A DNA stretch of 17,318 bases from a virus. The stretch lies in UHGV virus genome UHGV-0074612. One strand, given 5' to 3'. The notes beneath the pieces were generated by a model. It was not told the origin of the DNA. It ran no database searches and worked only from the letters and a program-made list of their open reading frames with translations. The position numbers were made by a program, and so were the translations under genes. Shown here piece after piece: positions 1-17,318 of this stretch; position 1 is the stretch's first letter, and every line of letters begins with the position of its first letter.

Positions 1-49
1 TTATCAATTTGTTGCAACGAACAGGTCACTATCAGTCAAAATAAAATCA
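1..49. other. attL arm: lambda-type attP P' arm with IHF H' site and Int arm-type sites; the core overlap lies just upstream of the window
   Basis: Exact IHF consensus ATCAAnnnnTTG at 3-14; arm-type Int site motifs AGGTCACTAT (23-32) and CAGTCAAAAT (33-42) directly 3' of the int stop; matches my memory of the lambda P' arm. Confidence 0.6.
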
Positions 50-1120
50 TTATTTGATTTCAATTTTGTCCCACTCCCTGCCTCTGTCATCACGATACTG
101 TGATGCCATGGTGTCCGACTTATGCCCGAGAAGATGTTGAGCAAACTTATCGCTTATCTGCTTCTCATAGAGTCTTGCAGACAAACTGCGCAACTCGTGA
201 AAGGTAGGCGGATCCCCTTCGAAGGAAAGACCTGATGCTTTTCGTGCGCGCATAAAATACCTTGATACTGTGCCGGATGAAAGCGGTTCGCGACGAGTAG
301 ATGCAATTATGGTTTCTCCGCCAAGAATCTCTTTGCATTTATCAAGTGTTTCCTTCATTGATATTCCGAGAGCATCAACATGCAATGCTGTTGGGATGGC
401 AATTTTTACGCCTGTTTTGCTTTGCTCGACATAAAGATATCCATCTACGATATCAGACCACTTCATTTCGCATAAATCACCAACTCGTTGCCCGGTAACA
501 ACAGCCAGTTCCATTGCAAGTCTGAGCCAACATGGTGATGATTCTGCTGCTTGATAAATTTTCAGGTATTCGTCAGCCGTAAGTCTTGATCTCCTTACCT
601 CTGATTTTGCTGCGCGAGTGGCAGCGACAGGGTTTGTTGTTATATGGCCTTCAGCTATTGCCTCTCGGAATGCATCGCTCAGTGTTGATCTGATTAACTT
701 GGCTGACGCCGCCTTGCCCTCGTCTATGTATCCATTGAGCATTGCCGCAATTTCTTTTGTGGTGATGTCTTCAAGTGGAGCATCAGGCAGACCCCTCCTT
801 ATTGCTTTAATTTTGCTCATGTAATTTATGAGTGTCTTCTGCTTGATTCCTCTGCTGGCCAGGATTTTTTCGTAGCGATCAAGCCATGAATGTAACGTAA
901 CGGAATTATCACTGTTGATTCTCGCTGTCAGAGGCTTGTGTTTGTGTCCTGAAAATAACTCAATGTTGGCCTGTATAGCTTCAGTGATTGCGATTCGCCT
1001 GTCTCGGCCTAATCCAAACTCTTTACCCGTCCTTGGGTCCCTGTAGCAGTAATATCCATTGTTTCTTATATAAAGGTTAGGGGGTAAATCCCGGCGCTCA
1101 TGACTTCGCCTTCTTCCCAT
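50..1120 (-). CDS. int: Tyrosine integrase, phage lambda Int type
   Basis: 356-aa ORF; N-terminus MGRRRSHERRDLPPNLYIRNNGYYCYRDPRTGKEFGLG and C-terminus match lambda Int as I recall it; adjacent to P' arm; overlaps xis as in lambda. Confidence 0.97.
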   Translation of the reverse strand: MGRRRSHERRDLPPNLYIRNNGYYCYRDPRTGKEFGLGRDRRIAITEAIQANIELFSGHKHKPLTARINSDNSVTLHSWLDRYEKILASRGIKQKTLINYMSKIKAIRRGLPDAPLEDITTKEIAAMLNGYIDEGKAASAKLIRSTLSDAFREAIAEGHITTNPVAATRAAKSEVRRSRLTADEYLKIYQAAESSPCWLRLAMELAVVTGQRVGDLCEMKWSDIVDGYLYVEQSKTGVKIAIPTALHVDALGISMKETLDKCKEILGGETIIASTRREPLSSGTVSRYFMRARKASGLSFEGDPPTFHELRSLSARLYEKQISDKFAQHLLGHKSDTMASQYRDDRGREWDKIEIK

Positions 1121-1316
1121 TTCTGATCCTCTTCAAAAGGCTACCTGTTACTGGTCGATTTAAGTCAACCTTTACCGCTGATTCGTGGAACAGATACTTT
1201 CTTCCATCCTTAACCGGAGGAGGGAATATCCTGCACTCGCGTACCCATCGACGAACTGTTTCAAGGCTTCTTGGGCGTCGCTGGCGTGCGTTCCACTCCT
1301 GAAGTGTCAAGTACAT
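1098..1316 (-). CDS. xis: Excisionase Xis
   Basis: 72-aa ORF MYLTLQEWNARQRRPRSLETVRRWVRECRIFPPP, lambda Xis-like; its 3' end overlaps the int start by 23 nt. Confidence 0.93.
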   Translation of the reverse strand: MYLTLQEWNARQRRPRSLETVRRWVRECRIFPPPVKDGRKYLFHESAVKVDLNRPVTGSLLKRIRNGKKAKS

Positions 1317-1343
1317 CGCAAAGTCTCCGCAATTACACGCAAG

Positions 1344-1363
1344 AAAAAACCGCCATCAGGCGG
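1344..1363 (-). terminator. Possible intrinsic terminator on the minus strand upstream of xis
   Basis: 5-bp GC stem CCGCC/GGCGG (1350-1354/1359-1363) with ATCA loop, followed on the minus strand by T6 (plus-strand A-run 1344-1349). The stem is short. Confidence 0.3.
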
Positions 1364-1429
1364 CTTGGTGTTCTTTCAGTTCTTCAATTCGAATATTGGT
1401 TACATTGTTTTCATATATGAATAAATAAA

Positions 1430-1609
1430 TTAGCTTTTTTCGTTGCCTTCGCGTTCTTTATTAATTTTGACAAACTTGTTTTTACCACGCTCTCCAAATG
1501 CGTCTTTAGAGTCGTTGTATCCGCAATCGCAGCACACATAATCATCAGACCATCCACGCATTGTTTTTTCTTTTGCAATATTTCCAGAACCGCATTTTGG
1601 ACAAGACAT
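1430..1609 (-). CDS. Small C4 zinc-ribbon protein (59 aa; early-left accessory gene)
   Basis: Track ORF 1430..1642 begins at TTG; an internal ATG at 1609 is preceded by GGAGG with a 7-nt spacer. Product MSCPKCGSGN...CCDCGYND carries CxxC...CxxC. Confidence 0.6.
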   Translation of the reverse strand: MSCPKCGSGNIAKEKTMRGWSDDYVCCDCGYNDSKDAFGERGKNKFVKINKEREGNEKS

Positions 1610-1908
1610 ATCACTACCTCCAAAGCATGAGAGAGATGACAACGTAACATTGATTGGAGATTAACAATAGATTGCTGATGTAAAAGATATGTATAAGCTT
1701 AGCTATCAAAGAGGAGGTTCTGGTAGTTGCATCCAGTCGGTTACATTGCGACTCTGTGTTTCGAAAAATTCATCACCATTGCGGACAATATCGAAAAACT
1801 CTCCGTCTCGATATTGCACATAAAGAACGAATGCGCCATCACATAAAATAATTACGTGCTGACCATCATCTGGCATTAGCTCACTACAGCTTATCCAACC
1901 ATCCGGAG

Positions 1909-2352
1909 TTACGGAGAGTTGCCGGGTTCTTTAATGTGCAAACGAGGCTCACCATCTTTTGGTTCAGGCCACTGGCGCTCCATGTTGATCTTCAATTTAT
2001 TTTCCATAGCAGCGGTAATTTCAGCATCACTGATACCAGCACGGCGCTGTGCATCCCACAACAGGAACTGCATATCAGCCCACTCGCTGAGATCGTCAGG
2101 TTCGGCTGCGGCTTCCAGAGCCTCTTTTGAGAGGTGTTTCAGTGGACCAATGGGGCCAACGCAGCCAAATGTGGAGTCAGACCATTTGGCATGCTCGTGG
2201 CGAACCCGCTCGCGTTCCAGTGAGGCGAGAGCGATTTTAAATGCTGTAAGCATGTGTGCTTGATCGTTGTCGAGTCCGAATGGCATTTCATCTCGTGCTG
2301 ACTCAATACTGGTAATCGTATTTTGTAGCCATTCCATGGTAAAAGTGCTCAT
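1909..2352 (-). CDS. Hypothetical early-left protein (147 aa)
   Basis: ATG overlaps the stop of the upstream gene (ATGA at 2349-2352), indicating translational coupling in the leftward operon. No confident family assignment. Confidence 0.6.
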   Translation of the reverse strand: MSTFTMEWLQNTITSIESARDEMPFGLDNDQAHMLTAFKIALASLERERVRHEHAKWSDSTFGCVGPIGPLKHLSKEALEAAAEPDDLSEWADMQFLLWDAQRRAGISDAEITAAMENKLKINMERQWPEPKDGEPRLHIKEPGNSP

Positions 2353-2720
2353 CGTAAAATATCCTCTATACTGGTAAGCCCTTCATTATTTAGCCAGATC
2401 ATTGCGTCATCCGGCAACTTGCTGTCTGGTTTTGCGTTTTTGAGAGAGGAACTCAGTCGCTTAATCCACATTGTCAGCTCAGTAATGCGCCTGTGTTTGC
2501 CTTCCAGCTCAACGCGCAGCCTCCCTACCGTTAGTGCAATATCCTCGTTCTCCTTGTCGCGGCGTTTGACGTATTGCTGGTTTCTTTCCCGTTCATCCAG
2601 CAGTGCCAGCACAATCGATGGTGTTACCAGCTCATGGAAAAGGTCCGCGTCAAATCCCCAGTTGTCATGCATTGCCTGCTCTGCCGCTTCACGCAGTGCC
2701 TGAGAGTTAATTTCGCTCAC
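2349..2720 (-). CDS. Ead/Ea22-like protein (123 aa)
   Basis: N-terminus MSEINSQALREAAEQAMHDNWGFDADLFHELVTPSIV resembles the Ead/Ea22 family N-terminus from memory; start overlaps the stop of the upstream gene. Confidence 0.7.
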   Translation of the reverse strand: MSEINSQALREAAEQAMHDNWGFDADLFHELVTPSIVLALLDERERNQQYVKRRDKENEDIALTVGRLRVELEGKHRRITELTMWIKRLSSSLKNAKPDSKLPDDAMIWLNNEGLTSIEDILR

Positions 2721-2938
2721 TTCGAACCTCTCTGTTTACTGATAAGCTCCAGATCTTCCTGGCAACTTGCACAAGTCCGACAACCCTGAACGGCCAGGCG
2801 TCTTCGCTCATCTATGGGATCGCCACACTCACAACAATGAGTGGCAGATATAGCCTGGTGGTTCAGGCGGCGCATTTTTATTGCTGTGTTGCGCTGTAAT
2901 TCTTCAATTTCTGATGCTGAATCAATGATGTCTGCCAT
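2717..2938 (-). CDS. TraR/DksA-family C4 zinc-finger protein (73 aa)
   Basis: C-terminal CxxC(x17)CxxC: CCECGDPIDERRRLAVQGCRTCASC, typical of TraR/DksA-like zinc fingers. Confidence 0.75.
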   Translation of the reverse strand: MADIIDSASEIEELQRNTAIKMRRLNHQAISATHCCECGDPIDERRRLAVQGCRTCASCQEDLELISKQRGSK

Positions 2939-3036
2939 CTTCCATTAATCCCTGAATTGTTGGTTAATACGCTTGAGGGTGAATGCGAATAATAAAAAAG
3001 GAGCCTGTAGCTCCCTGATGATTTTGCTTTTCATAT

Positions 3037-3318
3037 TCACCGTTCCTTAAAGACGCCGTTTAACATGCCGATCGCCAGGCTTAAATGAGTCGGTGTGAAT
3101 CCCATCAGCGTTACCGTTTCGCGGTGCTTCTTCAGTACGCTACGGCAAATGTCATCGACGTTTTTATCCGGAAACTGCTGTCTGGCTTTTTTGATTTCAG
3201 AATTAGCCTGACGGGCAATACTGCGAAGGGCGTTTTCTTGCTGAGGTGTCACTGAACAAGTCCCATGTCGGCAAGCATAAGCACACAGAATATGAAGCCC
3301 GCTGCCAGAAAAATGCAT
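3037..3318 (-). CDS. Hypothetical ORF (93 aa); doubtful
   Basis: Open frame only; no recognisable Shine-Dalgarno ahead of the ATG at 3318; overlaps the coupled small ORF 3249..3332 in another frame. Confidence 0.35.
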   Translation of the reverse strand: MHFSGSGLHILCAYACRHGTCSVTPQQENALRSIARQANSEIKKARQQFPDKNVDDICRSVLKKHRETVTLMGFTPTHLSLAIGMLNGVFKER

Positions 3319-3332
3319 TCAGTGGTTGTCAT
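3249..3332 (-). CDS. Candidate 27-aa hydrophobic peptide MTTTECIFLAAGFIFCVLMLADMGLVQ
   Basis: Its ATG overlaps the TGA of the orf63-like gene (ATGA at 3329-3332); uninterrupted hydrophobic core. Not in the ORF track because it is under 60 aa. Confidence 0.3.
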   Translation of the reverse strand: MTTTECIFLAAGFIFCVLMLADMGLVQ

Positions 3333-3520
3333 ACCTGGTCTCTCTCATCTGCTTCTGCTTTCGCCACCATCATTTCCAGCTTTTGTGAAAGGGATGCGGC
3401 TAACGTATGAAATTCTTCGTCTGTTTCTACTGGTATTGGCACAAACCTGATTCCAATTTGAGCAAGGCTATGTGCCATCTCGATACTCGTTCTTAACTCA
3501 ACAGGAGATGCTTTGTGCAT
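3329..3520 (-). CDS. Lambda orf63-like small protein (63 aa)
   Basis: Size and position immediately downstream of the orf60a-like gene and exo; sequence feels lambda-like from memory. Confidence 0.7.
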   Translation of the reverse strand: MHKASPVELRTSIEMAHSLAQIGIRFVPIPVETDEEFHTLAASLSQKLEMMVAKAEADERDQV

Positions 3521-3681
3521 ATAGCCCCTCGTTTATTATTTATCTCCTCAGCCAGCCGCTGTGCTTTCAGTGGATTTCGGATAACAGAAAGGCCGGGAAA
3601 TACCCAGCCTCGCTTTGTAACGGAGTAGACGAAAGTGATTGCGCCTACCCGGATATTATCGTGAGGATGCTTCATCGCCAT
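3493..3681 (-). CDS. Lambda orf60a-like small protein (60-62 aa)
   Basis: Directly downstream of exo in the leftward operon; alternative start at Met3 (3675) would give 60 aa. Confidence 0.7.
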
Positions 3682-4352
3682 TGCTCCCCAAATACAAAAC
3701 CAATTTCAGCCAGTGCCTCGTCCATTTTTTCGATGAACTCTGGCACCATTTCGTCAAAACCAGCCATGTATTTTTCATCCCGCTCGACCACGACATAATG
3801 CAGGCCTTCACGCTTCATACGTGGGTCATAGTTGGCAAAGTACCAGGCATCTTTTCGCGTCGCCCACATGCTGAATTGCACCTGGGCCATGTAAGCTGAT
3901 TTTATTGCCTCGAAACCACCGAGCCGGAATTTCATGAAATCCCGGGAGGTAAACGGGCATTTCAGTTCAAGGCCGTTGCCGTCACTGCATAAACCATCGG
4001 GAGAGCAGGCGGTGCGCATACTTTCGTCGCGATAGATGATCGGGGATTCAATAACATTTACGCCGGAAGTGAACTCAAACAGGGTTCTGGCGTCGTTCTC
4101 GTACTGTTTTCCCCAGGCCAGCGCTTTAGCGTTAACTTCCGGAGCCACACCGGTGCAAACCTCAGCCAGCAGGGTGTGGAAGTAGGACATTTTCATGTCA
4201 GGCCACTTCTTTCCTGATCGGGGCTTTGCTATCACGTTGTGAACTTCTGAAGCGGTGATGACGCCGAGCCGTAATTTGTGCCATGCATCATCCCCCTGTT
4301 CGACAGCTCTCACGTCGATCCCGGTACGCTGCAGGATAATGTCCGGTGTCAT
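3672..4352 (-). CDS. exo: Lambda exonuclease (Red alpha)
   Basis: 226-aa [43 protein letters not shown]..., lambda Exo length and sequence as I recall; start overlaps the bet stop. Confidence 0.97.
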
Positions 4353-5134
4353 GCTGCCACCTTCTGCTCAGTGGCTTTCTGTTTCAGGAATCCGAGAGCT
4401 TTCACTGCTTCGACCTGTGTCAGTTCTGACGATGCGCGAATGTCGCGGCGAAATATCTGGGAACAGAGCGGCAATAAGTCGTCATCCCATGTTTTATCCA
4501 GGGCAATCAGCAGAGTGTTAATCTCCTGCATGGTTTCATCGTTAACCGGAGTGATGTCGCGTTCCGGCTGACGTTCTGCAGTGTATGCGGTATTTTCGAC
4601 AATGCGCTCGGCTTCATCCTTGTCATAGATACCAGCAAATCCGAAGGCCAGACGGGCACACTGAATCATGGCTTTATGACGTAACATCCGTTTGGGATGC
4701 GACTGCCACGGCCCCGTGATTTCTCTGCCTTCGCGGGTTTTGAATGGTTCGCGGCGGCATTCATCCATCCACTCGGTAACGCAGATCGGATGATTACGGT
4801 CCTTGCGGTAAATCCGGCATGTGCAGGATTCATTGTCCTGCTCAAAGTCCATGCCATCAAACTGCTGGTTTTCATTGATGATACGGGACCAGCCATCAAC
4901 GCCCACCACCGGAACGATGCCGTTCTGCTTGTCAGGGAAGGCGTAAATTTCTTTCGTCCACGGATTAAGGCCGTACTGGTTGGCGACGATCAACAATGCG
5001 ATGAACTGCGCATCGCTGGCATCGCCTTTAAATGCCGTCTGGCGAAGAGTGGTGATCAGTTCCTGTGGGTCGACAGAATCCATGCCGACACGTTCAGCCA
5101 GCTTCCCAGCCAGCGTTGCGAGTGCTGTACTCAT
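4349..5134 (-). CDS. bet: Single-strand annealing protein Bet (Red beta)
   Basis: 261-aa [53 protein letters not shown]..., lambda Bet length and sequence as I recall. Confidence 0.97.
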
Positions 5135-5139
5135 CCGTT

Positions 5140-5208
5140 TTATACCTCTGAATCAATATCAACCTGGTGGTGAGCAATGGTTTCAACCATGTACCGGATG
5201 TGTTCTGC
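5140..5208 (-). pseudogene. gam: 3'-terminal remnant of gam (last 22 codons plus stop)
   Basis: Minus strand encodes AEHIRYMVETIAHHQVDIDSEV then stop, 5 nt upstream of the bet ATG; matches the lambda Gam C-terminus from memory. Upstream codons (NVS...) diverge and a stop occurs at 5221-5223. Confidence 0.7.
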
Positions 5209-5228
5209 TACATTACTGAGCTAATAAC

Positions 5229-5260
5229 AGGCCTGCTGGTAATCGCAGGCCTTTTTATTT
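5229..5260 (+). terminator. Rho-independent terminator, lambda tR2-like
   Basis: 8-bp stem AGGCCTGC/GCAGGCCT (5229-5236/5245-5252), 8-nt loop, then TTTTTATTT; located just upstream of ninB as tR2 is in lambda. Confidence 0.75.
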
Positions 5261-5276
5261 GGGGGAGAGGGAAGTC

Positions 5277-5717
5277 ATGAAAAAACTAACCTTTGAAATT
5301 CGATCTCCAGCACATCAGCAAAACGCTATTCACGCAGTACAGCAAATCCTTCCAGACCCAACCAAACCAATCGTAGTAACCATTCAGGAACGCAACCGCA
5401 GCTTAGACCAAAACAGGAAGCTATGGGCCTGCTTAGGTGACGTCTCTCGTCAGGTTGAATGGCATGGTCGCTGGCTGGATGCAGAAAGCTGGAAGTGTGT
5501 GTTTACCGCAGCATTAAAGCAGCAGGATGTTGTTCCTAACCTTGCCGGGAATGGCTTTGTGGTAATAGGCCAGTCAACCAGCAGGATGCGTGTAGGCGAA
5601 TTTGCGGAGCTATTAGAGCTTATACAGGCATTCGGTACAGAGCGTGGCGTTAAGTGGTCAGACGAAGCGAGACTGGCTCTGGAGTGGAAAGCGAGATGGG
5701 GAGATCGGGCTGCATGA
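5277..5717 (+). CDS. ninB: NinB (Orf family recombination mediator)
   Basis: Track ORF 5259..5717; ATG at 5277 gives MKKLTFEIRSPAHQQNAIHAVQQILPDP..., lambda NinB-like, preceded by GGAGAGGG. Confidence 0.93.
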   Translation: MKKLTFEIRSPAHQQNAIHAVQQILPDPTKPIVVTIQERNRSLDQNRKLWACLGDVSRQVEWHGRWLDAESWKCVFTAALKQQDVVPNLAGNGFVVIGQSTSRMRVGEFAELLELIQAFGTERGVKWSDEARLALEWKARWGDRAA

Positions 5718-6241
5718 CTATCAAATCAAATACGCCAGCACACGACAAGGACTGCTGGCAAACGCCGCTTTGGCTTTTTGATGCACTGGATATTGAGTTT
5801 GGATTCTGGCTGGATTCGGCAGCGAGCGACAAAAATGCTCTGTGTGCTCACTGGCTAACTGAGGCCGACGACGCGCTCAATTCTGAGTGGGTAAGCCACG
5901 GTGCAATCTGGAATAACCCACCGTACAGCAATATCAGGCCGTGGGTGGAAAAAGCCGCTGAGCAGTGCATACAACAGCGACAGACGGTAGTTATGCTTGT
6001 GCCAGAGGATATGTCAGTCGGATGGTTCAGCAAGGCTCTGGAGAGTGTCGACGAAGTTCGCATTATCACTGATGGACGGATTAATTTTATCGAACCATCG
6101 ACAGGGCTGGAGAAGAAGGGAAACAGCAAAGGCTCCATGCTGCTGATTTGGCGACCGTTCATCAGTCCTCGACGGATGTTTACTACCGTATCCAAAGCGG
6201 CATTGATGGCGATCGGGCAGGGCGTCAGGAGGGCGGCATGA
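5714..6241 (+). CDS. Phage N6-adenine DNA methyltransferase (orphan, no cognate nuclease seen)
   Basis: Start ATGA overlaps the ninB stop; product [26 protein letters not shown]... with NPPY catalytic motif (WNNPPYS). No restriction endonuclease candidate nearby. Confidence 0.85.
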
Positions 6242-6414
6242 GGCGACAGCGACGAAGTTTCACCGACATCATCTGCGAAAACTGCAAATACCTTCCAACG
6301 AAACGCTCCAGAAATAAACGCAAGCCAATCCCAAAAGAATCTGACGTAAAAACCTTCAATTACACAGCTCACCTGTGGGATATCCGGTGGCTAAGATATC
6401 GTGCGAGGAAATGA
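6238..6414 (+). CDS. ninE: NinE
   Basis: Internal ATG at 6238 of track ORF 6148..6414 gives [34 protein letters not shown]..., lambda NinE-like; ATGA overlap with the methyltransferase stop. Confidence 0.8.
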
Positions 6415-6758
6415 CAATGGATTATTCACAGTTAAGTGATTTTGAAATTAACAGAATGGTAGGAGACATAATTTTTAAAGGCCTTTGGGCAAGTAAACCG
6501 GAAACATCAGGGAATAACACCAACAAATGGTATTACGGAAATGCTGATACAACTTTTGAGCCATTAAATCATTTGCCTGACTACTGCAATGATCCGAGCG
6601 CTTCATGGCCGATTATTGAGAAATACAGGATTTCTATCTTAGACCAGTTAACTGAATGGTGTGTGGATGCAAAAGGCGTAAGCCCAATATTTGATACCAG
6701 ACCTCTCCGCGCCGCCATGATTGTCTTTCTCCTGATGCAGGAGGCCAATAATGCTTAG
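6411..6758 (+). CDS. Hypothetical nin-region protein (about 114 aa)
   Basis: Track ORF 6375..6758; in-frame ATGs at 6411 (ATGA overlap with ninE stop) and 6417, with GAGGAA upstream. Confidence 0.65.
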
Positions 6759-6945
6759 CCCATCTCAATCCCTTCAATACCTGAAAGGAAGCATAGAGCG
6801 GGCTTCAATGTGCACAGAGTGGATTCTATCTAGGTTTAGCGCATACAGAAGATTGCCGGTAAAGGGCATGCCAAGCAAGTCGATGCTGCATATGCAAAAG
6901 AATGCGCGCTGGAAGGTATGGCGAGAACACAGGTTATCTGGCTGA
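6751..6945 (+). CDS. Hypothetical small nin-region protein (64 aa)
   Basis: ATG at 6751 preceded by GGAGG with about a 6-nt spacer; fills the gap before rusA. Confidence 0.45.
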
Positions 6946-6964
6946 AAGAGGGGGTTATTAAGGC

Positions 6965-7327
6965 GTGAATACCTACAGCATCACATTACCCTGGCCTCCG
7001 AGCAATAACCGCTACTACCGGCATAATCGCGGGCGCACGCACATCAGCGCAGAAGGGCAGGCATACCGTGATAACGTCGCCCGAATCATTAAAAACGCAA
7101 TGCTGGATATCGGCCTGGCTATGCCTGTGAAAATCCGCATTGAGTGCCACATGCCGGATCGCCGTCGCCGTGACCTGGATAATCTGCAAAAAGCCGCTTT
7201 TGACGCACTCACTAAAGCAGGTTTCTGGCTGGATGATGCTCAGGTCGTTGATTACCGCGTTGTGAAGATGCCTGTTACCAAAGGTGGGAGGCTGGAACTG
7301 ACCATCACCGAAATGGGGAATGAATGA
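6965..7327 (+). CDS. rusA: Holliday-junction resolvase RusA
   Basis: 120-aa [28 protein letters not shown]...; RusA sequence as I recall; GTG start with GAGGGGG upstream. Confidence 0.95.
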
Positions 7328-7464
7328 TGTTTGAGTTTAATATGGCAGAACTTCTTCGCCACCGCTGGGGGCGTCTGCGCTTATATCGTTTCCCCGGTTC
7401 TGTTTTGACCGATTACCGAATACTGAAGAATTACGCCAAAACCCTGACAGGAGCAGGAGTATGA
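7324..7464 (+). CDS. ylcG: Small protein, YlcG-like (46 aa)
   Basis: ATGA overlap with the rusA stop; translation [46 protein letters not shown] matches my recollection of DLP12 YlcG. Under the track size cutoff. Confidence 0.5.
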
Positions 7465-7549
7465 AGTCAGAGATAACAATCAACTAATACTGTTTTGTTG
7501 ATTTTTGCTTGTAATTGGCGTTTTGGTCTGATTTTTGTGGAGTAAGTTG

Positions 7550-7933
7550 ATGCGTGATATTCAGATGGTTCTTGAGCGTTGGGGAGCGTGGGCGGCTAAT
7601 AATCATGAAGATGTGACCTGGTCGTCCATTGCCGCCGGTTTTAAGGGATTAATTCCTTCAAAAGTAAAATCTCGCCCGCAATGTTGTGACGATGACGCGA
7701 TGATCATTTGCGGGTGCATGGCCCGCCTGAAAAAGAACAACAGCGATTTGCACGATTTATTAGTAGATTATTATATAGTCGGTATGACATTCATGTCACT
7801 GGCAGGTAAGCATTGCTGCTCTGATGGTTATATCGGGAAAAGGTTACAAAAGGCTGAGGGCATAATTGAAGGGATGTTAATGGCATTAGATATCCGGTTA
7901 GAGATGGATATCGTTGTTAATAACTCTAATTAA
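7550..7933 (+). CDS. Late-gene antiterminator Q (QuuD-like)
   Basis: Track ORF 7535..7933; ATG at 7550 after GGAGTAAG gives [24 protein letters not shown]... with a Cys-rich zinc-binding region, resembling the DLP12 QuuD antiterminator. Confidence 0.88.
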
Positions 7934-7955
7934 TACGCCAATTATTTACTAAAAG

Positions 7956-7984
7956 TTATTAAAAATGGGGCGTTGAAACGCCCC
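7956..7984 (-). terminator. Intrinsic terminator for the porin transcript (minus strand)
   Basis: GC-rich 7-bp stem GGGGCGT/ACGCCCC (7967-7973/7978-7984) with tetraloop, followed on the minus strand by ATTTTTAATAAC. Confidence 0.6.
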
Positions 7985-8121
7985 CAAAAATAAAGGGTAA
8001 TATATAACAGAAGGTTTATATAGTTAGAAGCAAGGTTGTGCTTCTAAAGGAAGTGGCTTGAGGGAGCCACTTATATGTTGGGGAGGCAAAGCCTCCCACA
8101 ACATATCTTTTAGTAATCAAA
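7956..8121 (-). ncRNA. Highly structured porin 3' region; candidate IpeX-like small RNA
   Basis: Four consecutive stem-loops between the porin stop (8122) and the terminator: 8077-8104, 8051-8072, 8024-8047, 7967-7984. I recall that the DLP12 sRNA IpeX maps just downstream of nmpC; exact boundaries not determinable here. Confidence 0.3.
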
Positions 8122-9204
8122 TTAGAACTGGTAAACCATACCTACAGCAACGATATCATCGGTAGCAACGCCAGATGCTTTCGTGAAATCGCTCTTATCA
8201 ATCAGGTTGATTTTGTAGTCAACAAAAGTGGACATATTTTTGTTGAAGTAATAGGTTGCACCTACATCAACATATTCAACCAGGTCCTGATCACCCCAAA
8301 CACCCAAGTCTTTTCCTTTAGAATGCAGGTAAGCAACGGATGGACGCAGGCCGAAGTCGAACTGATATTGTGCAACAGCTTCGAAGTTTTGTGCTTTGTT
8401 GGCAATATGGTTATTACCAAAAACAGTCATGTTCTGGGTTTCAGAATAGGTGGTGGCCAGATAGATGTTGTTCGCATCATATTTCAGACCAGCTGCCCAT
8501 ACTTCAGCATTTTGACCAGAAGCATTCAGACCGTTGTTACCGTAGATAACCTGATTATTAGTGCGATCAGATTTAGCATAGGTTGCACCCACGCCGAATC
8601 CTTCATACTCATAAGTAGTTGAGAAACCGAAACCATCGCCATTAGCTTCAGTTACTTCATTTCGGTCATTTTTGCCCTGATACTGAGCTGCAAAGTTCAG
8701 GCCATCAACCAGACCAAAGAAGTCGTTGTTACGATAAGTTGCAACACCTGTGGTGCGACCAGTCATGAATACATCTGTTTGGGTCCAGGTATCGCCACCG
8801 AATTCTGGCAGAACGTCGGTCCATGCACCGATGTCGTATGCTACACCGTAGTTACGGCCGTAATCGATGGAGCCGTAGTCACCGAATTTCAGGCCAGCGA
8901 AGGCAAGACGGGTTTTATCTTTGGAGGAACCTTGAGATTCAGCGCGGTTGCCTTTGAATTCATATTCCCACTGACCGAAACCAGTCAGTTGATCGTTGAT
9001 TTGGGTTTCACCTTTGAAGCCAAGACGGGCATAAGTAGTATCACCATCATCTGCATCATTAGAGGAGAAGTAGTGCTTAGCATTAACTTTCCCGTACAGA
9101 TCCAGCTTGTTACTGTCTTTATTATAAATTTCAGCTGCCTGAGCAGACATCGCCATCAGTACTGATGCAGCTACAGCAGAAATTGCCACTGTTAATTTTT
9201 TCAT
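8122..9204 (-). CDS. nmpC: OmpC/OmpF-family general porin, prophage-encoded (NmpC/Lc-like)
   Basis: 360-aa ORF with signal peptide [23 protein letters not shown] then AEIYNKD..., C-terminal VGMVYQF ending in Phe; located between Q and the holin on the opposite strand, as nmpC is in DLP12. Confidence 0.93.
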
Positions 9205-9632
9205 CGTGAGCCCTTTTTTTTGAACTATTATTAAAAAATGATGTCACTGCGCGATAAATATTCATCTAATCAATGTGAATATTTCAAGATGTAAGTTTTG
9301 GTTTCTCGTTTGATTTGTGAAGTAGATCTCTATTTTTATCTGAACTTTTTTCTATCGAATCCTATTCATGGCTCTTGACTGAATAAAAATAAATCTATTA
9401 GCCAATTTATATTAATGGCTGTTATTTATAAGTGCTCTATAATTTGAAGGTTCAATTTAAATTGACTAAAAATAACGCTGGAAATTATTTGTTGGTTATT
9501 TGTTGAGATTTGCTTATGTATTTGTAGTGGTGTTTTCAATACTCGGTAGCATTCTCGCAAATATCATTTAGTGGTTTACGTACGTAAAAAATTGGTTATG
9601 CTGTTAAGAGTGGTTACTTCGTCACACAGCTT

Positions 9633-9666
9633 AAACCCGCCGTCGAGCGGGTTTTTCCATTTTTTG
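9633..9666 (+). terminator. Rho-independent terminator inside the porin-holin intergenic region (tR'-like)
   Basis: 8-bp stem AAACCCGC/GCGGGTTT (9633-9640/9647-9654), 6-nt loop, then TTCCATTTTTTG. No plus-strand gene ends upstream of it. Confidence 0.7.
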
Positions 9667-9777
9667 AGTCTCGATATTAGCTGATAACCCAATACCTGAG
9701 TTATTCACTGACTCCGAGTCTGTTACGTTTCGTAGTATTCCCTCAATTTACACCCGCTTTGTCTGCGAGGTGGGGTT

Positions 9778-9993
9778 ATGAAATCCATGGATAAGTTAAC
9801 AACGGGTGTCGCCTATGGCACCTCAGCAGGTAGTGCCGGGTACTGGTTTTTACAGCTGCTCGATAAAGTCACGCCCTCACAGTGGGCAGCAATAGGTGTG
9901 CTGGGTAGCCTGGTATTTGGCCTGCTGACGTACCTGACAAACCTTTATTTCAAGATTAAAGAAGATAAGCGCAAGGCTGCGAGAGGTGAATAA
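9778..9993 (+). CDS. Phage-21-type pinholin (S21/EssD-like) with dual start motif
   Basis: 71-aa [29 protein letters not shown]...; Met1/Met4 dual start, two TMDs, charged C-terminus; GAGGTGG upstream. Confidence 0.92.
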
Positions 9994-10490
9994 TGCCTCC
10001 ATCATTACGAAAAGCCGTTGCTGCTGCTATTGGTGGCGGAGCAATTGCTATAGCATCAGTGTTAATCACTGGCCCAAGTGGTAACGATGGTCTGGAAGGT
10101 GTCAGCTACATACCATACAAAGATATTGTTGGTGTATGGACTGTATGTCACGGGCATACAGGAAAAGACATCATGCTCGGTAAAACGTATACCAAAGCAG
10201 AATGCAAAGCCCTCCTGAATAAAGACCTTGCCACGGTCGCCAGACAAATTAACCCGTACATAAAAGTTGATATACCGGAAACAACGCGCGGCGCTCTTTA
10301 CTCGTTCGTTTACAACGTGGGCGCTGGCAATTTCAGAACATCGACACTTCTTCGCAAAATAAACCAGGGCGATATCAAAGGCGCATGTGATCAGCTACGT
10401 CGCTGGACATATGCTGGCGGTAAGCAATGGAAAGGTCTCATGACTCGTCGTGAGATTGAGCGTGAAATCTGTTTGTGGGGTCAGCAATGA
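9993..10490 (+). CDS. SAR endolysin (phage-21 R / RrrD-like lysozyme)
   Basis: 165-aa ORF with N-terminal Gly/Ala-rich signal-anchor-release segment [20 protein letters not shown] followed by a lysozyme domain; start overlaps the holin stop. Confidence 0.92.
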
Positions 10491-10945
10491 ACAGAGTAAC
10501 CGCGATTATCTCCGCTCTGGTTATCTGCATCATCGTCTGCCTGTCATGGGCTGTTAATCATTACCGTGATAACGCCATTACCTACAAAGCCCAGCGCGAC
10601 AAAAATGCCAGAGAACTGGAGAAGGCGAACGCCACCATCGCTGACATGCGGAAGCGTCAACGTGATGTAGCAGAACTCGACGCAAGATACACAAAGGAGC
10701 TTGCTGATGCTAACGCGACTATCGAAAGTCTCCGTGCTGATGTTTCTGCTGGGCGTAAGCGCCTGCAAGTCGCCGCCACCTGTGCAAAGTCAACGACCGG
10801 AGCCAGCGGCATGGGCGATGGAGAAAGCCCAGGACTTACAGCAGATGCTGAACTCAATTATTACCGTCTCCGAAGTGGAATCGACAAGATAACCGCGCAG
10901 GTTAACTACCTGCAGGAATACATCAGGACGCAATGCCTGAAATAA
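10487..10945 (+). CDS. Spanin inner-membrane subunit Rz
   Basis: ATG at 10487 (ATGA overlap with endolysin stop) gives [21 protein letters not shown]..., an N-terminal TMD followed by a periplasmic coiled-coil-like region. Confidence 0.88.
10701..10892 (+). CDS. Spanin outer-membrane lipoprotein Rz1, embedded in Rz in the +1 frame
   Basis: 63-aa ORF wholly inside Rz; signal peptide with lipobox VSAC followed by a proline-rich segment [13 protein letters not shown]. Confidence 0.8.
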
Positions 10946-10976
10946 TTTTTTTGCAAATCACAAAGTCCATTTAATG

Positions 10977-11000
10977 AGCCTCGCGATGCGGGGCTTTTTG
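10977..11000 (+). terminator. Lysis-operon terminator 1
   Basis: 8-bp stem AGCCTCGC/GCGGGGCT (one G-U pair) with GAT loop then TTTTG. Confidence 0.55.
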
Positions 11001-11006
11001 CAATAA

Positions 11007-11031
11007 ATGCGTACCGCAACGCATGTTTTTT
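11007..11031 (+). terminator. Lysis-operon terminator 2
   Basis: 6-bp stem ATGCGT/ACGCAT, 6-nt loop, followed by GTTTTTT. Confidence 0.6.
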
Positions 11032-11146
11032 ACACCGAACCTGCCCCTTTGGAATGGGCCTTTGAGGATACCAGTTAGTGCTGGCGAGCCTCGGTGGGCT
11101 GGTTTCCTGTGCGGCAAAGGTTCATTTCAAAGAGTAGGTACACGCT

Positions 11147-11644
11147 ATGAAATCATTAACCCTCTTCAATCAACCAATTCGTATCGGTGAAGATGGCATG
11201 ATCTGCCTCACTGATATGTGGAAAGCCAGTGGTAAAAGTGAATCTGAATCGCCTTACCACTACCTGCGAAACAAGCAGACCAAAGAGTTCTTAGCCGAGC
11301 TGGAGAAAAACCACGAATCTGTGGTTTTTACTGAGCGCGGTGTACACGGTGGAACATATGGCGGGAAGTTTGTTGCTTACGATTATGCGGCTTGGTTAAA
11401 CCCCGGGTTCAAGTACGCGGCCTATAAAGTCCTCGATGACTACTTCACCGGAGAACTTCAGCATCGCAACAGCTTAAGTGCGCAGCTCAACATGAAATGT
11501 CATGAGTTTGACCAGAAGAAAGACATGGCGAGCTTCTGCGGACAAGGGCTGGCAGCATGGCGCTATACGAAGCCAGTGTTGGTCGCTGAGATTAACTCCC
11601 TGGCTAACCAGCTGCAGATTACGATCCCCGGGCTTCCGGGATGA
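11147..11644 (+). CDS. KilA-N/Bro-N-like domain protein (165 aa)
   Basis: N-terminal FNQPIRIGEDGMICLTDMWKASGK fits the KilA-N pattern (F..IR...DG..........A.G) by eye. Confidence 0.65.
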   Translation: MKSLTLFNQPIRIGEDGMICLTDMWKASGKSESESPYHYLRNKQTKEFLAELEKNHESVVFTERGVHGGTYGGKFVAYDYAAWLNPGFKYAAYKVLDDYFTGELQHRNSLSAQLNMKCHEFDQKKDMASFCGQGLAAWRYTKPVLVAEINSLANQLQITIPGLPG

Positions 11645-11910
11645 GTGATCGTGTCATTGAATGCGCCTCCAGAGCGGGGCGCGACTTCTCAGAGTTCATG
11701 AAAGGCGAGAAGGGCATGATGGAAGCATTGGCCTCGGTGGATGAGTTTGGCGAGCAGCTGCGCCTCAACGGCTGTGTCAATCATCACTTTGTTAGCTACA
11801 TGATGCGGAACTCGATCATGCAGGCATTCATGGACATGGCAAAAGCCGAGAGGAAAGAAGAGCGCCGGCGTAAGCGAGCGGAAGCAAAAGCAAAAGCAAA
11901 AGTGAAGTAG
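11641..11910 (+). CDS. Hypothetical protein (89 aa) with Lys/Arg/Ala/Glu-rich C-terminal tail
   Basis: ATGA overlap with the stop of the KilA-N-like gene; C-terminus AKAERKEERRRKRAEAKAKAKVK. Confidence 0.6.
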   Translation: MSDRVIECASRAGRDFSEFMKGEKGMMEALASVDEFGEQLRLNGCVNHHFVSYMMRNSIMQAFMDMAKAERKEERRRKRAEAKAKAKVK

Positions 11911-11947
11911 CCATTACAAAGCCCATTTACGGGTGGGCTTGATAATG
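11911..11947. repeat. Hairpin-containing element, copy A
   Basis: CCATTACAAAGCCCATTTACGGGTGGGCTTGATAATG immediately after the TAG of the 89-aa gene; stem AAGCCCA/TGGGCTT (11919-11925/11934-11940). Confidence 0.5.
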
Positions 11948-12134
11948 AAACCGGAATTTATTCTGGGCCACCAGTTAACGGCAGTACCACGAAACAACCC
12001 AAGCCAGTAAGTGGGGAAATAACACCGGCAGCCACTGAAAGATGAACCTCCTGCCTTATGGCAAAAAAGATTCTTTGTGGTGGCGGACTGATGGAAAGAC
12101 ATCCTAATTTCAGCCAAACATTGAAGGAGTTGTT

Positions 12135-12206
12135 ATGTCAGCAGAAGGTTTCAATAACCCATCAAAATTCCGGGATGAGTGGGATAGCAGCGTAAAGAGT
12201 AAGTGA
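12135..12206 (+). CDS. Candidate 23-aa ORF MSAEGFNNPSKFRDEWDSSVKSK
   Basis: AAGGAG Shine-Dalgarno 6 nt upstream of the ATG; stop immediately precedes copy B of the hairpin element. Confidence 0.3.
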   Translation: MSAEGFNNPSKFRDEWDSSVKSK

Positions 12207-12207
12207 T

Positions 12208-12249
12208 GCCATCACAAAAGCCATTCCCTACAGAGTGGCTTTGATAATG
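12208..12249. repeat. Hairpin-containing element, copy B
   Basis: GCCATCACAAAAGCCATTCCCTACAGAGTGGCTTTGATAATG; shares the CCAT(Y)ACAAA(A)GCC ... GGCTT(T)GATAATG framework with copy A, with base changes that still pair in the stem. Confidence 0.5.
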
Positions 12250-12264
12250 GCTTATACCCTACAC

Positions 12265-12290
12265 GGGATAACTTAACTGATATCCCTTTT
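12265..12290 (+). terminator. Possible intrinsic terminator
   Basis: Stem GGGATA/TATCCC (12265-12270/12281-12286), 10-nt loop, then TTTT. Confidence 0.4.
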
Positions 12291-12498
12291 AAAGGATAAA
12301 GGCATTCAAGCCTGACACATCATGCGCTGTATCGTCGCCGTATTCCCGTATTAACAGAGACCGTAGCCCGACGGGGAACTCCTTCTGCGCGAGTGTGCGG
12401 GAATAATCAAAAACGATGCACACCGGGGTTACCGGGTACACATATTTCATCATGCCAGCGAGTCCGGTTCTGGCACGGAAGAAACCGGACGTTATGAT

Positions 12499-12909
12499 TT
12501 AGTGCGGAAATATTTGTGTAGTGTTCTGAATGTTCTCAGTAAAGAGTAATGAATTATCAAAGGTATAGTAATACCTTTTGTTTTCGTGGATATTTGTAAT
12601 CCATCTGAAAACCCCTGCTGTAGCAAGATTTTTCCTGTATTCGTAAAATGATAACTCTCCTGATTTGAATCCTTTTAAGGTGGCTTCTATAAGGCATTTA
12701 TTTTTTGAAAATCTTACATTTACAACCTTACCCTGTCCTTTTATTAAAACCGTATTATCGTTTTCAAGAACAAGATGAATATTCTCTGTGGCTAAATAGT
12801 AAATGTAATGTGAGACATTGTGACGTTTTAGTTCAGAATAAAACCAGTGATAGTTTAAATTATTTCGCACTTTATCGAATATTTGTTTAAAAATGGCAAC
12901 CTGAGCCAT
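12499..12909 (-). CDS. YbcV-like (DUF1398-like) protein, 136 aa, AT-rich
   Basis: Track ORF 12499..12924; ATG at 12909 preceded by GAAGGT gives [17 protein letters not shown]..., matching my recollection of DLP12 YbcV and its 136-aa length. Gene is markedly AT-rich relative to its flanks. Confidence 0.75.
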
Positions 12910-12966
12910 TGTAGTACCTTCCATGTGATATGAGGGGGCGTAGTCTGCACGATTATCTAAATTGCT

Positions 12967-13200
12967 TCAATCTGGTCTAACCTGTTTTCTGAGCAATTCA
13001 GTAATGTCACTCTTTTCTTTGTTTGCTTCAGGCGAAACTCTTTTTTCTGAGCACAGTCTCCGGCGGCAGGCTTCAATGACCCAGGCTGAGAAATTCCCGG
13101 ACCCTTTTTGAACAAGAGCGATGTTAATTTGTTCAATCATTTGGTTAGGAAAGCGGATGTTGCGGGTTGTTGTTCTGCGGGTTCTGTTCTTCGTTGACAT
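12967..13200 (-). CDS. YlcI-like small protein with putative ribbon-helix-helix fold (77 aa)
   Basis: Co-directional and 42 bp upstream of the YbcV-like gene; basic N-terminus then RNIRFPNQMIEQINIALVQKGSGNFSAWVIEACRRRL, which reads like a strand-helix-helix unit. Confidence 0.6.
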   Translation of the reverse strand: MSTKNRTRRTTTRNIRFPNQMIEQINIALVQKGSGNFSAWVIEACRRRLCSEKRVSPEANKEKSDITELLRKQVRPD

Positions 13201-13379
13201 GAGGTTGCCCCGTATTCAGTGTCGCTGATTTGTATTGTCTGAAGTTGTTTTTACGTTAAGTTGATGCAGATCAATTAATACGATACCTGCGTCATAATTG
13301 ATTATTTGACGTGGTTTGATGGCGTAGATGCACGTTGTGACATGTAGATGATAATTATTATCATTTTGCGGGTCCTTTC

Positions 13380-13445
13380 CGGCGATCCGACAGGTTACGG
13401 GGCGGAAGGCGCGCGGGTTTTCGCTATTTATGAAAATTTTCCGGG
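13380..13445. other. cos site region with cosN-like 12-mer at 13400-13411
   Basis: GCGATCCGACAGGTTACG + GGGCGGAAGGCG + CGCGGGTTTTCGCTATTTATGAAAATTTTCCGG; both flanks match the lambda right and left ends as I recall, but the 12-mer differs from lambda GGGCGGCGACCT at its last six positions. Confidence 0.65.
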
Positions 13446-13508
13446 GAAAATCATGTCGGTACTTCTCGAACATAACTATTTGTTTTTTCTAATATCGAAT
13501 CCGTAAAA

Positions 13509-13563
13509 GGTCCGACATGAAAACGCCTAAAAAAGTCATTTTCGGGCACTTTCATGTCGGACC
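13509..13563. repeat. Perfect 14-bp inverted repeat with 27-bp A-rich spacer, in cosB position
   Basis: GGTCCGACATGAAA (13509-13522) and TTTCATGTCGGACC (13550-13563); sits between the cosN-like site and the Nu1-like start codon at 13588. Confidence 0.7.
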
Positions 13564-13587
13564 CTGTGTTTGTTGTTAGACTGTTTC

Positions 13588-13704
13588 ATGAAGGTTAATA
13601 AAAAGAAACTTGCCGAAATTTTCAACGTGGATCCGCGAACGATTGAACGCTGGCAGTCTCAGGGACTCCCTTGCGTCTCCGGAGGTGGCAGCGGGCCATC
13701 ATGA
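13588..13704 (+). pseudogene. Terminase small subunit (Nu1/gp1-like), N-terminal 38-codon stub
   Basis: [38 protein letters not shown] then stop; resembles the Nu1 N-terminal DNA-binding segment (lambda MEVNKKQLADIFGASIRTIQNWQEQGMPVLRGGG). The frame ends where terminase A homology begins. Confidence 0.75.
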
Positions 13705-14570
13705 ATGCGATGGGCAGTGACTACATCCGCGAGGTGAATGTGGTGAAGTCTGCCCGTGTTGGTTATTCCAAAATGCTGCTGGGTGTTTATGCCTACTTCA
13801 TAGAGCATAAGCAGCGCAACACCCTTATCTGGTTGCCGACGGATGGTGATGCCGAGAACTTTATGAAAACCCACGTTGAGCCGACTATTCGTGATATTCC
13901 GTCGCTGCTGGCGCTGGCCCCGTGGTATGGCAAAAAGCACCGGGATAACACGCTCACCATGAAGCGTTTCACTAATGGGCGTGGCTTCTGGTGCCTGGGC
14001 GGTAAAGCGGCAAAAAACTACCGTGAAAAGTCGGTGGATGTGGCGGGTTATGATGAACTTGCTGCTTTTGATGATGATATTGAACAGGAAGGCTCTCCGA
14101 CGTTCCTGGGTGACAAGCGTATTGAAGGCTCGGTCTGGCCAAAGTCCATCCGTGGCTCCACGCCCAAAGTGAGAGGCACCTGCCAGATTGAGCGTGCAGC
14201 CAGTGAATCCCCGCATTTTATGCGTTTTCATGTTGCCTGCCCGCACTGCGGGGAGGAGCAGTATCTTAAATTTGGCGACAAAGAGACGCCGTTTGGCCTC
14301 AAATGGACGCCGGATGACCCCTCCAGCGTGTTTTATCTCTGCGAGCATAATGCCTGCGTCATCCGCCAGCAGGAGCTGGACTTTACTGATGCCCGTTATA
14401 TCTGCGAAAAGACCGGGATCTGGACCCGTGATGGCATTCTCTGGTTTTCGTCATCCGGTGAAGAGATTGAGCCGCCGGACAGTGTGACCTTTCACATCTG
14501 GACGGCGTACAGCCCGTTCACCACCTGGGTGCAGATTGTCAAAGACTGGATGAAGACGAAAGGGGATACC
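13689..14570 (+). pseudogene. Terminase large subunit A, internal fragment (about residues 58-350 of lambda gpA)
   Basis: Track ORF 13671..14630; [50 protein letters not shown]... through ...[14 protein letters not shown] is lambda gpA as I recall. It lacks the gpA N-terminus and C-terminal half; the frame then runs into J-derived sequence out of frame. Confidence 0.85.
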
Positions 14571-14571
14571 C

Positions 14572-15883
14572 GAACACGGCACTGGTCGGCGTGCAGGTGG
14601 ACTCGGAGCAGTTCGGCAGCCAGCAGGTGAGCCGTAATTATCATCTGCGCGGGCGCATTCTGCAGGTGCCGTCGAACTATAACCCGCAGACGCGGCAATA
14701 CAGCGGTATCTGGGATGGAACGTTTAAGCCAGCATACAGCAACAACATGGCCTGGTGTCTGTGGGATATGCTGACCCATCCGCGCTACGGCATGGGGAAA
14801 CGTCTTGGTGCAGCAGATGTGGATAAATGGACGCTGTATGTCATCGGCCAGTACTGCGACCAGTTGGTACCGAATGGTTTTGGCGGCACGGAGCCGCGCA
14901 TCACCTGTAATGCCTGGCTGACCACACAGCGTAAGGCGTGGGATGTGCTCAGTGATTTCTGCTCGGCGATGCGCTGTATGCCGGTATGGAACGGGCAGAC
15001 GCTGACGTTCGTGCAGGACCGACCATCAGATAAGGTGTGGACCTATAACCGCAGTAATGTGGTGATGCCGGATGATGGCGCGCCGTTCCGCTACAGCTTC
15101 AGCGCCCTGAAGGACCGCCATAATGCCGTTGAGGTGAACTGGATTGACCCGAACAACGGCTGGGAGACGGCGACAGAGCTTGTTGAAGATACGCAGGCCA
15201 TTGCCCGTTACGGTCGTAATGTCACGAAGATGGATGCCTTTGGCTGTACCAGCCGGGGGCAGGCACACCGCGCCGGGCTGTGGCTGATTAAAACGGAACT
15301 GCTGGAGACGCAGACCGTGGATTTCAGCGTGGGTGCTGAAGGGCTTCGCCATGTACCGGGCGATGTCATTGAAATCTGCGATGATGACTATGCCGGTATC
15401 AGCACCGGTGGTCGCGTGCTGGCGGTGAACAGCCAGACCCGGACGCTGACGCTCGACCGTGAAATCACGCTGCCATCTTCCGGCACCACGCTGATAAGCC
15501 TGGTTGACGGGCAGGGGAGTCCGGTCAGCGTGGAGGTTCAGTCCGTCACCGACGGACTTAAGGTGAAAGTGAACCGGGTTCCTGACGGCGTTGCAGAATA
15601 CAGTGTGTGGGGGCTGAAGTTGCCGACGTTGCGTCAGCGCCTGTTCCGCTGTGTGAGTATCCGTGAGAACGATGACGGCACGTATGCCATCACTGCCGTG
15701 CAGCATGTACCGGAAAAAGAAGCCATCGTGGATAACGGGGCGCACTTTGACGGCGACCAGAGCGGCACGGTGAATGATGTCACGCCGCCAGCGGTGCAGC
15801 ACCTGACTGCCGAAGTCACCGCAGACAGCGGGGAATATCAGGTGCTGGCGCGCTGGGACACGCCGAAGGTGGTGAAGGGGGTG
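14572..15883 (+). pseudogene. Tail tip protein J, internal fragment
   Basis: Track ORF 14591..16687 begins at a GTG inside J-like sequence ([28 protein letters not shown]...). J homology runs to ...[12 protein letters not shown]; the J N-terminal third and C-terminal receptor-binding region are absent. Confidence 0.85.
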
Positions 15884-16687
15884 AAGGCACATTACAGAAA
15901 TGGAGGTCTGTTCTACCGTTCCTCAAGAGATGGCTATGGTTTTGAGGAAGACTGGGCAGAAGTTTATACCTCGAAAAATCTTCCACCAGAAAGCTACCCA
16001 GTCGGCGCACCAATCCCGTGGCCATCAGATACCGTTCCGTCTGGTTATGCCCTGATGCAGGGGCAGACTTTTGACAAATCTGCATACCCGAAACTTGCAG
16101 CCGCTTATCCGTCAGGCGTGATCCCTGATATGCGTGGCTGGACGATTAAGGGCAAACCTGCCAGTGGTCGCGCCGTATTGTCTCAGGAACAGGACGGCAT
16201 TAAATCGCACACCCACAGCGCCAGCGCATCCAGTACGGATTTGGGGACGAAAACCACATCGTCGTTTGATTACGGAACCAAATCCACGAATAACACCGGG
16301 GCGCATACCCATAGTATTAGCGGGACCGCAAATAGTGCCGGCGCGCACCAACACAAGAGTTCCGGTGCATTTGGTGGCACGAACACGAGCATTTTCCCTA
16401 ATGGTTATACCGCGATTTCAAATCCAAGCGCGGGGATTATGAGCACAACAAGCGGTAGTGGTCAGACTCGTAATGCAGGGAAGACATCATCAGATGGTGC
16501 TCATACCCACTCGCTGTCCGGCACTGCTGCAAGCGCAGGCGCACATGCACATACTGTCGGTATTGGTGCTCATACGCACTCCGTTGCGATTGGCTCACAT
16601 GGACACACCATCACCGTTAACGCTGCGGGTAACGCGGAAAACACCGTCAAAAACATCGCATTTAACTATATTGTGAGGCTTGCATAA
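15884..16687 (+). pseudogene. Side tail fibre (Stf-like) C-terminal region, fused in frame to the J fragment
   Basis: ...[45 protein letters not shown]... with repeated Gly/His boxes ([30 protein letters not shown]) and C-terminus [11 protein letters not shown], typical of lambda Stf and T4 gp37-type fibre tips. Confidence 0.8.
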
Positions 16688-17268
16688 TGGCATTCAGAAT
16701 GAGTGAACAAGCACGGACCATAAAAATTTATAATCTGCTGGCCGGAACTAATGAATTTATTGGTGAAGGTGACGCATATATTCCGCCTCATACAGGTCTG
16801 CCAGCAAACAGTACCGATATTGCACCACCAGATATTCCGGCAGGCTTCGTGGCTGTTTTCAACAGTGATGAGGCATCGTGGCATCTCGTTGAAGACCATC
16901 GGGGGAAAACGGTTTATGACGTAGCGTCAGGGGACGAGTTATTTATTTCTGAACTCGGTCCGTTACCGGAAAATGTTACCTGGTTATCGCCGGGAGGGGA
17001 ATATCAGAAGTGGAACGGCACAGCCTGGGTGAAGGATACGGAAGCAGAAAAACTGTTCCGGATCCGGGAGGCGGAAGAAACAAAAAACAGCCTGATGCAG
17101 ATAGCCAGTGAGCATATAGCGCCGCTTCAGGATGCTGTGGATCTGGAGATCGCAACGGAGGAAGAAACCTTGTTGCTGGAAGCCTGGAAAAAGTATCGGG
17201 TGTTGCTGAACCGTGTTGATACATCAACTGCACCGGATATTGAATGGCCAGTAGCACCTATAGGGTAA
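16687..17268 (+). CDS. tfa: Tail fibre assembly protein Tfa
   Basis: 193-aa [42 protein letters not shown]...; start overlaps the stop of the upstream tail-fibre ORF; lambda Tfa-like length and sequence as I recall. Confidence 0.9.
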
Positions 17269-17318
17269 ATTCGTAATGATTACCTAAATACGTTATTCTT
17301 TTGTTAAAAAAGTGATTT

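Follow-up and report, generated by a model that had tools for sequence, protein, structure and literature searches.

The cryptic prophages DLP12 and Qin of Escherichia coli K-12 are direct precedents for the scar described here, which is of a well-known kind. In DLP12 (nohD–aaaD/tfaD), a fragment of the terminase gene A (nt 1–308) is joined to tfaD with a 3-nt overlap; the immunity and replication region is gone, and fragments of exoD, peaD and renD lie side by side. Qin (nohA/J′/stf′–tfaQ–pinQ) combines a deletion from the packaging genes to J with a following deletion from J to stf, retaining a mid-J fragment, the C-terminal part of stf and an intact tfa. A variant of Qin encodes an A(1–350)–Stf fusion (WP_049254577.1, CREC-532; 61 of 5,426 complete genomes). 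IEE-associated deletions, described for IS629 and other IS3-, IS1- and IS30-family elements, start from a fixed, exact end; the other end varies, lying up to tens of kb away, and the join is made at short microhomology (PMC9943667). Spi−/λbio illegitimate recombination consists of RecA-independent joins at few shared bases, in or next to a λ prophage, with such short-homology events modulated by RecQ, SSB and end resection (PMC11372144, PMC3375238).

Judged from its gene content and flanks, the element studied here is a degraded (cryptic) lambdoid prophage of ~20.6 kb at the λ attachment site of E. coli, where it runs from int to tfa between ybhC and bioA. The window, by which we mean the whole 17,318-nt stretch analysed, starts 25 bp inside attL, and the att core GCTTTTTTATACTAA lies 25 bp to the left of position 1. 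At the attL end, an apparently intact λ-type integrase (356 aa) and excisionase (72 aa) are encoded on the − strand (50–1316; Pfam Phage_integrase, Arm-DNA-bind_1 and Exc), in a segment 99.6% identical to the CE0021a prophage beside ybhC. That prophage, an intact relative located between ybhC and ybhB–bioA, is collinear with the element, whose gene order is int, xis, exo, bet, ninB ... Q, porin, S, R, Rz, cos, nu1′, A′, J′, stf′ and tfa. The right end is visible in a 120-kb contig (L004), in which the same scarred element is followed by ybhB–bioABFCD, a flank 100% identical to many E. coli genomes; the 3.3 kb from tfa to an attR-like core ACTTTTTTATACTAA beside ybhB–bioA contain only an AraC-type gene and IS fragments. 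Between these two ends, no head or tail genes turned up elsewhere in the prophage, in keeping with the original prediction that the element had lost them. An att site beside its own int, lambdoid gene order and missing essential lytic functions together mark a defective lambdoid prophage.

Relative to the CE0021a prophage, the element carries four deletion scars (A/J, J/stf, nu1/A and gam/ninB), amounting to ~27 kb in total. The gam/ninB scar, placed at position 5208 by CE0021a alignment, joins a gam 3′ remnant to the ren–ninB spacer with a 1-bp overlap and cost 7,336 bp, comprising the gam 5′ part, kil, cIII, ral, sieB, N-region genes, the repressor, a cro-like gene, cII, O, P and ren. The nu1/A scar (13688/13689, + strand; alignment and tblastn) is blunt and out of frame, with 587 bp lost. 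The J/stf scar (15882–15884, + strand; CE0021a alignment) is in frame, has the microhomology TGA and cost 4,757 bp, taking the J 3′ end, lom and the stf 5′ part. The microhomologies at A/J, J/stf, gam/ninB and nu1/A (3, 3, 1 and 0 bp) are typical of illegitimate joining. The element is thereby left without repressor, N, cro, O, P, most of nu1, the receptor-binding end of J, lom and the front of stf. It keeps int/xis, recombination genes, the nin region, a porin gene, the lysis cassette and the tail fibre end, a retention pattern that fits published surveys. From this content we infer that it is unable to make particles. The original prediction concerned the A/J junction; it missed that this scar is one of four and that its A-side break is reused by other scars.

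DLP12 resembles the element in the set and order of its late region (rusA, ylcG, quuD-type Q, nmpC/ompC-type porin, essD, rrrD and Rz, continuing with DUF1398 (ybcV), ylcI and then nu1/nohD). Its immunity and replication region is likewise lost, and its A–tfaD join resembles the A/J scar. By contrast, DLP12 occupies argU and has another integrase, whereas the element sits at attλ with λ-type Int and Xis; its A break at nt 308 leads to tfa, whereas here A nt 1049 leads to J codon 212; and the porin gene, intact in the element, is split by IS5 in K-12 nmpC. The scars of DLP12 and of the element are independent events. Qin shares both deletions and all three remnants with the element, but its left break lies close to the nu1 3′ end, directly ahead of the A start codon (λ nt 697), its J fragment spans λ 17229–17833 rather than 16138–17455, and its chromosomal site is on the ydfJ side rather than at attλ. 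The CREC-532 variant of Qin has an A end identical to that of the window, a microhomology-mediated junction and a retained tfa. It differs in its partner, stfQ, in a microhomology of 7–8 bp (GGGATAC(G)), in an in-frame product of 601 aa, in an intact nu1 and A 5′ end, and in an A allele with 19 differences per 800 nt from the window.

The scar also shares with IEE-associated deletions the pattern of one exact end, a variable second end and short microhomology, but we found no IS or A::IS relative here. Spi−/λbio events are aberrant excisions that join prophage to host and are selected as viable phage, whereas the A/J scar is internal and phage-killing. A PICI-type satellite has its own replication module and master repressor, both absent among the Pfam-annotated called genes of the element; the region in which lambdoid phages carry them is deleted. 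Such satellites also have a packaging signal usable by a helper; the cos region of the element, identical in sequence to that of the apparently intact TW10590 prophage, would serve as one only if a helper terminase could cut it.

We placed the A/J break points by base-by-base three-way alignments against λ, the CE0021a prophage and the TW10590 prophage, with the same result each time. By blastn, window positions 13689–14578 match gene A (λ 879–1768) at 98.4% identity, and 14567–15884 match gene J (λ 16138–17455) at 94.9%. Identity to A stops at ...AAAGGGGATAC (window 14569, λ 1759, codon T350 of 641), and identity to J begins at TACCCGAACACGG (window 14567, λ 16138, codon Y212 of 1132). The two overlap only in the microhomology TAC (14567–14569, + strand; λ 1757–1759 in A and 16138–16140 in J), with 6 of the following 9 bases matching. 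A is read in window frame 0 and J in frame 2. The lost stretch measures 14,381 bp in λ coordinates; by those of CE0021a and TW10590 it is 14,379 and 14,378 bp long, respectively. Gone with it are W, B, C/Nu3, D, E, FI, FII, Z, U, V, G, T, H, M, L, K and I, along with J codons 1–211.

With all 24 λ proteins from Nu1 to Tfa as tblastn queries against the window, only Nu1 (residues 1–30), A (56–353), J (212–655), Stf (orf-314; 69–314) and Tfa (1–192) were matched; lom, orf-401 and the W, B, C and D-to-I products listed above gave zero matches, and thus no λ head or tail-shaft protein matched the window. The original prediction had A homology ending at ...KTKGDT near 14570, J homology resuming at once in another frame and W through I missing. 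All three points are borne out, and the alignment to λ that it called for sets both break points to the base, at TAC. Its claim that the element cannot build capsids or tails is likewise what the gene content indicates. The A/J scar alone would show that the prophage is dead, unable to package DNA or to build heads and tails; with the other scars, the element could not repress, replicate or be induced.

The A′ remnant of the terminase large subunit occupies 13689–14630 on the + strand (blastn, tblastn and Pfam). Its homology covers codons 56–350 (13689–14569) and, because the A and J frames differ, the reading frame continues through 19 frameshifted codons to a TGA at 14628–14630; gene callers start it at the ATG at 13701, giving 309 aa. 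In Pfam, the ATPase domain is present (GpA_ATPase PF05876, 157.7 bits, profile positions 19–237 of 247) and the nuclease domain is lost (GpA_nuclease PF20454, 18.7 bits, below the cutoff of 22.5; profile positions 2–34 of 294). The intact CE0021a allele has both, with the nuclease scoring 251 bits over residues 322–600. In λ terminase, the first ~50 residues of gpA bind the small subunit Nu1. A′ begins at residue 56 and lacks the N-terminal 55 residues, the Nu1-interacting region. It differs from an intact allele at 4 of 881 bases, and the fragments have acquired no secondary stops or frameshifts.

The J′ remnant (14567–15884, + strand; blastn, tblastn and Pfam) holds codons 212–650 of 1132, so that the first 211 aa and the receptor-binding C terminus are missing; its Phage-tail_3 domain is complete, and Ig_J is cut at profile position 43 of 104. 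The A/J and J/stf scars together create a chimera of mid-J′ and C-terminal Stf′, a 698-aa open reading frame (14591–16687, + strand) that starts with GTG, has no obvious ribosome-binding site and is fully open over 2.1 kb. It is followed by the intact tail fibre assembly gene tfa (16687–17268, + strand, 193 aa; tblastn and Pfam), whose product is 94% identical to λ Tfa by tblastn and matches Caudo_TAP in Pfam. Upstream of A′, the nu1′ remnant (13588–13688, + strand) consists of the first ~33 codons, in the allele of the TW10590 prophage. It adjoins the cos region (13393–13587, + strand), in which the cosN variant GGGCGGAAGGCG at 13400–13411 is followed by cosB-side sequence. The cos region is identical to that of TW10590; we dropped the reading of the variant as a mutated cos, as the apparently intact TW10590 prophage carries the same sequence. 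With ends and nuclease missing, A′ and J′ would not qualify as functional λ-type gpA and J. The A/J scar would have no function of its own, leaving two pseudogene fragments, A′ with its ATPase domain and J′.

All four scars are present in four independent ENA and NCBI assemblies at 99.85–99.94% identity, and L045, a contig from IMG/VR covering three of them, matches the window at 100% identity over 4,845 bp. Thirty-seven contigs encode the 309-aa A′ protein specific to the scar, and 10 encode the 698-aa chimera; among the scar carriers are one contig 120 kb long and another of 1.34 Mb. The sources of EFB8625712.1, HAH9129153.1 and SPX35658.1 are examples of carrier strains. Each of the A/J, J/stf and gam/ninB scars is absent from all 5,426 complete RefSeq E. 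coli genomes, and a 35-mer spanning the junction had 0 matches in GTDB species representatives and JGI metagenomes. Carriers differ by 2–19 SNPs in 3.5–12.7 kb, a divergence so low that decay has had no time to act. ET220, the best apparent match to the whole window (78% coverage), is really two neighbouring prophages merged by the search tool. The original prediction had left it to further comparison whether the scar was shared or strain-specific; on these sequences it is shared by a lineage and inherited vertically with the chromosome.

We therefore consider the A/J junction to be, with a probability of about 90%, the scar of a ~14.4-kb internal deletion in a lambdoid prophage at attλ in an E. 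coli lineage; no evidence contradicting this was found. A DNA end in A after codon 350 would have been joined to J just past the TAC of codon 212, independently of homology beyond the 3-bp microhomology, with the loss of W through I and 211 J codons. Joining may have proceeded by RecA-independent alternative end-joining or by template switching primed from a defined 3′ end. With three further deletions (gam/ninB, nu1/A and J/stf), what is left is a remnant without repressor, replication genes, working terminase, capsid or tail. The element thus illustrates cleanly, in nature, how a prophage decays step by step through joins at microhomology.

The left end at A codon 350 is reused in four other junctions, three at stf sites and one in the portal gene B. 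Besides J codon 212 (window and L045), its partners are stfQ (the Qin variant of CREC-532; 61 complete genomes), a C-terminal stf site (L041), a mid-stf site (L042, L043, L046–L048 and 11 complete genomes) and B at λ 3889 (L044). At the three junctions with a known native partner, the crossover sequence of this partner has TAC as its last bases (GCTAC, GGCTAC and GGGATAC), and the ends are rejoined at TAC, TAC and GGGATAC, respectively. Two of the five codon-350 junctions are out of frame, and three of the five lie at Qin. The A-side end seems to be favoured for breakage or priming, and its recurrence suggests a deletion hot spot. Except for this break point, which recurs in several independent remnants, the A/J scar is ordinary prophage decay. 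That the same A end occurs in four other junctions does not sit easily with a purely random break.

One explanation, which we rate somewhat short of an even chance, is that the A end is directed by sequence: λ-type A would be nicked or broken repeatedly, or would make the polymerase pause, immediately after ...GGGGATAC(G), which would provide a defined 3′ end that is joined to any downstream site ending in TAC, the window scar being one of several independent outcomes. Five different right-hand partners after exactly the same left end, with TAC in every partner known in native form, are what this would produce. At six control positions in A′, three of them ending in TAC, IMG/VR contained no scars, only SNP alleles with native continuation; however, the site was picked because the window scar lies there, and the comparison comprises six controls in one collection. 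The A′ alleles of the scar types do not group together and differ even 15 nt from the junction (A/G), each being nearest to a different intact allele (window–TW10590, 4 differences per 800; CREC–CE0021a, 3/800; L041–E1V33, 10/800). A single ancestral A′ end for all codon-350 scars is not supported by these distances. The three junctions at Qin could share history. The same A/stf scar with identical A′ was found at both Qin and attλ, indicating that scars, and not only genes, spread between co-resident prophages by recombination. The break coincides with the edge of a stem-loop in the single-stranded DNA fold (z = −2.7), but the hairpin is short, with an inner stem of 4 bp, and other A break points exist at nt 246, 308, 939 and 1484 and ~145 nt upstream of the codon-350 end.

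As to the cause of such a hot spot, we can only speculate. The quasi-palindrome ACGAA.GG..TACG[GGAAAA]CGTA..CC.TTCGT might be cleaved by an SbcCD-type activity at the 5′ edge of its loop, or might induce pausing and template switching. Off-target nicking by terminase is another speculative candidate, because TACG^GG resembles the cosN nick site TTACG^GGGCGG. Pin/Gin/Hin crossover sites, secondary att sites of λ Int, Chi and Type I, IIS or III restriction sites were compared by eye, and none aligns with the break. Derivation of the Qin variants from the L042-type scar, the longest, through direct-repeat recombination was also not supported; at the position in question, the stf allele of L042 has GGGATTATACC, and the right side of the CREC junction is 100% the K-12 stfQ allele. 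A GTDB scan with a 26-mer from A says little on the hot spot because the matches are mostly λ spike-in contamination and all 28 of 28 have the native continuation.

A more specific proposal is tentative and less likely than not: codon 350 of λ-type A (...AAAGGGGATAC/GGGAAAACG) would be an intrinsic, sequence-directed hot spot of breakage or template switching that has independently started prophage-killing deletions at attλ and Qin, the partners lying in B, in J and at three stf sites. If true, prophage ‘domestication’ would be partly channelled by a fragile site in a packaging gene and would not be random. A fragile site would provide a concrete, testable handle on lambdoid prophage inactivation. 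It would also explain the common A(1–350) fragments abutting tail fibre genes in E. coli and the tendency of draft assemblies to break at the A end, where contigs often stop just past the break (partial proteins ending ...GDTGKRKTF...). A two-ended break or an IS would also be expected to yield the reciprocal class, X/GGGAAAACGTAAAACC, which retains the right part of A; one-directional template switching would not.

It is unlikely that the A end derives from an insertion sequence. This would require an ancestral A allele with an IS3-, IS1- or IS30-family element after ...GATAC, from which IEE-assisted excision took variable DNA rightward, the ends rejoining at microhomology with no IS left behind. 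IEE occurs in >30% of E. coli assemblies and performs microhomology-mediated end joining, and IEE-dependent IS excision yields deletions next to the IS that range in size from a few nt to >40 kb (PMC9943667). The exact A end, its variable partners and the 3–8 bp of microhomology that include the terminal bases, with no IS at the junction, are consistent with this process; given that scars move between prophages, an A::IS allele could have spread likewise. However, a probe for such an allele (...GATAC, a non-G base and G, based on the TG with which IS3- and IS30-type ends start) had 0 matches in IMG/VR, and no A::IS allele was present among the 28 matches in GTDB representatives or in the loci read. 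The A′ alleles beside the junction differ by scar type and group with different intact alleles, which speaks against descent from a single disrupted allele. The IS30 hot spot known from λ (LHS), which we considered as the A break site, lies at 33244–33498 (PMC9333248), outside A.

Domestication, meaning that the host profits from expression of the J′–Stf′ chimera together with intact Tfa, or of the A′ ATPase fragment, is highly improbable. One conceivable form, suggested by analogy, would be a receptor-blocking anti-phage protein like StfE2 of e14. The chimera is open and tfa intact, tail fibre genes are enriched in incomplete prophages (PMC7744054), and a chimeric tail fibre protein of a cryptic prophage blocks T2 adsorption (PMC12529663). 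Furthermore, the in-frame A(1–350)–Stf fusion is kept in 61 complete genomes and annotated as a normal CDS. Selection on the open A′ and chimera fragments would be compatible with the sequence data, but the J/stf junction cuts through Ig_J, the chimera has a GTG start without a visible ribosome-binding site, and two of the five junctions at codon 350 are out of frame. The pL, pR and N region is deleted, which would leave nothing to express Q and drive the late operon. The carriers are also too alike for an open frame to inform on selection.

That A-bearing and J-bearing contigs of a polylysogenic genome were merged in assembly has a negligible probability: E. coli genomes have a median of 3 places with λ-like A and J copies and draft contigs often stop just past the A break, but three shared bases could not mislead an assembler, and the junction is no artefact because the identical arrangement, with the other scars, recurs in independent ENA, NCBI and IMG/VR assemblies, including the 120-kb and 1.34-Mb contigs. 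The 698-aa chimera is already deposited as ‘Host specificity protein J of prophage’ (SPX35658.1); this label, like ‘terminase large subunit’ on the A′ fragment, should read as a pseudogene remnant.

The A/J feature is a deletion scar of an ordinary sort, and the lambdoid prophage that bears it is thoroughly dead. Blastn against lambda aligned window 13689–14578 with gene A (lambda 879–1768, 98.4% identity) and the adjoining 14567–15884 with gene J (lambda 16138–17455, 94.9%). Base-level three-way alignments placed the crossover at the same bases whether the reference was lambda or either of two intact prophages, one at att-lambda in E. coli CE0021a and one in ETEC TW10590. The last A-identical bases, ...GACGAAAGGGGATAC, end at window 14569 (lambda 1759, codon T350 of 641), and the first J-identical bases, TACCCGAACACGGCACTGG, start at 14567 (lambda 16138, codon Y212 of 1132). 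The parents overlap by TAC only, and the next nine bases agree at six positions. The deletion amounts to 14,381 bp relative to lambda, 14,379 bp relative to CE0021a and 14,378 bp relative to TW10590. Because A and J lie in different frames, the ORF of the A remnant (A') runs through 19 foreign codons and stops at 14628–14630. A tblastn search of the window with the whole set of lambda proteins from Nu1 to Tfa matched Nu1 (residues 1–30), A (56–353), J (212–655), C-terminal Stf and Tfa; the remaining proteins of the set gave no match. The original prediction of an out-of-frame A-to-J junction that removed every gene between A and mid-J is thus correct in all details.

The window is collinear with the 44-kb lambdoid prophage of CE0021a, sited between ybhC and ybhB-bioA at the lambda attachment site. 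The window begins 25 bp to the right of the att core GCTTTTTTATACTAA. Genes for lambda-type Int and Xis come first, followed by small early-left genes, Exo and Bet, and then NinB, a Dam-type methylase, NinE, NinX, RusA, YlcG and a QuuD-type antiterminator. An OmpC/NmpC-type porin gene on the minus strand (8122–9204, 360 aa) separates Q from the lysis genes; it is intact, whereas its counterpart nmpC in K-12 DLP12 is broken by IS5, and it is probably the only cargo gene of the remnant with its own expression. Holin, lysozyme and Rz genes follow, then genes for KilA-N, DUF1398 and YlcI-like proteins, and at the right end cos, the remnants nu1', A' and J'-stf', and an intact tfa. Compared with the CE0021a prophage, two segments are mosaic replacements: 1403–2501 (DUF551, dATP/dGTP pyrophosphohydrolase and Ea22-like proteins) and 11000–11961 (a KilA-N/ORF11CD3 protein and an 89-aa ORF that matches nothing in Pfam). 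A switch from CE0021a-like to TW10590-like sequence falls within cos. The cohesive-end sequence at 13400–13411 is GGGCGGAAGGCG, against GGGCGGCGACCT in lambda; damage was ruled out as its origin, since the variant recurs in TW10590, an apparently intact prophage, and so represents a natural cos type.

A 120-kb contig carrying the same element (L004) extends 3.3 kb past the window through an AraC-type gene and IS fragments to the end of the element at ACTTTTTTATACTAA, adjoining ybhB-bioABFCD; this bio flank is 100% identical to that of many E. coli genomes. The complete remnant therefore measures ~20.6 kb, and head and tail genes are absent throughout, leaving none elsewhere in the prophage.

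Comparison with CE0021a and TW10590 shows that the element has suffered four internal deletions. The first joins a gam 3' remnant to the ren-ninB spacer at 5208 (context 5134–5300; reading frame not applicable) with a 1-bp overlap. Its 7,336 bp took kil, cIII, ral, sieB, the N region, the repressor gene, a cro-like gene, cII, O, P and ren, leaving a prophage without an immunity or replication module. The second joins nu1 codon ~33 to A codon 56, blunt and out of frame, at 13688/13689 (context 13588–13700), with 587 bp lost; the nu1' allele is that of TW10590, and its intact nu1-A arrangement occurs in 539 complete genomes. The A/J scar (14567–14569, ~14.38 kb lost) is the third. The fourth joins J codon 650 to the C-terminal third of stf at 15882–15884, in frame, with a 3-bp overlap (TGA) and 4,757 bp lost. 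It opens a 698-aa frame (14591–16687) encoding a J(212–650)-Stf(C-terminal) chimera ahead of tfa, whose database entry (SPX35658.1) calls the chimera 'Host specificity protein J of prophage'. Overlaps of 3, 3, 1 and 0 bp are, as far as junction sequences can tell, the signature of RecA-independent illegitimate joining, which would proceed by alternative end-joining or template switching.

A' retains the GpA ATPase domain but lacks gpA residues 1–55, and its endonuclease domain is cut to ~30 residues. J' retains the Phage-tail_3 domain but ends within an Ig_J domain, beyond which come the collar and fibre repeats of Stf. The chimera starts with GTG, with no Shine-Dalgarno sequence visible. With pL, pR and N deleted, no obvious source of Q expression to drive the late operon would remain, and we read both fragments as pseudogene remnants. 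As carriers diverge by only ~0.1%, the lack of secondary stops is uninformative on selection.

Exact look-up found the 698-aa chimera on 15 contigs, the longest of 1.34 Mb. All four contigs that we read (ENA ERZ1741985, ERZ28641206 and ERZ918237; NCBI GCA_948144105.1) contain every scar within their reach, at 99.85–99.94% identity to the window. The three longest cover all four scars; the ERZ918237 contig (3.5 kb) spans window 13217–16721 only, putting the scar at 5208 out of reach. An IMG/VR sequence (L045) matches window 11840–16684 at 100% identity over 4,845 bp, including three of the four scars. The 309-aa A' protein, which is specific to the A/J scar because it includes the frameshift tail, occurs on 37 contigs (NCBI accessions include EFB8625712.1 and HAH9129153.1). 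By contrast, the 5,426 complete RefSeq E. coli genomes all lack the A/J, J/stf and gam/ninB junctions, and a 35-mer across the A/J junction was not found in GTDB species representatives or JGI metagenomes. The scar is thus real and, rather than strain-specific or tied to a single assembly, is shared by several independent assemblies and confined to one uncommon lineage. The few differences between window and carriers cluster in tfa (16905–16937 and 16986–17148), with six within 33 bp, for example, which suggests that other tfa copies later served as donors in patchy gene conversion.

Comparable remnants are known. K-12 DLP12 shares its late gene set with the window element; in it, an A fragment (nt 1–308) runs into tfaD across a 3-nt overlap, and fragments of exo and ren adjoin each other. 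Qin joins nohA to a mid-J fragment (lambda 17229–17833), followed by the C-terminal part of stf and tfaQ. A sample of complete genomes yielded further A truncations: at nt 246, joined to L; at nt 939 and 1484, joined to a tail fibre gene; and ~145 nt upstream of the A/J break, joined to a TipJ-type gene. Among 1,384 surveyed prophages, incomplete ones are depleted in packaging, replication and release genes and enriched in tail fibre and integrase genes (PMC7744054). The A/J scar is a fresh instance of this familiar process; that its A-side break recurs is a modest lead that can be checked.

That lead came from some E. coli terminase genes matching 15 bases past the break. In the CREC-532 Qin variant, present in 61 complete genomes, an annotated 601-aa 'terminase' is an in-frame fusion of gpA 1–350 to the Stf C-terminus, and its A part ends ...AAAGGGGATAC, as in the window. 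The K-12-type Qin partner site, GACGGGATAC/GACCGAC (slash, junction), gives 7–8 bp of microhomology with the A end. Probing with the 26 A bases ahead of the break plus a non-native continuation gave three further junction types with an identical left end: A to a C-terminal stf site (right side CCATAGTTTAAGTGG; L041, Qin locus; in frame), A to a mid-stf site (right side CTTCTGCCCGTAAGG; L042, L043, L046–L048 and 11 complete genomes; out of frame), and A to portal gene B (lambda 3889, native GGCTAC/TCCGTG; L044; out of frame). The left end of the A/J scar (window 14544–14569; L012 20175–20200) is therefore common to four other junctions, three at stf sites and one in B. Six other A' positions probed likewise, three of them ending in TAC, gave only SNP alleles with normal A sequence downstream.

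Over the last 800 nt ahead of the break, the scarred A alleles do not cluster. The window allele differs from intact TW10590 at 4 positions and from the CREC- and L047-type scarred alleles at 19–27; the CREC allele differs from intact CE0021a at 3, the L041 allele from an intact Escherichia sp. allele at 10, and the L044 allele from all others at 20 or more. One exact end across ungrouped alleles favours several independent events. The terminal TAC of the A end pairs with each partner of known native sequence (J, stfQ and B), and a fixed, unresected 3' end priming microhomology-mediated joining would give the observed pattern. Lambda-type terminase genes may thus have a deletion hot spot at the A-side end, although the site was examined because the window scar lies there, the controls comprise six positions in one collection, the Qin locus accounts for three of the five junction types, and native partner sequence covers three of the five.

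No cause of the fixed end is established among the candidates. One is a short quasi-palindrome, whose fold scores z = -2.7 against shuffles; the break lies at the 5' edge of its hairpin loop. IS insertion followed by IEE-type excision with an adjacent deletion is also possible, as IEE-dependent excision deletes a few nt to >40 kb beside an IS and rejoins at microhomology (PMC9943667); however, neither the 28 GTDB matches to the A 26-mer nor an IMG/VR probe revealed an A::IS allele, the allele pattern speaks against one disrupted ancestor, and the published IS30 hot spot of lambda is located elsewhere (PMC9333248). Off-target terminase nicking is pure speculation, prompted by the resemblance of TACG^GG around the break to the cosN nick site.

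Scars also move. L047 carries the A/mid-stf scar at the Qin locus, and L046 and L048 carry it in an att-lambda prophage between ybhC-int and the AraC-type gene, with A' alleles identical over the 800 nt ahead of the junction. An identical scar at two chromosomal sites implies that scars can be copied between co-resident lambdoid prophages, evidently by homologous recombination through their flanks.

The K-12-type Qin nohA/J' junction (L008 11970–11980) lies inside ...GAACTGATAC/CGGGG; its GATAC and G-rich run resemble the A end, GGGGATAC/GGGAA, which may be coincidence. Draft E. coli genomes supply many 'partial' terminase proteins (P0003, P0005, P0010 and P0014–P0016, in the cluster of the A' protein) that end 6–20 residues past ...KTKGDT. 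Contigs may break there in genomes where an intact A coexists with a copy truncated at codon 350; if so, these proteins are an indirect sign of how common codon-350 scars are. Finally, 24 of the 28 GTDB species-representative assemblies with the lambda A 26-mer (L013–L040) belong to unrelated organisms, including Chromatium, Kitasatospora, Prevotella, Pseudomonas and Bacillota MAGs. Their 26-mer contigs are mostly short or of low coverage, and almost all continue with lambda's exact sequence, which looks like contamination by lambda control DNA.

What the first reader, a model, noticed from the sequence alone, without database searches (positions are those of the whole stretch)
14591..16687. 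698-codon open frame: J central region fused in frame to a His-box tail-fibre tip
J homology stops at ...PKVVKGV (about 15883) and the frame continues without a stop into a side-tail-fibre C-terminal region rich in GAHTHS-type His/Gly boxes. Base composition drops at the join (15884-16000 is noticeably more AT-rich). The J receptor-binding C-terminus is replaced, and the ORF has no proper start (first in-frame initiator is a GTG within J). It is unclear whether this is a neutral scar or an expressed chimeric adhesin.
Basis: partly seen in the sequence, partly recalled or inferred. Interest (0 to 1): 0.5.

Follow-up and report, generated by a model that had tools for sequence, protein, structure and literature searches.

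The report
Deletion-made J–Stf tail-fibre gene remnant
The 698-codon frame is real, but it is a leftover of two deletions in a decayed lambda-like prophage of E. coli, which by chance joined the middle of the tail-tip gene J in frame to the tip of the side-tail-fibre gene; this is ordinary prophage decay and most likely not a working adhesin.

Summary
ORF 14591-16687 consists of lambda gpJ residues ~212/220-651 (95-98% DNA identity to intact J genes) joined at 15882-15884, through a 3-nt TGA microhomology, to residues 866-1117 of an StfR-type side tail fibre (96-100% identity). This Stf part is a close homologue of the T4 gp37 tip, with seven HxH boxes. An intact tfa follows.

Upstream, a terminase-A fragment is joined out of frame to J at 14567, and a 38-codon Nu1 stub is joined to A. 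The immunity and replication region is missing, and no head or other tail genes are present. The element lies on the bio side of att-lambda.

The same ORF occurs in at least 15 E. coli or gut-metagenome contigs. The junction occurs in none of 5,426 complete E. coli genomes, and the fused arrangement in none of 50,697 phage records.

Both breakpoints cut through domains. The attachment parts of both J and Stf are gone, and GTG 14591 has no ribosome-binding site.

Verdict: a neutral deletion scar of the kind seen in Qin, Rac and DLP12. It may serve as a recombination reservoir. A small residual chance of expression remains through stop-start overlaps.

Unexplained aside: the same breakpoints recur with different partners in unrelated remnants.

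The parts
13588..13704 (+). Nu1 (small terminase) stub: 38 codons with its own ATG. It is joined out of frame to the A fragment, and its TGA (13702-13704) overlaps ATG 13701 of the A' frame (ATGA).
   Evidence: translation and overlap; phrog_57 terminase small subunit, E 1.7e-10; sequence.
13689..14578 (+). Fragment of terminase large subunit gene A (lambda nt 879-1768, A aa ~57-353). The called ORF is 13701-14630 (309 aa). It runs out of frame into J and stops at TGA 14628-14630.
   Evidence: 98.4% DNA identity, 99% protein identity to lambda A 56-353; GpA_ATPase.
14567..14569 (+). Junction 1 (A | J), with crossover inside TAC. It is out of frame. The microhomology is 3 nt against lambda J, or up to 7 nt (GGGATAC) if the parental J carried the GGA-TAC allele.
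14567..15884 (+). J fragment: gpJ residues ~212-651. It holds most of the hub domains plus the first ~43 of 104 positions of the first Ig/FNIII domain. The N-terminal 211 residues are missing, as are FNIII-2, the helical shaft, the central fibre and the LamB-binding domain.
   Evidence: 8IYK gpJ 220-651, E 5e-293; domain names from PMC11101478.
14591..16687 (+). The 698-codon chimeric open frame (J'::Stf').
   Evidence: P0001, identical, 698 aa.
14627..14630 (+). GTGA: GTG (codon 13 of the chimeric frame) overlaps the TGA stop of the A' frame. This is the only plausible route to translation, by termination-reinitiation.
15882..15884 (+). Junction 2 (J | Stf), with crossover inside TGA. It is in frame: ...KGV|KAHY...
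15882..16687 (+). C-terminal 252 residues of an StfR-type side tail fibre (aa 866-1117 of WP_106087011). They comprise the last ~30 residues of a knob domain, then the collar, the HxH needle and the receptor-binding tip.
   Evidence: Collar PF07484, Phage_fiber; T4 gp37 2XGF residues 27-242 aligned to ORF aa 467-698.
16687..17268 (+). Intact tail-fibre assembly chaperone gene tfa (193 aa). Its start overlaps the stop of the chimeric frame (TAATG), as in native stf-tfa.
   Evidence: 94% identical to lambda Tfa 1-192.

Best explanation
The frame is a by-product of prophage decay. A lambda-like prophage at the att-lambda side of the bio operon suffered several RecA-independent, microhomology-mediated deletions. 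One removed about 4.8 kb, from codon 651 of J through lom to codon 866 of stf, and happened to preserve the reading frame (a one-in-three chance). Another removed about 14.4 kb, from codon ~353 of terminase gene A to codon ~212 of J, out of frame. That deletion took away the start of J and all head genes and the remaining tail genes. Further deletions removed most of Nu1 and the whole immunity and replication region. The result is a long open frame without its own start signals. Its product lacks the parts of J that build the tail tip and bind LamB, and it lacks the N-terminal collar that fastens Stf to a tail. With no tail to join, it cannot act as a phage adhesin for this element. Shown here: the anatomy, the breakpoints, the parental genes, the absence of partner genes, and the absence from phage genomes. 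Inferred: that it is not translated, or only marginally, and is selectively neutral. Its one biological role documented for relatives is passive. The 0.8 kb stf tip plus tfa are 93-100% identical to genes of live lambdoid phages, and infecting phages can copy them by homologous recombination, as shown for the Qin and Rac stf/tfa remnants (PMC3945230).
For: Both halves match separate intact genes. J is 94.9-97.9% identical to phage and prophage J genes up to 15884 and no further. Stf is 96.5-100% identical to full-length stfR from 15882 on. The intact J-lom-stfR-tfa order is seen in L011. Junction microhomologies are short: TGA at junction 2 and TAC at junction 1. Junction 2 lies at position 43 of 104 of Pfam Ig_J, and 30 residues before the end of an Stf knob domain. 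The gene content of the element has no V, H, M, L, K, I or head genes, and bet abuts ninB. GTG 14591 has no SD, and promoter-like hits do not exceed shuffled expectation: 8 against 10.3 +/- 3.6. No phage record holds J and Stf in one place (0 of 50,697). Junction 2 is absent from 5,426 complete E. coli genomes and was found in 1 IMG/VR contig, which also has junction 1. Analogous J'-stf'-tfa remnants with other breakpoints, annotated as pseudogenes, sit in Qin, Rac and DLP12 positions in complete genomes. About two thirds of those examined are out of frame. Chimeras that keep the J N-terminus (P0009, P0011, P0025) also lie in degraded remnants. Sister copies show 2 synonymous SNPs in the ORF, while variants P0002 and P0003 each carry one amino-acid change and P0004 several, so there is no signal of purifying selection.
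Against: The frame has stayed open over 2.1 kb in all copies seen. These copies are very close relatives (at most 0.15% divergence), so this says little either way. tfa, the chaperone that the Stf tip needs, is intact and positioned as in a native operon. Q, S, R and Rz upstream are intact, so a late transcript is conceivable. The stops of the Nu1' and A' frames each overlap a start codon of the next frame (ATGA, GTGA), which could allow coupled translation. Chimeric Stf remnants of e14 are reported to be expressed and to block T2 adsorption (PMC12529663). No expression data exist for this element.
Confidence: 0.8

Rival explanations
1. The chimeric frame is expressed and serves the host. From a Q-dependent or read-through transcript, translation would be coupled Nu1' -> A' -> GTG 14627. 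With Tfa, the gp37-like tip trimerises and binds an outer-membrane porin or LPS, masking a receptor against T-even or lambdoid phages. Such receptor masking is the role proposed for StfE2 of e14.
For: tfa is intact and overlaps the stop of the frame, and the ATGA and GTGA stop-start overlaps link the upstream frames. The tip is ~70% identical to T4 gp37, with all seven HxH boxes conserved. Q, S, R and Rz are intact. There is a precedent for an expressed chimeric Stf remnant that blocks adsorption (PMC12529663). In-frame J'::Stf' products are numerous in E. coli genomes.
Against: No SD or promoter signal was found. There is no signal peptide or known export route for a cytoplasmic fibre fragment. 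The product would carry ~430 residues of truncated J hub with half an Ig domain, which is likely to misfold. There is no pin recombinase and there are no P-segment inversion repeats. No PADLOC model matches. Out-of-frame equivalents are at least as common in complete genomes. The element is rare: one IMG/VR contig, and none of 5,426 complete genomes. The many in-frame examples are partly an ascertainment effect of a protein search.
Confidence: 0.1
2. The arrangement is a native hybrid central fibre: a J hub with an Stf-type tip, from a viable phage lineage that later lost its 5' end.
For: One metagenome contig (L009, protein P0005, 917 aa) carries the same junction 2 behind a complete J N-terminus and M-L-K-I. 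J and Stf are both trimers, and full-N-terminus J::Stf proteins exist (P0007, P0009, P0011, P0020).
Against: None of 50,697 phage records has J and Stf in one gene. The join cuts an Ig domain at position 43 of 104 and an Stf knob domain 30 residues from its end. The full-N-terminus chimeras examined lie in remnants without head genes. L009 is a 5-kb k-mer assembly. Its J 5' part is a different allele from the window and its 3' part is identical, so it may be an assembly or recombination mosaic. Elements downstream of the hub that lambda needs to open the tail (FNIII-2, helical shaft, central fibre; PMC11101478) are absent.
Confidence: 0.03
3. The long frame is an assembly or sequencing artefact, either a chimeric contig or a missed frameshift.
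For: Lambdoid prophages are repeated within genomes and can confuse assemblers.
Against: The same two junctions and the identical 698-aa product occur on at least 15 contigs from ENA, NCBI and IMG/VR samples. These include contigs of 120 kb and 1.3 Mb, with independent SNPs. Junctions with 3-nt overlap cannot arise from k-mer graph collapse.
Confidence: 0.01

Closest known systems
J'-stf'-tfa remnants of the E. coli cryptic lambdoid prophages Qin, Rac and DLP12 (nohQ/J'/stfQ'-tfaQ-pinQ and equivalents)
   Same: A packaging-gene fragment is joined to an internal J fragment, which is joined to an stf C-terminal fragment and followed by an intact tfa. Head and tail genes are lost. RefSeq annotates the pieces as incomplete pseudogenes. 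One Qin variant (L012) even shares the left J breakpoint with the window to within 3 nt.
   Different: The chromosomal site differs: the element sits next to ybhB-bioA and has a lambda-type Int/Xis. The left partner differs (A rather than Nu1). The J|Stf breakpoint differs (J651|Stf866), is in frame, and is absent from all 5,426 complete genomes. No pin invertase lies downstream.
Lambda gpJ central tail fibre (PDB 8IYK, 8XCG)
   Same: ORF aa 1-432 align to gpJ 220-651 at ~96% identity.
   Different: The ORF lacks gpJ residues 1-211 and residues 652-1132. The second stretch comprises the rest of FNIII-1, FNIII-2, the helical shaft, the central straight fibre and the LamB-binding domain.
Lambda/Rac side tail fibre Stf/StfR and the T4 gp37 receptor-binding tip (PDB 2XGF)
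   Same: The collar domain, seven HxH boxes, the tip and the C-terminal ...[11 protein letters not shown] are all present, and the tfa chaperone lies downstream. The tip is 69% identical to lambda orf-314 and matches T4 gp37 at E 4e-84.
   Different: The N-terminal 865 residues are absent, including the collar domain that fastens Stf to the tail between gpV and gpM (PMC12617516). The variable segment between HxH boxes 3 and 4 differs from both T4 and the StfR reference.
StfE2/StfP2 chimeric fibre proteins of e14, made by Pin inversion (PMC12529663)
   Same: A chimeric Stf-derived protein encoded in a cryptic prophage beside a tfa gene.
   Different: Those chimeras are Stf-Stf fusions made reversibly by a serine invertase at 16-bp inverted repeats. 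Here the fusion is J-Stf, made by an irreversible deletion. Neither the repeats nor an invertase is present.

Membership tests
TipJ / lambda gpJ central tail fibre | N-terminal region (gpJ 1-~211, Pfam FNIII-A_GpJ PF24801) with its own start after gene I | tested here: not met
   J homology starts at lambda nt 16138 (codon ~212). terL sequence lies upstream, and PF24801 is absent although present in full-length relatives.
TipJ / lambda gpJ central tail fibre | Hub core (Phage-tail_3 PF13550) | tested here: met
   PF13550 E 1.1e-43, full length 1-162 of 164; 8IYK 220-651.
TipJ / lambda gpJ central tail fibre | C-terminal fibre and receptor-binding domain (PF24489, PF09327, PF12421 in relatives) | tested here: not met
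   Homology ends at gpJ 651. Ig_J matches positions 1-43 of 104 only, and none of the C-terminal Pfam families hit.
TipJ / lambda gpJ central tail fibre | Tail-gene neighbourhood (H-M-L-K-I upstream) | tested here: not met
   The genes upstream are Nu1', A', DUF1398, KilA-N and the lysis cassette.
Stf/StfR side tail fibre (gp37-type tip) | N-terminal tail-attachment domain ('prophage tail fiber N-terminal domain') | tested here: not met
   Stf homology begins at residue 866 of 1117.
Stf/StfR side tail fibre (gp37-type tip) | Collar domain plus HxH needle and tip | tested here: met
   Collar PF07484 E 3.4e-12. 2XGF aligns at E 7e-84 with all seven HxH motifs aligned.
Stf/StfR side tail fibre (gp37-type tip) | Cognate tfa chaperone immediately downstream | tested here: met
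   tfa lies at 16687-17268 and is 94% identical to lambda Tfa, with a TAATG overlap.
Deletion remnant of a cryptic lambdoid prophage | Each piece is near-identical to an internal part of an intact gene elsewhere, with abrupt loss of homology at a short microhomology | tested here: met
Deletion remnant of a cryptic lambdoid prophage | Loss of genes essential for a viable phage | tested here: met
   There are no head or tail-shaft genes, and bet is adjacent to ninB, so cI, cro, O and P are lost.
Pin-invertible Stf system (e14 P segment, StfE2) | Serine invertase gene next to tfa | tested here: not met
   No resolvase or invertase ORF lies downstream of tfa in the sister contig L005. The next gene is an AraC-type regulator.
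Pin-invertible Stf system (e14 P segment, StfE2) | Inverted crossover repeats TTGGTTTGGGAGAAGG | tested here: not met
   0 matches in the window with up to 3 mismatches.
Pin-invertible Stf system (e14 P segment, StfE2) | Expressed product that blocks phage adsorption | not testable with these tools
   This needs expression and adsorption assays.

The most novel reading that the evidence does not exclude
The fusion is not a random scar. It would be one product of a site-preferential joining process in the late region of lambdoid prophages. The same few positions in Nu1, A, B, J and stf are joined in different combinations in unrelated remnants, and many of them carry a (G)ATAC(C)/GTACC-like motif. 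The window's J left end (lambda nt 16138) is joined to A here, to the portal gene in strain JX2, and to Nu1 in Qin. Its Stf breakpoint (M|KAHY) is joined to a different J position in another remnant. If real, some defined DNA end, pause site or nuclease preference would shape how these prophages decay, and it would repeatedly leave an stf tip plus tfa behind.
Probability: 0.3. Interest if true: 0.55.

Novelty: new member of a known kind. Interest (0 to 1): 0.22.

Why it matters
In itself it matters little. It is one more example of how lambdoid prophages decay, and it shows that long 'orphan' chimeric ORFs in prophage remnants can be explained base by base. There are two points of wider use. 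First, gene callers and some sources name the product 'host specificity protein J', which is misleading for host-range prediction. Second, the retained gp37-type tip plus tfa is a ready donor of receptor specificity for infecting lambdoid phages through homologous recombination (PMC3945230). If the breakpoint recurrence turns out to be real, it would point to a non-random mechanism of prophage erosion.

Tried and rejected
1. Native hybrid fibre. tblastn of the chimera and of a full-N-terminus chimera (P0011) against 50,697 phage records found no record with both halves in one place.

2. Pin-type invertible system. No crossover repeat and no invertase were found.

3. Known defence protein. PADLOC gave no hit for the chimera, tfa or A'.

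4. Own promoter or terminator. Consensus hits do not exceed shuffled expectation.

5. Ribosome-binding site. No in-frame start in the first 150 codons has a convincing SD.

6. Purifying selection. Sister copies are too similar to tell: 2 synonymous SNPs in the ORF, and single non-synonymous variants in P0002 and P0003.

7. A C-to-G change 5 nt before junction 2 as a repair footprint. Rejected, because the same allele occurs in other intact J stretches.

8. Short homology as the explanation for the recurrent left J breakpoint. With lambda's J allele the observed pairs are unremarkable. With the GGGATACCC allele found in IMG/VR the homology rises to 6-8 nt, but hundreds of equally good pairs remain.

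9. Shared ancestry of the elements that share the J left breakpoint. Their J segments are as divergent from each other (3.3-4.5%) as from intact J genes, so this is uninformative because of recombination.

10. Wider search for junction 2. 0 hits in JGI metagenome contigs and 1 in IMG/VR.

11. Literature search for recurrent prophage deletion breakpoints. Nothing relevant was found.

12. Distribution of truncation points around the J left breakpoint. A spread sample of complete E. coli genomes was uninformative, because nearly all genomes also hold an intact J.

Full report
**Observation**

The window holds an open frame at 14591-16687 (+), 698 codons, whose first initiator is a GTG. Pfam finds four families in it:
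- the J hub family Phage-tail_3, full length;
- only the first 43 of 104 positions of the J Ig-like domain;
- a tail Collar domain;
- a tail-fibre repeat.

Against solved structures, residues 1-432 match lambda gpJ 220-651 (8IYK, E 5e-293). Residues 467-698 match the receptor-binding tip of T4 gp37 (2XGF, E 4e-84). All seven HxH boxes align with those of gp37. GC falls from 0.593 in the J part to 0.444 in 15884-16000.

**Breakpoints**

Comparison with lambda and with an intact Rac-like prophage of E. coli AR436 (L004, L011) maps the pieces as follows:
- window 13689-14578 = lambda A nt 879-1768 (98.4%);
- window 14567-15884 = lambda J nt 16138-17455 (94.9%; up to 97.9% to other phage J genes);
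- window 15882-16341 and 16519-17268 = stfR codon 866 onward plus tfa. The stretch 15882-16010 is 100% identical to full-length stfR genes in many genomes.

Junction 2 reads J ...GGGGG-TGA / Stf TGA-AGGCAC, a 3-nt microhomology. It is in frame (...KGV|KAHY...). Junction 1 reads A ...GGGGA-TAC / J TAC-CCGAAC and is out of frame. The A frame runs on to TGA 14628-14630.

A third join fuses a 38-codon Nu1 stub (13588-13704) to A codon ~57. Relative to the intact arrangement, the J-Stf deletion removed about 4.8 kb: the J C-terminus, lom and the stf 5' part. The A-J deletion removed about 14.4 kb.

**Context**

The window starts with a lambda-type integrase and excisionase, followed by exo and bet. 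ninB lies only 125 bp after bet, so the immunity and replication genes are gone. Then come Q, a porin gene on the opposite strand, S-R-Rz, a KilA-N gene, and DUF1398 and YlcI-like genes. After these lie the Nu1'-A'-J'::Stf'-tfa block.

In sister contigs the element is followed by an AraC-type gene, IS debris, ybhB and bioABFCD. That places it on the bio side of att-lambda. No head gene and no other tail gene is present.

**Distribution**

The identical 698-aa protein (P0001) is on at least 15 contigs, in E. coli isolates and human-gut metagenomes. Near-identical variants P0002-P0004 also exist. Sister copies differ from the window by 9-19 SNPs in 12.7 kb. Two of these SNPs are synonymous changes within the frame, and the differences in tfa are clustered as if by gene conversion.

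- No complete E. coli genome in RefSeq (5,426) has junction 2.
- An exact 36-mer across junction 2 occurs in one IMG/VR contig, which also has junction 1, and in no JGI metagenome contig.
- No phage record joins J and Stf in one place.

**What it is**

Each half is nearly identical to an internal part of a separate, intact gene. Homology stops abruptly at a 3-nt overlap, and the join lies inside domains on both sides. Everything that would let the product function in a virion is missing:
- the J N-terminus and its start codon;
- the J elements downstream of the hub that transmit receptor binding (PMC11101478);
- the N-terminal collar of Stf that binds the tail (PMC12617516);
- all partner tail proteins.

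The best explanation is a neutral deletion scar that is in frame by chance.

The same kind of remnant, with other breakpoints and annotated as pseudogenes, is standard in Qin, Rac and DLP12 positions of complete E. coli genomes. Of the DNA junctions I inspected, the window and L010 are in frame, and L001, L002, L012/L013 and L014 are not. Chimeras that keep the J N-terminus (P0009, P0011, P0025) also sit in remnants without head genes.

**Could it be expressed?**

Signals are poor. GTG 14591 has no Shine-Dalgarno match, and promoter-like sites do not exceed chance.

Three points keep a small door open:
- tfa is intact and overlaps the stop of the frame, as in a native operon.
- Q and the lysis genes are intact.
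- The Nu1' stop overlaps an ATG of the A' frame (ATGA, 13701-13704), and the A' stop overlaps a GTG of the chimeric frame (GTGA, 14627-14630).

A recent paper reports that chimeric Stf proteins of e14, made by Pin inversion, block T2 adsorption (PMC12529663). That system's defining parts, the invertase and the inverted repeats, are absent here. PADLOC has no match. I put this rival at about 0.1.

The passive role as a donor of stf/tfa sequence to infecting lambdoid phages is documented for Qin and Rac (PMC3945230). It is plausible here, given 93-100% identity to live genes.

**Unexplained aside**

Breakpoints recur.

Left end of the J fragment. This end (lambda nt 16138) is joined to A in the window, to the portal gene in strain JX2 (L002), and to Nu1 in a Qin variant (L012, and IMG/VR contigs L016, L018 and L020), always as ...GA|TACCCGAAC. 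The same Nu1 site is joined to another J position in L015. The same A site is joined to yet another J position in protein P0023.

Right-hand junctions. The Stf site M|KAHY is used by the window (with J651) and by L010/P0025 (with a different J site). J ...AVQHV(P)| is joined to four different Stf sites: L001, L002, L023/P0011 and P0008. J ...ALYWI| is joined to three.

Statistics. About 17 distinct in-frame junctions are visible in the protein hits. Random breakpoints would give about 0.2 coincident pairs per side, and I see four or five.

Possible causes. Microhomology is 2-8 nt. An IMG/VR J allele reading GGGATACCC raises the left-junction homologies to 6-8 nt, but hundreds of equally good site pairs exist. 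Several hot sites resemble each other: Nu1 CTGATACCGG, A GGGATACGGG, B TGGATACCCC, J GGGATACCCG, J TGGATAACGG, Stf CAGATACCGT and J ATGTACCGGA. Selection for function cannot explain the out-of-frame left junctions. J segments flanking the shared breakpoint are as divergent from each other as from intact J genes, so ancestry cannot be read from them. I could not identify a mechanism. I have not shown independence of all events beyond the fact that the partners differ.

**Verdict**

The finding is real and correctly described. It is an ordinary product of prophage decay and a new instance of a known kind, so interest in the fusion itself is low. The recurrence of breakpoints is the only feature that might repay a systematic survey.

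Noticed in passing
window 14567 and 15882; loci L001, L002, L010, L012-L016, L018, L020, L023; proteins P0007-P0036: The same deletion breakpoints in Nu1, A, J and stf recur with different partners in unrelated prophage remnants. Many of these sites carry a (G)ATAC(C)/GTACC-like motif. Microhomology alone (2-8 nt) does not single them out.
   Followed up: partly
window 13701-13704, 14627-14630, 16685-16689: There is a chain of stop-start overlaps: ATGA links Nu1' to A', GTGA links A' to the J'::Stf' frame, and TAATG links that frame to tfa. Two of these arose from out-of-frame deletion joins. They could allow coupled translation, or they may be coincidence.
   Followed up: partly
window 4349-5717: bet (RecT family, - strand) lies 125 bp from ninB (+ strand). 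The whole gam-N-cI-cro-O-P-ren interval of a lambdoid phage is missing, so the remnant has no repressor and no replication genes.
   Followed up: partly
window 8122-9204 (-): A full-length OmpC/NmpC-type porin gene (360 aa, Porin_1 E 3.6e-152) sits between Q and the lysis cassette, like nmpC in DLP12. The retained Stf tip belongs to a family whose lambda member binds OmpC.
   Followed up: no
window 16905-16937 and 16986-17148 (tfa): SNPs between the window and sister copies L005-L007 are tightly clustered within tfa. This suggests gene conversion from paralogous tfa genes of other prophages.
   Followed up: partly
L010 (GCA_012314925.1), 4565-12253: A DLP12-site remnant carries three apparent in-frame gene fusions in a row: holin::Z (206 aa), V::H (779 aa) and J::Stf (P0025, 750 aa).
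   Followed up: no
proteins P0053, P0080, P0085: These are triple chimeras: a J hub, then a mid-Stf segment, ending in the last ~20 residues of Tfa (...[16 protein letters not shown]). They imply a further in-frame stf-to-tfa deletion.
   Followed up: no
L009 (ENA ERZ27256437 k119_28773), 2293-5046: This is the only copy of junction 2 behind a complete J N-terminus and M-L-K-I (P0005, 917 aa). The 5' third of its J is a different allele from the window and the rest is identical. It may therefore be a metagenome assembly mosaic rather than the ancestor state.
   Followed up: partly
window 11147-11644: A KilA-N/ORF11CD3 protein (165 aa), inserted between Rz and the cos region, has a weak local hit (E 1.2e-8, 31 residues) to the PADLOC candidate defence family PDC-S22.
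   Followed up: no
window 1909-2352 (-): A dATP/dGTP pyrophosphohydrolase-family gene (PF04447, E 2e-42) lies in the early-left region next to an Ead/Ea22-like gene.
   Followed up: no
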